Positions 1 through 64,000 of a stretch of DNA of 64,000 nucleotides are shown here, piece after piece (the first letter of the stretch is position 1; each line of letters opens with the position of its first letter). The notes beneath the pieces were generated by a model that was not told the DNA's origin, searched no databases, and saw only the letters and a program-made list of their open reading frames with translations. Where the stretch lies: sequence record PQ741806.1; one strand, 5' to 3'. The translations under genes were made by a program, and so were the position numbers.

Positions 1-1618
1 CATCTTGATCCATCTCAGCAATAACACGTAGTCGTTGAGCTAATAAAGTAGCTTCCGCATGAGCTTGCTTAGAGACAATGAGTTGCTGCATTGCATCTCG
101 CCAGTCTAATGCATCATTTATATATTTTGCTGGTGTGCGATACATTACGACATGTTCAGCTACATAGTTCCATAATGTATCAAATTCGTTATACTCTTTC
201 GTTAATTGAACGTAGCCATGTACATAACTTACATATTCATTGAAGTCAGTCATGTACTGTTCAAGAACCTTGATCTCATTTGAACAGCTATCCATCGCTT
301 CATCTAACTTAGCTTTGCGCTCTTCTGCTATTGTGATATCTTGTTCACTAACACCAGGTTTAAATGAATGAGTGCATGATGGGCAAGTAATAGATGCGCA
401 TTCCTTAAATGAATTTAGGCGTTGATTAATTTGTAAATACATGCCTTCCATGGTTGAGTATTTACTTTTTAATTCTTTTAGCCTTTCTGCATTTTTAATA
501 GCAGTTTCTTTACTTAAGTAACCATTCTCATTATTAGGAAATGTAGTGAGAAGTTTGATCCAACGATCTGAGAGATCAGTAAGTTTACCAGATGGATCAC
601 CGTTAACAGAAATGTCAACCAAAGGAAATCTACCGGTATACTTCTTATATTTACTAATAGCTTCTTCAGCAATGCGTGTATGATGTTCATGTCTGTCCTT
701 AAGTTCTTGTATTTCTTCTGGAGACATACGTTCAGCTGTATTCGGATTAGAGCTTTTTAATTCTTCTAATTCTTCAACTAAACGTGCAATAACTGCTTGT
801 ATAGATTTATATTCTTCAATCTTCTTATTATTTAGTTCTAAGAAAGATTCATACCCATCTACTTTAACTTGAATAGGTAACATTGGAAATGACATTAACA
901 ATGAACGAGCTTCATCTAAGATAGAATCTAATTCTTTACGTGCAGTGGTTTCATCTCTAAAATGAAGGACACCTTTCTTATCACGTGTTTTATAAAGTAA
1001 ATCAATACGACTAACTAACCGTTGTTTCACTTCTTTCAACTGTGTCATTTCTGAATCATTCAATACCCCATGGTGTTCTGTGACCAATCGCTTATTAATT
1101 GTTTTAACAGTACCTTGCTGGTTAGATAATTCTTTACGTACTTTGTTATAAACATTAAATGCATAATCAAGGTTAACTACAGACATTCTAGTTAACCATG
1201 CTTTACGTTCATTAGGTTTTAACTTTGTAAAACGCATCTTACCTGTCAACATTTCATGCAGTTCTCGGTTTAACCCGAAATGCGCCATTACAAGTTCTTC
1301 TTGTTCTTTAAAGGTATGACCACTATTTAATTCTTCATCATTACATAAAAAGGAATGATGTCCAGTGCCACGGTTATATTTAGAAATTAATTTATAGTCT
1401 TTACCATTTGCATGACAATGGAAATGTTTCTCGCCACCTTGCTTGAAGTTTGAACTGCTAGATACAACAGGTGTCAGTTCACTAATAATAGATGATTTGC
1501 CAGAACCATTACTACCAAGTATAACCATCATCTGTTTGCTTGGAGTCCATTCAAAATAATGTGTATTATTGGCCATCAACCTAGTATAGCCAATTAGCTT
1601 AAGTAGCTTGATCTGCAT
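1..1618 (-). CDS. sbcC: SbcC/Rad50-like SMC ATPase (phiKZ gp165-like), 5' part; runs off the window edge
   Basis: Manual translation from ATG at 1618: MQIKLLKLIGYTRLMANNTHYFEWTPSKQMMVILGSNGSGKSS (Walker A). Long coiled coil follows, with an in-frame CPSC zinc hook at 374..385. Absent from the ORF track because it has no stop in the window. Confidence 0.9.
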   Translation of the reverse strand, partial: MQIKLLKLIGYTRLMANNTHYFEWTPSKQMMVILGSNGSGKSSIISELTPVVSSSSNFKQGGEKHFHCHANGKDYKLISKYNRGTGHHSFLCNDEELNSGHTFKEQEELVMAHFGLNRELHEMLTGKMRFTKLKPNERKAWLTRMSVVNLDYAFNVYNKVRKELSNQQGTVKTINKRLVTEHHGVLNDSEMTQLKEVKQRLVSRIDLLYKTRDKKGVLHFRDETTARKELDSILDEARSLLMSFPMLPIQVKVDGYESFLELNNKKIEEYKSIQAVIARLVEELEELKSSNPNTAERMSPEEIQELKDRHEHHTRIAEEAISKYKKYTGRFPLVDISVNGDPSGKLTDLSDRWIKLLTTFPNNENGYLSKETAIKNAERLKELKSKYSTMEGMYLQINQRLNSFKECASITCPSCTHSFKPGVSEQDITIAEERKAKLDEAMDSCSNEIKVLEQYMTDFNEYVSYVHGYVQLTKEYNEFDTLWNYVAEHVVMYRTPAKYINDALDWRDAMQQLIVSKQAHAEATLLAQRLRVIAEMDQD

Positions 1619-1667
1619 GATTAACCCTTAATAATGTCTTACTCTATAGAGTTAATAACCCTAGTAA

Positions 1668-2840
<1,173 letters not shown>

Positions 2841-2844
2841 AGAA

Positions 2845-2876
2845 CATAATGCCCTCCCACTATGGGAGGGCTTATG
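2845..2876. terminator. Bidirectional hairpin terminator with CATAA/TTATG flanks
   Basis: gccctccca-cta-tgggagggc between convergent genes. Confidence 0.8.
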
Positions 2877-2879
2877 CTG

Positions 2880-4067
2880 TTAAATACCTTCATTCTCATA
2901 ATGAGTAATGCAGTGACTAACAAATGTTAACCAGACTTTAAGAGTTACTGCTAACCAATGGGTGTAGTTACCAACAGGTTCTGCTAATTTTCGGGATATC
3001 TCAGCGAGCATATTAATTGCCTCGCCATTTGCCCTTCCCAATAACTCACTACGTTCAGCTAGCTGTCGAATTGAATCATCTACAACTACCTTAACTGTTT
3101 TATATTCTACTTCGCCTTGTTTAGCACGTTCAGCGATCGTTAAAATATTAGCAATACCAGTTACAATATCACTTAGCGTAGTTACAGAAGGTACTTCTAT
3201 ATCTCGTTCAGTGCTATCAATTGCATTGATTTGTAACTCTGTAAATTCCATTGTAAATGTATTGCGAACCATTTCTAGTGCAGATTGTTTATTAGTAACT
3301 GATGTAGCTATATGGTCAGCATCAGTATAAACAAATGCACGATTAGCTGGTAAAATATAACTTCTATGGGTACCAGTAGAAGTAGTCTCACCTTTCTTTA
3401 ATGGCTCATCCCCTGGCGGCGCTTTAAAATCACGACGCACTATATCGGCAAAAGATTGTAATAACTCATCAATGATTTCTGTAGTGGTATCTTCGCCTTG
3501 ATTATCTAAGATATTCAATGCTTGTCTACTAATATTTCGAGCAATATTAGAAGTCATTTTAGGATAAGTCATTAAAATATAATTAGTGACTTCTTTGATA
3601 TCTAAAAGATTATCTGGTCGATCACCAATGAATTCACCGTTAATAGATAATCGCTGTAAACCAGAAACAGTCAATCGAGTATTAGTCGTACGATTACCTA
3701 GTTTTGCAAGTCGCCTAGATAATTTTTGCTGTGTTTTACGCACATGTGAAATACTGCCAGTAAACTTGACGTAGAATGCCGTGAGTGTTTCGATTACCAT
3801 CCGCACAATATCTCGTGCAGCCTTAGCAGCTCGAACTAATGCATCTTTTAAAGCACGTAGTGTAATTATACCGCCTTCTTTTATGGAGAAGGCGGGATCG
3901 ATACTTTCTAAAGCAAATGACATCGCTTTAGACAGGTCTTCAGATGCTACGTCACGTCCATCTAGCAGATCTTGATAACGAGCTAATCGATGGCGATATG
4001 CTTCAACAGAAACAATAGCCTCTTTGAGTTCATTATTGGTAATTAATAGTTCTGCATATGTGGACAT
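2880..4067 (-). CDS. Internal head protein (gp163-like, gp93/162/163 paralog family)
   Basis: 395 aa; S/A-x-E prohead-protease-type sites (SVE, ALE); similarity to the adjacent gene; synteny. Confidence 0.7.
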   Translation of the reverse strand: MSTYAELLITNNELKEAIVSVEAYRHRLARYQDLLDGRDVASEDLSKAMSFALESIDPAFSIKEGGIITLRALKDALVRAAKAARDIVRMVIETLTAFYVKFTGSISHVRKTQQKLSRRLAKLGNRTTNTRLTVSGLQRLSINGEFIGDRPDNLLDIKEVTNYILMTYPKMTSNIARNISRQALNILDNQGEDTTTEIIDELLQSFADIVRRDFKAPPGDEPLKKGETTSTGTHRSYILPANRAFVYTDADHIATSVTNKQSALEMVRNTFTMEFTELQINAIDSTERDIEVPSVTTLSDIVTGIANILTIAERAKQGEVEYKTVKVVVDDSIRQLAERSELLGRANGEAINMLAEISRKLAEPVGNYTHWLAVTLKVWLTFVSHCITHYENEGI

Positions 4068-4076
4068 TATGTTTAC

Positions 4077-5645
4077 CTATTCAGTTTCCTTGATTTCACT
4101 ATCAACTAGTTTCTCAAGTACGGTGATCCAGATCATCACACATTTAAACAGATCATTACTAGCTTCAGTGGTGCCAGTTAGATAAGCCTTACCAACATTG
4201 GTTGCTTCTTTATCAGTCATCTGTGCAATGATTTCAGCAGTTGACTCTTTAGAGATACCGCGAATATTATTTAGATGATTTAGGAGGTTATGAACTGCTT
4301 TTAGCTGAGCCATAACAACATTCTTATCAACTAATAGTTCAACAGTAATTCCATAGTTGGGTTTACCCGGTGCATCAAGAATGGAGAAGTCTACCGCAGC
4401 TTTGTCTTTACCAAAGGTATAAACACGATTACCGGGCACAACCGGGCTAGCATATCGGACACCATTAGCATTAATTTTGGTAGCTGTTCCAAACATACCT
4501 TTAGCTAAAGCCAGTGCTTTATCATCAGTTGTTTTTCCAGCTAAGGCTGCTTTAAGAGCACGCAGTCCATTCTTTTCAATGCTGTCAAATAGATTACGGA
4601 TTACAGTAACCCCCTGAACAGGGTCTACACCAACCCAACTCTCACCAGTGTCACCTAGAATCAGATCGCGTGGAATTGCGATAGTACGAACTTCATCGGG
4701 TAGTTCATTCTCTTTAACGCGTTTCATGATCTTATTAACGCGTTCTATTTGATTACTGACATTCTGGCGAATACGTTGATAAGTTTCTACAACAATGCGA
4801 ATTAGCTTCTTAATGAAATCTAATGCAACAGTAGATACTTCTTTTGCTTTAGCTTGTAGATTATCTAATACTTCAATAGAAGCTTTAGGCCGAGTTAGCG
4901 GTGATATAAAGGATTCCATTGATGGCACAGTGTTATTAAAATATTTATAGTCAAATGACTCTAGCGCGATGCTAATAGCTTTAGCTAGATCATGATCGAC
5001 ATCATGCCCGCGATGATGGCGGTTACTAACTAAACCAATATAGTTTTCTAATGCAGTTTGAACAGATTCTACTTTAGTCAGTTCATTTACAATTGTAAAC
5101 ATTTCAACTGATAATGATTCTAGATGATCATCTAGTTCACCAGTGATGATATCTTCAGTAGTTTCCAGTAGTGCGGTGGCATCATAGCCATGGTCTAGCT
5201 GCTCAGTCTCATTGGCTTCCATAATAGAAATGTCTTCATTCGATGGGACATCTGCAATTTGGTGTGGTTTTTTGGTACTAACATTAAGATCTTTAGTATC
5301 ACTTACTTTAGTGATCATTTCATCAGCTGTTTCAGTGATTTCGTTTTCAACACGATCACCTTTAGCTACTTGGAATTCTTTTAGCCCTTGACTAACATGA
5401 ATCTTCTTATCATTGATCTTATCAGCAGTTCCATCAACATCTGGACCTTTGCATACGTCAATTGGGGTATTGGTAACGACATTGGTAACTTCATCACATG
5501 GATTTACTTTACCATCTTCATCATCTTTTAATTGTTCTGGTAATTCTTTACCAACATCAAGATTGACATTCTTATCTTCAGCATCAGAAACGCGCTCAAG
5601 ACTTGCAAAGAAATCCATTGCGGGAACTGTTTTTTTCTTAGCCAT
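4077..5645 (-). CDS. Internal head/minor capsid protein (gp162-like)
   Basis: 522 aa; acidic N-terminal propeptide-like region with several S/A-x-E motifs (ASLE, LSVE, TALE, IALE, PSME). Confidence 0.72.
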   Translation of the reverse strand: MAKKKTVPAMDFFASLERVSDAEDKNVNLDVGKELPEQLKDDEDGKVNPCDEVTNVVTNTPIDVCKGPDVDGTADKINDKKIHVSQGLKEFQVAKGDRVENEITETADEMITKVSDTKDLNVSTKKPHQIADVPSNEDISIMEANETEQLDHGYDATALLETTEDIITGELDDHLESLSVEMFTIVNELTKVESVQTALENYIGLVSNRHHRGHDVDHDLAKAISIALESFDYKYFNNTVPSMESFISPLTRPKASIEVLDNLQAKAKEVSTVALDFIKKLIRIVVETYQRIRQNVSNQIERVNKIMKRVKENELPDEVRTIAIPRDLILGDTGESWVGVDPVQGVTVIRNLFDSIEKNGLRALKAALAGKTTDDKALALAKGMFGTATKINANGVRYASPVVPGNRVYTFGKDKAAVDFSILDAPGKPNYGITVELLVDKNVVMAQLKAVHNLLNHLNNIRGISKESTAEIIAQMTDKEATNVGKAYLTGTTEASNDLFKCVMIWITVLEKLVDSEIKETE

Positions 5646-5680
5646 TTTAAAACTCCGGAGTATTAAAGTTCATAAGGTTG

Positions 5681-6340
<660 letters not shown>

Positions 6341-6414
6341 TCATTCAATTGAGCACTATAGTTACTTTAAGACGAAATAATAGCGGATCCACTTTAAAGC
6401 AGATCCGCTTTAAA

Positions 6415-6888
6415 TTAAAATGCTTGACCAGGACAAACCCAAATATAATCACCAGTTGTTTGGCCATTAGGTCTGACTAATATAAATCGTTGTCCAACCG
6501 TACCGCGCACAGAAGCATCTTCAAATGGAAAACCTCTAGGTATAACTAATTTACCATCTTTGTCTTGTGCCCAAAAACTTAATGAGTCCCTAGTCTCTTT
6601 GCCATTAATAGGATCTTTTTCATAGAAACTCAATACGAAAGTAAATCCATTTGGCAATGATGTATTATATTTAATAACAGTGCCAATAAATGTAGGTGTT
6701 GTTGGTGATGATACATATCCATCTTCTTCTTTAAAGATAATGTTAGTATCAAAATAATCTTTAACATCTAACAGATTATAAATAACATCATCTCCATAAA
6801 GAGGGTGTTTCATTTTTAATGGATATTTATTTATTGTTGTGTAAAATGCACCAGGAATGAAATTATCACATTTTGATGTATCTGCCAT
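6415..6888 (-). CDS. Hypothetical protein (gp160-like)
   Basis: 157-aa ORF, RBS ggag, in operon. Confidence 0.6.
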   Translation of the reverse strand: MADTSKCDNFIPGAFYTTINKYPLKMKHPLYGDDVIYNLLDVKDYFDTNIIFKEEDGYVSSPTTPTFIGTVIKYNTSLPNGFTFVLSFYEKDPINGKETRDSLSFWAQDKDGKLVIPRGFPFEDASVRGTVGQRFILVRPNGQTTGDYIWVCPGQAF

Positions 6889-6891
6889 GAT

Positions 6892-7311
6892 TTACTCCTG
6901 TACATCCGTCATTACACGTCCTTCGATAGACCAGTATAATTCATTTTCTAATGAATCATAAACCGTTCTATATTCACATGCCTCACCTTTGTTTAATTGA
7001 CAGTCAACTTTGAATACACGGTTACCAACTAAACGATTACCATAAGCACGAATCACCAATAATCCATTTGTCTTATTGGCAATAGTAAATACATATTTAC
7101 CTTTTTTAGTATCATAGGCAGTAGCTGGTAAATTTACTATAAATGGACTATCTGAATTATCATTATCAGTATAATTAGGATCTTCAACGATAATGTGCGC
7201 ATTAAGATAAGTTGAGTCAATATCAAACTTACGTCCAGTTGCTTTAGACGTGTCAATTACTTTCATAGGTGGGTAGATATAACAGAATTCGCTCATGATT
7301 GCATCCACCAT
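6892..7311 (-). CDS. Hypothetical protein, beta-rich (gp159-like)
   Basis: 139-aa ORF; VNLP...G.Y.F.I.N.T pattern shared with the C-terminal domain of the neighbouring gene. Confidence 0.6.
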   Translation of the reverse strand: MVDAIMSEFCYIYPPMKVIDTSKATGRKFDIDSTYLNAHIIVEDPNYTDNDNSDSPFIVNLPATAYDTKKGKYVFTIANKTNGLLVIRAYGNRLVGNRVFKVDCQLNKGEACEYRTVYDSLENELYWSIEGRVMTDVQE

Positions 7312-8243
7312 GACAGACCAAGTGTATACATCGCTTTAGTTGTTTCATTATAACAGATAAATCGAGTATAGCCATTATTAGGTAAGAAACCAGTACTTGT
7401 ATACATTGGCCTAATGATACTCTGTTGATAAGCAGTAGCTATATCGACATCTTCATTAGTTAAATTCAGTATTCGATATTCAGCACCAGCCTTAAGTTTC
7501 TCGCTATTGCCAGAAGGTAGTATAACACCTTTAGGTGACTCTTCTATTTGAGCATCATCTGGTTTAGGCATTAGTACCAATAGCCTACCTATAGCTTGAT
7601 CATAAGGCGGACAAATCCAATTACCAAATTTACCTGTTTCATTATCAACTGTAATTGTAAATGGTACAAGCAATTGCGGGAATATCTGATAGCCATCTGT
7701 TGGTTCTGGATCAGGATCTGGATCTGGGTCCGGCGGATCAGGGTCAACATCACCACCTGAATGTAACCATAGATTTAACCATCCTCTCCACCATAGTGAT
7801 GAATCAATAGCTTTAAATAAAAAGTTTGGTTGTTTCTTACCACCGGTATACGTTATATTAGATATTTCTAACCATATGTCACTAGCAGTAAAATTTAATT
7901 TAGCTTTATTAGCAACATACGCAACTAAAGCTTCGCTATTTTTTAATCCTTGAACAACCGTTACTTCCGATGCTGTCCAATATGGATTTTTAATATAATC
8001 ATTAACATTAAAACGATTATAAAGAAAGTCGTAATAAACAGCACTATTAGTTGCATCTTTTTGAATACGAACAAATGCCCTATTAGGCTCATCGATAGTT
8101 GCACTATCCATTACCATTACGATAATGGACTTATCTTCAGATAAACCTAAATCCGGATATGCTGTTGTAACTGCTTTGAAGAAACCTATTCGTGGATCTT
8201 GTCCACGCGGGTTATCCGCCAGATTAAGAGTGAATCTACGCAT
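7293..8243 (-). CDS. Putative virion protein, two domains joined by a (DP)n linker (gp158-like)
   Basis: 316 aa; N-terminal YxR domain, DPDPPDPDPDPDPEP linker. Confidence 0.6.
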   Translation of the reverse strand: MRRFTLNLADNPRGQDPRIGFFKAVTTAYPDLGLSEDKSIIVMVMDSATIDEPNRAFVRIQKDATNSAVYYDFLYNRFNVNDYIKNPYWTASEVTVVQGLKNSEALVAYVANKAKLNFTASDIWLEISNITYTGGKKQPNFLFKAIDSSLWWRGWLNLWLHSGGDVDPDPPDPDPDPDPEPTDGYQIFPQLLVPFTITVDNETGKFGNWICPPYDQAIGRLLVLMPKPDDAQIEESPKGVILPSGNSEKLKAGAEYRILNLTNEDVDIATAYQQSIIRPMYTSTGFLPNNGYTRFICYNETTKAMYTLGLSWWMQS

Positions 8244-8266
8244 TGCACCACCTTTAGATTAATATA

Positions 8267-8288
8267 AGAGAGGGCCTTTGCCCTCTCT
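8267..8288. terminator. Hairpin terminator
   Basis: agagagggc-cttt-gccctctct. Confidence 0.65.
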
Positions 8289-8298
8289 CATTTATGCA

Positions 8299-9639
<1,341 letters not shown>

Positions 9640-9814
9640 TTAATCCTCATAATTAGAGCGCGATGGGTTTCCATCTATAAAATCAGTCTGTTCTAGTTGT
9701 GTTAAAATAAAAAGTCTGGTATTATGAGCTTTACGTAATACCCTTGTAACAGTCTATTGATAGAAATGCCAATACTGGCTTTTATGGGTAGGCATAGTAC
9801 TAACAGAGGTCATC

Positions 9815-10105
9815 ATGCTCGGTTTGACTATTAAAGCCTTGCTCTTCGTTTGGCCATTCCTTAAGAGGGCTATCTTTGGTGATAGAACTATTAAGGAAGT
9901 GTTGCTGGAAAACAAACACGTCACGGCGATGTTGATCCTAGTCGTAATATTACTAGGTACCTTATTCATAGTGACTAGTGAGTTGAAGTCAGTTAAAGCA
10001 AGCAACTGGGCCGTTAAAGCCGAAATGGATCGACTCAAGAAAATGACGCCTGAGAAGGCTGAAATGCTTGAGCGCCGCCGTCGTTTAAATGACTTGCTAA
10101 AGTAA
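9815..10105 (+). CDS. Small membrane protein with coiled-coil tail (i-spanin-like)
   Basis: 96 aa; TM segment MLILVVILLGTLFIV followed by a charged helical tail; RBS gaggt. Confidence 0.55.
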   Translation: MLGLTIKALLFVWPFLKRAIFGDRTIKEVLLENKHVTAMLILVVILLGTLFIVTSELKSVKASNWAVKAEMDRLKKMTPEKAEMLERRRRLNDLLK

Positions 10106-10125
10106 GTACCAAATTGGTGGATCAC

Positions 10126-10527
10126 ATGTCAAGAAAGTTCTTTCTAATACTCCTACCACTTATAAGTGGCTGTGTTTATACGCCACATGAGTACCACACG
10201 CACAACACGACTGTGGTCCAATATGAACACTCCTCTTCTACAGATGATCATACATCTGTTGTTACAACTAAAGAAGAGGTAATACAAAAAGTTCTGCCTA
10301 CACCTAAAAAATATAGTAAGGATACTAGTAAGAAGTGTATGGTTTTCGAACTACCAAGAAAGAAACCGGTACCGCCAACACCGATTATTACAGAGTTTAT
10401 AGAAACTCCGGAACAAATCGATATCTTGTTGACTGACTATATAAAAGAATTAAAGTCACATATTGTATCTGAGCGCGCTAAAATTGAGCAAGCATATGAA
10501 GAATGGCGTGCAAAGTGTGATGAGTAA
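10126..10527 (+). CDS. Lipoprotein (gp156-like), possible o-spanin-like
   Basis: Start re-assigned to ATG 10126 (RBS ggtgg); MSRKFFLILLPLISG-C lipobox; Pro-rich PRKKPVPPTP followed by a helix. Confidence 0.6.
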   Translation: MSRKFFLILLPLISGCVYTPHEYHTHNTTVVQYEHSSSTDDHTSVVTTKEEVIQKVLPTPKKYSKDTSKKCMVFELPRKKPVPPTPIITEFIETPEQIDILLTDYIKELKSHIVSERAKIEQAYEEWRAKCDE

Positions 10528-10582
10528 TTTACTTGCTAGAATTATTATCTAGTTTAGTAATCGATCACATGAGGAAACAATA

Positions 10583-12031
10583 ATGGCAGACGGTATGGTT
10601 TTATACACTGACGGATCATTCCGACAGGGTAAAGCTGGTTGGGGTATTCATGGTTATACCTATGAAAATGTTGCAATGAAATCTAAAGCAGCCACCAAAC
10701 AGCAACCAACAGCTAAGGGATACTTAGATGTAGGTGCAGATGAGACATGCACTGTTTTAAATTATATTGATGCATTTGGTAGTGTAACTAATAACCCTAC
10801 TAATAATACAGGTGAGCTAACCGCTGCAATTGAGGCTTTCAAAATAGCTCATGAAGCAGATGCTCCTAGACTAACGATGCTCATGGATAGTGAATACGTT
10901 AGAAAAGGTATGACCGCATATTTACCCAAATGGATTAAGTCTAATTGGATTAAATCAGACGGCACGCCGGTAGCAAACCAGGACCTATGGAAACAGATGG
11001 TCGAACTAAAAGCTAAATGGGAAGAAACTAATAAACCATTAAGCATCCAATGGGTCCGTGGACATAACGGAGACATTGGTAATGAAAAAGCTGATGCTAA
11101 CGCTAAGCTTGGTTCGGGACAGAATAATGATAAGCCAGTGATGGTTTCGGTTAAAGGCGAGGAAATTAACAAACTTAAAAAACAAGTTGTTAATCCACTT
11201 ATCCTCGAAAGTAGGTTACTCTTCGCCATTAACTCTGGAGAAGAACCAGATGGGTTCTATTACACCTATAACTTAGGTCGTATGCATAACTATGGTCATA
11301 AACCAAAAGACACTGCTAAAGATAAATTAGCTAAAGCTGATTTAATTTTAGGGCGTCGTATCTCTGAAGCAACCTTCAGTGTATATAAGGCAAATGAACC
11401 AGATGAGTATCTCCAGTTACTAATTAATATGCATACAGAAGCACTGGGTACTGAAAATCCAGAACTGGGTATCATCAATTTGGCAAACGCATATCGTGCA
11501 ACCATTCGACAGAAAATTGAATCCATGGGGCTACCTGCTCTAGTCGTATGGAAAGATATCAATGTTTTGTCGACGCCAACAGATGAACTCATTAGTCGGA
11601 CTCTTAATCCACCACGTATGGCAAATGATGCTGTAGCTACATTTAATGTTATGCGCAGTCGTCTTGAAGATTACTTGGCTGGTAAACTTGGAGAGTCGGT
11701 TGGTATTATTAATATTACCGAGCACTTCTTCGAGGAAGTCGCAAAGGGTAAGAAAGTTGGCTATCAACTACTTAAGACGATTACATCTAATACAGGCTTT
11801 GTAGAAGTTCCGATCACATTTAAAGATCGTAAGATAAAATTAAAGCTTGTATTAAATATCGATATTCCAAGTAGAAACCAATTAGCTCGCATTGGAGCTA
11901 ATAAAGTTAAAATGGAAATTCTTGTAGTAGCTGAAGGCCCATATTCTTATTCATATTCAATTGTGTTCGTGACGGATGATGGCTCAGCTATCTATCAATC
12001 ACCCTATACACAATTTATTCTCCCAAAATAG
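10583..12031 (+). CDS. rnhA: Ribonuclease HI with long C-terminal extension (gp155-like)
   Basis: YTDGS, NNTGELTAA, MDSEYV..G, WVRGHNG..GNEKAD motifs. Confidence 0.92.
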   Translation: MADGMVLYTDGSFRQGKAGWGIHGYTYENVAMKSKAATKQQPTAKGYLDVGADETCTVLNYIDAFGSVTNNPTNNTGELTAAIEAFKIAHEADAPRLTMLMDSEYVRKGMTAYLPKWIKSNWIKSDGTPVANQDLWKQMVELKAKWEETNKPLSIQWVRGHNGDIGNEKADANAKLGSGQNNDKPVMVSVKGEEINKLKKQVVNPLILESRLLFAINSGEEPDGFYYTYNLGRMHNYGHKPKDTAKDKLAKADLILGRRISEATFSVYKANEPDEYLQLLINMHTEALGTENPELGIINLANAYRATIRQKIESMGLPALVVWKDINVLSTPTDELISRTLNPPRMANDAVATFNVMRSRLEDYLAGKLGESVGIINITEHFFEEVAKGKKVGYQLLKTITSNTGFVEVPITFKDRKIKLKLVLNIDIPSRNQLARIGANKVKMEILVVAEGPYSYSYSIVFVTDDGSAIYQSPYTQFILPK

Positions 12032-12041
12032 TGGGTATTCC

Positions 12042-12461
12042 ATGAACCTTATTAGCAGATTCAAAAAGTCGGTTAAGAATGGTTTCAGGGCAATTTGGAT
12101 TAAGCTCTGGGACTATGCTGATCCCGAACTAAAGCGGATGTGCGTCATGGCGTCACTGTACTCCGTTATAGTACAGTGTAAGACAAATGAGTGTGAAAAG
12201 ATCTCTCATTTGAATTCTAACATGAAACTAGTACGCGATGAAGCTGCCTTACGACTCCCTATTCATTATGGGCCGTACGTATGGAAAGGCGTGATAGCAA
12301 TCGATAAGATTGATAAAGCAGATCTAACCACTGATCAATTTTTCATGAGGCTTATTCGTAAGACTCCGTGTTGGATGAAATATGCTGATGATGCAACTTT
12401 TTTAAAGGATTTGAAAACCCTCTTTAAATTAAGTTTACATGAGAAGTGTATTCCAAATTGA
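12042..12461 (+). CDS. Hypothetical protein (gp154-like)
   Basis: Likely start ATG 12042, just after the RNase H stop; 139 aa. Confidence 0.6.
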   Translation: MNLISRFKKSVKNGFRAIWIKLWDYADPELKRMCVMASLYSVIVQCKTNECEKISHLNSNMKLVRDEAALRLPIHYGPYVWKGVIAIDKIDKADLTTDQFFMRLIRKTPCWMKYADDATFLKDLKTLFKLSLHEKCIPN

Positions 12462-12470
12462 TTGGTACGA

Positions 12471-12504
12471 CATAATGCCCTCTCCTTTTGGGAGAGGGCT
12501 TATG
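12471..12504. terminator. Bidirectional hairpin terminator with CATAAT/TTATG flanks
   Basis: gccctctcc-ttttg-ggagagggc between convergent genes; right flank gagggcttatgctgtta is identical to that of the 2845 element. Confidence 0.8.
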
Positions 12505-12507
12505 CTG

Positions 12508-13422
12508 TTATCCAATGATTTCACGAAGAATATCTTCAGTAGCTTTCATTGTGTTCGCAGTCTCAACAATCTTAGTAAAGAGTGTTGAATAACGTTCAAC
12601 ATGGTCTGCTGCCCATGTAACCCCTTCAATTAATGTCTGTAACAGCTCTGGAGAGGTGTCAGAGTTACTATCCTTAACATCCTCCATAAAGCTATCAATT
12701 AATTGACTAAGCGCTTCTGAAGCACGTTTTACATCATTTGGACGAACACGTGATAAAATGCTACGAATATCGTTCATTTTCTTTGTTGCATCAACAAATG
12801 AATTTAATGATGGGTAAAGCTTACCAAACTCAGCTGTACTTGACCGGTTGTCACTGTCATAGAAGGAAGCATCTTTAGCAAGGTCATTGATCGATGCCAT
12901 TGCAAATGAATTAGCAAAGCCACGCTTATCCATTCGATCAGCACGCTGTTGTAGGTAATACCCAAGTTGTGCTTTAACCGGGTCTAATACTGCTGGAATA
13001 ATAGTGGCCATTTCCTTAGCTTCTGTTAATAGATAATCAACATAGTCTGGAATCTCACCATTAAAACCAACTGGTTGTGGCACGATTGTATTTGCTACTT
13101 CTAAATAATCAATGTGTGAAACCAAATGGCGCATCTGCGCTGGATGGAACTCAGGAATAATTTGATTACTCCAGTTAGTCATTGACGTAAATGCATTACG
13201 AGCAGCGATAGCAAAATTAGCACCGCGTTTATTGATAATGTTAATAGCGTTTGTTGCGAAATTAGCTTCTTGAGAAATAGTCTCAGTAATATCTACAAGC
13301 TGTTGCTTTGGATCAACTTGTACTAAACTAATATCATCATTAACAATATTGTCAGATTCAATTAGATCCTGACAATCATTTTCTAGTGAAATACTTTTAG
13401 CGTATTTATGGATGTTAAACAT
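12508..13422 (-). CDS. Head-associated structural protein (gp153-like)
   Basis: 304 aa; N-terminal SISLE protease-type site; synteny. Confidence 0.65.
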   Translation of the reverse strand: MFNIHKYAKSISLENDCQDLIESDNIVNDDISLVQVDPKQQLVDITETISQEANFATNAINIINKRGANFAIAARNAFTSMTNWSNQIIPEFHPAQMRHLVSHIDYLEVANTIVPQPVGFNGEIPDYVDYLLTEAKEMATIIPAVLDPVKAQLGYYLQQRADRMDKRGFANSFAMASINDLAKDASFYDSDNRSSTAEFGKLYPSLNSFVDATKKMNDIRSILSRVRPNDVKRASEALSQLIDSFMEDVKDSNSDTSPELLQTLIEGVTWAADHVERYSTLFTKIVETANTMKATEDILREIIG

Positions 13423-13453
13423 GTCTTAATTTCCTTGCGCAAGGATTGTTGAA

Positions 13454-13465
13454 TATGTAGACATA
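13454..13465. promoter_or_regulatory. Palindromic pair of late-type TATG promoters (TATGT-AG-ACATA) between divergent genes
   Basis: TATG at 13454 (+) and CATA at 13462 (-); the + strand TATGTAGACA equals the gp119 late promoter core. Confidence 0.55.
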
Positions 13466-13519
13466 AAATTACTCTCCAAATCAATTAATTGACTGTTTAA
13501 CTTAAAAAATGGAGTCAAC

Positions 13520-14959
13520 ATGTTTGGTAAACATTTCGAACGTCCAGCTTTCCGACCGGCTCTTAACATCGGATGCCTTATGGACATTTCAACTGGTAAG
13601 TATGAACAAGGTAAGCATGGTGAAATGATTCTAAATGGTGGTATGGGATCACTAACTGGTATTGCTTCACGACCTAACAATTTTAAAACTGCATTAGGTA
13701 TCTACCTCATGGCAATGATGCGCCGTGCTTTCCCCGGTGCACATGCAATGACTTACGATACAGAAGGTACATTAAACCCAGGTGCTCGATTTACATCTTT
13801 AGCACAAGCTTATCCTGAGCTAGCTGCTATCGATTGGGAAAATGATGAGCAATACATGTTTACTGACTTATCTCGTTATACTGGGGATGAGTGGTTCAAA
13901 ATCTTCCGCGATGCATTATCTGAAAAAGAAAAGGCTGAAAAAGATTATCTACGTACTACCCCATTTCTTGATGTGAATGGTAATAATAAGAAAGCACTGT
14001 ACCCAACTGGCGGGTTCATTGATAGTTTCTCAAAGTTCATTGTCTCAGCTGTGTCTGAAATGTATGCTAAAAATGCTATCGGTGATTCTAAAGTAAACAC
14101 TGATGCAATGACTAATGGTAAAGCTAAGAATCAGTTATTTAACCAGCTACCGCAGATCTGTGCTAAAACCAGTACATACATGATTCTCACTGCACACGTT
14201 GGAGATATCATTCAAATTGAGATGTACCCTACTGATAAACGTAATCTATCGCATATGAAGAAGGATACGGTTCTTAAAGGGGTGTCAGGTGGTTTCTACT
14301 CTCTACCGAATAATGTGTTTTCTATTGAATCTAATAAACCGTTAGTCAATAAAGAAAAAATGCCTTTATATCCAATTGACAATTCAACTGCTATTGAAGG
14401 CGATACAGATCTACGTATTCTAGAAGTTATTAACTTACGTGGTAAAGGTGGAATTACTGGTCTACCATTCCATCTCATTGTTTCACAAACTGAAGGTATT
14501 CTTCCATCACTATCAGAATTCCATTATTGCCGTGAAAATGATTGGGGGATTGGTGGTAATAACATTAACTACTTCGTTGAGCTATGTCCTGATATCAAAC
14601 TAAGTCGGACCACTGTTCGTAAGAAATTGATGGATAACCCTGCTCTACAACGAGCTGTTGAAATCCAATCTGAAATGCTACAATTAATTCAATTCCAACG
14701 TTGGAATCTTGGAGATTATGTAGTAACGCCAGCTGAGCTATATGCTGATCTTAAAGTAATGGGTTATGATTGGGATATTATTCTTAATAATACTCGTGGC
14801 TATTGGATGTTCGAAGAAGACGAACAGTTTAGTGATAAAAAATTCCTATCCACGTATGACCTACTACGTATGCGTAAAAGTGAATATAAACCATACTGGA
14901 TGACTGACGAAGAAAAAGCTAAAATTGTACCTCTTGAACTAGCTAAAGCAAAAGCTTAA
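13520..14959 (+). CDS. uvsX: UvsX/RecA-like recombinase (gp152-like)
   Basis: 479 aa RecA-fold; Walker-A-like SRPNNFKT, YDTEGT, Walker-B FIDSFS; synteny. Confidence 0.85.
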   Translation: MFGKHFERPAFRPALNIGCLMDISTGKYEQGKHGEMILNGGMGSLTGIASRPNNFKTALGIYLMAMMRRAFPGAHAMTYDTEGTLNPGARFTSLAQAYPELAAIDWENDEQYMFTDLSRYTGDEWFKIFRDALSEKEKAEKDYLRTTPFLDVNGNNKKALYPTGGFIDSFSKFIVSAVSEMYAKNAIGDSKVNTDAMTNGKAKNQLFNQLPQICAKTSTYMILTAHVGDIIQIEMYPTDKRNLSHMKKDTVLKGVSGGFYSLPNNVFSIESNKPLVNKEKMPLYPIDNSTAIEGDTDLRILEVINLRGKGGITGLPFHLIVSQTEGILPSLSEFHYCRENDWGIGGNNINYFVELCPDIKLSRTTVRKKLMDNPALQRAVEIQSEMLQLIQFQRWNLGDYVVTPAELYADLKVMGYDWDIILNNTRGYWMFEEDEQFSDKKFLSTYDLLRMRKSEYKPYWMTDEEKAKIVPLELAKAKA

Positions 14960-14990
14960 TGTTAGTATAGATGTTATCGCCAGTTTCAAA

Positions 14991-15021
14991 ATAACTAGGG
15001 GTCAATAAGATCCCTAGTTAT
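14991..15021 (+). terminator. Hairpin terminator/stem-loop
   Basis: ataactaggg...ccctagttat followed by G (TATG). Confidence 0.5.
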
Positions 15022-15035
15022 GTCAGGTTTGGTAT

Positions 15036-15386
15036 ATGAATGTTTACACTTATCAGATAGCTAAATATAAGTTAGTTATAGAGAAAGGAATAAAACCTCT
15101 AGACATAACTGTTAAATCAGGTGCGTATCAACTCGCACCTACTTGGTTAATGGTTATGGGACATAAGAAAGGAATTATATCAGATGATGAATACACTGAA
15201 GCATATCTCAGTATGTTAGAGCAATCATTGATTGATAATCCAGAATTCTTTAAATGGTTCTTCCAATTAGAGGAAGTAGCATTAGGTTGTTATTGTCGCG
15301 CTGGTAATTTCTGTCACCGGCATTTATTAGTAGAATGGCTTGAAACAAAAACAGAGGTCATTTACTGTGGTGAGATATCAAAGTAA
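15036..15386 (+). CDS. DUF488-like protein
   Basis: LAPTW...Y...Y...L...VALGCYCRAGNFCHRHLL pattern typical of the DUF488 family (recognised from memory). Confidence 0.65.
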   Translation: MNVYTYQIAKYKLVIEKGIKPLDITVKSGAYQLAPTWLMVMGHKKGIISDDEYTEAYLSMLEQSLIDNPEFFKWFFQLEEVALGCYCRAGNFCHRHLLVEWLETKTEVIYCGEISK

Positions 15387-15409
15387 AATAAAGACCCTAA
15401 GGAACTATA

Positions 15410-15730
15410 ATGAAAACTACAGAAGATTATCGTTTAACACTTTGTCAACGTCTACGAATGTTTGATGTTGAACTATCAGAAGATCTATTACGTCGATTAC
15501 CAGTGTGTACAGACGTACCCACTTTATCAGCTTGCTTTCAGCAACTATTAGCTCAATACCCTAGTCAGACATTGACAGCTAGAACCACCATTGATGATTC
15601 AGTCACCTTTGAAGTATGGTATGCTAATTTTCTAGCCAATATATTACCAATTCTTAAGAGGCATAGGTTACCACCATGTACTGACCAGAATTCAATACCT
15701 GTCTATCAAGGGGTATCTCGCTCAAGCTAA
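15410..15730 (+). CDS. Hypothetical protein (gp150-like)
   Basis: 106-aa ORF, RBS aagga. Confidence 0.65.
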   Translation: MKTTEDYRLTLCQRLRMFDVELSEDLLRRLPVCTDVPTLSACFQQLLAQYPSQTLTARTTIDDSVTFEVWYANFLANILPILKRHRLPPCTDQNSIPVYQGVSRSS

Positions 15731-15762
15731 TGGTATGTTAAACAACCTTAGAGGAAATTACC

Positions 15763-16437
15763 ATGACTAAACGAGAATTGGTAGAAAAAGAATGCCTATG
15801 GATTATTGACATGTTTCTACCTGGTAGTAGTAATGTTGATATCTATAAAGAAATGTTTGCACGAATGAATGATGAGGAATTTGAGGAGTGGATTAATAAG
15901 TTAGATTCTGGTGAAGAGATGTTGGCATTATATGCTCCTAACTTATGCACTAAGCCTAAATTAACTATTAAGCAAAATTATAAAGTTGCTAAAGCGATTG
16001 GTCATAATTTATTCCAACACATCATTTTAACTGATCCAGGTACTGGCCAGGTATATCGAACTGCTAATAAACATTTAGTTGGTTTAATACCAATTCGTCG
16101 TCAAGTACAAATGCTTGAGAAAAAGAAAAGTATTCCAGGTTCTAGTCACGTGATTGACCAGAGGTCAGGGCAGGTAACTGGTGATTCTAAAGGATCACGT
16201 ATGTCTGCACCAGAGATTCAAGTTAACGCTTCAAAAGGTCTCCGTTATTCCATGATCGAATTCATGAAACTGCGTGGTGGCGACCAGAAGGCGTATAATG
16301 CAATGAACCGCTCTATTATCGAAACTGGTAGTGCTTCTATTGATTCCATCATGTCCACTTATGATACTACTGTGCAATCTAATAAAACATTTGCATGTTA
16401 TCTAAAAGGCATGATGCTACAAAATAACTTGGTGTAA
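15763..16437 (+). CDS. Virion RNA polymerase beta subunit, C-terminal part (gp149-like)
   Basis: GQVTGDSKGSRMSAPE...SKG...EFMKLRGGD resembles the RpoB C-terminal GGQRFGEME/LTVKSDD region; synteny. Confidence 0.85.
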   Translation: MTKRELVEKECLWIIDMFLPGSSNVDIYKEMFARMNDEEFEEWINKLDSGEEMLALYAPNLCTKPKLTIKQNYKVAKAIGHNLFQHIILTDPGTGQVYRTANKHLVGLIPIRRQVQMLEKKKSIPGSSHVIDQRSGQVTGDSKGSRMSAPEIQVNASKGLRYSMIEFMKLRGGDQKAYNAMNRSIIETGSASIDSIMSTYDTTVQSNKTFACYLKGMMLQNNLV

Positions 16438-16439
16438 TT

Positions 16440-16946
16440 ATGAATAATCGCCAGATTTATGAAGATATGTGCGAAGCTTTAATTGTATCTAATACTGAGT
16501 TAGTAAATGGATACAGTGCTGAAATCATTGCGGATATTTTGGATTTACTAAATAACTGGAGTACCAATACTCATTGGTATCACATTGCTGATAAAACAGT
16601 TATTAGGGATATCTGGAATTTATTCCGTAATAAAGGTAATCGTCTTCAACCTATCTTAAGTTTAGTTAGTCGATTTAAAATGGCTGTTAATGATTGGGAT
16701 GGTGTGGTGGAATTACTAGCTAATTCTATTTATCCTTATCAATCTAATTCAACTATTGTTGACCAAGAAATGTTAGCGCGATTAATTCCACGAAAAGAAT
16801 TAACTGACATTTTATACCAAAATGATTGGTTAGTTTGGATTATTTGCCAATGTTTAAATATCCGTTATATTACTAATCTAGTTGAATCTATCCCAGTTCA
16901 AGCTAAGCCATCTAAAAAGAAGGCGGTAAATAATAATGTTTCGTAA
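16440..16946 (+). CDS. Hypothetical protein (gp148-like)
   Basis: 168-aa ORF, tightly coupled to neighbours. Confidence 0.65.
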   Translation: MNNRQIYEDMCEALIVSNTELVNGYSAEIIADILDLLNNWSTNTHWYHIADKTVIRDIWNLFRNKGNRLQPILSLVSRFKMAVNDWDGVVELLANSIYPYQSNSTIVDQEMLARLIPRKELTDILYQNDWLVWIICQCLNIRYITNLVESIPVQAKPSKKKAVNNNVS

Positions 16947-17652
16947 AATCTTAATTGATCTTGACTCACTATTAGATACACGATTAGGAACCATTAGGTT
17001 ACTAAATAAAGATGCAGCTAATAAGCTTGTTACCAATGGTCAAATTTACTGGCATAGGGAAATGGATGATTGGACTAAACTAACAGATGGTTTAGTAACT
17101 AATGAACAATTTGTCGAAGCTTATTCTAAACGTGGTGGTGAAAATACTGCTGACACTATCAATAGTTCTATATTCACTGGTATCATTCCATTTATTATTC
17201 AATTAATAGCCCAATCAGATTTGAATAGATTAGATGGTATAGTTAATGCTAATTTTGAAACATGTCTTGAAGTCAATATCTGGCCATATGAATTGACACC
17301 AGATGCTCAAGATGAATTACTATACTGCTTACATAAGTACATTGGTGATCATATTCAGATCACCCTGATTAATACTCCATTAACAGACCTTACTTGTTCT
17401 AGATTAAACTCTATCTATTCAATGGCGATTATGTATAATTTTGGAGAATGGTGTAAAACCCATGTTCTTGAATTAGGACAAGTGTTGATGCCTGACTTTA
17501 CTATTATTGGTCCAAAACTATTTGAGAAAGATGTAAGTGAATTAGCTGTTGAAGATAAACAGTTTATTATCATGGATTTCCAGTTAAAGCATAAACTTAA
17601 TATCGACTTTGATTTCATCGATGCTGAATACTTTTCCATGTTTAAGCCATGA
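16936..17652 (+). CDS. Conserved hypothetical protein with HAD-like N-terminal DxD motif (gp147-like)
   Basis: 238 aa; starts ILIDLDSLLD. Confidence 0.6.
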   Translation: MFRKILIDLDSLLDTRLGTIRLLNKDAANKLVTNGQIYWHREMDDWTKLTDGLVTNEQFVEAYSKRGGENTADTINSSIFTGIIPFIIQLIAQSDLNRLDGIVNANFETCLEVNIWPYELTPDAQDELLYCLHKYIGDHIQITLINTPLTDLTCSRLNSIYSMAIMYNFGEWCKTHVLELGQVLMPDFTIIGPKLFEKDVSELAVEDKQFIIMDFQLKHKLNIDFDFIDAEYFSMFKP

Positions 17653-17658
17653 TACCCA

Positions 17659-17685
17659 ATAGAAAGCCCTATTAGGGCTTTCTAT
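17659..17685 (+). terminator. Hairpin terminator
   Basis: atagaaagccct-att-agggctttctat. Confidence 0.7.
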
Positions 17686-17753
17686 GCTTTTTTTAGATAT
17701 AACTGGTACGATGGTATGGTTAATAATGAATCAATCTTAAAAGACAAAATAAA

Positions 17754-17773
17754 GCCCTCCCCGAAGGGAGGGC
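17754..17773 (-). terminator. Hairpin terminator of the fibre operon
   Basis: gccctccc-cgaa-gggagggc (UUCG loop on the - strand); core identical to 50084..50103. Confidence 0.8.
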
Positions 17774-17784
17774 AATATGTCATT

Positions 17785-20700
17785 TTAAATAACAGCACCT
17801 TTGGAAACTATCCAGTTAGTACCATCCCATAAGAGGGTGAGAACTGTTTTAGTATCACCTAGGTCATCTACTATTACTGGAGTACCATTGTTCCACTGTA
17901 GCACTGCACTAGACAGTGTTGGCATAGCTACCTTACCAAGCAATACAAGAACAGCTGTGATCATGCGATCAACAGGTCCATTCTCTAGTGTAATGGTTTG
18001 GTTAGCAGCAGTTTGAACCCTATAGCACTGCTGGTTAGCAGGTGTTATAGTCAGAGCTGTACCAGTGAATGTACTTGATTTTAGGCTATATGCATCGAAT
18101 GATTTATCTAGCTTCTTCCAAGTAATATTAGCACCAGTACGGCTACGTAGCCAATCACCATCAGCGGTTACATCATTATTCGGACCTTGGAATAGAGTCC
18201 ATGATTTAGCCGCAGCATTACGTAGGAATAGTTGTCCACTAGTAGCATCAGCTTGATCAACTATAATAGTTACAGGTGTCCATTTAGAACCACTAGCTGT
18301 TTTCTCACGTACATAGTTAGTGCCATTAGCACCTTCACTAGGTACTTCACCAATAACTGCGGCTGGTACAGCTACCCATTCACCATTTTGCATACCCATT
18401 AGAGTATCATCGGTTTGCAGAGGTGCTACATCAACCCAGTTACCAGCTACACGACCTTGAGGCTTAGTAGCTTGTGCAGTATCGCGTACTACATCTGAAG
18501 GAATTTCTGGGAATGTAATGGTAGCCCATTCAGTTTCACCCCCTGCAATACCTTTACGAACGTATTGTGCATTAACAACTGGACTAGGTACAGCATCAAT
18601 GGCAGGTGTTGGTAATTCAATAGCAGTCCATTCAACAGCCCCGTCAGCGGTTGCTTTACGGCGACCATAGAAGACACCTACTTCAGCATCTACCACCTCA
18701 TCAACAGGTAGTTCAGTCCAACCGAGTTTGTACCGAACCATTTTCTTATCGACATCTTCTGGATCGACTTCACTAACTGGAACTGACATTAATTTGTAGA
18801 ATACAACCCAGTTAGCATCTTTATACCAAACGGTACCAGTTTTGTCGATACACCAGTCACCACGATTACCATCGATAGAAGTGGGTGCAGTTTGACCTTC
18901 AGGTAGAATTACCCAAGAGGATCCACGTTCACCTTTCTGACCGGTTTTACCAGGGATACCTGGAACACCTTGTTTGCCCTCAGGACCTTCAGGACCCTGC
19001 GGACCCATGGCTAAGACACCTAGGCTTTCCCAAGTAAATGTACCTTCAGTATCGATACTTACAAATACTTCTACTTGTCCTTCAGTATTGGTGCGAATGG
19101 CAATACCTTTACCTACGTTATCAGCAGATGCTACTGGTTTACCAGCATCATCACCAACATAGATAATTAATAGACCACCACCTTGTTTACCTTCAGGACC
19201 TTGTGGGCCTTCGACACCCTGGATACCCTGCTCACCATTTAGATTAATTGGGCCGATATAGCCATCAATTTCCTGACCTTGGTAAGTATAGAGCATTGTA
19301 CCTTCGTTAGTTTCAACCCAGTATGAATCACCAGTTACTAAGTCAGGATCAGTGTCTTTCTTTGGTAGTTGTGAAGCATCGGTTAAAACACCTTTAATGT
19401 TTAAACCTTCACCCGGTTTACCTTGCGGACCTGCCATAATACCAATGCTAGTCCAGCGACTACCGTCCATGTTAACAAATACTTCGCCCGTGGACTTAAC
19501 AGTATATGCTTTCCATTGGTTATCGGCAAGTGCTTCTGGTGGGGTATCTTCAGGAGTGTCAATCGCTGCGATGATCTGGATAGGTTCACCAGCGGGACCT
19601 TGTGGGCCTTCTGGTCCCTCGGGTCCTTCTGGTCCCTGATCACCGTCTTTACCAGGTGCGCCATCTTCACCTTTAGGACCTCGATGTGTACCACTATTTA
19701 CCCAATTACCATCTATCTTAACAAATAAGGTAGATGTGTCTTGTATGAAGTACGCTGCCTGATCAGGAGCATCTGCCGGCAGGGCTGCCTCATTGGCAAC
19801 AGCACCAGTAATAACTACGTTCTTACCATGTAGACTGATTAACCATTCACCCTCAGTACCAGTGAAGCCATTGTCCAATGCTACTTGGAAAGCCGATTTA
19901 CCTTGTGCCCCTGGTTCACCAGGTAGACCTTGTTCGCCATCTTCACCTTGCGGACCTTCAGGGCCCTGCGGGCCACGGAATGAACCCATGGCTGTCCATG
20001 AGATATCAACAGTCGGATCTTGGCCAGTCAGTACATAAACCGTATTGGTGGAACGTACTGAAACACCTTGGTATTGTTCTACACCAGTGGTGGTTAATAG
20101 ATCATCAGCAGTTTCAACTGCTTTAACTACTTCTAAGTTACGACCTTGTGGACCAGGTTCACCTTGTTTACCATCGGGACCCGGATCACCTGTATTACCT
20201 GGTTTACCTTGTGGGCCCTCAGGGCCTTGGAAAGTACCTAGGTCTGACCATGCCCCTTTTACAAAGATGAATAGATGTTCTGGTTTACCAGCTTCCATAG
20301 TAACTAAGTATGCTTCTGATTCTTTAGCTACAGATGGATCAGGTAAATCAGCTGGTGATGGTAGTGAATCCTTAATGGTAAACGGCATTGCTGGTTCACC
20401 CTGAGGACCTTCAGGACCAATTTCACCATCTTTACCTTGCGGACCCTCAGGGCCCTCAGGTCCACGTTCACCCTGTGGTGTAACTGGGAACCAATCATAG
20501 TCATCAATAGTTGGATTCTCTGGCGGATTATTACCTGAGATAAGCATCCACGCCCAGAGTTGATTATTCCATGAATAAGCATCTCCAGGTTTATTACTTT
20601 CAGTCTTAGGTAATTCTAAGTTATTAGGCCAACGACCACGGATAACTAGACCAGTACCATCTGGACCACGAAGTGAACCTGTTTCAACCCAACGACCTTT

Positions 20701-21066
20701 TACAGGGGGGTCTTCATTACCTAGCGGTGATTCCCACACCCATAGCCGATCTTCAACGAACCAAGCATCACCGACATTATGCGTATCTAATGGTTTAATA
20801 TCTTGTTCGAATGTTGCTAGATCAACATTAGCGATAATGTTAATAGCCGGACCAACTGGGCCAGGAGGGCCTTGTTCGCCATCTTTACCCGGCTGACCAT
20901 CTTCACCCTTTAATCCAGGTATAGTAACAGGATCAACGAAAGTAGTATTAAGACCCACCCCGGTAGAAACCGGGATGTGTCCATTAACTACAGAAGTGGG
21001 CTCATCAATTGATGATACCCGTTTGGGGAGTTCCCCGTTTACATAATCTTCAAATGCAGAAGCCAT
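17785..21066 (-). CDS. Collagen-like fibre protein (gp146-like)
   Basis: 1093 aa; many G-X-Y tracts (GPEGPQG) separated by small globular modules; C-terminal WDGTNW domain. Confidence 0.85.
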   Translation of the reverse strand: MASAFEDYVNGELPKRVSSIDEPTSVVNGHIPVSTGVGLNTTFVDPVTIPGLKGEDGQPGKDGEQGPPGPVGPAINIIANVDLATFEQDIKPLDTHNVGDAWFVEDRLWVWESPLGNEDPPVKGRWVETGSLRGPDGTGLVIRGRWPNNLELPKTESNKPGDAYSWNNQLWAWMLISGNNPPENPTIDDYDWFPVTPQGERGPEGPEGPQGKDGEIGPEGPQGEPAMPFTIKDSLPSPADLPDPSVAKESEAYLVTMEAGKPEHLFIFVKGAWSDLGTFQGPEGPQGKPGNTGDPGPDGKQGEPGPQGRNLEVVKAVETADDLLTTTGVEQYQGVSVRSTNTVYVLTGQDPTVDISWTAMGSFRGPQGPEGPQGEDGEQGLPGEPGAQGKSAFQVALDNGFTGTEGEWLISLHGKNVVITGAVANEAALPADAPDQAAYFIQDTSTLFVKIDGNWVNSGTHRGPKGEDGAPGKDGDQGPEGPEGPEGPQGPAGEPIQIIAAIDTPEDTPPEALADNQWKAYTVKSTGEVFVNMDGSRWTSIGIMAGPQGKPGEGLNIKGVLTDASQLPKKDTDPDLVTGDSYWVETNEGTMLYTYQGQEIDGYIGPINLNGEQGIQGVEGPQGPEGKQGGGLLIIYVGDDAGKPVASADNVGKGIAIRTNTEGQVEVFVSIDTEGTFTWESLGVLAMGPQGPEGPEGKQGVPGIPGKTGQKGERGSSWVILPEGQTAPTSIDGNRGDWCIDKTGTVWYKDANWVVFYKLMSVPVSEVDPEDVDKKMVRYKLGWTELPVDEVVDAEVGVFYGRRKATADGAVEWTAIELPTPAIDAVPSPVVNAQYVRKGIAGGETEWATITFPEIPSDVVRDTAQATKPQGRVAGNWVDVAPLQTDDTLMGMQNGEWVAVPAAVIGEVPSEGANGTNYVREKTASGSKWTPVTIIVDQADATSGQLFLRNAAAKSWTLFQGPNNDVTADGDWLRSRTGANITWKKLDKSFDAYSLKSSTFTGTALTITPANQQCYRVQTAANQTITLENGPVDRMITAVLVLLGKVAMPTLSSAVLQWNNGTPVIVDDLGDTKTVLTLLWDGTNWIVSKGAVI

Positions 21067-23435
21067 TATACTACTTCCTCAAGTTCGATTTTCATCAGTC
21101 CAGTGGTGTTGGACACAGCGTTTGCTGAGTCACAGTTATACCACTTATTGCCATCCTTGATGGTGTAGGTGTCAACTTGATTTGCATCATCCGCCTTATA
21201 AGTGAAGTTTAAGCTACCAGTAGAACCTTTAGATAGGTTACTGCAACGTAGTTTACCAGTATTGGTTACTTCAGTACCAATATCAGTTTCACGGTTCGGC
21301 CAAGCAGCCACACTTAGAGTGCGGAATACAAATCCACCTAGTACATAAGTACCACCATTTACACTATTAGCTTCAACACCAGCTAAACCTTTTAGAACCA
21401 CACTGTTAAAATCGTAGGTTCCTTTAGGATCATCGTCATGTACTAGTAATGCACGTGTCCATACCTTACCAGTGGCATCAGATTTCCAATCCTCAGTAGC
21501 CCACTTACCGCCAGGCGCATTCATGGCCGGAGCTGCACTTAGTTTCTGAGTAGAGGTTAAAGTAATGACATGACTTTGTACTTGGGTTCCAAAGTTACCA
21601 CCTGAACGAAGGCGAGCAGCAGGGTAGGTAACCGTCGCAGTAGGTGCCGCATTTGCAATAGCCACAACAGCAGTAGCTGTAGCTACACTACCATTAGCTG
21701 CACGTTTAGCAGTAATTAATAGGTTATTAGTGCTGTCGTTATAAGTACCTGACTTATAAGTAACTACCTTAGCAATTTCTGCTTCATTTGCACTGGTTAT
21801 AGTAAGCTGATCATTTGGTGAGGAATAAACCACACTATCAGCATTAGATACCGTATTGGCTACAGTAGCAGTTTCACCTACTTTAATAGCACTTTGACCA
21901 GACGGATAAGTTACTTGACCAATATTAACAACTGGGCGAAGATCGTTTAACTGCATAGTGTTAATTTTATCTTCGGAACCAGCATCACTGGAAGTAAACC
22001 ATTCTGACCATGATCCAGTTGATTTCTGAACACGTACACGGAAACCATATGCCTTAGTAGTATTACCACGATCAGCTACGTAAAGACCAGTAACCTCTAG
22101 TTCTTTAGTAGGTGCAACAGTACCACTACTTTCTTTCAGTGCACCAAAGTCAGCAATTTCGTATGCTACTATATTTTCATCAGTAACAACTTTAATTGCA
22201 ACAAGGTCATCTTCTTTAAGTTCTGTTTGACCTAACGGATAACCGCCAGTAAATACAGCACTAGTAATATTAGCGGGAGTATCGGCTAATACCTTAGTAG
22301 TGAATTTAGCCCCATCGGCGTGTTCTACAACAATATCAGCATAACCTTCAGTAGTAGGTGCACCAAGATCAATATCGGCGGTAGCAATCCACATAGGTGG
22401 ATTAACGCCAGGAGTTACAACTGCATCTACGTTATTGATTTTAACACTAGGTACATAACTAGAATGTCCAGTTATTGCATCAACGATAACCCGAACATTA
22501 CTAGTAGTCGATAGGCATGACTGTACGCTGTGTCCATCAGGGGTACGCACAACACTACCTACGTTCTGACTGGGATCAGTTGCTTGTACATCTTTGACGA
22601 ATACACCGCCACTAATACCTTCGTTTTTAGGAAGGTTCTTAAGATCAACAATTGTTTCATCAACGCCTTCAACAATACGGATATTGCCGTCATTCTTGAA
22701 TGCAATGTAATCAGTTAAACTACCAATCTGGAATTCACCATTGTCATAAATACGAATTTCAGACTCAGGTAATTCGGGTAATGCACCTTGCGTAGTGGGT
22801 GCAGAGGCGTTCTTTAGATAAGAATAACCTTCTGCCTCCATACGACCTTGTTCCATCATACGCTGAGGTACTTTATCACCAGCAGTTAAGTCGTCTTGAT
22901 TTAGACGCTTATCAAACAGGAAAGCAAAGTTATGGAAAGCAGCGTTGGATGATAATCCACCATTCTTACCAGTTACACGCAGTACATCTTTAACTGTATA
23001 GCCTTGTTGATTTAAGAGTGTCTGGAGTAGTTCAGCAGTCATGGTTGCATGCAGTGATGTTAACCATTCCTGTTCAGTACCTTGGAAACCATTTTCCACA
23101 GCTACTTCATATGCACTCTTACCAGCATCACCTTTAAGGGATGCTATAAACTCTTCTTCAGTACCAACGAAGCCTAGATCGACTGCGATTTGATAAGAAG
23201 ATTTACCTTTAAGCGAATCAAGCCATTCGGTTTCAGTTCCCTGGAAACCATTTTTAACGGCAATCTCGTACGCACTAAGACCGGGTGCCCCAGTCTGTAG
23301 TTTTGACAGCAGAAACTTATAGTTATCGACTTGACCAGCTGCATCGGTATGAATTAATTCAATATACTCGCTATCATTAAGAGTAGCTAGATCCGGCAGT
23401 TGACTGATCTTGCCTTTGTCTGTAGCATTTGCCAT
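21066..23435 (-). CDS. Fibre/virion protein (gp145-like) with SAYEIAVxNGFxGTExEWL repeats
   Basis: 789 aa; three tandem repeats, N-terminal KISQLP motif, Ig-like C-terminal half; TAATG coupling to gp146. Confidence 0.75.
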   Translation of the reverse strand: MANATDKGKISQLPDLATLNDSEYIELIHTDAAGQVDNYKFLLSKLQTGAPGLSAYEIAVKNGFQGTETEWLDSLKGKSSYQIAVDLGFVGTEEEFIASLKGDAGKSAYEVAVENGFQGTEQEWLTSLHATMTAELLQTLLNQQGYTVKDVLRVTGKNGGLSSNAAFHNFAFLFDKRLNQDDLTAGDKVPQRMMEQGRMEAEGYSYLKNASAPTTQGALPELPESEIRIYDNGEFQIGSLTDYIAFKNDGNIRIVEGVDETIVDLKNLPKNEGISGGVFVKDVQATDPSQNVGSVVRTPDGHSVQSCLSTTSNVRVIVDAITGHSSYVPSVKINNVDAVVTPGVNPPMWIATADIDLGAPTTEGYADIVVEHADGAKFTTKVLADTPANITSAVFTGGYPLGQTELKEDDLVAIKVVTDENIVAYEIADFGALKESSGTVAPTKELEVTGLYVADRGNTTKAYGFRVRVQKSTGSWSEWFTSSDAGSEDKINTMQLNDLRPVVNIGQVTYPSGQSAIKVGETATVANTVSNADSVVYSSPNDQLTITSANEAEIAKVVTYKSGTYNDSTNNLLITAKRAANGSVATATAVVAIANAAPTATVTYPAARLRSGGNFGTQVQSHVITLTSTQKLSAAPAMNAPGGKWATEDWKSDATGKVWTRALLVHDDDPKGTYDFNSVVLKGLAGVEANSVNGGTYVLGGFVFRTLSVAAWPNRETDIGTEVTNTGKLRCSNLSKGSTGSLNFTYKADDANQVDTYTIKDGNKWYNCDSANAVSNTTGLMKIELEEVV

Positions 23436-23537
23436 TTTTATTTCCTTGCTGTATAAGAAACACTAACATGTTAGTCTTTCGAAGAAGACTCATACAGTAA
23501 TGTACTATTGCCAATGAGTAATATTTCAACAACATAA

Positions 23538-23557
23538 GAGAGTCCCGAAGGACTCTC
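23538..23557 (-). terminator. Hairpin terminator after the endolysin gene
   Basis: gagagtcc-cgaa-ggactctc with cataa flank. Confidence 0.7.
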
Positions 23558-23640
23558 AAAAAGTTACATTAGCAAAAGATGTGGTTTATCATGAGGGGAA
23601 GTTTCACATGATACCATAGACTCCATTCTATTGCTACATC

Positions 23641-24462
<822 letters not shown>

Positions 24463-24484
24463 TTAGGTTCATTGAGGGTATTAC

Positions 24485-25018
24485 TTAACTTTCTAGATAA
24501 CGGATTTGACCATTTTCTAGATAACGTGCTGCGCCATTCTCTAATAGCCGGATAGTATCTGATGTATCATCAATACGTTGAATTAGTATATTACATTCGC
24601 CATAGTAAGCATAACTACTCGACATAGCTACTATCGTGTATGGAACAACATCCGTAGTTGCATTGATTGGTGTTGTATCAAATGAAACATCATCTGGTCC
24701 AAGCTTCCAACCCCGTGAACGGTTGATTTCTTCAGCAATTGCTTTAGGTGTTAAAGTACCAACTATCTTAAGGATAGATCCTTCACCAATAGCTCGTGGA
24801 TCAGCAAAATCTAACCGACGGTAAGTTAACATGTACTTAATGTCAGTAGTAATGTCGATCATTTCAATAAATGTACGTCCAGGCTCAATCGTGGTTGGAC
24901 TAAAAAACATATCTTCAAATGTAACTGTTTCTGGTTTGAAGTTTATTTTTAAATCATCCCGCGCAAGTTTTACTAGCGCGTCCCTCGATGCCATGTCATA
25001 CGGAAAGATATCCTGCAT
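24485..25018 (-). CDS. Virion protein (gp143-like), YxRLD domain plus C-terminal RxLExG triple repeat
   Basis: 177 aa; TYRRLDF; ends IRLLENGAARYLENGQIRYLES. Confidence 0.65.
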   Translation of the reverse strand: MQDIFPYDMASRDALVKLARDDLKINFKPETVTFEDMFFSPTTIEPGRTFIEMIDITTDIKYMLTYRRLDFADPRAIGEGSILKIVGTLTPKAIAEEINRSRGWKLGPDDVSFDTTPINATTDVVPYTIVAMSSSYAYYGECNILIQRIDDTSDTIRLLENGAARYLENGQIRYLES

Positions 25019-25065
25019 GTCAAACCTCTATAGTGGTAAAATGTTTAATCCACATAGCATTATAA

Positions 25066-25090
25066 AGCCTTCCTCTTGAAGAGGAAGGCT
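25066..25090 (-). terminator. Hairpin terminator
   Basis: agccttcctc-ttgaa-gaggaaggct. Confidence 0.7.
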
Positions 25091-25100
25091 ATTATAGTTT

Positions 25101-25496
25101 TTATTGCATAAGCATCTTTATTAATTCAAAGGTACCTTGCACAATAGTCTTTAACACATTGGCACTTTCTTCTGACATAGGTGCACCAGATAAAACTACC
25201 ATAGTAGATACTGATGCCCCAATAAGAGTAACACCACCAGCTAATACTAATACCGCATTACGGTAAGAATCTTTAGCCTTCACTTCAGCAATTTCCCGGC
25301 TGAGAATTTTATATTGAAGATCTGAATCAGTAATAGCATAAATTCGACTAAGTACTTCTTCACCAGTTATACTTAGATTTATACGTTGTTCCTTTTCCAA
25401 TACGCTATTTAAATAGGTACGTATCTTCTTTCCATAGTCTTTAGAAGAAGATAAAGGATTACCATCGATCTCAATCAGAACGTCCTCTAGGGTCAT
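25101..25496 (-). CDS. Membrane protein, holin candidate
   Basis: Start re-assigned to ATG 25496 (RBS ggag); C-terminal hydrophobic segment plus amphipathic helix; lies between the spanins and the endolysin. Confidence 0.45.
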   Translation of the reverse strand: MTLEDVLIEIDGNPLSSSKDYGKKIRTYLNSVLEKEQRINLSITGEEVLSRIYAITDSDLQYKILSREIAEVKAKDSYRNAVLVLAGGVTLIGASVSTMVVLSGAPMSEESANVLKTIVQGTFELIKMLMQ

Positions 25497-25833
25497 GACT
25501 ATTCTCCAAATTACGTTGACGTTCGTTCCATTCACGCAATTTGTCTACTTGGATATTACATAGTCCAAGTGCATCAGTTTGTAAAAGCCAATGTTCGGTC
25601 ATAAGTAAGAAACGTGCTTCATTCTCATCAGTAACCCCAACAGCTTTATATCTATCTAATGCATTGATGATCTCATTAGCTGTAGGTGGGGCTTCTACAT
25701 CACAAGGGAGAAGCAAACTACTTGGGATTGCAACTGGTATTTTCACGGGCGGCGGCACAGTAGTGCTCGTACATCCGTTTAGCAATAACATTAATAGACT
25801 TATTAATGCTATCTTTTTTTGTGTCAGTTTCAT
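25471..25833 (-). CDS. o-spanin-like lipoprotein
   Basis: Start re-assigned to ATG 25833: MKLTQKKIALISLLMLLLNG-C lipobox, Pro-rich PPPVKIP..LLLPC; overlaps the i-spanin 3' end by 116 nt. Confidence 0.75.
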   Translation of the reverse strand: MKLTQKKIALISLLMLLLNGCTSTTVPPPVKIPVAIPSSLLLPCDVEAPPTANEIINALDRYKAVGVTDENEARFLLMTEHWLLQTDALGLCNIQVDKLREWNERQRNLENSHDPRGRSD

Positions 25834-26224
25834 GTTTAATCTCAGTAGTGGTACTTTCCCCATTAGTTGTTTTAGCTTTAACCTCAGGCCATACAGGGGG
25901 AGTATATCCACGACCTGATAAACTAATGTACTCATCAATCACCTCAGTGCGTGATTGCGCCTGCTCTTTTTGTATCTCTTTCTTTTTAGTAATTAGTTCA
26001 GCTTGAATTTTATCGGAGATACGGTCTGATTCAATCCTAACCTTTTCTGCCGCTTCATAAGATTTAATTTTTCCAATTAAATCTGTAGAGCGAACAAGTT
26101 CCGTCTCATAACTATTTTTGTAATATATGATACCAATTAAGGCACCTATCAGAATAACTAATAGTAACCATATATGCAATGGCACACTACCAATTATTTT
26201 TCGTATACCTGCTAATAGGAACAT
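25718..26224 (-). CDS. i-spanin-like inner-membrane protein
   Basis: N-terminal TM (IWLLLVILIGALIGIIYY), periplasmic coiled coil, C-terminal Cys pair. Confidence 0.72.
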   Translation of the reverse strand: MFLLAGIRKIIGSVPLHIWLLLVILIGALIGIIYYKNSYETELVRSTDLIGKIKSYEAAEKVRIESDRISDKIQAELITKKKEIQKEQAQSRTEVIDEYISLSGRGYTPPVWPEVKAKTTNGESTTTEIKHETDTKKDSINKSINVIAKRMYEHYCAAARENTSCNPK

Positions 26225-26239
26225 TGTTACCTCGAATTG

Positions 26240-26803
26240 TTAAACAATCCTAGTAAGGTAGTAGTAAGCTATTGCACAAGCATCCATGGAGTGGTCATCT
26301 AAACTATCTATGTCGATGTTCCATGTGATATCAGTACGAGAGCGCATTGCTTCTTTAACATCGTCTTTAGTAGTGCCCTTTACTTTTTTCATACCAGCAT
26401 TGATCTTAACTGTGGTCGGATCAATCATGTATAAAGGTATAAATCTATCATACTCGTATAATGCTCTATGTACATAGGTTACACATTCTACAAGTACAGC
26501 GAAGCTTTGGGCAAACTTACCAAGATAGTTAGATTCTACAATCACTGCATGTGGCTTTTCTGTATGCAGTATATTTAGTACCACATCACTCATTTGCTGC
26601 ATTCTAGTGAATCTACTACCATGAACCTCGGAAATGGCAGCATATGCCGGATTTGTATCTTTAAGGTGGCAAGTAAATGCATTACGTACCACCTTATTAC
26701 TTCCATCCAACTTATCTTCCAGAATAGCTATGCCGAGGTTTTGTGAACCAGGGTCTAATGCTAGTACCCGAAATGGCTCATCACTCGCTGGAAGCTTAAG
26801 CAT
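26240..26803 (-). CDS. ruvC: RuvC-like Holliday junction resolvase (gp140-like)
   Basis: LALDPGS..LG, VIVES, DDHSMDACAIA acidic tetrad. Confidence 0.88.
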   Translation of the reverse strand: MLKLPASDEPFRVLALDPGSQNLGIAILEDKLDGSNKVVRNAFTCHLKDTNPAYAAISEVHGSRFTRMQQMSDVVLNILHTEKPHAVIVESNYLGKFAQSFAVLVECVTYVHRALYEYDRFIPLYMIDPTTVKINAGMKKVKGTTKDDVKEAMRSRTDITWNIDIDSLDDHSMDACAIAYYYLTRIV

Positions 26804-26805
26804 AT

Positions 26806-27732
<927 letters not shown>

Positions 27733-27768
27733 TTAGTACACTGTACTATTGAGTAAATTTGTAAGAGT

Positions 27769-27788
27769 TCCCCTCCACATGGAGGGGA
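27769..27788 (-). terminator. Hairpin terminator
   Basis: tcccctcc-acat-ggagggga with tttatgctgtta flank. Confidence 0.7.
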
Positions 27789-27797
27789 TTTATGCTG

Positions 27798-28286
27798 TTA
27801 AGCAAATTTTTCAGGAGCACCACGTACCATTACACAGATCCATGATTGTCCATTATGGGAACGTTTTACTTCATGTAATTGGGATAGATGAAATACTAAT
27901 CCTTCACCTTTTCCAATTAATAGTTCTTCGCCATCTAAAATGAACTTAGCATCAGGTCCAATATTCCAAGCAAGAATAGTACCGGACTCGGGTTTATCTA
28001 CCCAATAATTCATCTCATCTAGAAATCCATCTATTTTGGGGAAATCTAAAAACCATACTTGTAATGCTTTGTTAAATAGTTCTTCGCCTAAAATTGGTTT
28101 AATTTCTTTACGCTGTTTAGCAGTCCAATTAAACCATTTTGAAGTATTATAAACACTACATGCTTTAAGGCCATTAGTGCCAACTCGCATACGGTGGCCA
28201 TATGAGTCTCTAAATGAAACTTCACCTTTAAGCTTTGTTAATGTTTTTAGTTCTGTCTTAGATAGAGTCTTAAGTTTAATTGCCAT
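27798..28286 (-). CDS. Degenerate double-stranded beta-helix (2OG-oxygenase-like) protein
   Basis: ...FILDGEELLIGKGEGLVFHLSQLHEVK... keeps the distal His but lacks HxD. Confidence 0.5.
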   Translation of the reverse strand: MAIKLKTLSKTELKTLTKLKGEVSFRDSYGHRMRVGTNGLKACSVYNTSKWFNWTAKQRKEIKPILGEELFNKALQVWFLDFPKIDGFLDEMNYWVDKPESGTILAWNIGPDAKFILDGEELLIGKGEGLVFHLSQLHEVKRSHNGQSWICVMVRGAPEKFA

Positions 28287-28294
28287 GTTGTACC

Positions 28295-28855
28295 CTACTC
28301 GTAGAGATATATAAGGACGTATCTTTTATTTTTAACTGGAGGGACCTCATGTGGCTCTGAACGGATTGGAAAAATAGTAGCCCTACCTGGTACATCCTGA
28401 TAAAACTCACCATTGATCGTTATACCATCGCCATTGTCATTTAATGCAATAACCATGTTGTAACGATAAACAGCTTGGTCGATGTGCTCAGGCATACCTG
28501 TACCAATTTCATATCGATTGATTAGTACTTCGCCTAACCAAGCACCTTCTACCTTAGGTGCAATATGAAATAGTAATTCCCGTAATTCTACTGGCATTTG
28601 GTTATGACCTAAAAACCAATAATCACATTCAGTGATACCTTTGGTTGGGATACTATTAATTTTTTTCCGATTAAACCACCAGGAATCTTCCAGTGTATCC
28701 AGATAAGATACAAGGTCAGCTGCAAATTCAGCTGAAAACACGTCCTTGGTCGATCTTTCGTGGGCCGATAAGCTCATGCAGGCCACCTGCATATCGATGT
28801 GCTTTCTCAGCGTCGAGATCTTCCCTGGATTTATAGATAACGTCTGGGCTCTCAA
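28295..28855 (-). CDS. 2OG-Fe(II) dioxygenase superfamily protein
   Basis: INRYEIGTGMPEHID (HxD), PHEVPPV (distal His), KRYVLI (2OG-binding Arg); start uncertain. Confidence 0.75.
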   Translation of the reverse strand: MRAQTLSINPGKISTLRKHIDMQVACMSLSAHERSTKDVFSAEFAADLVSYLDTLEDSWWFNRKKINSIPTKGITECDYWFLGHNQMPVELRELLFHIAPKVEGAWLGEVLINRYEIGTGMPEHIDQAVYRYNMVIALNDNGDGITINGEFYQDVPGRATIFPIRSEPHEVPPVKNKRYVLIYLYE

Positions 28856-29330
28856 TTAGGGCCTCCTTATGCGCGCGATTAGTTCGTTTAACAAGATCAA
28901 TATAATCAAGCATTTCTTCTAGTTCATCTAACTCTTGACCATATTTTTCAGCTAGCTGTTTAATTGCACGTGCAAGGATATTAATTTGCTCAGTCACTGG
29001 ATAGCGTTCAGTAATTTTGTAGGCCACTTTACTATTTAAGTGATCTTCAGTAATCACTTGTGGCGCTTCTTCTTTAGGAACAATCTTCCAATCGGAAAGT
29101 GTAGGTTGTTTACCAGGTGTATTACTTACGACTACATCATAAGTACCCATTTCGGCTTCAACAAAAATGGTGTGCTCACGTGACTTAGCATCGAATGCAT
29201 CTAAAGGTAGATAGCCTACGCTTTGTAGGAATACCTCAGAAGTACGGTTAAACATTAATAGTACTTTTACTTTATCTTCAGTAGGCGCAGTAGCTAAAGA
29301 TAGTTCTTGGAGTGATAACGGATTGTTCAT
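28728..29330 (-). CDS. Tail-fibre-assembly/chaperone-like protein (gp136-like)
   Basis: Start re-assigned to ATG 29330 (TAATG overlap); ITERYPVTEQINIL pattern; follows the fibre genes. Confidence 0.5.
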   Translation of the reverse strand: MNNPLSLQELSLATAPTEDKVKVLLMFNRTSEVFLQSVGYLPLDAFDAKSREHTIFVEAEMGTYDVVVSNTPGKQPTLSDWKIVPKEEAPQVITEDHLNSKVAYKITERYPVTEQINILARAIKQLAEKYGQELDELEEMLDYIDLVKRTNRAHKEALIESPDVIYKSREDLDAEKAHRYAGGLHELIGPRKIDQGRVFS

Positions 29331-30721
29331 TATACAAGTGCTCCAGCTCGAATCATCCAACGCCATGTACCATTATTTCTAATTGCTACATATTGCTGGT
29401 AATAATAGGCTTCAAAGGGGGTATTAGTTCTAACACCTACAACAGCGTAAGTGCCTTCAGGATATTTGGTATTATCGGTAAACATCGTATTTAACGTGTT
29501 TAATGCTTCTGCTTCACTATTTACCTGGCCTAAGGTAATGGCTTTAATCTTATCTTTGTTCCACTCTTTAAAAGCTTCAACCCAGTCTTGCCAAGTACCA
29601 TCGCTTGCTAGATAATATCTTTCAGGGTCATTTAATATTGATGCATTACCTTTACCTAATGCACCCCATTTAAATACACCGCTAGTTACTTCTTCAGCTG
29701 GAATATCTTTTCGAACATCATTCCAGAAATTCTGATATACCTTACCTGTTCCAGCAACTGGATAACCCTGACTATTGGTAGTAGCACCAATAGTAGTTGC
29801 GTTAGCTGCCTGTTCATTGATACCTAACAATGGAGCTATTTTAGAATCCATTACTGGTTTGGTATATGATCCAACTTGTTCAGCTGTAACAACATGCGGG
29901 TTATTAAAGTTTTTAATATGCGCTGCAAGTTTAGCTAATGTATCGATATTAAGAATACGATAAATACCACCAATTGGCATGTATTTATTATTTACATTTC
30001 TATTAACTGACTCAGCTTCGGTAGCAAAACCCCAGTTAGATATCTTATCAAGCGGTGGAATTAACTTGAATCGATCATCGGCATGCGGATTATTATAATC
30101 AGTTAAGTGTGCTGTAACTCGATCTCTATAATCGTCCACAGCAGTTTTTGCATCACTGAGATAAGCTTTATAATAATCATCAGCAGCATTATCCATAGCA
30201 CTTCTACCGACCCGATAAGCGTGTGCTATTCGGTTTAATTCGGTTACCATTGTATCGGTGCCATAAATCTGCCAATATTCATGACCATGGGGTGCAGGCG
30301 GATATGCATCGGGTTTACCAATAATATCATCCCAAGTGAAACTTAATTCATCTAATTCAAGTTTATCAAAAACAGCTTTAAGTTCTAATGCTGAAATACT
30401 AAAGAAACCACCAACTGCTCTATATGTAACTTGGACATTAGGACTAACTTTAGGATCAGTTACTACAACAATACCCATTACTTCTAAACCAGTCATTTCA
30501 GATAACTGTGAATAAAGGTAGGTTGTTTTATATTGATCTTTATTTAAAGATAAACCAGTCTTCTTATCACGTAGATTAAAGTCCTTCGTATAGAAACCAC
30601 CATGTGTACATATCAGTACACGGTGCGTTTTATTAGCGACTTGAATGAGTGTGTGTTCCTCATCTACAATGTAATTAGAAGCTAATTTAGCTTTTAGATC
30701 TAATGGTAAAAAAGTAATCAT
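29330..30721 (-). CDS. Tail fibre family protein (gp135-like)
   Basis: Start at ATG 30721 (TAATG overlap); NPH repeats; N-terminal domain shared with gp131/133/134. Confidence 0.8.
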   Translation of the reverse strand: MITFLPLDLKAKLASNYIVDEEHTLIQVANKTHRVLICTHGGFYTKDFNLRDKKTGLSLNKDQYKTTYLYSQLSEMTGLEVMGIVVVTDPKVSPNVQVTYRAVGGFFSISALELKAVFDKLELDELSFTWDDIIGKPDAYPPAPHGHEYWQIYGTDTMVTELNRIAHAYRVGRSAMDNAADDYYKAYLSDAKTAVDDYRDRVTAHLTDYNNPHADDRFKLIPPLDKISNWGFATEAESVNRNVNNKYMPIGGIYRILNIDTLAKLAAHIKNFNNPHVVTAEQVGSYTKPVMDSKIAPLLGINEQAANATTIGATTNSQGYPVAGTGKVYQNFWNDVRKDIPAEEVTSGVFKWGALGKGNASILNDPERYYLASDGTWQDWVEAFKEWNKDKIKAITLGQVNSEAEALNTLNTMFTDNTKYPEGTYAVVGVRTNTPFEAYYYQQYVAIRNNGTWRWMIRAGALV

Positions 30722-32094
30722 TATGCCGGTTCTCCTATATTGGTCCACGTTGATCCCACTTTACGTAAGAATAAAGTATTCCTATAGGAAGTAGCTGTTG
30801 TACCATTACCATGCCCAATAACGAATTCTTGCTCGTAATGGCAGATAGCTAGTGAACCAGGCCACCATTGTTCAGGATCTGAGAAGTATGTGTTATGGAA
30901 AGCAATTGCTTCTTGGATAGACTTGAAGTTAGTATTGTTCCAGTGAACCATCGTTCCTGTTTTCTGGAAACGATTGAATATAAATCCAAAGTGTGTCCAT
31001 TGGCCATTAGGCATTAATGTCCAATCACGACCTGGCCAAGTCACTGAGTTACCGATCCGACCAGGTGCTAGCCGACCAGTCGTCAATACGCTTAAAGGCA
31101 TTTTAGCACGTACCGTTTCACCCATGCTATAAACATCTTGACCAAATAATAGTTTAGATGTATTAGCTGTTTTACCTTTATCTAATTTTTGATTTAGTAA
31201 AATATTAGCTTGGGTAACAGTATATGTATTTAATTGTTCAGCTGTTACTCTGTGTGGGTTAGTGGTAACATCGTTAACGTGGGCTAAATACTGTACTGTA
31301 TAATTGGTATCAACAGATAACTTCATTGACCATGGCGTAGCATAGACATTCATGATAGCGCCATTTGGTTGTTTGGCTTGTGTTTCAGTTGCAATACCAG
31401 CGTTATAAACATTACCTAATGCCACTTGCCCTTTACGTGTTTGGTGTGGGTTAGTGGTGGTATCACTGATGTGTGTAGTAAGCCGTGCTTCAATTGTACT
31501 CAGATCAGCTTCTATTAGACTTAACTGATATTTAAACTCATCTAAAATGGAGTCATATGAGTCAGATGAACTTTTCTTTAATAAGTCAGTTATTTCTTTT
31601 AACTTAACAACTCTAGGTGTAAAACCATAAAGTTCCCAATAGGCATGCATATGTCCATTAGGTTTGAATTGGTCAGGAATATCTAAGATATTAGACCAAT
31701 GTGGTTTACGGGTATTATTTAAAAGAGCATTAGCATGCTCAGAAATGGAAGGCGCAAGGTTACAGTATATACCACCGCACATCTGAGCATCAATGTAAAT
31801 ATCCTCGTGGACATCTTGTTTTGTAATGACAATTACTGAACAAGCTTCAAGTCCAGTCTTCTCGATTACCTCCGGATTAATACCAGTGCACTGATAATCC
31901 ATCTCTGGATTTAACTCATTTTGCCTACCATCTCTGATAACCATTCCTTTAGTATAAAAGTAACCCTTATCCATCACGATGATGCGATAGGGGAATCCTT
32001 TCTGTTTTGCTAGTGAATGGTATTCACCCTTTGTTCGGTTACTATAACTCTCTCCAGTTTCATCAAATGGAAGAGGTAAAAGTAATGGATTCAT
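30721..32094 (-). CDS. Tail fibre family protein (gp134-like)
   Basis: LPFDETG N-terminus; HISDTTTNPH repeats. Confidence 0.8.
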   Translation of the reverse strand: MNPLLLPLPFDETGESYSNRTKGEYHSLAKQKGFPYRIIVMDKGYFYTKGMVIRDGRQNELNPEMDYQCTGINPEVIEKTGLEACSVIVITKQDVHEDIYIDAQMCGGIYCNLAPSISEHANALLNNTRKPHWSNILDIPDQFKPNGHMHAYWELYGFTPRVVKLKEITDLLKKSSSDSYDSILDEFKYQLSLIEADLSTIEARLTTHISDTTTNPHQTRKGQVALGNVYNAGIATETQAKQPNGAIMNVYATPWSMKLSVDTNYTVQYLAHVNDVTTNPHRVTAEQLNTYTVTQANILLNQKLDKGKTANTSKLLFGQDVYSMGETVRAKMPLSVLTTGRLAPGRIGNSVTWPGRDWTLMPNGQWTHFGFIFNRFQKTGTMVHWNNTNFKSIQEAIAFHNTYFSDPEQWWPGSLAICHYEQEFVIGHGNGTTATSYRNTLFLRKVGSTWTNIGEPA

Positions 32095-32105
32095 CTAAAC
32101 TATCC

Positions 32106-33494
32106 TTATGGAATTACCCAGCCACCTTGTGAACGGAAACACACGTAGTTAGGAGTATAATCAACGAAAATCAATCCGTTACCAGCTGCCTGGATTTTCT
32201 GTTCTTTAATAGTAAAGAATACAGTAGATCCAATAGGCCATGTATCTAGATTAGTAAAGTTAGTTCTACAGAAATCTAATGCTGCCTGCACGGATGGTTG
32301 TAATCCTAGTGCATAAAACTTTAACTTAACCGGAAATGAATACTCTGTGGCTAATTGATCAAAGTGTGTAAAAATACCATTCCCACGGAGTGGTGCTTTC
32401 CATTGTCCCATTGCCCCGGAACCAATCCGATTTATATTGATGACATTACTCTGGCCATCGCCAGCTGTAAAGTTCACGTCTGTGTCAAAGTTCTTACGCA
32501 TCCACCAAATAAGATCGCTATAACCCATTAAAGTAGCAGTTGGTTGCCCTTTAGGTTTATAATAAACCATATTAGTATTAGCTACTGTATCAGTCTTTAA
32601 ATATTTACCAGTAATTCGTGAATCAAAATCACTTTTCAAATACGACTGTACATGCGTATTTTTGACTTTATGTGGATTATCACGGCGAGCTATGTGGGCA
32701 TTAAGTGGTTTTATAGCTATTTCATCTAATACGCCATATGCTAACTGCGGTGTTAGATAATGTGCATTAGATTGACCTAGTTGAGCAATGGCTGGAGTAG
32801 CCAATGGAAAGTTATTAACTAAACCTAGTTCAACATTAGTTGGGGTAATCTTGTGTGGATTAGCTTTATCTTGAATATGTTTTTCTAGGCGATCATTAAA
32901 TTTCTTTAAGAACTCATCATAAATCTCTTTAACTTTACTACGGTATTCATCTTCACCGCTTGTATCACCAGCCATGAGTGCCTGTGTTATCCACTCCATC
33001 TCGTTATTATAAGGCTGATACGTATCAAGATGCCATCGTTCGCCAACTAACTCACCGTCTTTCCAATATGGTTCGTTACCAGTGTAGTCGAGATCTTTTG
33101 GCTTTGGCTTACCATTTGTTTTCCACCAGTTAATATAATCGTCGATAACTGTGAAACTAAACGCTAGATCACCGCCTACCATGTGAGCTGAAGTATACAC
33201 TATTGGTGTACTAGGTGTTTTTAAGAAAACAATTGCTGAACATATTTCTTGACCGACATACGCACTAGCATCTTTGTGATAATAAGTAACAATATAATCA
33301 ATATCTTTAACTAAACGATTATATTTACCATCATAAACTTCTAACCCTTTTGTATAGAATCCACCATGATATAACTTGATGATTCTATAGTCGAATCCCT
33401 GATACTGAACTAGAGTATGAGGCTCGCTACCAATGAAACAATCTGGATTTGTACCTAATGGATCAAATGGTAATTGTAAAATAGGATTATACAT
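32106..33494 (-). CDS. Tail fibre family protein (gp133-like)
   Basis: LPFDPLGTNP N-terminus; NPH repeats. Confidence 0.8.
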   Translation of the reverse strand: MYNPILQLPFDPLGTNPDCFIGSEPHTLVQYQGFDYRIIKLYHGGFYTKGLEVYDGKYNRLVKDIDYIVTYYHKDASAYVGQEICSAIVFLKTPSTPIVYTSAHMVGGDLAFSFTVIDDYINWWKTNGKPKPKDLDYTGNEPYWKDGELVGERWHLDTYQPYNNEMEWITQALMAGDTSGEDEYRSKVKEIYDEFLKKFNDRLEKHIQDKANPHKITPTNVELGLVNNFPLATPAIAQLGQSNAHYLTPQLAYGVLDEIAIKPLNAHIARRDNPHKVKNTHVQSYLKSDFDSRITGKYLKTDTVANTNMVYYKPKGQPTATLMGYSDLIWWMRKNFDTDVNFTAGDGQSNVININRIGSGAMGQWKAPLRGNGIFTHFDQLATEYSFPVKLKFYALGLQPSVQAALDFCRTNFTNLDTWPIGSTVFFTIKEQKIQAAGNGLIFVDYTPNYVCFRSQGGWVIP

Positions 33495-33523
33495 AAGAAA
33501 TACCTTTTAACTGAAACAGCAAA

Positions 33524-33552
33524 AAGAGACACAGCTTTTGGCTGTGTCTCTT
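33524..33552 (-). terminator. Hairpin terminator/attenuator inside the fibre cluster
   Basis: aagagacacagc-ttttg-gctgtgtctctt. Confidence 0.7.
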
Positions 33553-33568
33553 ATGCCGGGTCAGATGT

Positions 33569-33901
33569 TTATAGACGGTCTGCTGCGTCATTAAATAATT
33601 TCGCAAGTGGACCGTATATGTGCACTCGATTATAATCATCTGTCCGTTTAGGAGTCATGTACGTAGTGTTATTGAAACCTTCTTGTGCACGCTTCTTAGT
33701 AGCTGGACGATAGTTAGCCACATTACCAAGACCAATATCCGATGGTTGCAGATTATGTGGGTTACCTCTAGCTGCAATATGCCCATTGATCCTATTAATA
33801 ACGGCTATGAATTTATTAAGGACTGCCTTAGTAAATAAGCCTTGATTACTAATAGAAGCATTTATTTGAGCATCCATCTCTTGACGTGTAACTTCTGCCA
33901 T
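33569..33901 (-). CDS. Small NPH-repeat fibre-family protein (gp132-like)
   Basis: HIAARGNPHNLQPSDIGLGNVANY, close to a gp131 repeat. Confidence 0.75.
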   Translation of the reverse strand: MAEVTRQEMDAQINASISNQGLFTKAVLNKFIAVINRINGHIAARGNPHNLQPSDIGLGNVANYRPATKKRAQEGFNNTTYMTPKRTDDYNRVHIYGPLAKLFNDAADRL

Positions 33902-33913
33902 TTTTAAATCCTC

Positions 33914-36229
33914 TTATGGACCAGTGGGTGGAGTTGGTTCAATATGTTTCACACGTGTACCCCTGCCATTCCATAATAAGGAGTTATCAGGTGAATCTCC
34001 CCAGAACATGACTTGATTCAAAGTATTTACTGTCACAGTGAAATTATGCCCTGCTGCCAATTGAATATATGGTCCAGCATGGTCATCTACGTCACATTGT
34101 CCATTATCGTTATTTCCGAAGAAAGCGATTTGGCCATCACCATACATCACTGTGTAATGTGTGTACAATCCTGATACACCACCAATTGGGTTACTATTTA
34201 CATTAGCAGTTACATCGTTACCACGTCCATCAAACCATAATGGCGAGATAACCATAAAGGATGTATCATTACCATTGCGGATGATTTCCATGACATGTAC
34301 TTTACTAGATTCAGATGTATAATCTTCAGGAGCAACTAATGGATCTATTGAATGCATGATGATGTGGGTGCAACCAATTGACATTGAATCAATAACATGA
34401 TTCAATGGTTTAATTGTGTTGTTAACAAAATCATTAAAAGCACTAATGAAGCTTGGGATACCATAAGCTGTATATACATAGTCAGCACTGCTAGCTGGAC
34501 CTATGTTTACAACAACTGTCATTTCACCAGGATAGGTGTCTTCAGTATTGGTAAATATAGCCCATGGTTTATTAGCAGCAGGTACTAATAGTTCAGATGT
34601 ACCACCTTTAACACAACGATAAAGATCTTGGTGCTCAAAGATTGCTGATTCACCTGTTGAACTAAAGATGAACTTACCTGTTAACATATACAGAGATGTT
34701 TTATTCGCCCAGATACTTGAAGGAATATTTCCATCTATAGGTGCAGTCCATTCTACTGGAATTGGTATCATCTCATCGACTTTAGTTTCATCGATACATG
34801 CTGACTTGGCTACACCATTCTCTACCCAATACTGACCATATCGGTGAGATACCCAGGATTCCTGAGCATATCCTAAACGCTCTGGTATAACAGCATAAGG
34901 GTTAGCTGGCGATTTAGGATGAACTACACAGTCATCTCTGACAATTGTACAATCCCACCAACTATTAAATCCAGCATAAGCATGGAAACCTGCCGTGACA
35001 CCTTGAATTAATTCCATTCGGTCATATTCACTAGTATCATCCACAATAACTGGTAATGTATCTATCTTTAATTGTACATCATCCCAGTTAGCGTTATAGC
35101 CGGCTGCCATCCTTTCAATATCACCGAATGATGGGAATTCATCTTTCCATTGCTCAGGTGTTAATCCACCAAAGGTAGAAGCATCACCACCACCTAGTCC
35201 TGCCAGTAGTTGATCAACTTGTGTTTTAGTATATGCATTAACCTGGTCGGCAGTTACAACGTGTGGGTTATTTTCATTACTAATATGTTGATTAAGTTTC
35301 TCTTCTAGTTCATTAATTCTAGAAGCATCACCAATCTGACTATAGAGAATAGATGCAGTATAAGGTGTTAATAATACCGAATCATTAGTTACGTCTACCG
35401 CAGTAGTTGGTGTTGCAGCTGGGTAGTTAGGAACATTACCTAAATTAATATCAGCTGCTGTTAGACCGTGTACGTTACCCCTAGCCGCTATGTGGGCATT
35501 AAGCGGATTTACGGCAAACTTATTAACTAATGCTAATGTACCACGTGGGTTCGTAAATAGATCATTACGATTAGCATCTAAATGCTGTTGATCACTTGCC
35601 ATTGCATAGTTTGGAACTAGTGACAAGCCAACTTGTGCTTTAGTTACCCTGTGTGGGTTATTATAATCATGAATATGTTGGTCAGTTGTACCGGCAGCCG
35701 CAGCACGGATAGCTTCTATAATCCCTTCGATACCTTCAAGAATCTCTTTACTACCTACTAATGAATCAATAGGTTGATTGTGTTCTAAAGGTGGGAAAGA
35801 AGCAGGTAATGGACCAATTGCACCCCATGACCGAATCAAGGGGTTATACTGTTTGCGTGCAAGCTCAGCCAGGATCTGCTGATTACTAAATCCCCATTGC
35901 CCACCTATTGTACGATAATCCATACCAATCATAGCGTTTATCGAACGCTTCATGATACGTATAGATCCAGCGATAGGTCTACCTATCGATTCCATAGCTT
36001 CAATAAACCAATGCCCAATAAGGTAATCAACACCTTCTACATAAGTCTGATTGGTCAGTGGGTTAAATAGTCGTAATGAATCTACAAAGAAAGGTGCAGC
36101 AAATGGTATAATGAAATAATAATCATCACCATCTGGTACCTGGAGAGTTTGGCGCTCACCTTTAATAAAGTTCTGGGGATTTGTTCCATTGGGGTCGAAT
36201 GGATATAACCCAGTTTCACCGTGGGCCAT
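33914..36229 (-). CDS. gp131: Tail fibre/baseplate protein gp131 with C-terminal beta-propeller
   Basis: 771 aa; NPH repeats; RCC1-like C-terminal blades (FFGNNDNGQ..., IQLAAGHNFTV...FWGD). Confidence 0.85.
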   Translation of the reverse strand: MAHGETGLYPFDPNGTNPQNFIKGERQTLQVPDGDDYYFIIPFAAPFFVDSLRLFNPLTNQTYVEGVDYLIGHWFIEAMESIGRPIAGSIRIMKRSINAMIGMDYRTIGGQWGFSNQQILAELARKQYNPLIRSWGAIGPLPASFPPLEHNQPIDSLVGSKEILEGIEGIIEAIRAAAAGTTDQHIHDYNNPHRVTKAQVGLSLVPNYAMASDQQHLDANRNDLFTNPRGTLALVNKFAVNPLNAHIAARGNVHGLTAADINLGNVPNYPAATPTTAVDVTNDSVLLTPYTASILYSQIGDASRINELEEKLNQHISNENNPHVVTADQVNAYTKTQVDQLLAGLGGGDASTFGGLTPEQWKDEFPSFGDIERMAAGYNANWDDVQLKIDTLPVIVDDTSEYDRMELIQGVTAGFHAYAGFNSWWDCTIVRDDCVVHPKSPANPYAVIPERLGYAQESWVSHRYGQYWVENGVAKSACIDETKVDEMIPIPVEWTAPIDGNIPSSIWANKTSLYMLTGKFIFSSTGESAIFEHQDLYRCVKGGTSELLVPAANKPWAIFTNTEDTYPGEMTVVVNIGPASSADYVYTAYGIPSFISAFNDFVNNTIKPLNHVIDSMSIGCTHIIMHSIDPLVAPEDYTSESSKVHVMEIIRNGNDTSFMVISPLWFDGRGNDVTANVNSNPIGGVSGLYTHYTVMYGDGQIAFFGNNDNGQCDVDDHAGPYIQLAAGHNFTVTVNTLNQVMFWGDSPDNSLLWNGRGTRVKHIEPTPPTGP

Positions 36230-36323
36230 GGTTGCCCTCCTTTAATAAAACGCTATTGCGCAATTTGTTAGCGTAATGATGTGAAATTCACATAGGATTG
36301 TCCAATCATTCCATGGAGACTAA

Positions 36324-37610
<1,287 letters not shown>

Positions 37611-37613
37611 CGT

Positions 37614-37645
37614 CATAAGCCCTCCCGTAATGGGAGGGCATTATG
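37614..37645. terminator. Bidirectional hairpin terminator with CATAA/ATTATG flanks
   Basis: gccctccc-gtaat-gggagggc between convergent genes; near reverse-complement copy of the 2845 element. Confidence 0.8.
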
Positions 37646-37656
37646 TTGTTTAGAAA

Positions 37657-40350
<2,694 letters not shown>

Positions 40351-40370
40351 CTAAATTTTAAAGTGAGTAA

Positions 40371-42551
<2,181 letters not shown>

Positions 42552-42558
42552 GGAGCGA

Positions 42559-43434
<876 letters not shown>

Positions 43435-43442
43435 GGTGTGTA

Positions 43443-43886
43443 ATGGCTGATACAAGAGCTGAATTAGTAGCTGCTTGGAATGTGGCTAATAAACCTAAAG
43501 ATAATAATGGTAAGCCTAGGGATTTAACTGTTGATGATGTTGAATTTATAGGGACTGATACATTCTTAGCAACTGGTACAAATGCCAAAACAACAATGAG
43601 AGCGAAGACCAGTTCACTTTATTTTAAAGGTGAGACAGTTATTTACTTTAATAGACGCTCTTTACCAGAGTACTGTCTTGGTATAAAAGTACCGGGTAAA
43701 CCAACTGACTATACTGATAATTTAGAAGTAGCTGAAAAATTAAGAGATGTTTACGGTATTCCATTTATTATAGATGAGATACAACCGCAACCTATTACTG
43801 GGAATACGGTTACGATACATCCATACTTTAATAACTTGTCGTGGATACCAACAATACCAGTAACTCTTGAATTTGAAAGCAGTTAA
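43443..43886 (+). CDS. Virion protein, YxRLD-related (gp126-like)
   Basis: 147 aa; IYFNRRSL. Confidence 0.62.
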   Translation: MADTRAELVAAWNVANKPKDNNGKPRDLTVDDVEFIGTDTFLATGTNAKTTMRAKTSSLYFKGETVIYFNRRSLPEYCLGIKVPGKPTDYTDNLEVAEKLRDVYGIPFIIDEIQPQPITGNTVTIHPYFNNLSWIPTIPVTLEFESS

Positions 43887-43907
43887 ATAAAAAAAAATAA
43901 AGACATA

Positions 43908-43931
43908 GCCCCTCTCCATGCGGAGAGGGGT
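43908..43931. terminator. Bidirectional hairpin terminator
   Basis: cccctctcc-atgc-ggagagggg between convergent genes, with cata/ttatg flanks. Confidence 0.75.
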
Positions 43932-43950
43932 TTATGCCATTACTTAATTA

Positions 43951-44583
43951 TTACCATTCAACCTTAAATTCACCGCATTTAAATGACAGTTTATTAGATC
44001 GATGATCTCGCCCAAACCAACATCCTTCCTTGGTAACTGCATCTGCGATTTGTGGTTTAACCATATTGTTTTTGTATGATTCACGAAGTGCAGTATATAG
44101 GGCTTTATGACATGTTTCGAAGAATACCTTATTAATAGGATTCTTATCATTAACTCGTGCTAGTGAATGTTTATCAAGAAGAGTGTGCATTCCAATTGAA
44201 TACTTCTGGATAGTTTCTAGATCTTTCTTAAGCGCCCAGATACCATAAGTTACTTTTAGAGAAGTATTAGCTTTGGTTGATGGAATAAATGCTGATGGGT
44301 CATCAATCATTGGTGCTAATTGCTCAGTGGAATATGGATTATAAGAAAGATATTGTTGGCCATCCCAAATATACATATCCATTGTATCTTGAACGACATA
44401 TAGAACTAGAACTTTACCATTTGCCGGTAGATCACATTTTGTATTTACTTCTACAGTGTCATTAAAATCTGGTTTATAGTTACTATAACTATTCATCAAT
44501 ACCACATCATCGAATAGTCCTGCCATATTCACCGTATTTTTGTTTAGTAATTCTTTAAAGAATTTATTCATTTTAGCTAGCAT
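43951..44583 (-). CDS. Hypothetical protein (gp125-like)
   Basis: 210 aa; RBS aaggag. Confidence 0.65.
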   Translation of the reverse strand: MLAKMNKFFKELLNKNTVNMAGLFDDVVLMNSYSNYKPDFNDTVEVNTKCDLPANGKVLVLYVVQDTMDMYIWDGQQYLSYNPYSTEQLAPMIDDPSAFIPSTKANTSLKVTYGIWALKKDLETIQKYSIGMHTLLDKHSLARVNDKNPINKVFFETCHKALYTALRESYKNNMVKPQIADAVTKEGCWFGRDHRSNKLSFKCGEFKVEW

Positions 44584-44635
44584 TGTATTACTCCTTTTTT
44601 ACAATATTTGATTAAACTATACATTACTCATAAAT

Positions 44636-44657
44636 AAGCCCCTCCGAAGAGGGGCTT
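44636..44657 (-). terminator. Hairpin terminator
   Basis: aagcccctc-cgaa-gaggggctt. Confidence 0.75.
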
Positions 44658-44663
44658 TCATGC

Positions 44664-46829
44664 TTATTTGATAAGCTTAAGTAGAACAGCATTATCAACA
44701 AGAGCGCCACGAATAACTTGTAGATAAGATCCATCAGCAGTGATAATGTACATTTTGTGGGTACGTGCATCATCTGAATCTTTAGAGCTATTTAGACGCT
44801 TTGCCATTCCCATGATTACTTGAGTAATCTTAGGTTCAGTAAGTTTACTGATAAGCACTGCTTTCTCGGTATAAATATTTAGGCAGGATAGTTCCTCAAG
44901 GCGCCAGCCAGTTTGGAAACGCACTGATAGATCTAGAATAGAATTACCTTCTTCTGGATCAATATTAACACACATACTCCGTCCAACAATAAACGGAATA
45001 CTAGCGGTAAATTTATCAGCTACTGACTTACCCTTCTTACCGATCAGATATGCGATAAGGTCACCGATATCTTCACAGAAGTCATCAATGGTTACCTTCT
45101 GACTCATTGAATCAGCCAGGAACTCATTAACTGCACTGGTGAGCCTTTCAACTAGGAACCGATAGTAGCGTTGAGCCAGCTTACCATCTAGCATTAGTTG
45201 CTTAAGGCGCTTTGCAATTAGATGCGGATCGGGTTCTTTTCGAATATCCTCGATCTCATACATGACTTCAGTTGAAGCATCAAATGGATGGGATGATGCT
45301 GCGCGATACTCATGTGCTGGAACTACATCATCTTCGCTTAGCTCAAGTGCTTCACGAACTGCATTGAGTGCACCAGCTTCTGCTTCAAGATTATTTGCAC
45401 AAGCAATATAACCTTCTAGGATAACTGGATCATGTTCACGATTATCAGTTAACCCAGCATCATTTGGTGAAAACTCTTCGGCTACTTCTTTAACCGGTTT
45501 GGCATCACCCATAATGGTAGATAGCTTATAACTGGTTGCAGTACGCGCACCACCACCACGATGTGCTTGACGACGGAGATCATCTTGAAGCTCATGCTTT
45601 AGATAATCCATTTCCATGTGATTCTCCCACTTACGATATACTTCATGTACAGTGTTATCAGGCCATTTAGCAAGGAAGCGACAATATACTGCCGGATCCA
45701 TTAGGATGCTGTATGGATTAGCTGAACTAGCAGTACGTACCCAATCAGGTTTATCTGCAACTAGATGAGCAGGTCGGATTTCAATGCCACCTGGATTATA
45801 GATAACATCCATCGGACGATCTTTATTAATTACAAATCCATTGGGTACATAATAGTTCGGATCGAATACGAGTTCTTTCACATCTTGAGGGATGGGTAGA
45901 TCCGTATTATCATTAGTTACAGTATTTGCATTTTGTTGTAGTTCAGGTAGAATCATTACATCACCTCCACCAGGGATTGTATCATAACTACTATTTGGAG
46001 ATACTTCAACAGTGGCACCCCAAGAGTCTTTAGGTTGCATGACTGGTTTGTTTTCCAGGAAAGGAGAAGAACCAGGTACGTCATATGCAGCATTTGCAAT
46101 TGATGGACCAGTGTCATGATTAGTTGTTGGTGTATATGCCCCTGGAATGTTCAGCTGCGGATTAGCCATGGTAGCCGGTTGACCATAGGTCTGTTGGATA
46201 CCTGCGTTAATTGGAGGTAGTTGTGAACTCATGCCAGGACGACCCATTGCTGCACCCATCCCAGGGAAACTTCCAGGCTGTACACCAGGTTGTTGATATC
46301 CACCCTGCATCATGGTGTTACCACCCATACGCATCTTTTGGATATCTGATTCAATCTGCCCGATTACACCAAGTGCCTGTTGGATATTCGGCATTAGATG
46401 TTGAACTAGACTTTGTAGCTGCGGGAAGGTTTGAGCACATTTACCAACAAAACCAGACCATACTAGAGATGCAGCTTGCTGCATTGCCTGCTGTGGGTTA
46501 TTCACCATTTGACGATGAATAAATAGAAACTCTAGAAAGTCAATAACTTTCTGAGCCCACTGCTGATAATAGTTATTCTGAAAACCATTACTAGATAGCA
46601 GATTATACGCAAATGCATGAAGCTGGGTGGTAGTAGCAGCATTTTGAGCATTCAGCCGGAACAGCCCAATTACACCATTGAAATATGGTTGTAGTTGAGG
46701 ATGTTGTTGATGTGGTGATAACTGTAGCGGTAGGCTAAACAGATAATTCCCATTAGGTAGGTTAGGATCGAAAGTACTGGTATCTACACTCTCAAAATCG
46801 ACAGGTAGATTGTACTGTGCATAGTTCAT
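44664..46829 (-). CDS. Conserved protein with Q/G/M/P-rich low-complexity region (gp124-like)
   Basis: 721 aa; MMQGGYQQPGVQPGSFPGMGAAMGRPGM... tract. Confidence 0.7.
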   Translation of the reverse strand: MNYAQYNLPVDFESVDTSTFDPNLPNGNYLFSLPLQLSPHQQHPQLQPYFNGVIGLFRLNAQNAATTTQLHAFAYNLLSSNGFQNNYYQQWAQKVIDFLEFLFIHRQMVNNPQQAMQQAASLVWSGFVGKCAQTFPQLQSLVQHLMPNIQQALGVIGQIESDIQKMRMGGNTMMQGGYQQPGVQPGSFPGMGAAMGRPGMSSQLPPINAGIQQTYGQPATMANPQLNIPGAYTPTTNHDTGPSIANAAYDVPGSSPFLENKPVMQPKDSWGATVEVSPNSSYDTIPGGGDVMILPELQQNANTVTNDNTDLPIPQDVKELVFDPNYYVPNGFVINKDRPMDVIYNPGGIEIRPAHLVADKPDWVRTASSANPYSILMDPAVYCRFLAKWPDNTVHEVYRKWENHMEMDYLKHELQDDLRRQAHRGGGARTATSYKLSTIMGDAKPVKEVAEEFSPNDAGLTDNREHDPVILEGYIACANNLEAEAGALNAVREALELSEDDVVPAHEYRAASSHPFDASTEVMYEIEDIRKEPDPHLIAKRLKQLMLDGKLAQRYYRFLVERLTSAVNEFLADSMSQKVTIDDFCEDIGDLIAYLIGKKGKSVADKFTASIPFIVGRSMCVNIDPEEGNSILDLSVRFQTGWRLEELSCLNIYTEKAVLISKLTEPKITQVIMGMAKRLNSSKDSDDARTHKMYIITADGSYLQVIRGALVDNAVLLKLIK

Positions 46830-46864
46830 GTGAATAATACCTATTAAGTAGTTAAAGATTTAAT

Positions 46865-48496
46865 TTATTTTGCACGGAACATTAATTGAGCGTTGTCAAT
46901 TATTTCACGCACTTCTTCACGACGTTCAACTAGTCCAGTTGGACCCACTTTGGTATACATATTAAGCCTACCTCGACCATCCGGGTTGTTCTTAGGTTGG
47001 TTTTTATATTGACCTACCTCAGCAATAGATGCGTGAATAATCCTAGATGAGTCATTGATTAGAGACTTATTATGAGCCTTAGCTGTTTTAGCGCGATCCT
47101 GTGTAACTAGGATAGATGTCCCTTTAATCAACATACTGGAGTTTGGATTACTCATTGTATCGAGTTCACCATGGTCCACTGTTAATCGTTTAATAGCTGT
47201 CTGTAGTTTAAAAGAACGTTTTAAACCTTCGTTTAGCTCTTGTACAGTCCATTCACGATCACGCCTAGACTGGAACATATAACCAAACATACTTACAGCA
47301 TAGTTAAACTCTGACATCAAGTAATGCAGTACTGTTAACCTTTTACCATACATACTAGTTTCATCAATATCAGTAGCATAAAGATGATGAGCCAAACTAG
47401 TCATGATCTCGTAAAGAAGTTCCCAAATAGTACTTACATTGACACCAACTGTTTTAAGTTCTTCAATAGTCATTTCGTCTAGTGAATTACAGAAACTGTG
47501 TAGGTGTGAATCAATGTTTTCCTCTACTTTACCTTGGTGCTCAAAATCACCAAACACCATGTGACCTAGGATAACACGCCATAAGTTGGTACTATCTACA
47601 TATTCAGGTCGAGTAAACCGCATTGGAAATGCATCGACCACATACCAGAAACCAGCGATAAGTCGTGTGGCAAAAATAGATTCTTGATGACGAGGTATAA
47701 CAAGAACCATTTCACCGGTGGGATGTTTGCCTTTTAATGTTGCACTGGAATAAATATTCCACTTTTCACGTGGATATTCTTCTTCAGGAAAATCAGACAG
47801 CAGTCCACACTTAACATCTACATTAGCCCATTGTTTGAAAGTTTGAGTTACTCCAAACTGACAGAAGAAATAATGAGCTAAACATGACTCAATATGTGGT
47901 CGATTATCCAGATCTCGTTTAGTACGCTTAGCCATTTCATTGTGAATCTGTGACCAGATCACATACATGATTTTACGCTGACCATTGCACATGTAATGGT
48001 GGTCAGTTTGTTTAAAGGTTAGCTTAGTACGACGAAACGGGATGAAGATGCTATCATTAAGTACAGAGAACCCAACATCAGTTAATACTGGTGAACCGAT
48101 ATATTTCGCACCATTGATAGTTACCATATTGCCTCTCTTAAAAGCTGGTAACAACATTGGACGAGGATAAAGCATTTCCCCTTTATAACTAAACATTAGG
48201 TCAATCATGTACATGTCAGTTGGAGCAATATTGGCAATACGCTTAGCATTATATTCCCGAGTAATCTCTTCAAAATGCTTAAGCGGTGTACATGCACGAT
48301 TGCCTTCATATTTGAAGCCATCGGGAAATAGAACTGAACTGATATCAAATAAAGAATCAATATAACGCCTGGTCATATTAACACCAGTATTTGGATCACG
48401 AGTCATGGTGTGTTCGACTGTGATACCATTTGCTAGTGTTGGATTCATGCAAGGCGTATTTTCACGAATCTTTTCAATTAGAAATGGATCCGGCAT
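46865..48496 (-). CDS. gp123: Non-virion RNA polymerase beta-like subunit gp123
   Basis: 543 aa; recognised sequence/size and position in the gp121-124 operon next to the MCP gene. Confidence 0.85.
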   Translation of the reverse strand: MPDPFLIEKIRENTPCMNPTLANGITVEHTMTRDPNTGVNMTRRYIDSLFDISSVLFPDGFKYEGNRACTPLKHFEEITREYNAKRIANIAPTDMYMIDLMFSYKGEMLYPRPMLLPAFKRGNMVTINGAKYIGSPVLTDVGFSVLNDSIFIPFRRTKLTFKQTDHHYMCNGQRKIMYVIWSQIHNEMAKRTKRDLDNRPHIESCLAHYFFCQFGVTQTFKQWANVDVKCGLLSDFPEEEYPREKWNIYSSATLKGKHPTGEMVLVIPRHQESIFATRLIAGFWYVVDAFPMRFTRPEYVDSTNLWRVILGHMVFGDFEHQGKVEENIDSHLHSFCNSLDEMTIEELKTVGVNVSTIWELLYEIMTSLAHHLYATDIDETSMYGKRLTVLHYLMSEFNYAVSMFGYMFQSRRDREWTVQELNEGLKRSFKLQTAIKRLTVDHGELDTMSNPNSSMLIKGTSILVTQDRAKTAKAHNKSLINDSSRIIHASIAEVGQYKNQPKNNPDGRGRLNMYTKVGPTGLVERREEVREIIDNAQLMFRAK

Positions 48497-48505
48497 TATA
48501 AACTC

Positions 48506-49588
48506 CTAAACTTTTGGCAAAATTAAATCCATCAGTGAACCTACAATTTTAATGGATGATACTAGATCAGAGGCAATGGAGTTTAGATCACCCCATTTTA
48601 GACCATGAATCAATACAACATCTTTTGGTTTGAATTCTTTATCAAACGTACCAGCTGCTTTTTCCTGGGCTTCCCTTTCCTTAATATCAGCCGCTGTTAA
48701 GAGTGCAGTCTTAAGACGTTCAATAACTTTCTTATCTTTAATTCCAACCATTGCAGCAGCTTCTTCATGTGTTCTAAAGAAACCATTTTCATGGAACTGT
48801 TCAGGAGGTATTACATATCTCTTTTCGCCATTATGACTAATACATCCATGCTTACCACGGATATTAACAATAAGACCAGGATCTAATGATGGATTGTAGA
48901 TTGACTCAATGGCCATAATTCTGCCAGCCATTACATAAAACAATTTATCTGGTTTATTGATGTCAGTATTATACGTTAAAGAATATGTTTCATTCCATAC
49001 TTGATTAGAAAGTGCTTCTTCTTCTGGACTAAGTCCGCTGTAACCAGGAGGACTAATATTTCTATTTGGATAAAATTCAAAATACTGACTATACTCAGTT
49101 TTAAATACTTGGATACCTAAACTCTGAATCCAACCACCATGATACTGATCTACTAGTTTTGATAAGTCAATTGAATACCAAATAGTAATCTCAGATAGCT
49201 GGTTATTAAACTGATCGAATGTCTGTCGACTAAATGACTGAATATATTCTAACATTTCCTCAGGTGTAAAACCTGGAATAGATTTAGCCATAACTTCATA
49301 GTTAAAACTATCATCACCACTCCATCGGTAAATGACCTTAACTACTAGTCTATTAGACATTACATACTTACGGGATGTCCCAATATTGATAGCGTGACCA
49401 GATGAATCGACTACAGTAATACGATGAAATGATTCATTCCGATACTCAACAAAACGTGAGACAGGGAGATTCCAATTAGCGTATGGATCACCCTTAGTGT
49501 ATGCAGTTCCCGATTTCTTATCATACGGGTGATCGATAGTAGGCTTAACTGATACTTGAGTAAGCCCCGCAATTTTTAGTGTTACCAT
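48506..49588 (-). CDS. Hypothetical protein (gp122-like)
   Basis: 360-aa ORF. Confidence 0.65.
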   Translation of the reverse strand: MVTLKIAGLTQVSVKPTIDHPYDKKSGTAYTKGDPYANWNLPVSRFVEYRNESFHRITVVDSSGHAINIGTSRKYVMSNRLVVKVIYRWSGDDSFNYEVMAKSIPGFTPEEMLEYIQSFSRQTFDQFNNQLSEITIWYSIDLSKLVDQYHGGWIQSLGIQVFKTEYSQYFEFYPNRNISPPGYSGLSPEEEALSNQVWNETYSLTYNTDINKPDKLFYVMAGRIMAIESIYNPSLDPGLIVNIRGKHGCISHNGEKRYVIPPEQFHENGFFRTHEEAAAMVGIKDKKVIERLKTALLTAADIKEREAQEKAAGTFDKEFKPKDVVLIHGLKWGDLNSIASDLVSSIKIVGSLMDLILPKV

Positions 49589-49997
49589 TGAAATCTACCT
49601 TAATCACAACGGCCTCCAAATCTACAATGTTGGGGAGCCTCTTTTTAGTTTGATGTACGGACCTTCCCTTAAAGGATTCACTCTTTTCCTTATTACTTGA
49701 TTTCTGCCATTTATGCGGGTCACTCGAACAATATAACTTTTCGGTGGCCCGCTTAAACTGTTTTTCTTGAAGGATCTCCTCAATGTTTTTCTTGGCATAA
49801 TCAGTAATAAAGTCCTCTAGCCCTTTGGGCATAAAGGCATCCTGAACAGGATGGAATTCTTCAAAGAAAGTATTAATGTATTTATCATCATCTACGGTAG
49901 ACATCTTATTATCTACCATGGTATTTTTTTCTATAAGAGATACCCTTAGGGCATCTTGCCATCTTTCGATGACTTCTGGAAATAATTGAACGTTCAT
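49545..49997 (-). CDS. Hypothetical protein (gp121-like)
   Basis: 150-aa ORF; RBS aatagg; first gene behind the TATATTAC motif. Confidence 0.55.
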   Translation of the reverse strand: MNVQLFPEVIERWQDALRVSLIEKNTMVDNKMSTVDDDKYINTFFEEFHPVQDAFMPKGLEDFITDYAKKNIEEILQEKQFKRATEKLYCSSDPHKWQKSSNKEKSESFKGRSVHQTKKRLPNIVDLEAVVIKVDFNGNTKNCGAYSSIS

Positions 49998-50040
49998 TTG
50001 GATTAACCTATTTTTAAATTAGAAGATCATGATCATTACT

Positions 50041-50048
50041 GTAATATA
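50041..50048 (-). promoter_or_regulatory. Early-type promoter TATATTAC
   Basis: Exact match to the phiKZ early consensus, 44 nt upstream of the gp121-like start. Confidence 0.7.
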
Positions 50049-50083
50049 GATCTTAAACTTTTTTTAATGTAATACAACATAAA

Positions 50084-50103
50084 GCCCTCCCCGAAGGGAG
50101 GGC
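50084..50103 (-). terminator. MCP operon terminator
   Basis: gccctccc-cgaa-gggagggc with cataaa/ctatg flanks. Confidence 0.85.
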
Positions 50104-50112
50104 CTATGTCTG

Positions 50113-50193
50113 TTACTCTTCTAACTTCCGGGCATTACCGTCTTCCAAATAACGGATAGTCCCATTTTCTAGATAACGGTAACCCTTTCCAGC
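50113..50193 (-). other. In-frame post-stop extension of the MCP gene (AGKGYRYLENGTIRYLEDGNARKLEE*): candidate read-through segment
   Basis: Manual translation after TGA 50194..50196; 26 sense codons then TAA; RxLExG x3 as in the gp143 C-terminus; no in-frame start codon. Confidence 0.6.
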
Positions 50194-52437
50194 TCACGGC
50201 TTAAGATCAGCAAGCTTACCGTTGAACTGAGTTTCGCCCATGACTTTCTGGAAGCCAGTGATCTTGAACTCTAGCGCGAACGGAATGTTGTTGACGTGTA
50301 GGTTGAACGGAATGGCCGCGATTTCGCGAGTAACCTGGTGACCACCACGAGTGATCGGTAGGTCAGCGATAACAGTAGATACGTAGAAGAACTGGCCCCA
50401 GGAGAGGATGTCGTTTTCTTGTTGTACTGCGCGGGTCGGAATTACAACTAGCTTACCATCAAATAGCTGGTTGTTGGTGGAAACGATATCGTACTTGAGA
50501 TAAGCACCTAGAGTACGGTCGTCACCTTTAGTCATTAGATAGTTAGCAATCTCTTTGTCGGAGCAGAAGAGATACATCGGAGTTTCATCCTGGTTACCGG
50601 AGATAACACGGAAGGCAGCTTCAATGTTGGAATCACGGTGAGCCGGGAATAGCTCAGCTTTAACACAGTTTAGGATCGCAGCGCAAACGTCGTCCCAACG
50701 ATCTTTAGACTTGATGGTGTCGATGACTTTCTCAAGATCTAGTTCTTTGTAACGATAGGTCGGACGCATTACAGCGGATAGTGCACCTTCGATGATACCA
50801 AACTTCGGACGGTTGTAACCATTGTGTACAACTTCACGTAGTTGAGCAAGGTAGTTAAGCATGCGCTTAACAGCGTTGTTGCTGTTACGGATGTTGGTGT
50901 TAACAGTTAGAGCTTTAACAACCTCACCCGGACCTTCATCGGTCATGGTGTCCATCGGTAGAGTTACAGGAGCGTGCATCGGGATCGGATGACGGAACTG
51001 TAGTGCACGGGTCTGTAGTAGGTGACCACGCTGACGACGGTTAGTGTTGGTGAAGCGAGTATCTAGTTCGAAACCGATAACAGCTAGGTCAGTTAGCTGA
51101 TCTAGAATAGCTTTAACAGCCGGGTCAGCATTATCCATTACCTGGCCATCTTCGTTTAGAACTTTATCGACGTAAGTGTCGGTAGCACCAAACTTAGAAT
51201 CGCCTTTGGATAGGCTGATAGTACCACCAAAACCAACGCTTAGACGTAGGCTTAGTTTAGCAGTCTTAAGGTCGTTAATAACGCCATCAGCTGAACCGTC
51301 GATGAAAGTGGTATCGCCACTAACAACAAGGTCATCGCTATCGAAACGGATAACTGCGTTCCGGGTATCACCAACTAGATCGGGCTGGAACACAGCGCGA
51401 GGTAGACGGTCAACCTTGAACTTAACAACTTTACCGCCGAGTAGAACGAATAGGTTCTTTAGACGACCAGCCGGATCAATGGTGTCAGAAACTTCAAGCA
51501 TGCCACGCTGAATGAGTAGGTTAGCATTGGAGTTACCCATTAGATCAAGACGTACGTTCGCTTTTAGCGGAGCAGTAGTGATAGTTAGGTTCTGCTCGTT
51601 CTTGATGGTGTACGGAGGAACAAGAGCCGGGTCTACGAAGAAGTCAGCATTGGAACCAGCCGGATCTAGGGCAGGAATTAGTGCAATGCTTTCGTCGTCG
51701 AGGATGGAAGGATCACGATAGGCTTCTACCATGTTCACTTCTTCGTTATCCATCTTAACGCCGGATACTTCGTGGTAAACGTCTTTCATTACAGCGATGT
51801 AAGGAAGAACCTGAACAACACCACCTTCAATCGGGTTGATAACGGTGGTCGGATAGATACGCTCAGCGAATTCATCCTGACGGCTAGCAGCTAGGTTATA
51901 ACCAATAGTTACAACACGGAAATCACGCTGTGACTTCTCGTTATAGTTCTCTAGGCCAACACCATTTTCGAATACTTGAATGCCACCAGCAGGGCCATTG
52001 AACTGATGCTGTACAACCTTAACATGATCTTCATTAGAAGCTTTAGCTTTGGTAATACCACGTAGTGCACGGATATATTTAGTTTCATCAGCACAGGCGA
52101 TAGCAGCCATGGTAGCAGCAGTGATTTGGTTCTCACGGACACGTTCTTCACGAGCACGTACTTGAGGATCACTGGAACTTACTCGTTCGAAACCATAGTC
52201 GTTAACGAGCATTTGCATTTTGTTATAAATTGCAGCGGCATCTTGAATGTCGGTAGCTTGCACGGTACCGAAGTTTTCATGTGAAATGCTGCTAATAAGG
52301 GAACGACCTTGACTAACAACGCTGTCATTTAGACCAATTTCACTTTCTAGGCGGCCAATGAAATCTTCCATTGAGAAGACTTCGTAATTCTTTTCGCCTT
52401 TGTGTTTAAACAGTTCTCTTAGGGCATGTACGCTCAT
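50194..52437 (-). CDS. gp120: Major capsid protein gp120
   Basis: 747 aa; G-L-E at residues 161-163 matches the known prohead-protease cleavage site; strong codon bias. Confidence 0.95.
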   Translation of the reverse strand: MSVHALRELFKHKGEKNYEVFSMEDFIGRLESEIGLNDSVVSQGRSLISSISHENFGTVQATDIQDAAAIYNKMQMLVNDYGFERVSSSDPQVRAREERVRENQITAATMAAIACADETKYIRALRGITKAKASNEDHVKVVQHQFNGPAGGIQVFENGVGLENYNEKSQRDFRVVTIGYNLAASRQDEFAERIYPTTVINPIEGGVVQVLPYIAVMKDVYHEVSGVKMDNEEVNMVEAYRDPSILDDESIALIPALDPAGSNADFFVDPALVPPYTIKNEQNLTITTAPLKANVRLDLMGNSNANLLIQRGMLEVSDTIDPAGRLKNLFVLLGGKVVKFKVDRLPRAVFQPDLVGDTRNAVIRFDSDDLVVSGDTTFIDGSADGVINDLKTAKLSLRLSVGFGGTISLSKGDSKFGATDTYVDKVLNEDGQVMDNADPAVKAILDQLTDLAVIGFELDTRFTNTNRRQRGHLLQTRALQFRHPIPMHAPVTLPMDTMTDEGPGEVVKALTVNTNIRNSNNAVKRMLNYLAQLREVVHNGYNRPKFGIIEGALSAVMRPTYRYKELDLEKVIDTIKSKDRWDDVCAAILNCVKAELFPAHRDSNIEAAFRVISGNQDETPMYLFCSDKEIANYLMTKGDDRTLGAYLKYDIVSTNNQLFDGKLVVIPTRAVQQENDILSWGQFFYVSTVIADLPITRGGHQVTREIAAIPFNLHVNNIPFALEFKITGFQKVMGETQFNGKLADLKP

Positions 52438-52509
52438 TTTTTATTCCTACGTAGGATGAGTTTTTGGTTTAAAAATTTGGGTCTACTAAGCATCTTTTCC
52501 GGAATCAAC

Positions 52510-53043
52510 CTAGCAGCTCTCCAAATAATAGGTAAAAATTTGTGTTGACGCCACGGATTCACGTGGGCGGGTGTTCAACATTTCATTTATCATACTATCA
52601 AAGAAAGTATGGTTAAGTTGAATTGAGACACGTCTAGGATCGCTACTTGCAATGTGCGCACTCTGCTGCACTGCAACCCACAGATTCTCATCTACAGGAT
52701 ATAGGTAATAATCGTACACTAAATTACGGTTACCTGCATCCCTAAGTTCATTAGTCGCTAGGCGGCTCTCTAAACGATTGTGTAAATCCTTCATCTTAAA
52801 TTGTTCAGGACCGTCTATTTCACCTAACTCAGCAACTTTGATTATCGGGCTTACTGCTAACTTAATATCTAGTTTTTCTGGTAATAGAAAGGGGAAAGCA
52901 GTTAAAGCCTGATGTATCTCCGCAAGATCATTTACGGAGGTTTCGGAAACTATATAGTTGGTGTCTAACAATTTGTTAAATTGTACACCTGCTGTTTTAT
53001 ATGATTCAAAAACAGCTTTTGGCATAACCAGAACTTGGGTCAT
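52510..53043 (-). CDS. Minor capsid protein (gp119-like)
   Basis: 177 aa; upstream of the MCP gene; late promoter in front. Confidence 0.75.
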   Translation of the reverse strand: MTQVLVMPKAVFESYKTAGVQFNKLLDTNYIVSETSVNDLAEIHQALTAFPFLLPEKLDIKLAVSPIIKVAELGEIDGPEQFKMKDLHNRLESRLATNELRDAGNRNLVYDYYLYPVDENLWVAVQQSAHIASSDPRRVSIQLNHTFFDSMINEMLNTRPRESVASTQIFTYYLESC

Positions 53044-53089
53044 TGTGAAAGTACCTATATTGTAACTTTAGGCTTTTGGGAACTGTCTA

Positions 53090-53093
53090 CATA
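53090..53093 (-). promoter_or_regulatory. Late promoter of the gp119-gp120 operon (P119L-type TATG)
   Basis: The - strand reads gtatttgctatattgcTATGtagacagttccc. Confidence 0.75.
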
Positions 53094-53182
53094 GCAATAT
53101 AGCAAATACATTCACTAAAATTACTAGCTATCTAAATGATACACTGTACATCTCTTAATTTCACAATTGGAAATCTATAAAA

Positions 53183-54730
53183 ATGTCAAGTCCAAAACAA
53201 TTACTCGTTTCATGTATCACTCTATTATGTTTAGAAAATCGAGAAGATTCTCCAGTGGAACCATCCAATGAATTGGTTACTGAGATTCTTGATACTCTAA
53301 ATGATAAGGGTGGTACATTAGATGTAGATCATGGTCGACAAACATTTTTAGATCTTCGTAATCTACTAGTGGATCTAAATAAGAAACAGAAAGCATATTT
53401 CCCAGCTACCCAACAGGTATTACAATCACTACAAGTATGTTGTCGTGAAGAAAGTTATCTATACGATGCTGTTAAAAATGCAGTAGAAGAAGAATTTCCA
53501 AATGGCATGGCATTAGCCATGCGTGTAACTTCATATCGTCGTGATCTAAATAGCTACTTAGCTGATGAGAAGGTAAAAGCTATTGTAAAAGAATGTTCAT
53601 CAAAAATTCTTTTCAATAGAGGCTCTGCTGATATTCCGGCAATCATTAATGAAATGGCAACCAGAGCTGACCCATATATTCGAGCGCGTGCTGAAGAGAA
53701 ACACCCAGCTGAAATGGGTGCACTTGATTTTGGTAATTTAGATTCTATTGAAGGCTTCTTTGAGGAAGCTAAAACTATTCTTTCCCCAAATGGTGCTTTC
53801 CGTACTGGATGGAAAGGTTTTAACAGGATGCTTGGTGATCTGGGTGCATTAAAACGTGGTGAATTTATTATCGGTGGTGGCCTACAACATCAATATAAAT
53901 CTGGCGTTTCTATGAGTCTATTTTGCCATGTGTGTCTATTTAATAAACCATACATGCGTGATATCAATAAGAAACCATTAGTAATGTTTATTACTCTTGA
54001 GAATGAGATTCCGGATAACCTTATTTTCATTTATGAGTATATTTACGAAAATGAAACAGGTATCAAGGTAGATCGTAGTTCTATTAGTAAAGCTGAAGCA
54101 GCTGAATATGTATCAGCTCGTCTCCGTGAAAATGGTTTTGAACCAGTAATGTATCGTTTTGACCCAACTGAATTTACGATTGCTGGTTTAGTTAACTACC
54201 TAGATACATATCAAGCACGTGGTTATGAACTACAATATCTCTGCGTAGATTATCTAAACATGTTGCCTAAAACTGGATTAGTGACCAGTGTAGCAGGTGA
54301 TGACGTTCGTCTCCTATTTAGGCGAATGCGTAACTATACTGCACCACGTGGTATCACATTCTTTAGTCCGCATCAGTTAAGTTCTCAGGCATTAGAACTA
54401 ATCAGGGATAATATCCCACCAGAAGACTTTGTTAAACAAGTTGCTAACAAAGGTTACTATGACGGTTGTCGCCGACTTGGACAAGAACCTGATCTGGAAT
54501 TCTTCTTCCACATTGTTAAAGTAAGTGGTAAGTATTATCTAACCGTACAACGTGGTAAACACCGTAACGTTGTAAGTGATAGTAAGCATCACTATTTTGT
54601 TATGCCGTTTGATCCAGACCGTATTGGTGGTATTAGATGGGATATCGATAAAGAAGAAAACAATTACATGGACTTTGTACCAAGTCTTAGCAATATGCAA
54701 GCCACTGGTGGAGATGACTGGGGATATTAA
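53183..54730 (+). CDS. dnaB: DnaB-like replicative helicase (gp118-like)
   Basis: 515 aa; FRTGWKGFNRMLG..GALKRGE, variant Walker A GLQHQYKS, ITLEN, VDYL, HQLS, RGKHR motifs. Confidence 0.88.
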   Translation: MSSPKQLLVSCITLLCLENREDSPVEPSNELVTEILDTLNDKGGTLDVDHGRQTFLDLRNLLVDLNKKQKAYFPATQQVLQSLQVCCREESYLYDAVKNAVEEEFPNGMALAMRVTSYRRDLNSYLADEKVKAIVKECSSKILFNRGSADIPAIINEMATRADPYIRARAEEKHPAEMGALDFGNLDSIEGFFEEAKTILSPNGAFRTGWKGFNRMLGDLGALKRGEFIIGGGLQHQYKSGVSMSLFCHVCLFNKPYMRDINKKPLVMFITLENEIPDNLIFIYEYIYENETGIKVDRSSISKAEAAEYVSARLRENGFEPVMYRFDPTEFTIAGLVNYLDTYQARGYELQYLCVDYLNMLPKTGLVTSVAGDDVRLLFRRMRNYTAPRGITFFSPHQLSSQALELIRDNIPPEDFVKQVANKGYYDGCRRLGQEPDLEFFFHIVKVSGKYYLTVQRGKHRNVVSDSKHHYFVMPFDPDRIGGIRWDIDKEENNYMDFVPSLSNMQATGGDDWGY

Positions 54731-54739
54731 CAACATAAA

Positions 54740-54759
54740 GCTCTCCCTTCGGGGAGAGC
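54740..54759 (+). terminator. Hairpin terminator
   Basis: gctctccc-ttcg-gggagagc. Confidence 0.75.
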
Positions 54760-54784
54760 ACTATAATTTTAATAGGTAATCTAA

Positions 54785-55153
54785 ATGAGTGCAATTGATA
54801 ATTTAGTAAATACTTTAAGAAAAAATATTAGTGAATGTAGAAAGTTTAATCGCCCTCTATTTGCACGTGTATATGCCGCATCACAAAATTACGATAAAAT
54901 CCGTTATGCTGTAGCAGAAGAAGCCCATTATTTTAAATATGGGAAATATGCAGAGGGTAATAATTTAAACATTGATGAACTCATCAGTGATCTTTATTTA
55001 TATTACACTATTTACGTTGATATTATCCGTAAACCATTACCCGATCCTAATGGGGATTTTATCAGTATCGTAAACCAAGATCACTATACACACATCTACT
55101 GGGATTTAGATCGGTGTGAATCTATTCCAGATGATGTAAAGGAGTTAATGTAA
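54785..55153 (+). CDS. Hypothetical protein
   Basis: 122-aa ORF; RBS aatagg. Confidence 0.6.
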   Translation: MSAIDNLVNTLRKNISECRKFNRPLFARVYAASQNYDKIRYAVAEEAHYFKYGKYAEGNNLNIDELISDLYLYYTIYVDIIRKPLPDPNGDFISIVNQDHYTHIYWDLDRCESIPDDVKELM

Positions 55154-55154
55154 T

Positions 55155-55391
55155 ATGTACTATGGTAATGTTTATATTATCTTTATTGGTGGTTTATTAA
55201 TATTTATCCTAGGATTGGTATTTGGAGGAATACTGGGAGAAGAGAACAATAACGTATATAAACTCAAATCCCAACAATTTGAATACTGCGTTAAAAATAA
55301 ACAATCAAAAAATAATGACAGTGAAAATATCCAAGTTATTAAAGTATGCGCAGAGTCTATTGTACTCCTATATCCAACTAATGAAAAATAA
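55155..55391 (+). CDS. Small membrane protein
   Basis: 78 aa; N-terminal TM helix; RBS ggag. Confidence 0.6.
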   Translation: MYYGNVYIIFIGGLLIFILGLVFGGILGEENNNVYKLKSQQFEYCVKNKQSKNNDSENIQVIKVCAESIVLLYPTNEK

Positions 55392-56032
55392 AGCATTTTA
55401 GCCCTCTTAGGAGGGCTTTTATGTCGTATGGCTAATATGCTAGTGAATAATGAATAAAATCGATTATAGAGCAAATTAGAAGGTATTAAAGGCATAAAGA
55501 AAGTCTATCTCTAGACTTATTATTTTTAATTAAAAAAATATAATCTATACTGTGTCTCCTTTTAGGGAGACAGTATGTTTTAGCTAACGCTATTAGAATA
55601 ATGCTAATATTATTTATTATTAGAATAAGGATATACCTTCGGTATAGTTTATTATGAAATAAAAGCCCCTACGGGGCGATCCGATTCCTCAGTTCCACAT
55701 TAGGTAAGATTCATGAGTAATATTTGATTACCAGTATTACTCAATGATACTGGTAATAATATACTAGATTATTAACAATATGTATTGATCATTCTGATTA
55801 AGTCAAATTAGTTAATAAACAAATCAATTATCAACGAGTGATAACGGGTATTGATTACTAGCTAAAGAGATTAATTAGGATATCTACATGAGGAGTCGCT
55901 ACCCCATGTATTCTGGAGTTTCTCTTTAGCGGGAGACTTAACTCCACTTGGGAGCCGCTTTAGCGGGCGGCTCTCACTTAAACAAAAAAAGAATTCAGAT
56001 AAGTCCCTCTCCTTTAGGAGAGGGGTTGTTTA
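55392..56032. other. ~640-bp non-coding AT-rich region with a cluster of GC hairpins
   Basis: No credible ORF; hairpins at about 55401, 55553, 55664, 55918-55977 and 56005; repeated tttagcggg. Confidence 0.6.
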
Positions 56033-56338
56033 TCATAGGCTTCTCCTTTCGGTTACATAGAACTTCTTCTGATCCATGTCAGTGTATGTTACTATGAAAT
56101 TGTCGAAGGGGTTGATGGATACGGCTAAACCTGCGTTGTTGACGTATCCTATTGTAGGGCCAGCCCAATAACCAATGAAGTTACCTCTACGATCTCGACA
56201 TTGGATAACATTATCGGCTTGCGTTTTCGCAACCGACATGCTATGGGTTGATCCATCGGGTCTCTTGAAAAAGAAACCTACTTCCTGCATTCTGTGCAGG
56301 TCAGGGCTAACATTGTTAGCGGTAACTGGAATTAACAT
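56033..56338 (-). CDS. Hypothetical protein
   Basis: 101 aa; RBS gagga. Confidence 0.65.
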   Translation of the reverse strand: MLIPVTANNVSPDLHRMQEVGFFFKRPDGSTHSMSVAKTQADNVIQCRDRRGNFIGYWAGPTIGYVNNAGLAVSINPFDNFIVTYTDMDQKKFYVTERRSL

Positions 56339-56406
56339 GATTGTTCCTCTTGTTAATCCAAGCCCACTTGGGCGAAAATGTTGAGTATTTTTTACTCAAC
56401 GGCATA

Positions 56407-56434
56407 TAGCCCTACTGTTACAGCAGTAGGGCTA
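56407..56434 (-). terminator. Hairpin terminator
   Basis: tagccctactg-ttacag-cagtagggcta. Confidence 0.6.
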
Positions 56435-56468
56435 ATTCTTTTATTCTTAAAAGTTTAACTGAATAAAT

Positions 56469-56490
56469 GCCCTCTCCCGAAGGAGAGGGC
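56469..56490 (-). terminator. Hairpin terminator
   Basis: gccctctcc-cgaa-ggagagggc. Confidence 0.75.
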
Positions 56491-56503
56491 TTATGTCGTT
56501 AAT

Positions 56504-56779
56504 TTATTTAACCAGCGATGTTTCCCTAACACGAGAGATGCATAAATAATTACTGTAATCGCTGGGGTCGTACTCATCATACCCTAGACAACTTGTATGA
56601 ATATATTCAGTACTGATATTAATCATATCAAGAGTAATACCATCACCCCATTTCTTAGTTGCCATCTCGATAATATCGGCGATAGTATTGGCTACATAAC
56701 AATCACCCAAGATATAAAAGGTATCTTCGGTATCATCCGGACGAAAATGACGAATACCATTCTGTGTATATTCACCCAT
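56504..56779 (-). CDS. Small acidic hypothetical protein
   Basis: 91 aa; RBS gagga. Confidence 0.65.
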   Translation of the reverse strand: MGEYTQNGIRHFRPDDTEDTFYILGDCYVANTIADIIEMATKKWGDGITLDMINISTEYIHTSCLGYDEYDPSDYSNYLCISRVRETSLVK

Positions 56780-56780
56780 G

Positions 56781-56924
56781 TTAATTATCCTCTTTTCCTT
56801 CTTGAGTATGATGAGTGGGCTCTACCCAGTAAAAATCAATAAACAGATCAACTGGTTTACAGCCAACCATCTCGCTGTCATCGGCCCATTTACTTTCATC
56901 TACGATAATTTCTTCATTAGTCAT
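56781..56924 (-). CDS. 47-aa acidic peptide (not in the ORF track)
   Basis: MTNEEIIVDESKWADDSEMVGCKPVDLFIDFYWVEPTHHTQEGKEDN; strong RBS taaggag. Confidence 0.6.
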   Translation of the reverse strand: MTNEEIIVDESKWADDSEMVGCKPVDLFIDFYWVEPTHHTQEGKEDN

Positions 56925-56963
56925 TTGTATTTCTCCTTATTTACTATAGTAAATATTGTTTAG

Positions 56964-57176
56964 TTACATAGTCCAATTAGTGGCTTCATCAACCATATCA
57001 GCTGCTTCTTTATCAGAAGCATTCCAGAGTTTATCAGCCCATTCTTTATCCATTTCATTTTGGATATTTTCAAGACGCATGTAATTATGCCATGCCTGAC
57101 CCAGTCGAAGATTCTTATTATTTTTGTAATAAATTCCAAACTCACCACGAACTGATGCAGGAATTGAAATAGTCAC
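56964..57176 (-). CDS. Hypothetical protein
   Basis: 70 aa; GTG start, RBS aaggag, GTGA coupling. Confidence 0.65.
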   Translation of the reverse strand: MTISIPASVRGEFGIYYKNNKNLRLGQAWHNYMRLENIQNEMDKEWADKLWNASDKEAADMVDEATNWTM

Positions 57177-57328
57177 TTTATAATCTCCTTAGTTACTATC
57201 TGACGTGCTTCTTTATAAGAAATATTCGGATTATCATTGATGTATTTAAGAACTTTCTGATGTATAATATTCTCTCGCTCAGTTAGTTCTTTTACTACTC
57301 TTTTAAAATAACCTGGTGATCGTTTCAT
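57173..57328 (-). CDS. 51-aa basic protein, possible mini winged-HTH (not in the ORF track)
   Basis: MKRSPGYFKRVVKELTERENIIHQKVLKYINDNPNISYKEARQIVTKEIIK; fills the gap exactly, with coupled stop/start. Confidence 0.6.
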   Translation of the reverse strand: MKRSPGYFKRVVKELTERENIIHQKVLKYINDNPNISYKEARQIVTKEIIK

Positions 57329-57330
57329 AG

Positions 57331-57558
57331 TCATGGTTCTTCGATTAACAAGTTATTTGCCTCGAAAAAGAATGGGGCTGACCAGCTATAATCTGGTTCA
57401 TTTACCAGTTTTACACTGTTCTTGGTTTTGATAATCTTGCGATCATACCGCCAGTTTTGTGGTCCATGTTTAGGAATAGTGTAGTATTCACCATCGGGTA
57501 GATTAGCGGCTTTCTCCCATCCGAGTTCTTTAACGCTAAACTTTTTATCAATAGTCAT
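57331..57558 (-). CDS. Hypothetical protein, NLPxGxYxTxPxHGP family (copy 2)
   Basis: Likely start ATG 57558 (RBS gagg); 75 aa. Confidence 0.6.
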   Translation of the reverse strand: MTIDKKFSVKELGWEKAANLPDGEYYTIPKHGPQNWRYDRKIIKTKNSVKLVNEPDYSWSAPFFFEANNLLIEEP

Positions 57559-57621
57559 TTTCTTTATTTCCTCGCTGTCATGAAACCACTCGGTGACCGT
57601 ATCAGGCTGCGTCCTCATGAT

Positions 57622-57906
57622 TTATGCTGCACGTGGGATTACTGATATCTTAAGAGTCAGATCAGCTGCGTCCAGTAGGTTTACCAGGGCATCCAGAGAG
57701 AACTTGTCAATCTTGCCTTTGAGTAGATCATTCAATCTTGGCTGCGTAACATGTAGGCGAGCAGCAGCATCTTTTTGTGGAAGATCCCAGCCCTTGATAG
57801 TACGGGTGAGAGCCCGCATGAGTTGGGAACGGATACGCAGGTTTTCGGTTTCTTCTGTCGAGTCAACTAGTTTATCCCAAACACCGGTAGTACGTTCGTT
57901 TGTCAT
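57622..57906 (-). CDS. XRE-family HTH protein, HigA/HTH_37 antitoxin-like
   Basis: VWDKL.D..EE..NLRIRSQLM...QKDAAARLHVTQPRLNDLLKGKIDKFSLDALV matches the HigA-like HTH_37 pattern. Confidence 0.8.
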   Translation of the reverse strand: MTNERTTGVWDKLVDSTEETENLRIRSQLMRALTRTIKGWDLPQKDAAARLHVTQPRLNDLLKGKIDKFSLDALVNLLDAADLTLKISVIPRAA

Positions 57907-57913
57907 CTGTTTG

Positions 57914-58177
57914 TTACCTCTTTAGGTAAATGTTCGGATAATAAACTACATTATATTTAAAGAAATCACTTACCTTGAATTTTATGTTCGGTGCAGTGAT
58001 TAGATAACAATAATCACCGTCAACCATAACGCGTCGATCATGGCTATACACCCTAGGGCCATGTAACGGAGAAGTTACATAAATCCCATTGGGAAGATTC
58101 TGTAAATCTTCTTTTTTCAGAAACTTACCATTAGGATTTATAGTTGATGGATAACACCCCTCATTAAGTTTATACAT
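57914..58177 (-). CDS. Hypothetical protein, NLPxGxYxTxPxHGP family (copy 1)
   Basis: 87 aa. Confidence 0.62.
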   Translation of the reverse strand: MYKLNEGCYPSTINPNGKFLKKEDLQNLPNGIYVTSPLHGPRVYSHDRRVMVDGDYCYLITAPNIKFKVSDFFKYNVVYYPNIYLKR

Positions 58178-58192
58178 AAACTATCTCTCTTT

Positions 58193-58222
58193 ATAAAACC
58201 ACCTATTGTAAGGTGGTTTTAT
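58193..58222 (-). terminator. Hairpin terminator
   Basis: ataaaaccacct-attgta-aggtggttttat. Confidence 0.7.
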
Positions 58223-58245
58223 ATCGTGTATAATGTTCTTTAATC

Positions 58246-58521
58246 TTACTGACCGATATAGGTGCTGGTATACAGGCCAATGGTTGGTTTGTGAATAGTC
58301 AGATTGTATTTTTTAGCTAGCTCATCAATATCCTTGGAGCAGTCAATAAACTTACCAGTCTCACGATATCGCATTACCCATGAACCCCGAAATGGTGTAT
58401 CATCTAGTGGATTATAACCATATTCACGACATACCACAATTGCTTCATTTCGCGGGGTGGCTCCAGTAGTGACAAAGTAATTTTCATAAACTGGAATCAT
58501 CGATACATCTTTATTGCTCAT
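58246..58521 (-). CDS. Hypothetical protein, REYGxNP...RGxWVxR family (copy 2)
   Basis: Likely start ATG 58521 (RBS gagg); 91 aa. Confidence 0.62.
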   Translation of the reverse strand: MSNKDVSMIPVYENYFVTTGATPRNEAIVVCREYGYNPLDDTPFRGSWVMRYRETGKFIDCSKDIDELAKKYNLTIHKPTIGLYTSTYIGQ

Positions 58522-58562
58522 AATAACCTCTCTAAAATTACCTGAAGGGATATGCATGATAT

Positions 58563-59060
58563 TTATTTTTGTTTTTGACTGATCATGGAGGCATTGGTGA
58601 AGTAATATAACGCATGTTTCCAATCTTGAGGGTCATATGTGCACTTATGTGCAATCACATAAGCACCATCAATTTTTTTGAACAAGCGTACCATGATCAC
58701 CTCATCCATATCAATCCCGTTATGTACAGTTTGATAATTCAGTCTCACCAACATGTCATCTACATTGGTTTTCAATTGGAGACCGCCTTTGAAGAAATCA
58801 CGAACACCATCCATGATTTGTTCATTACGAGACAGTATGTTTTCAGAGATCTGTTCGAATATACCCCTTGCGCCGATTAAAAGTAACTGGTCGTAATTGG
58901 GTTCACCCATGCAGATGGCCTCATCATCACGATTACACATCTTCTCCAGCAGAACGATAGGGTTATAATCCCAAGCAACCCCACCAGTTACAACAGAGGT
59001 CAAATAGCCATAGAGACTGAGTTCACTGTCACGCTCATTTGCAGGAATCATGCGGTTCAT
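58563..59060 (-). CDS. Hypothetical protein
   Basis: Likely start ATG 59060 (RBS gagga); 165 aa. Confidence 0.62.
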   Translation of the reverse strand: MNRMIPANERDSELSLYGYLTSVVTGGVAWDYNPIVLLEKMCNRDDEAICMGEPNYDQLLLIGARGIFEQISENILSRNEQIMDGVRDFFKGGLQLKTNVDDMLVRLNYQTVHNGIDMDEVIMVRLFKKIDGAYVIAHKCTYDPQDWKHALYYFTNASMISQKQK

Positions 59061-59095
59061 AATTAACGATCCTCGTATTGGTGTTGCAGCATAGC

Positions 59096-59479
59096 TCAGC
59101 AAGTCTCTTGAGCTTTCTCAAAACTAGCCATCGAGCGGGTGCGCGCACGCTGTAGAATAGACAAGCCGTATTTTTTGAACTTCTTCTTGTGGATGAAACC
59201 AAGGCGTTCGTAGATGAAGTCTTTACGGTCGGCGCGAGGTTTACCATCAGCTACGATACCACGGTCGAAAAGAGCCCAGAACAGAGCGCTTTCATCATGC
59301 AGGTAGTTGGCCATTTCCTGAGGCCACTGAACTGCGCATAGAGCAACGATTTGTTCAAGTAAACCACTATCTGAGATGGCATAGTACTCACGACCCTGAA
59401 CATAGTTCATTTTGTCGAAGTTGCACATAGCCAGTCTGCCAGTACCCTGGTTGATTTTCTTTTGAATGTGTTCGTTCAT
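59096..59479 (-). CDS. Hypothetical protein (visibly more GC-rich DNA)
   Basis: 127 aa; RBS atagg. Confidence 0.65.
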   Translation of the reverse strand: MNEHIQKKINQGTGRLAMCNFDKMNYVQGREYYAISDSGLLEQIVALCAVQWPQEMANYLHDESALFWALFDRGIVADGKPRADRKDFIYERLGFIHKKKFKKYGLSILQRARTRSMASFEKAQETC

Positions 59480-59514
59480 GGTTTGACCTATTTTCAGATT
59501 TGGATTAATTATAG

Positions 59515-59766
59515 CTAGACGAAGGTATTGCGTTCGAATTGGATGGAATTACGTTCAACAATATCGTTGAGGTATTTATCATTGTCGATAAATTCCCCAG
59601 TGAGCATGTTACGCAGAACCCAGTTCCCCCGAAGTGGTATACCGCTGTTAGGGTTGATCCCGTATTCACGCATCAAAATCCGACGATTGTGGTCAACACC
59701 TGGCTCCATGTAAGATTCACTGATAAAACATTCCACCATGTTGATAACTTCTTTAGATTCGCTCAT
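59515..59766 (-). CDS. Hypothetical protein, REYGxNP...RGxWVxR family (copy 1)
   Basis: 83 aa; RBS aagga. Confidence 0.65.
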   Translation of the reverse strand: MSESKEVINMVECFISESYMEPGVDHNRRILMREYGINPNSGIPLRGNWVLRNMLTGEFIDNDKYLNDIVERNSIQFERNTFV

Positions 59767-59837
59767 TGACTTATTCCTTCTTTTGCAGGTATTATGTAAT
59801 ACGATAATGGATTATGGCTTTAACCATCAGATCCTTT

Positions 59838-60260
59838 TCACGCAGTTGGTTTGAATGGATTTGCACTACGACTACGTTTTTGATATGAAATTAGTGCACC
59901 CCATACATTATCGGCTGATACATATTCAGGCATAGCTTTTTCATCATTGTAACTGACACGGTATGCCTTAGCCACACCTGTGCTATCTACAATGTGAACT
60001 TTTTCAATGACAAATGCTTTTCCAGAAGGCCCAGGGATATGTAATCCTCTTTTAAAAAGTTCTTCAAGAATGCGTTCTAATGCAATTTTAGCATTAGGGT
60101 AATCATTATCAAGTGACTTAATACCACCTTTAATTTTATTATCTAGGTCACTGAGTGCCTTTTTAAAAACACTAACATCATGATCAAAACATTCGAGAGT
60201 GTGATCGAAGTTTTGCATGAGCGCTATTAGTAGACCATTAGGAAATACTACTTTTGACAT
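59838..60260 (-). CDS. Hypothetical protein
   Basis: 140 aa; RBS ataggtg. Confidence 0.65.
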   Translation of the reverse strand: MSKVVFPNGLLIALMQNFDHTLECFDHDVSVFKKALSDLDNKIKGGIKSLDNDYPNAKIALERILEELFKRGLHIPGPSGKAFVIEKVHIVDSTGVAKAYRVSYNDEKAMPEYVSADNVWGALISYQKRSRSANPFKPTA

Positions 60261-60270
60261 ATATCACCTA

Positions 60271-60627
60271 TTAGTAAACAGTTGGGAACGTTTGTAGGAA
60301 CCAATCATTAATACGTGTATTAACACTAGCCCCGTGTTCAGGCGCTACTTTAAAACCAGCGACGATGTCCTGTAACTCTTCAGTGAGTTTGTTGTGTACT
60401 TTACCTTCACAATCGATAAAGTCTTCTGCGGTTGGCATAACCTCAGCGCGAATAACAGAGGCACGCTTAGAAAGCATTGTAAGAATTTCATTAGACACTG
60501 AAGCAGCATTACGCAACTTATTGATTTTTACATCAATAACAGTTTTATGATAGATTTTACCAACTGCACACATTGTAACTGAACCAACAAAAATACCAAG
60601 ACAGAGTGATACTTTATCAATATTCAT
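60271..60627 (-). CDS. N-terminally membrane-anchored hypothetical protein
   Basis: VSLCLGIFVGSVTMCAVG followed by basic residues. Confidence 0.62.
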   Translation of the reverse strand: MNIDKVSLCLGIFVGSVTMCAVGKIYHKTVIDVKINKLRNAASVSNEILTMLSKRASVIRAEVMPTAEDFIDCEGKVHNKLTEELQDIVAGFKVAPEHGASVNTRINDWFLQTFPTVY

Positions 60628-60688
60628 TTTGTATACCTATTTACGTTTATTGAAGTGATTAAAAAATAATACGATGTAGAAAATAAAA

Positions 60689-60706
60689 GGGAGTCCGAAG
60701 ACTCCC
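60689..60706 (-). terminator. Hairpin terminator
   Basis: gggagtc-cgaa-gactccc; U-rich tail on the - strand. Confidence 0.75.
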
Positions 60707-60714
60707 ATTATCAG

Positions 60715-61155
60715 TTACACATCTGACACATCATCGAACAGATCAAGTTGTTTCCGATTACGTCGTTCTTCTTCTTCGATACGACGATTCTCTTCTTCAA
60801 TCTCTTTCTGCCGTTTGACAAGCCTCCTGTGCAGACTCATTTGCCATGCAGTATCATAACGGCATCGCACTGATTCAATATATTTAAGCCCTACTTCATT
60901 AATGCTCTCAAGAAGATCCAGTGACACAAGTGTCTCCTTGGATGCATTAATGCTAGCCTTAAGATAATGGGCCATTGCTGTTGCTGGATGGAACGGTAGT
61001 TTATCGACATCCATGGTCTTTTGATAAGCTTTCAGTTTATGGATAATAATTCGTCCATAATAGAATTCATAGAGTTTTTCTCTAGAATCCCAAGCAAGCT
61101 TACCGAGTACGGCTCCACTTACCATCCCTAATGTAAGAGATAGCTTAGAGTTCAT
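60715..61155 (-). CDS. N-anchored hypothetical protein with charged coiled-coil tail
   Basis: Likely start ATG 61155 (MNSKLSLTLGMVSGAVLG; RBS aagga). Confidence 0.6.
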   Translation of the reverse strand: MNSKLSLTLGMVSGAVLGKLAWDSREKLYEFYYGRIIIHKLKAYQKTMDVDKLPFHPATAMAHYLKASINASKETLVSLDLLESINEVGLKYIESVRCRYDTAWQMSLHRRLVKRQKEIEEENRRIEEEERRNRKQLDLFDDVSDV

Positions 61156-61462
61156 TGTTAATTGCATCCTTAATCCAGTTACGGATTTTTGATTTAATTC
61201 GATGTTTATCACTGATGGTGTTAAACATATCCAATCCATCATTAATAACGTATATAAGCTCTACTTCAATAAAGTCCGTCATTACTTCCACGGTGGTATT
61301 ATCTGAATTAGATTTGATATAATCGGAATAGTCCTTTACTTTTTCACGGATATTCTTTTCTAATTTAATCTCATTATAAACAGTCACACCGACTTCGAAC
61401 ACATAGATGGTACCAGCCAGCATGAGACCAGTTTTTACAACATTACCGATAATGGAAAGCAT
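61145..61462 (-). CDS. N-anchored hypothetical protein
   Basis: 105 aa; GLMLAGTIYVFEVGVTVY segment. Confidence 0.62.
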   Translation of the reverse strand: MLSIIGNVVKTGLMLAGTIYVFEVGVTVYNEIKLEKNIREKVKDYSDYIKSNSDNTTVEVMTDFIEVELIYVINDGLDMFNTISDKHRIKSKIRNWIKDAINNEL

Positions 61463-61507
61463 GATAATATCCTATTAGTTAATGAATGTAGATTTATTTT
61501 GATTATA

Positions 61508-61669
61508 TTAAAACTTGATATTTAGAACACGTTTAGCTATTATAATACCAACATATACTCCTAGTGCTATCTCCGCATATTTGGTGATGACGTTTTTAAT
61601 CTTCTTATGTTTAGGTGCCTCGGGCACATCCGCGATAAGTTTTTGAAGTTTAACTTTATCAATATTCAT
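61508..61669 (-). CDS. Small C-terminally anchored protein
   Basis: Likely start ATG 61669 (MNIDKVKLQK...); 53 aa; C-terminal IALGVYVGIIIA. Confidence 0.55.
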   Translation of the reverse strand: MNIDKVKLQKLIADVPEAPKHKKIKNVITKYAEIALGVYVGIIIAKRVLNIKF

Positions 61670-61711
61670 TTGTATTTTCCTTTTTACGATTAATTGAAGG
61701 TTTAACAAACT

Positions 61712-61751
61712 CATTCAAATATAATTTTATTATCGTAATTATATTTGAATG
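61712..61751. promoter_or_regulatory. Perfect 15-bp-arm inverted repeat overlapping an early-like TATAATTAC motif
   Basis: cattcaaatataatt-ttattatcgt-aattatatttgaatg. Confidence 0.5.
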
Positions 61752-61777
61752 GGGCCTCAGTGAGGCCCTATCCATTT

Positions 61778-62116
61778 TTACATCTTACGAACTGTATCGA
61801 ATACTTGATTCGTATAGTCATCGCCATAAATGATCGACAGCTTATTACGAATTACATCCAGTCGATGTTTTTCAATATTGCTCTCAGCAACAGCACTATC
61901 CATTGTCTCAGTCATTGCAGCATTGACGAACATCATGAACTCATCTGATTCACCATACTCTTTTGAAATACTTTTAAACTGATCCCTGAAACCCATGAGT
62001 TTGTCAAAGTTGGCTTTAGTCTCTTTAGCCTTCTTGTAGATAACATACCCAGTTCCAGCCAGTGATGCAGTGGCCAGAAGAAAAGATACACCTTTTGCAA
62101 TCGTATTGAATTTCAT
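61778..62116 (-). CDS. N-anchored hypothetical protein
   Basis: 112 aa; GVSFLLATASLAGTGYVIYKKAK. Confidence 0.65.
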   Translation of the reverse strand: MKFNTIAKGVSFLLATASLAGTGYVIYKKAKETKANFDKLMGFRDQFKSISKEYGESDEFMMFVNAAMTETMDSAVAESNIEKHRLDVIRNKLSIIYGDDYTNQVFDTVRKM

Positions 62117-62150
62117 AATAAATATTCCTATTTACTAATATTAAAACTAT

Positions 62151-62597
62151 TTAATAGTTTCTGAAATGTTCACAAGTCGTTACTTCTTTCAGTCGTTTGA
62201 TGATGTAATCTCGACTTTTATTGAATTGAAGTTTCTTTGCGTCATCCAGTTCATCCCATTGTGTAATTCTGGCCAGTTCAGGAACATTGTCATATTTTGC
62301 TTTGTTAAGTTTTTTAATCATGTCCCATACATAGCAACCTTCGATAAACCACAAAAGACTCGTGTATGTATCCTTGTCAATTAAATTTACTCCATAAAGA
62401 CTAAGGTCAACCTTGGCTTCTTCTGCCATTTTAATGGTTTTCTTATAATTATCAAATACATTGTGGAGGTTATGCTCTTCGCCACTGCTATCACAGTTTT
62501 CAATAGCTTTCATCAACTCCGGAAATGTATCACTATAGAACTTGATCAATTTACGAGTAATCGCCTCTTGCACTTTCTGCTTTTTAGTCTTTGCCAT
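62151..62597 (-). CDS. Hypothetical early protein
   Basis: 148 aa; first gene behind TATATTAC 62656. Confidence 0.65.
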   Translation of the reverse strand: MAKTKKQKVQEAITRKLIKFYSDTFPELMKAIENCDSSGEEHNLHNVFDNYKKTIKMAEEAKVDLSLYGVNLIDKDTYTSLLWFIEGCYVWDMIKKLNKAKYDNVPELARITQWDELDDAKKLQFNKSRDYIIKRLKEVTTCEHFRNY

Positions 62598-62655
62598 TTT
62601 ATTTCCACCTATTTACATTAAGTTGTATGATAATGTTTACAGTATTGTCACAAAT

Positions 62656-62663
62656 GTAATATA
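62656..62663 (-). promoter_or_regulatory. Early promoter TATATTAC
   Basis: Exact consensus; the 17-bp context tgtaatatactgtttaa is identical at 62655 and 63843. Confidence 0.75.
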
Positions 62664-62695
62664 CTGTTTAAAATGGTTTGAATATACGACATAAA

Positions 62696-62715
62696 GCCTT
62701 CCCCTGAGGGAAGGC
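62696..62715 (-). terminator. Hairpin terminator
   Basis: gccttccc-ctga-gggaaggc with cataaa flank. Confidence 0.75.
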
Positions 62716-62720
62716 CAATG

Positions 62721-63209
62721 TTAAACCGATGAATCTATCCACGGTGGATAAACAACCACAATCTGGTTAGGCATGTGATTAGACCAATCTTCAATGATAG
62801 TTCTAACATCAGAGAAATCTAATCCACCATTAGCACACCCTAGAGGTGGTATGATAATTTTCCAATCTGGATGAATACAGTCTTCTTCATTTTCCGCAGA
62901 ATCCGATACGTTCTCCATCATCCACTCTAGACCACGTTCAATGAAACTAATTTGAGATGGGTTCCGCCAGTTATCCTTAGTGGGAAACATCATGAAACGT
63001 TTACCATCGGATGCTTTGTAAATAACCGGATTACCAATAGTAATAATTCTCTTTTTGCAATCGTGTTTGTATCTTTCAAAAAGTTCAGGATACTTTTCTT
63101 TAAACGATTTAGCTAAACCAGCGCCCATGACGCCAACAACATTAACAGTGATTAGATAAAGATCACCAGGTACATTGAATATATCTTTACCTATAATAAA
63201 TTCAGCCAT
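62721..63209 (-). CDS. Stand-alone macrodomain ADP-ribosyl hydrolase, DarG/TARG1-like (gp104-like)
   Basis: TVNVVGVMGAGLAKSFKEKYP, FPTKDNW, PPLGCANGGLDF motifs. Confidence 0.88.
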   Translation of the reverse strand: MAEFIIGKDIFNVPGDLYLITVNVVGVMGAGLAKSFKEKYPELFERYKHDCKKRIITIGNPVIYKASDGKRFMMFPTKDNWRNPSQISFIERGLEWMMENVSDSAENEEDCIHPDWKIIIPPLGCANGGLDFSDVRTIIEDWSNHMPNQIVVVYPPWIDSSV

Positions 63210-63289
63210 GATAATGGCTCCTTCTACAAGAGTACTAATGAGAAGATCAAAACATAGACCTTCTCATTAGATTGGGTGCATTTCCAGGC

Positions 63290-63682
63290 TTATTGGATTT
63301 CTGGATTAGCATTGTAGAAGCCAATATAAGCCTTATTAAACTTCAAGTAATAATTATACTCTGAAGGCTCACCAGTTATTTCCCTAAATACCTTAGCAGT
63401 TATAACTTCGAACTTAGAACGCCGTAGCATTGGGAATAATTTCTTACTGCGCGATAGCTCACACAATCTAATCGAGATAGCTTGATCTTTAAATAAACCT
63501 GATTTGGTAAAAAAAGCGCCTTCATGAAGCCATTGAATTACTTCATTAAAGTCTGCGCGCCATTTCCTATGCTCATTTAAAGTTTTACCATTTATAAGGT
63601 ACCATAAAGCTCTAACTTTAGATCCAATAGTAAAAATACCTATTACCATTACTGCTAGACATATAGCAATTATAAATGACAT
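63290..63682 (-). CDS. N-anchored membrane protein
   Basis: Start re-assigned to ATG 63682 (RBS taggagg); MSFIIAICLAVMVIGIFTIG. Confidence 0.65.
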   Translation of the reverse strand: MSFIIAICLAVMVIGIFTIGSKVRALWYLINGKTLNEHRKWRADFNEVIQWLHEGAFFTKSGLFKDQAISIRLCELSRSKKLFPMLRRSKFEVITAKVFREITGEPSEYNYYLKFNKAYIGFYNANPEIQ

Positions 63683-63690
63683 ATGTCCTC

Positions 63691-63816
63691 CTAAATACCA
63701 TTGAAGATTAAAGTTCCTATTAGTGAGAGAATGAATAACACGACCACATGATGAAGTTTTATCCATGTTTCAGGTACTACCGGTTGTTTAGGTTTATTTA
63801 AAGGGATGTTTTCCAT
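63691..63816 (-). CDS. 41-aa membrane peptide (not in the ORF track)
   Basis: MENIPLNKPKQPVVPETWIKLHHVVVLFILSLIGTLIFNGI; RBS ggag; first ORF after the early promoter. Confidence 0.6.
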   Translation of the reverse strand: MENIPLNKPKQPVVPETWIKLHHVVVLFILSLIGTLIFNGI

Positions 63817-63843
63817 GTATATACTCCACATTAGTTCATATGT

Positions 63844-63851
63844 GTAATATA
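63844..63851 (-). promoter_or_regulatory. Early promoter TATATTAC
   Basis: Exact consensus upstream of the peptide-membrane protein-macrodomain operon. Confidence 0.75.
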
Positions 63852-64000
63852 CTGTTTAAGATCTTTCAAATACACCTTTCCAATTAGTAGGTCTTGGATA
63901 GGATCTAGGTAGTGATTCAGAATGTATAATGAATCCCTCGATATCCCCTTCTTTTGTTTTAACAGCAACTATATCTTTGATAATACCTTTTATTTGTAAT

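What the first reader, a model, noticed from the sequence alone, without database searches (positions are those of the whole stretch)
27798..28855. 2OG-Fe(II) dioxygenase plus degenerate DSBH partner at the end of the tail-fibre operon
Seen: 28295..28855 has the full HxD...H...R set (MPEHID, PHEV, KRY). The next gene has a similar beta-helix C-terminus with only the distal His. Both are co-transcribed after the gp131-136 fibre and chaperone genes. Established: this superfamily includes prolyl-4-hydroxylases, Asp/Asn hydroxylases and AlkB. Inference: the phage may post-translationally hydroxylate its own fibres, such as G-X-Pro triplets in the collagen-like gp146, with the inactive paralog as a substrate adaptor. 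An AlkB-like nucleic-acid role is the alternative.
Basis: partly seen in the sequence, partly recalled or inferred. Interest (0 to 1): 0.7.

Follow-up and report, generated by a model that had tools for sequence, protein, structure and literature searches.

The report
Oxygenase trio behind phage tail fibres
A phiKZ-type Pseudomonas phage encodes an apparently active iron/2-oxoglutarate oxygenase, a catalytically dead copy of it and a third small protein, and this trio always lies directly after tail-fibre genes in several unrelated phage types, so it is most likely an undescribed fibre-maturation kit.

Summary
The window is a phiKZ-type phage (100% identical to Pa_AttikonH10). Its His-x-Asp...His...Arg set is intact in 34 of 35 relatives. 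The next gene, PHIKZ138 (27798-28286), is a remote paralog with the same fold. It has lost the HxD and the Arg and keeps only the distal His.

New here: PHIKZ136, 137 and 138 form a fixed three-gene cassette, found in the same order in every locus examined. These include phiKZ-like jumbo phages, a T4-like phage, a 115-kb phage and P2-like tail modules. In the P2-like modules the cassette fills the slot of the fibre-assembly chaperone gene. The gene just upstream always ends in a related fibre C-terminal domain. The 201phi2-1 homologs are not flagged as virion proteins.

The link to fibres is therefore well supported. The proposed collagen-like gp146 substrate is not: one trio-bearing phage has no collagen-like gene. 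An AlkB-like or "DNA endonuclease" role (the database label) is disfavoured but not excluded. No chemistry has been shown, and a published knockdown of PHIKZ137 had no plaque effect. Verdict: a new variant of a known kind, of moderate to high interest.

The parts
28295..28777 (-). PHIKZ137 homolog, 160 aa. Predicted active Fe(II)/2-oxoglutarate oxygenase with H98-x-D100, H143 and R152.
   Evidence: Pfam PF13640 E 1.6e-5. Catalytic residues invariant. AF2 pLDDT 91.9. Foldseek PDB and BFVD hits to 2OG oxygenases.
27798..28286 (-). PHIKZ138 homolog, 162 aa. 2OG-oxygenase-fold paralog without HxD and without the Arg; distal His138 retained. Predicted pseudo-enzyme partner.
   Evidence: hhalign against the PHIKZ137 family: 94.6%, E 7e-8. 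AF2 pLDDT 97. Foldseek hits AlkB, ALKBH5, PiuC-like and PHD2. Family of 73 representatives. Conservation counts.
28728..29330 (-). PHIKZ136 homolog, 200 aa. Third member of the cassette: variable N-terminus, helical middle, invariant C-terminal E-G-G-x-H-E-x-x-G motif. Its last 50 nt overlap the start of PHIKZ137.
   Evidence: Alignment A5. No Pfam, PDB or NCBIfam relative. Always directly upstream of the oxygenase gene.
29330..30721 (-). PHIKZ135 homolog, tail-fibre protein encoded directly upstream of the cassette.
   Evidence: PHROG 2163 virion structural protein. Component of the hetero-hexameric fibre base in the phiKZ cryo-EM atlas. Its C-terminal domain family is shared with fibres upstream of the trio elsewhere.
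30721..32094 (-). PHIKZ134 homolog, tail-fibre paralog. Its C-terminal ~120 residues (with a G-N-G motif) are the best match to the fibre tips that precede the trio in other phage types.
   Evidence: jackhmmer domain hits at the C-termini of the upstream proteins in L006, L007, L028, L029, L030/31 and L032. hhalign A3 vs A4: 79%, E 1.6e-5.
32106..33494 (-). PHIKZ133 homolog, tail-fibre paralog. Probable first gene of the PHIKZ133-138 unit.
   Evidence: Annotation. Terminator-like hairpin just upstream at 33524-33552.
27769..27788 (.). Perfectly palindromic GC-rich hairpin immediately after the stop codon of the last cassette gene. It marks the end of the tightly packed PHIKZ133-138 block.
   Evidence: It matches the published phiKZ terminator motif, but with the TTAT tail on the + (antisense) strand.

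Best explanation
PHIKZ136, PHIKZ137 and PHIKZ138 are a non-virion, three-protein tail-fibre maturation module. It plays the part that a fibre-assembly chaperone (Tfa-type) plays in other phages.

Proposed mechanism (inferred): PHIKZ137 binds Fe(II) and 2-oxoglutarate and oxidises, most likely hydroxylates, a side chain of a protein substrate. That substrate is the C-terminal (distal) domain of the fibre protein encoded just upstream (PHIKZ133/134/135 in phiKZ), or possibly the invariant C-terminal tail of PHIKZ136. PHIKZ138 is a paralog that has lost its metal and 2OG ligands. It would act as a non-catalytic partner that holds or presents the substrate. PHIKZ136, with a variable N-terminus and a conserved C-terminus, would be the adaptor between the variable fibre tip and the conserved enzyme pair.

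Shown: the folds, the conserved catalytic residues, the paralogy, the strict three-gene synteny, the position after fibre genes, and that the 201phi2-1 homologs are not flagged as virion proteins.

Inferred: catalysis, the identity of the substrate, and complex formation.
For: 1. Enzyme. The PHIKZ137 fold and HxD...H...R are conserved. The Arg sits 9 residues after the distal His, which by my recollection is the spacing in PHD-type hydroxylases. Structural neighbours are protein hydroxylases, including viral ones that modify virion fibres or collagen-like proteins: mimivirus L230 and the PBCV-1 prolyl hydroxylase.

2. Pseudo-enzyme paralog.

3. Synteny. The order 136-137-138 is found in all 32 loci first collected and in the P2-like loci L033, L036 and L037. 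Orthologs of PHIKZ138 are only 40-46% identical yet have the same length and place.

4. Context in four tail architectures:
- phiKZ-like.
- QdP_Psa3, 115 kb, after a gene with the Pfam tail-collar-fibre N-terminal domain.
- T4-like Milchi, between a tail-collar-fibre gene and the head-tail adaptor gene.
- P2-like modules with the order V-W-J-I-fibre-[trio]-sheath-tube, where phage P2 has its fibre-assembly gene G (P2 gene order from my own knowledge) and no other chaperone gene is called.

5. The gene upstream always ends in a related C-terminal domain.

6. Not structural. The 201phi2-1 homologs gp221-223 are not flagged as virion proteins by mass spectrometry although their neighbours are. 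In the RefSeq phiKZ lines read, PHIKZ136 and PHIKZ138 carry 'RNA sequence analysis' as evidence, against 'ESI-MS/MS analysis' for PHIKZ135, 143, 145 and 146. A search of the 2026 phiKZ atlas text found no mention of gp136 or gp137. PHIKZ136 and PHIKZ138 are transcribed at levels like their neighbours, and all three are listed in SEC-MS source data from infected cells.

7. The trio is accessory and tracks the fibre type, not the phiKZ core. The neighbour gp139 is in 291 phage records of many host genera. PHIKZ137 is in 72, all Pseudomonas phages.

8. All three proteins lack hydrophobic segments, so they are probably cytoplasmic.
Against: - No modification of any fibre protein has been shown.
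- The fibre C-termini are unresolved in the cryo-EM atlas.
- Antisense knockdown of PHIKZ137 with three oligomers had no effect on plaque formation or ChmA level. Knockdown of the gene annotated as tail sheath (PHIKZ145) also scored no effect, so the screen may be insensitive for this class of genes.
- Homology of the fibre C-terminal domains across lineages is only moderately supported: hhalign 79%, weak for Milchi and L032.
- Subfamily assignment is not clean. The best sequence-level PDB hit is a short ALKBH8 stretch, and the Pfam score is just below the curated cut-off.
- Genes can stay linked to a receptor-binding tip for reasons other than acting on it.
- No complex prediction could be run.
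Confidence: 0.5

Rival explanations
1. Receptor-linked accessory. The trio does not act on the fibre. It acts on the host molecule that this fibre tip recognises, or on a cytoplasmic precursor of it. That would block superinfection or stop progeny from sticking to debris. It is co-inherited with the tip domain because both concern the same receptor, as with exclusion genes that sit next to receptor-binding genes in other phages.
For: The same co-transfer with a fibre tip across lineages is expected under this model too. There is a weak Pfam hit to the Asp/Asn beta-hydroxylase family (E 0.075), which from my own knowledge also holds the lipid A hydroxylase LpxO. Lack of a plaque phenotype on knockdown fits a non-essential accessory.
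Against: All three proteins are soluble, with no signal peptide-like or membrane segment. The trio occupies exactly the chaperone slot inside P2-like tail operons. The top structural neighbours are protein hydroxylases.
Confidence: 0.12
2. One reading: PHIKZ137 is a collagen-type prolyl (or lysyl) hydroxylase that modifies the G-X-Y repeats of collagen-like gp146.
For: gp146 (17785-21066, minus strand) has 7 runs totalling 64 G-X-Y triplets, 12 with Pro in Y. Viral collagen hydroxylases are among the structural neighbours.
Against: The whole genome of the trio-bearing phage QdP_Psa3 has no collagen-like ORF. No G-X-Y run lies in L033, L037, L029 or L030, and only short Gly-rich runs of 5-6 triplets (frames not checked) in L007 and L036. 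gp146 lies eight genes away, behind lysis and recombination genes. Pro is mostly in the X position.
Confidence: 0.07
3. Nucleic-acid role. PHIKZ137 is an AlkB-like demethylase or base oxidase, or, as databases label it, a 'DNA endonuclease'.
For: PHROG 2297 is labelled DNA endonuclease. The PHIKZ137 profile's best PDB sequence hit is ALKBH8 around the N-x-Y...HxD strand (E 0.007, 35 residues). Pfam 2OG-FeII_Oxy_2 gives E 0.13. The PHIKZ138 model's top Foldseek hits are ALKBH5, NMAD-1 and AlkB.
Against: No AlkB-family entry is in the top 50 structural hits of the active protein. The Arg lies 9 residues after the distal His, and there is no second Arg 6 residues further on (sequence). No nuclease domain was detected. 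The gene sits inside tail operons, including P2-like ones. The AlkB-like partner is catalytically dead.
Confidence: 0.07
4. Host-takeover hydroxylase. PHIKZ137 modifies a host protein such as a translation factor or ribosomal protein, as the Pseudomonas prolyl hydroxylase PPHD does with EF-Tu.
For: PPHD and its EF-Tu complex are among the top structural hits.
Against: This does not explain the strict linkage to PHIKZ136, PHIKZ138 and fibre tips in four tail architectures. The gene is packed among tail-fibre genes rather than early host-takeover genes; temporal class was not established.
Confidence: 0.06

Closest known systems
Mimivirus L230 and collagen lysyl hydroxylase LH3; PBCV-1 viral collagen prolyl 4-hydroxylase
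   Same: Virus-encoded or collagen-type Fe(II)/2OG protein hydroxylases. They are among the best structural matches of PHIKZ137. From my own knowledge, L230 modifies collagen-like proteins of the virion surface fibres, which is a precedent for a virus oxidising its own fibres.
   Different: Only 12-18% identity and TM 0.55-0.7. PHIKZ137 is a minimal 160-aa domain with no glycosyltransferase part. Collagen-like repeats do not co-occur with the trio. PHIKZ137 comes with a dead paralog and a third protein.
Tail-fibre assembly chaperones (P2 gpG, Mu gpU, lambda Tfa; T4 gp38 and gp57A)
   Same: Encoded directly downstream of the fibre gene. The trio occupies this slot in P2-like modules. The 201phi2-1 homologs are not flagged as virion proteins. 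The trio travels with the fibre tip.
   Different: No sequence relationship was detected. Three genes instead of one. One of them is a redox enzyme, which no described fibre chaperone is, as far as my literature searches show.
Tpa1 / Ofd1 / OGFOD1 ribosomal prolyl hydroxylases (from my own knowledge; not returned by a tool)
   Same: A catalytic 2OG-oxygenase barrel works together with a second barrel of the same fold that has lost the metal ligands.
   Different: There the two barrels are fused in one chain, whereas here they are separate adjacent genes. None of them appeared in the top 50 Foldseek hits, so this is an analogy, not a tested relationship.
PiuC / YbiX-like PKHD-type hydroxylases (3dkq, 9qn4) and Pseudomonas PPHD
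   Same: Top Foldseek hits of both PHIKZ137 and PHIKZ138. Bacterial, small, same HxD...H...R layout.
   Different: Cellular genes with other contexts (iron uptake, EF-Tu). No relative of PHIKZ137 was found in one genome each of 185,579 bacterial species by pattern scan. A prophage copy did turn up when the P2-like homolog was used as query.
AlkB family
   Same: Same superfamily. A local N-x-Y...HxD likeness to ALKBH8. PHIKZ138's best fold hits are AlkB-family entries.
   Different: Different spacing of the 2OG-binding Arg. No AlkB among the top 50 hits for the active protein. Tail-operon context.

Membership tests
Fe(II)/2-oxoglutarate-dependent oxygenase superfamily (PHIKZ137) | Double-stranded beta-helix (jelly-roll) core | tested here: met
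   AF2 pLDDT 91.9 with eight core strands. Foldseek probability 1.00 to many solved 2OG oxygenases.
Fe(II)/2-oxoglutarate-dependent oxygenase superfamily (PHIKZ137) | HxD/E...H facial triad | tested here: met
   H98, D100 and H143 are invariant in 30 homologs and present in 34 of 35 locus copies.
Fe(II)/2-oxoglutarate-dependent oxygenase superfamily (PHIKZ137) | Basic residue for the 2OG C5 carboxylate on the last core strand | tested here: met
   R152 is invariant, 9 residues after the distal His, on strand 152-159. Its role is inferred from position.
Fe(II)/2-oxoglutarate-dependent oxygenase superfamily (PHIKZ137) | Score above the curated Pfam cut-off | tested here: inconclusive
   PF13640 scores 26.2 bits against a cut-off of 27. 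Several homologs carry a precomputed PF13640 hit.
Fe(II)/2-oxoglutarate-dependent oxygenase superfamily (PHIKZ137) | 2OG-dependent turnover | not testable with these tools
   Biochemical property.
Prolyl/lysyl hydroxylase (PHD, P4H, PLOD) clade (PHIKZ137) | Closest relatives belong to this clade | tested here: inconclusive
   Top 50 PDB fold hits are PiuC-like, LH3, PHD2, PPHD, vCPH, L230 and AspH, and the best Pfam hit is the P4H-type PF13640. But identities are 12-18%, and the only sequence-level PDB hit is ALKBH8.
AlkB family (PHIKZ137) | AlkB-type 2OG-binding R-x5-R motif well after the distal His, and AlkB proteins as nearest neighbours | tested here: not met
   After H143 the only Arg is R152. 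No AlkB entry is in the top 50 fold hits. Pfam 2OG-FeII_Oxy_2 gives E 0.13. The motif definition is from my own knowledge.
Catalytic 2OG oxygenase (PHIKZ138) | Fold | tested here: met
   AF2 pLDDT 97. Foldseek hits AlkB, ALKBH5, PiuC-like and PHD2. hhalign to the PHIKZ137 family gives 94.6%.
Catalytic 2OG oxygenase (PHIKZ138) | HxD/E...H triad and 2OG-binding Arg/Lys | tested here: not met
   There is no His in residues 86-100 of the phiKZ protein. At the position two before the conserved Asp (F88), 39 of 55 members have Phe and 2 have His, so an HxD-like triplet cannot be ruled out for those two. The His+9 position is Gln in the phiKZ protein; the family count at that column was not made. Only H138 (52/55) is kept, with a family-specific D90 (50/55).
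Tfa-type tail-fibre assembly chaperone (the trio) | Homology to known chaperone families | tested here: not met
   No Pfam, NCBIfam or PDB relative was found for PHIKZ136. PHIKZ137 and PHIKZ138 are oxygenase-fold proteins.
Tfa-type tail-fibre assembly chaperone (the trio) | Encoded immediately downstream of the fibre gene; not a virion component | tested here: met
   This supports 'works like' a chaperone, not membership.
Collagen hydroxylase acting on collagen-like gp146 | Co-occurrence of the enzyme with collagen-like genes | tested here: not met
   QdP_Psa3 was scanned over its whole genome in three pieces and has no collagen-like ORF. The window control finds 7 runs and 64 triplets, all the size of the gp146 set.

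The most novel reading that the evidence does not exclude
A previously unrecognised class of tail-fibre maturation system. An Fe(II)/2OG hydroxylase, its pseudo-enzyme paralog and an adaptor replace the classical fibre chaperone, and they oxidatively modify the receptor-binding tip in phiKZ-like, T4-like, P2-like and other myophages. The production of infectious particles by these phages, including phiKZ-type therapy candidates, would then depend on oxygen, iron and 2-oxoglutarate in the host cell.
Probability: 0.35. Interest if true: 0.8.

Novelty: new variant of a known kind. Interest (0 to 1): 0.62.

Why it matters
phiKZ is the model nucleus-forming jumbo phage and a relative of therapy candidates, yet its fibre tips are unresolved and nothing is known about how they are assembled.

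If the trio matures the fibres by oxidation, it adds a new chemistry to phage receptor-binding proteins. It explains three conserved 'hypothetical' genes in at least four phage lineages. It also predicts that low oxygen or low iron, as in biofilms or infected lungs, limits the quality of progeny.

There is a practical correction too. The widespread label 'DNA endonuclease' for this family is very likely wrong, and it has already shaped how a functional-genomics screen classified the gene.

Tried and rejected
- BLASTP of PHIKZ137 against PHIKZ138 found nothing. Only profiles and folds show the relationship.
- Single-sequence searches of both proteins against PDB sequences gave nothing useful.
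- The word-based homolog search found only one cluster for PHIKZ138. The exhaustive HMMER search found 73.
- The first scan of bacterial genomes with the PHIKZ137 profile found no relative. A second scan with the P2-like homolog found one prophage.
- tblastn with fibre C-terminal domains reaches only close relatives, so the reciprocal test (tip domain without the trio) could not be made.
- PHIKZ136 has no detectable relative in Pfam, NCBIfam or PDB.
- Literature searches for gp137, PHIKZ137, or 2OG oxygenases linked to tail fibres found no study of these genes.
- Transcript-boundary tables of the phiKZ and 201phi2-1 long-read studies are not held, so the operon ends could not be checked.
- The hairpin after the cassette matches the phiKZ terminator motif only in the antisense orientation, so I do not claim it as the operon terminator.
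No complex prediction was possible.
Full report
**What the window is.** The region 27000-30000 is 100% identical to Pseudomonas phage Pa_AttikonH10 and about 98-99% identical to some 47 other phiKZ-type phages. Against phiKZ itself the two genes of the finding are PHIKZ137 and PHIKZ138. They lie on the minus strand of the window after PHIKZ131-136 and before PHIKZ139-146.

**The observation: PHIKZ137.**
- The minus-strand ORF ending at 28295 contains MPEHID, PHEV and KRY as quoted.
- The 186-aa reading from a TTG at 28855 runs 128 nt into PHIKZ136 and is not supported.
- The ATG at 28777 (160 aa) follows an AGGTGG motif and is the annotated phiKZ start. Most of the 64 homolog clusters are 160 aa. 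It is also the start targeted by published antisense oligomers.
- Pfam gives 2OG-FeII_Oxy_3 at E 1.6e-5, 26.2 bits against a cut-off of 27. Weaker hits go to Asp/Asn hydroxylase and to the AlkB-type 2OG-FeII_Oxy_2.
- In 30 homologs down to 39% identity, H98, D100, H143 and R152 are invariant. In 35 copies taken from genomic loci, 34 have all four.
- AlphaFold2 with this alignment gives pLDDT 91.9 and a jelly-roll of eight strands after a helical N-terminal part.
- Foldseek against the PDB returns 187 hits at E 0.001 or better. The top 50 are PiuC-like hydroxylases, lysyl hydroxylase LH3, PHD2, Pseudomonas PPHD, the PBCV-1 collagen prolyl hydroxylase, mimivirus L230, PolD and AspH. None is an AlkB-family entry.
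- At the sequence level the family profile's only near-significant PDB hit is a 35-residue stretch of ALKBH8 around the N-x-Y...HxD strand (E 0.007). The subfamily therefore leans to the prolyl/lysyl-hydroxylase side but is not settled.

**The observation: PHIKZ138.**
- Pairwise BLASTP with PHIKZ137 shows nothing, and the word-based search found only the phiKZ cluster.
- The genes in the same position in 201phi2-1 (gp223) and PhiPA3 (gp157) are the same length and 40-46% identical.
- An exhaustive HMMER search found 73 representative relatives.
- A profile of 55 of them aligns to the PHIKZ137 family profile over 137 columns at 94.6% probability, E 7e-8. The distal His motifs (PHEV / LHEV) are in register.
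- The AlphaFold2 model has pLDDT 97. It matches ALKBH5, NMAD-1, AlkB, PiuC-like proteins, PHD2 and PPHD.
- The PHIKZ137 model matches the predicted structure of PhiPA3 gp157 at TM 0.71 over 158 columns.
- No HxD is seen in the phiKZ protein or in the aligned members inspected. In the phiKZ protein the position nine residues after the distal His is Gln instead of Arg. H138 is kept in 52 of 55 sequences, together with family-specific residues: D90 in 50/55, G87, G127, F132, S44 and an Arg-rich N-terminal motif.

- PHIKZ136 (28728-29330, 200 aa) belongs with the two. I searched the ORFs of the first 32 fetched loci with profiles of the three families. These loci were phage records plus 25 IMG/VR contigs found with the PHIKZ137 profile. 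Every locus has 136-like, 137-like and 138-like genes adjacent, in that order and on one strand.
- Two 231-kb contigs carry a second, intact 137-like gene after the 138-like one.
- PHIKZ136 has no relative in Pfam, NCBIfam or the PDB.
- Its family has a variable N-terminus, a conserved helical middle and an invariant C-terminal E-G-G-x-H-E-x-x-G motif.
- In phiKZ-type phages the last 50 nt of PHIKZ136 overlap the start of PHIKZ137.

**The cassette follows fibre genes in unrelated tail architectures.**
- phiKZ-like phages: it follows the paralogous fibre genes PHIKZ133-135.
- QdP_Psa3 (115 kb): it follows a 478-aa protein with the Pfam tail-collar-fibre N-terminal domain.
- The T4-like phage Milchi (175 kb): it lies between a 'tail collar fiber protein' and the head-tail adaptor gene, after the baseplate wedge genes.
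- P2-like modules: a search with the PHIKZ136 profile brought in 177-aa relatives whose contigs read base plate V, W, J, I, a tail fibre with the same Pfam domain, then 136-like, 137-like (HxD, His and Arg intact) and 138-like genes, then sheath, tube, tape measure, U, X and D.
- In phage P2 that slot holds gene G, the fibre-assembly chaperone (gene order from my own knowledge). No other chaperone gene is called in these loci.
- One such prophage sits in the genome of the methanotrophic gill symbiont of Bathymodiolus platifrons. There the 136-like and sheath reading frames are shorter than in relatives, so that copy looks decayed.

**What is shared upstream is a fibre tip, not collagen.**
- An iterated search with PHIKZ134 finds its last ~120 residues at the C-terminus of the protein encoded just upstream of the cassette. 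Domain E-values in that small database were 2.5e-19 for QdP_Psa3, about 2e-8 for L028 and L029, 8e-4 for Milchi and 0.07 for L032. The 231-kb contigs also match.
- A profile of the phiKZ-type tips against a profile of the others gives 79% probability, E 1.6e-5.
- The second profile hits the P2-like fibres at 1e-35 to 1e-42.
- Many of these tips share a G-N-G motif near the end.
- This homology is moderately, not strongly, supported.
- gp146 (17785-21066) is indeed collagen-like, with 7 runs and 64 G-X-Y triplets. Pro is mostly in X (26) and less in Y (12).
- QdP_Psa3, scanned over its whole length in three separate pieces, has no collagen-like ORF. Its two G-X-Y runs are a Gly-rich linker in a large tail protein and a stretch antisense to an annotated gene. 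No G-X-Y run lies in L033, L037, L029 or L030; L007 and L036 show only short Gly-rich runs of 5-6 triplets, whose frames I did not check.

**Where the proteins are.**
- In 201phi2-1 the three homologs (gp221-223) lack the 'identified as virion protein by mass spectrometry' note that their neighbours carry.
- The phiKZ record flags PHIKZ130-135, 143, 145 and 146, but not 136-138, as structural. The RefSeq lines read give 'RNA sequence analysis' for PHIKZ136 and PHIKZ138.
- The 2026 cryo-EM atlas reports 40 constituent proteins, with a fibre base made of three gp131 plus gp133, gp134 and gp135. It could not resolve the distal parts. A search of its text found no mention of gp136 or gp137, and gp139 appears as a baseplate protein.
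- PHIKZ136 and PHIKZ138 are transcribed at levels like PHIKZ139 in the first data column of the knockdown RNA-seq table, listed as the 15-min control.
- All three are listed among phiKZ proteins in the source data of a co-fractionation study of infected cells. I did not check the meaning of the count column.
- None of the three has a hydrophobic segment.
- The cassette is accessory. The neighbouring baseplate gene gp139 is in 291 phage records from many host genera. PHIKZ137 is in 72, all Pseudomonas phages.

**How it most likely works.** The anatomy is that of a fibre accessory module. It is encoded right after the fibre gene, travels with the fibre tip between phage lineages, its 201phi2-1 homologs are not flagged as virion proteins, and it stands where P2-like phages keep their chaperone.
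- The near-perfect conservation of the metal and 2OG ligands in PHIKZ137 argues that catalysis matters, not just the fold.
- The loss of those ligands in PHIKZ138, with strong conservation of other residues, argues for a binding role.
- The pattern in PHIKZ136 (variable N-terminus, invariant C-terminal motif) suits an adaptor between a variable fibre tip and a conserved enzyme pair.
- I therefore propose that PHIKZ137, with PHIKZ138 as non-catalytic partner and PHIKZ136 as adaptor, hydroxylates a residue of the fibre C-terminal domain, or of the PHIKZ136 tail, during assembly. My confidence is 0.5.
- A catalytic barrel paired with a dead barrel of the same fold is known, fused in one chain, from the Tpa1/Ofd1/OGFOD1 hydroxylases. 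That comparison is from my own knowledge. It is an analogy only, because none of them appeared in the top fold hits.

**Evidence against, and rivals.**
- No modification has been seen.
- The Nature 2025 antisense screen listed PHIKZ137 as 'DNA endonuclease'. It found no effect of three oligomers on plaques or ChmA level. The same screen also saw no effect for the gene annotated as tail sheath, so the result is weak evidence.
- Co-inheritance with a receptor-binding tip would also be expected for a function aimed at the receptor itself, such as exclusion or release (0.12).
- The collagen model (0.07), an AlkB-like or nuclease role (0.07) and a host-protein hydroxylase (0.06) are each less consistent with the synteny.
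- The 'DNA endonuclease' label comes from PHROG 2297. Nothing I found supports it.

**Novelty.**
- That PHIKZ137 is a 2OG oxygenase is already annotated in some records: Churi and the UniProt name of the Psa21 ortholog.
- I found no paper that describes any of the following: the dead paralog, PHIKZ136, the fixed trio, its fibre-tip linkage across four tail architectures, or its place in the chaperone slot.
- I rate it a new variant of a known kind: a fibre accessory or chaperone module that here carries a redox enzyme.

**Limits.**
- I had no model coordinates and could run no complex prediction.
- Transcript-end tables were not available.
- The tip-domain homology is moderate.
- The reciprocal test (tip domain without the trio) was out of reach of tblastn.
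- Tool outputs replaced the gp-style label of the phiKZ gene 138 with 'xxxxx'. I did not try to get round this.

Noticed in passing
window 28295-28777; PHROG 2297: The PHIKZ137 family is labelled 'DNA endonuclease' in PHROGs. The label has spread to many GenBank phage records and to the gene table of a 2025 functional-genomics screen. Fold, motifs and Pfam all say 2OG oxygenase, and no nuclease signature was found.
   Followed up: yes
window 27769-27798: The hairpin right after the last cassette gene matches the published phiKZ terminator motif, but with its TTAT tail on the + strand, antisense to the fibre genes. The motif's 3' half occurs 14 times in the window against 0.2 expected, several times as back-to-back pairs.
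   Followed up: partly
window 28728-28777 and alignment A5: PHIKZ136 ends in an invariant E-G-G-x-H-E-x-x-G motif. In phiKZ-type phages these codons overlap the poorly conserved first residues of PHIKZ137 in another frame (50-nt overlap). The tail could be a docking peptide or itself a substrate.
   Followed up: partly
L030 8131-8688 and L031 8164-8673: Two 231-kb viral contigs carry a second 137-like gene with intact HxD...H...R after the 138-like gene. Their 138-like proteins, and several others, have an insertion of about 50 residues.
   Followed up: partly
window 30721-32094 and 29330-30721; L033 6077-6997; L036 6032-6997: Some fibres upstream of the trio carry HxH motifs: three evenly spaced in each P2-like fibre, and one each in PHIKZ134 and PHIKZ135. 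From my own knowledge, HxH motifs bind iron in T4 fibre tips. Other trio-linked fibres have none.
   Followed up: no
window 17785-21066: gp146 is strongly collagen-like (7 runs, 64 G-X-Y triplets, Pro mainly in the X position), and this part of the window has raised G+C (0.44-0.46 against about 0.38). The main text of the cryo-EM atlas does not mention gp145 or gp146.
   Followed up: partly
L037 (NZ_BDMN01000021.1): A P2-like prophage with the fibre-plus-trio arrangement lies in the genome of the methanotrophic gill symbiont of the mussel Bathymodiolus platifrons, far from Pseudomonas. Its 136-like and sheath reading frames are shorter than in relatives, so it looks decayed.
   Followed up: partly
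P0157: A partial protein deposited as Klebsiella pneumoniae is 91% identical to phiKZ-type PHIKZ136. This is probably phage DNA in a bacterial assembly rather than a Klebsiella gene.
   Followed up: no
window 26806-27702: The next gene, gp139 (Pfam DUF7208), is annotated as hypothetical in many records. In the 2026 atlas it is the dimeric band protein that ties the outer baseplate to the wedges. It occurs in 291 phage records across many host genera, unlike the trio.
   Followed up: yes
tool outputs: The gp-style label of phiKZ gene 138 is replaced by 'xxxxx' in tool outputs, including those of my own scripts. The locus-tag form is not masked.
   Followed up: no

What the first reader, a model, noticed from the sequence alone, without database searches (positions are those of the whole stretch)
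50113..50196. Hidden stop-codon read-through extension of the major capsid protein with an RxLExG triple repeat
Seen: after ...DLKP-TGA (50194..50196) the same frame stays open for 26 codons, AGKGYRYLENGTIRYLEDGNARKLEE, then TAA (50113..50115), about 10 nt before the operon terminator. It has no start codon of its own. It matches the C-terminus of the gp143-like virion protein (IRLLENGAARYLENGQIRYLES), with a 17-bp identical DNA stretch (ccattttctagataacg at 50162 and 24510). A protein-like repeat preserved in frame in an 81-nt 3' UTR is hard to explain by chance. Established: UGA is the leakiest stop in bacteria, and some phages make minor extended capsid/coat proteins by recoding (T7 10B by frameshift, Qbeta A1 by UGA read-through). 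Inference: a small fraction of capsomers carries a C-terminal peg for fibres or decoration proteins. I am not aware of this having been described for phiKZ gp120.
Basis: partly seen in the sequence, partly recalled or inferred. Interest (0 to 1): 0.9.

Follow-up and report, generated by a model that had tools for sequence, protein, structure and literature searches.

The report
Leaky-stop tail on phiKZ capsid protein
The major capsid gene of phage phiKZ and its Pseudomonas relatives ends in a conserved leaky TGA stop followed by a short, protein-like, evolutionarily preserved in-frame tail, so a small share of capsid subunits probably carries a 26-residue tag, the same tag that ends a tail/baseplate-type virion protein (gp143).

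Summary
gp120 ends in TGA, followed by 26 in-frame sense codons, TAA and the terminator.

One genome proves little: 17.6% of long phiKZ ORFs have at least 26 open codons after their stop. Relatives decide it. In all 24 distinct relatives that carry an R-x-x-E-x-G tail (seven ICTV genera plus uncultivated contigs), the stop is TGA and the frame stays open for 24-30 codons. Invariant Arg/Glu/Gly columns use 2-4 synonymous codons, and pooled dN/dS is 0.42.

Of 30 relatives without this tail, 27 use TAA. One of these sits inside the tail-bearing clade and has lost most of the tail. None of 119 homologue clusters has the tail fused, and phiKZ has no suppressor tRNA.

Best reading: programmed low-level UGA read-through makes a minor extended capsid isoform. 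The same tag is the most conserved part of gp143, a virion protein with a baseplate-periphery-type fold, so a shared docking function is plausible but unproven.

A stimulatory RNA hairpin is not supported. I found no paper describing this. It is a new variant of capsid recoding (Qbeta A1, T7 10B). No peptide or ribosome data were available.

The parts
50194..52437 (-). Major capsid protein gene gp120 (747 codons plus the TGA stop)
   Evidence: ORF list. Pfam PF25620 PhiKZ_MCP, E = 5e-228. 100% identical to PHIKZ120 of AF399011.
50194..50196 (-). TGA stop of gp120, the proposed leaky (read-through) stop, followed by G
   Evidence: The stop is TGA in 24 of 24 distinct relatives with the tail, against TAA in 27 of 30 without it. 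phiKZ long ORFs use TAA 173, TGA 51, TAG 26.
50116..50193 (-). 26-codon in-frame extension: a Gly-rich linker (AGKGY), two 8-residue R-x-L-E-x-G-x-x repeats and a terminal R-K-L-E-E
   Evidence: The frame stays open in all relatives, while the other five frames carry stops in most loci. Pooled dN/dS is 0.42. Invariant Arg and Gly columns use 3-4 synonymous codons, including CGN/AGR switches; the invariant Glu column uses both of its codons.
50113..50115 (-). Second stop (TAA), which ends the extension
   Evidence: Relatives use TAA, TGA or TAG here.
50082..50105 (-). Intrinsic-terminator-like hairpin (10 pairs, 7 of them G-C) followed by a T-rich tail. The mRNA therefore includes the extension.
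   Evidence: An equivalent hairpin plus TTTAT follows the second stop in the relatives.
24485..25018 (-). gp143, a virion structural protein with a gp127-like (DUF7941-type) fold, which carries the same tag at its C-terminus
   Evidence: annotated 'structural protein'. phrog_2935, E = 9e-46. The 201phi2-1 homologue gp228 was identified in virions by mass spectrometry, per the record's note. AlphaFold2 model pLDDT 89.8. The only significant PDB fold match is 9xqd, the phiKZ baseplate outer periphery.
24488..24553 (-). C-terminal tag of gp143 (residues 156-177): the same three-repeat R-x-x-E-x-G architecture ending in R-x-L-E-x
   Evidence: Alignment A5 of 32 homologues at 32-53% identity: R157, E160, R165, E168 and R173 are invariant and G170 is at least 90% conserved.
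50162..50178 (.). 17-nt stretch identical to window 24510..24526 (it encodes R-Y-L-E-N-G in both genes)
   Evidence: 2 exact matches, 0.02 expected by chance.

Best explanation
Proposed mechanism: programmed, low-efficiency read-through of the UGA stop of the major capsid gene. Most ribosomes terminate and make the 747-residue gp120 that the cryo-EM models show. A small fraction inserts an amino acid at UGA and continues for 26 codons to the TAA just before the terminator. The inserted residue is most simply Trp from the host's near-cognate tRNA, because phiKZ encodes no suppressor tRNA. The product is a minor gp120 isoform with a flexible Gly-rich linker and a C-terminal tag of three R-x-x-E-x-G-type repeats.

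The gp120 C-terminal arms meet at the centre of each hexamer, and in pentamers they touch the outer-surface protein gp244. The tag is therefore probably displayed on the outside of a few capsomers per head. The same tag is the most conserved part of gp143, a virion protein with a baseplate-periphery-type fold. So the tag most likely serves as a docking handle for a partner that both proteins share, and the leaky stop sets how many capsid subunits carry it.

Shown: the sequence anatomy, the conservation, protein-level selection, the link between TGA and the tail, the absence of fused versions and the absence of a suppressor tRNA. Inferred: that the tail is translated, the identity of the inserted residue, the read-through efficiency, the exterior location and the docking function.
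For: - All 24 distinct relatives with the tail use TGA, keep the frame open for 24-30 codons and place the second stop just upstream of the terminator. They come from Phikzvirus, Miltoncavirus, Pawinskivirus, Serwervirus, Phabiovirus, Tepukevirus, Noxifervirus, RVTF4, Viktualia and uncultivated contigs.
- Of 30 relatives without the tail, 27 use TAA (Fisher p = 4e-12, not corrected for phylogeny).
- L053 lies inside the tail-bearing clade. It has lost most of the tail through one 59-nt deletion and has TAA followed by T.
- There is protein-level selection. The zero frame is open in 19 of 19 loci, while the other five frames carry stops in most loci (each alternative frame is stop-free in only 1-9 of the 19). 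Pooled dN/dS is 0.42, against 0.17 for the last 100 gp120 codons.
- Invariant Arg and Gly columns use 3-4 synonymous codons, including CGN/AGR switches; the invariant Glu column uses both of its codons. Length differences are whole codons.
- None of 119 homologue clusters from 5.8 billion proteins has the tag fused in frame.
- There is no conserved in-frame start codon.
- phiKZ has 7 tRNAs (Thr, Asn x2, Asp, Met, Pro, Leu) and none is a suppressor or Trp tRNA.
- TGA ends only 20% of long phiKZ ORFs.
- The base after the stop is A (15), G (8) or C (1) and never T, although TGA-T is the commonest TGA context in phiKZ.
- The same tag architecture is the invariant core of the gp143 family. In phiKZ the tandem motif occurs only in these two places.
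- The gp120 model ends at residue 747. The C-terminal arms form a central six-helix bundle in hexamers and contact outer-surface gp244 in pentamers (PMC11297242).
Against: - There is no peptide, ribosome-footprint or structural observation of the extended isoform. No paper in the searched library mentions one.
- The 3.5 A capsid map shows no extra density. A substoichiometric flexible tail would be averaged out, so this is weak evidence either way.
- dN/dS of 0.42 on a saturated dS is only moderate constraint outside the motif columns.
- One lineage (L053) has lost the tail, so it is not indispensable everywhere.
- A read-through-stimulating RNA structure is not supported. Native sequences fold no better than synonymous recodings (mean z = -0.35; 1 of 23 loci below 5%).
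- The loci are phylogenetically related, so the counts overstate the number of independent events.
- The docking function rests only on the shared tag.
Confidence: 0.82

Rival explanations
1. The conserved element is RNA or DNA, not a peptide. It would be a structured 3' UTR (mRNA stability, termination control or another cis signal), and the peptide-like pattern would be a side effect.
For: The region can fold into a hairpin that starts 8 nt after UGA in phiKZ (z = -4.8 against mononucleotide shuffles). In a structure that I named, 85% of cells pair, against 31-60% in slid controls. The codon before each motif Arg ends in C although its amino acid varies, and this is not so in gp143.
Against: Invariant amino-acid columns use several synonymous codons, including CGN/AGR switches. 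The reading frame is preserved and all indels are whole codons. The same peptide motif is encoded by different codons in the gp143 family. RNAalifold finds only a 5-bp helix at -3.2 kcal/mol. Native folding energy equals that of synonymous recodings. No Rfam family reaches its threshold. This reading does not explain why the stop is always TGA.
Confidence: 0.05
2. The tail is a separate tiny gene. It would be translated on its own, by internal initiation or by termination-reinitiation at the gp120 stop, to give a free peptide of about 26 residues rather than an extended capsid protein.
For: In the distant relative L026 the in-frame downstream ORF (a Big_2 domain) has an ATG two codons after the TGA. 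Two GenBank records annotate a small ORF over the region.
Against: No ATG, GTG or TTG is conserved in the tail. Conservation starts at the first codon after the stop, and the tail is always in the gp120 frame. The Viktualia small-ORF annotation is in another frame. This reading does not explain the strict TGA.
Confidence: 0.06
3. The tail is a decaying remnant. On this reading an ancestral longer gp120 acquired a nonsense mutation, and the tail is a relic or a chance open frame.
For: 17.6% of long phiKZ ORFs have at least 26 open codons after their stop. One lineage has lost the tail.
Against: The tail is retained with its motif across seven genera whose gp120 C-terminal coding regions are only about 70-72% identical to phiKZ at the DNA level, i.e. 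about 61-85% at the protein level. Every copy has TGA, and there are no frame-breaking indels. No fused form exists among 119 clusters.
Confidence: 0.02
4. UGA is decoded as selenocysteine. The hairpin downstream of the UGA would act as a bacterial SECIS element recognised by the host SelB.
For: In phiKZ a hairpin follows the UGA, and its apical loop lies about 32 nt from the UGA. To my knowledge bacterial SECIS elements lie directly 3' of the UGA.
Against: Pairing differs between lineages. There is no excess stability over synonymous recodings. No SECIS family or any other Rfam family matched at E <= 1. Near-cognate decoding of UGA needs no extra machinery.
Confidence: 0.03

Closest known systems
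Qbeta A1 (read-through) protein of Leviviricetes phages
   Same: The coat gene ends in a leaky UGA. A few percent of ribosomes read through, and the extended coat protein enters the capsid as a minor component (my knowledge).
   Different: Qbeta is a small ssRNA phage with an unrelated coat fold, and its extension is a folded domain of about 200 residues. Here the phage is a dsDNA jumbo phage with an HK97-type capsid protein of the PhiKZ_MCP family, and the tail is a 24-30-residue repeat tag shared with another virion protein. Incorporation into virions has not been shown here.
T7 capsid proteins 10A/10B, and the frameshift-extended capsid proteins of Listeria phages PSA/A118 and Lactobacillus phage A2
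   Same: A tailed dsDNA phage makes a minor, C-terminally extended form of its major capsid protein by translational recoding at the end of the gene (my knowledge; reviewed in PMC5009743).
   Different: Those phages use -1 or +1 ribosomal frameshifting into another frame. Here the extension is in the zero frame behind a stop, so no frameshift is needed.
Ig-like domains appended to phage structural proteins by recoding (Fraser et al. 2006, my knowledge)
   Same: An accessory surface module is added to only part of the structural-protein copies. The distant relative L026 has TGA followed in frame by a Big_2 domain (Pfam E = 4e-9).
   Different: The phiKZ tail is not a folded domain but a short repeat tag. 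In L026 an ATG lies two codons after the stop, so independent initiation cannot be excluded.
Read-through domains of plant polerovirus/luteovirus coat proteins
   Same: A minor capsid component is made by reading through the coat-protein stop, and it is displayed on the particle surface for interactions (PMC7827187; abstract).
   Different: Those are eukaryotic RNA viruses with a different stop codon and signals and a large structured domain. They share no homology with the phiKZ case.

Membership tests
Programmed stop-codon read-through (translational recoding) | A leaky stop codon is conserved at the junction | tested here: met
   TGA in 24 of 24 tail-bearing relatives, against TAA in 27 of 30 without the tail. 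TGA ends 20% of long phiKZ ORFs.
Programmed stop-codon read-through (translational recoding) | The downstream zero-frame sequence is open and under purifying selection at the protein level | tested here: met
   the frame is open in all loci, dN/dS is 0.42, and invariant Arg/Glu/Gly columns show synonymous codon variation.
Programmed stop-codon read-through (translational recoding) | No independent initiation site for the downstream segment | tested here: met
   No conserved ATG, GTG or TTG in the tail. phiKZ has only one non-conserved TTG, at codon 16.
Programmed stop-codon read-through (translational recoding) | The extended protein, or ribosomes past the stop, are observed | not testable with these tools
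   No proteomic or Ribo-seq data are accessible, and no report was found.
Programmed stop-codon read-through (translational recoding) | A stimulatory context or 3' RNA structure (present in many cases, not in all) | tested here: inconclusive
   The base after the stop is A or G in 23 of 24 relatives, C in one, and never T. Hairpin potential exists but is no greater than in synonymous recodings.
Suppressor-tRNA-mediated stop recoding in phages | The phage encodes a tRNA with an anticodon that reads UGA | tested here: not met
   ARAGORN over the whole phiKZ genome finds Thr, Asn x2, Asp, Met, Pro and Leu only.
Bacterial selenocysteine insertion (SECIS/SelB) | A conserved SECIS stem-loop 3' of UGA | tested here: not met
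   No Rfam hit at E <= 1 for any SECIS family. Pairing varies between lineages. There is no excess stability over recodings.
PhiKZ_MCP (PF25620) major capsid protein | A match to the family profile over the full length | tested here: met
   E = 5e-228, profile positions 1-635 of 635. The profile ends at residue 735, so the extension is not part of the family model.
gp143 family (phrog_2935) C-terminal tag | Three R-x-x-E repeats spaced 8 residues apart, with Gly after the first two, ending in R-x-L-E plus 0-3 residues at the C-terminus | tested here: met
   The gp120 extension has the same architecture. The gp143 family has R157, E160, R165, E168 and R173 invariant. Whether this is homology by copying or convergence was not resolved.

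The most novel reading that the evidence does not exclude
A conserved leaky UGA acts as a stoichiometry device. It gives a few of the roughly 1,600 capsid subunits the same three-repeat C-terminal docking tag that ends the baseplate-type virion protein gp143. One partner (a fibre, a whisker or an assembly/trafficking factor) can then bind both head and tail parts at defined low copy number. The tag would be a previously unrecognised modular attachment signal of the Pseudomonas-infecting Chimalliviridae. MCP read-through may also be more general in the family, because Goslar and L026 show different tails behind TGA.
Probability: 0.35. Interest if true: 0.85.

Novelty: new variant of a known kind. 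Interest (0 to 1): 0.78.

Why it matters
phiKZ is the reference model for jumbo, nucleus-forming phages. Its capsid and whole virion have been solved to near-atomic resolution, yet the extension is unannotated in nearly all GenBank records examined. No paper found here mentions it.

If confirmed, it adds a hidden virion component and, to my knowledge, the first conserved stop-codon read-through in the major capsid gene of a tailed dsDNA phage. It also defines a short tag shared by a head protein and a tail-type protein, which points to an unknown interaction.

It shows too that a comparative screen (a TGA stop followed by a conserved zero-frame tail) can find recoding events in phage structural genes. 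The claim can be tested directly on existing proteomic data.

Tried and rejected
- RNA-structure stimulator. The hairpin looked striking in phiKZ, and a structure that I named beat the slid controls. A synonymous-recoding control showed the stability is simply what the peptide sequence gives. RNAalifold found only 5 weak pairs. I dropped it as a claim.
- 17-nt DNA identity as evidence of gene conversion. Given identical residues and phiKZ codon usage, the chance is about 1.5%, and the result is not needed for the argument.
- Searching for other tag-bearing proteins. A region-restricted search of 5.8 billion proteins returned only gp143 itself. A PDB sequence search with the tail found nothing. 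tblastn of the tail against phages found only the MCP tails and gp143 homologues. A literature search for the motif letters returned noise.
- gp143 in solved structures. There is no sequence match, only a fold match to a chain of 9xqd.
I repeated it with A5.
- Goslar relatives in IMG/VR are too close to test that tail properly.
Full report
**What the window is.** The window is phage phiKZ. The tested 511-nt stretch is 100% identical to AF399011, and the window's minus strand is the record's plus strand. The gene at 50194..52437 (minus strand) is PHIKZ120, the major capsid protein (MCP). It matches Pfam PF25620 at E = 5e-228.

**Check of the observation.**
- Reading the minus strand, gp120 ends ...DLKP, then TGA (50194..50196).
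- The same frame continues for 26 sense codons, AGKGYRYLENGTIRYLEDGNARKLEE, to TAA (50113..50115).
- A terminator-like hairpin (10 pairs) with a T-rich tail begins 7 nt later.
- The 17-nt identity with the end of gp143 is exact.
- gp143 (24485..25018) ends IRLLENGAARYLENGQIRYLES.
- There is no ATG or GTG in the tail, only one non-conserved TTG.

Taken alone it is weak. 17.6% of 250 long phiKZ ORFs have at least 26 open in-frame codons after their stop. Six shared residues would give identical DNA about 1.5% of the time under phiKZ codon usage.

**Comparative evidence.** I collected MCP 3' ends from three sources:
- GenBank phages;
- IMG/VR;
- metagenomes.

This gave 54 distinct loci.
- 24 loci carry a tail with two or three R-x-x-E-x-G-type repeats. 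They come from Phikzvirus, Miltoncavirus (PhiPA3), Pawinskivirus (PS119XW), Serwervirus (201phi2-1), Phabiovirus, Tepukevirus (Psa21), Noxifervirus, the unclassified RVTF4 and Viktualia, and many uncultivated contigs.
- In all 24 the MCP stop is TGA, the zero frame stays open for 24-30 codons, and the second stop lies just before a hairpin-plus-TTTAT terminator.
- The peptides differ a great deal between lineages, but the frame and the motif do not.
- Of the 30 loci without the motif, 27 end in TAA (Fisher p = 4e-12, uncorrected for shared ancestry).
- L053 is especially telling. It sits inside the tail-bearing Psa21-like clade (74% identity), has lost most of the tail through a single 59-nt deletion, and ends in TAA followed by T.
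- TGA ends only 51 of 250 long phiKZ ORFs, against 173 for TAA. Its fixation in the most highly expressed late gene is therefore not the default.

**The selection acts on the protein.**
- In 19 loci the zero frame has no stop, while the other five frames carry stops in most loci; each alternative frame is stop-free in only 1-9 of the 19.
- Pooled dN/dS of the tail is 0.42, against 0.17 for the last 100 MCP codons, with dS near saturation.
- In the codon alignment the first Arg column is invariant but uses CGT, CGA, CGC and CGG.
- The second Arg column (17 of 18) uses CGG, CGT, AGG and AGA.
- The two invariant Gly columns use three or four codons each. The Glu columns use GAA and GAG.
- Gaps in the DNA alignment are whole codons.
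- Among 47 near-identical Phikzvirus records the tail peptide is unchanged, except that it is one codon shorter in some isolates.

**Fusion and independent expression.** A search of 5.8 billion proteins with the MCP C-terminal region returned 119 clusters at 53-100% identity. None has the motif fused in frame. The stop is therefore always kept between the MCP and the tag. This fits a need for most subunits to end at residue 747. No start codon is conserved in the tail. Nearly all GenBank records leave the stretch unannotated.

**How the stop is passed.**
- ARAGORN over the whole phiKZ genome finds tRNAs for Thr, Asn (two), Asp, Met, Pro and Leu. It finds no suppressor tRNA.
- The simplest route is near-cognate decoding of UGA by host tRNA-Trp, which is the classical leaky route in bacteria (established knowledge).
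- The base after the stop is A in 15 loci, G in 8 and C in 1. It is never T, although TGA-T is the commonest TGA context in phiKZ. From memory, A after UGA favours read-through and U favours termination in E. coli.

I tested whether an RNA hairpin stimulates read-through.
- phiKZ folds into a long hairpin starting 8 nt after UGA (z = -4.8 against shuffles).
- A structure that I named pairs in 85% of cells, against 31-60% for slid controls.
- But RNAalifold finds only five weak pairs.
- Native sequences are no more stable than 300 synonymous recodings per locus (mean z = -0.35; 1 of 23 loci below 5%).
- No Rfam family, SECIS included, matches.

The hairpin potential therefore follows from the Arg/Glu/Asp/Gly-rich repeat itself, and I do not claim a stimulator. 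One oddity remains. The codon before each motif Arg ends in C in the MCP tail although its amino acid varies, and this is not the case in gp143 (8 of 18).

**What the tag may do.**
- The tandem motif occurs only twice in the whole phiKZ genome in six frames: in the MCP tail and at the gp143 C-terminus.
- gp143 is phrog_2935, 'virion structural protein'. It is annotated as a structural protein in phiKZ. Its 201phi2-1 homologue gp228 is recorded as a virion protein found by mass spectrometry.
- In 32 homologues at 32-53% identity, the most conserved part is the C-terminal tag. R157, E160, R165, E168 and R173 are invariant and G170 is nearly so. The proteins end 0-3 residues after a final R-x-L-E. 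This is the same architecture as the MCP tail.
- The gp143 family reaches contigs of about 231 kb. MCPs on contigs of that size class end in TAA with no tail. That these are the same phages is an inference from contig sizes. If so, the tag is older in gp143 and the MCP tail is probably a derived copy.
- AlphaFold2 gives a confident globular domain (mean pLDDT 89.8). The tail is extended, with beta-bridges recurring every 8 residues (pLDDT 72-82).
- gp127, a component of that region (PMC13250141), is DUF7941. The gp143 family hits DUF7941 weakly.
- gp143 itself is absent from the published atlas text and from the PDB by sequence.
- Its neighbour gp144 sits in the neck whisker collar.

On the capsid side, the cryo-EM model covers gp120 residues 164-747. 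The C-terminal arms form a six-helix bundle with a pore of about 9 A at the centre of each hexamer. In pentamers they contact gp244, which sits on the outer surface (PMC11297242). A tail on residue 747 would therefore most likely emerge on the outside at capsomer centres. This is an inference. With about 1,615-1,620 MCP copies per head (PMC11512511 and PMC11297242), a read-through of 1-5% would give roughly 15-80 tagged subunits. That efficiency is assumed, not measured.

**Literature.** Full-text searches found nothing describing this feature. The terms covered phiKZ with read-through, stop-codon read-through in bacteriophage capsids, jumbo phages with recoding, and phiKZ with ribosome profiling. 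Neither structural paper mentions it.

**Comparison and verdict.** The logic is that of Qbeta A1 (UGA read-through of the coat gene) and of T7 10B or the Listeria and Lactobacillus phage capsid frameshifts (a minor extended MCP). The setting and the form are new:
- a zero-frame UGA read-through in the HK97-type MCP of jumbo dsDNA phages;
- a short repeat tag rather than a domain;
- a tag shared with a tail-type virion protein.

I rate it a new variant of a known kind. Confidence that the tail is translated as an MCP extension is about 0.8. Confidence in the docking role is about 0.35-0.4.

**Rule compliance.** I used none of the consensus lines printed by the alignment tools.

Noticed in passing
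L042:1286-1375 (Escherichia phage Goslar); L080-L082: The Goslar MCP also ends in TGA followed by A, then 28 open in-frame codons (an acidic peptide without the R-x-x-E-x-G motif), a second TGA and a terminator. All 3 nucleotide differences among three near-identical relatives are synonymous third positions. This may be a second, independent MCP read-through tail.
   Followed up: partly
L026:2278-2892 (IMG/VR contig, 68% identity in the MCP C-terminus): The MCP ends in a Thr-rich linker and TGA. A 203-codon in-frame ORF follows, containing a Big_2 Ig-like domain (Pfam E = 4e-9). An ATG lies two codons after the stop, so read-through and separate initiation cannot be told apart.
   Followed up: partly
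L053 (metagenome contig RCUK01000188.1): This locus is a natural loss of the tail inside the tail-bearing clade. One deletion of 59 nt removed most of it, and the MCP stop is TAA followed by T.
   Followed up: yes
window 50116..50193 and alignment A4: The codon before each motif Arg ends in C (17/18, at least 13/18 and 17/18 loci) although the amino acid there varies. The equivalent gp143 codons show this in only 8 of 18 cases. RNA stability does not explain it.
   Followed up: partly
window 24485..25018 (gp143) and 42562..43434 (gp127): The only significant PDB fold match of the gp143 model is a chain of 9xqd (phiKZ baseplate outer periphery). gp127 is DUF7941, and gp143 homologues hit DUF7941 weakly. 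gp143 therefore looks like a short gp127-type paralogue that has not been placed in the published virion atlas.
   Followed up: partly
proteins P0055-P0173 (MCP homologues): Distant MCP homologues carry low-complexity Thr/Gly/Asp/Pro-rich C-terminal tails. The last residue is Pro in 51 of 119 clusters. Several JGI entries name this MCP 'virulence-associated protein VapD', which looks like a misannotation.
   Followed up: no
L073 (metagenome contig Ga0255088_1000081): This distant MCP (33% identity) ends in TGA followed by T, with 25 open codons lacking the motif. It is the only TGA case without an obvious tail feature.
   Followed up: no
L083, L084 (Phikzvirus isolates fMGyn-Pae01 and NK1): In some Phikzvirus isolates the tail is one codon shorter and ends directly after R-K-L-E. 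All other differences in the 511-nt stretch are synonymous MCP changes or lie downstream.
   Followed up: yes
window 24485..25018: The window's gp143 is 99.4% identical to AF399011 (one residue differs) and 100% identical to several other Phikzvirus isolates. The window may therefore come from a strain other than the reference record.
   Followed up: no
L040:878-976 (Viktualia), and HPP-Temi: Two GenBank records annotate a small 'hypothetical protein' over the tail region. In Viktualia it is in a different frame from the MCP and the tail, so it is probably a gene-caller artefact.
   Followed up: partly
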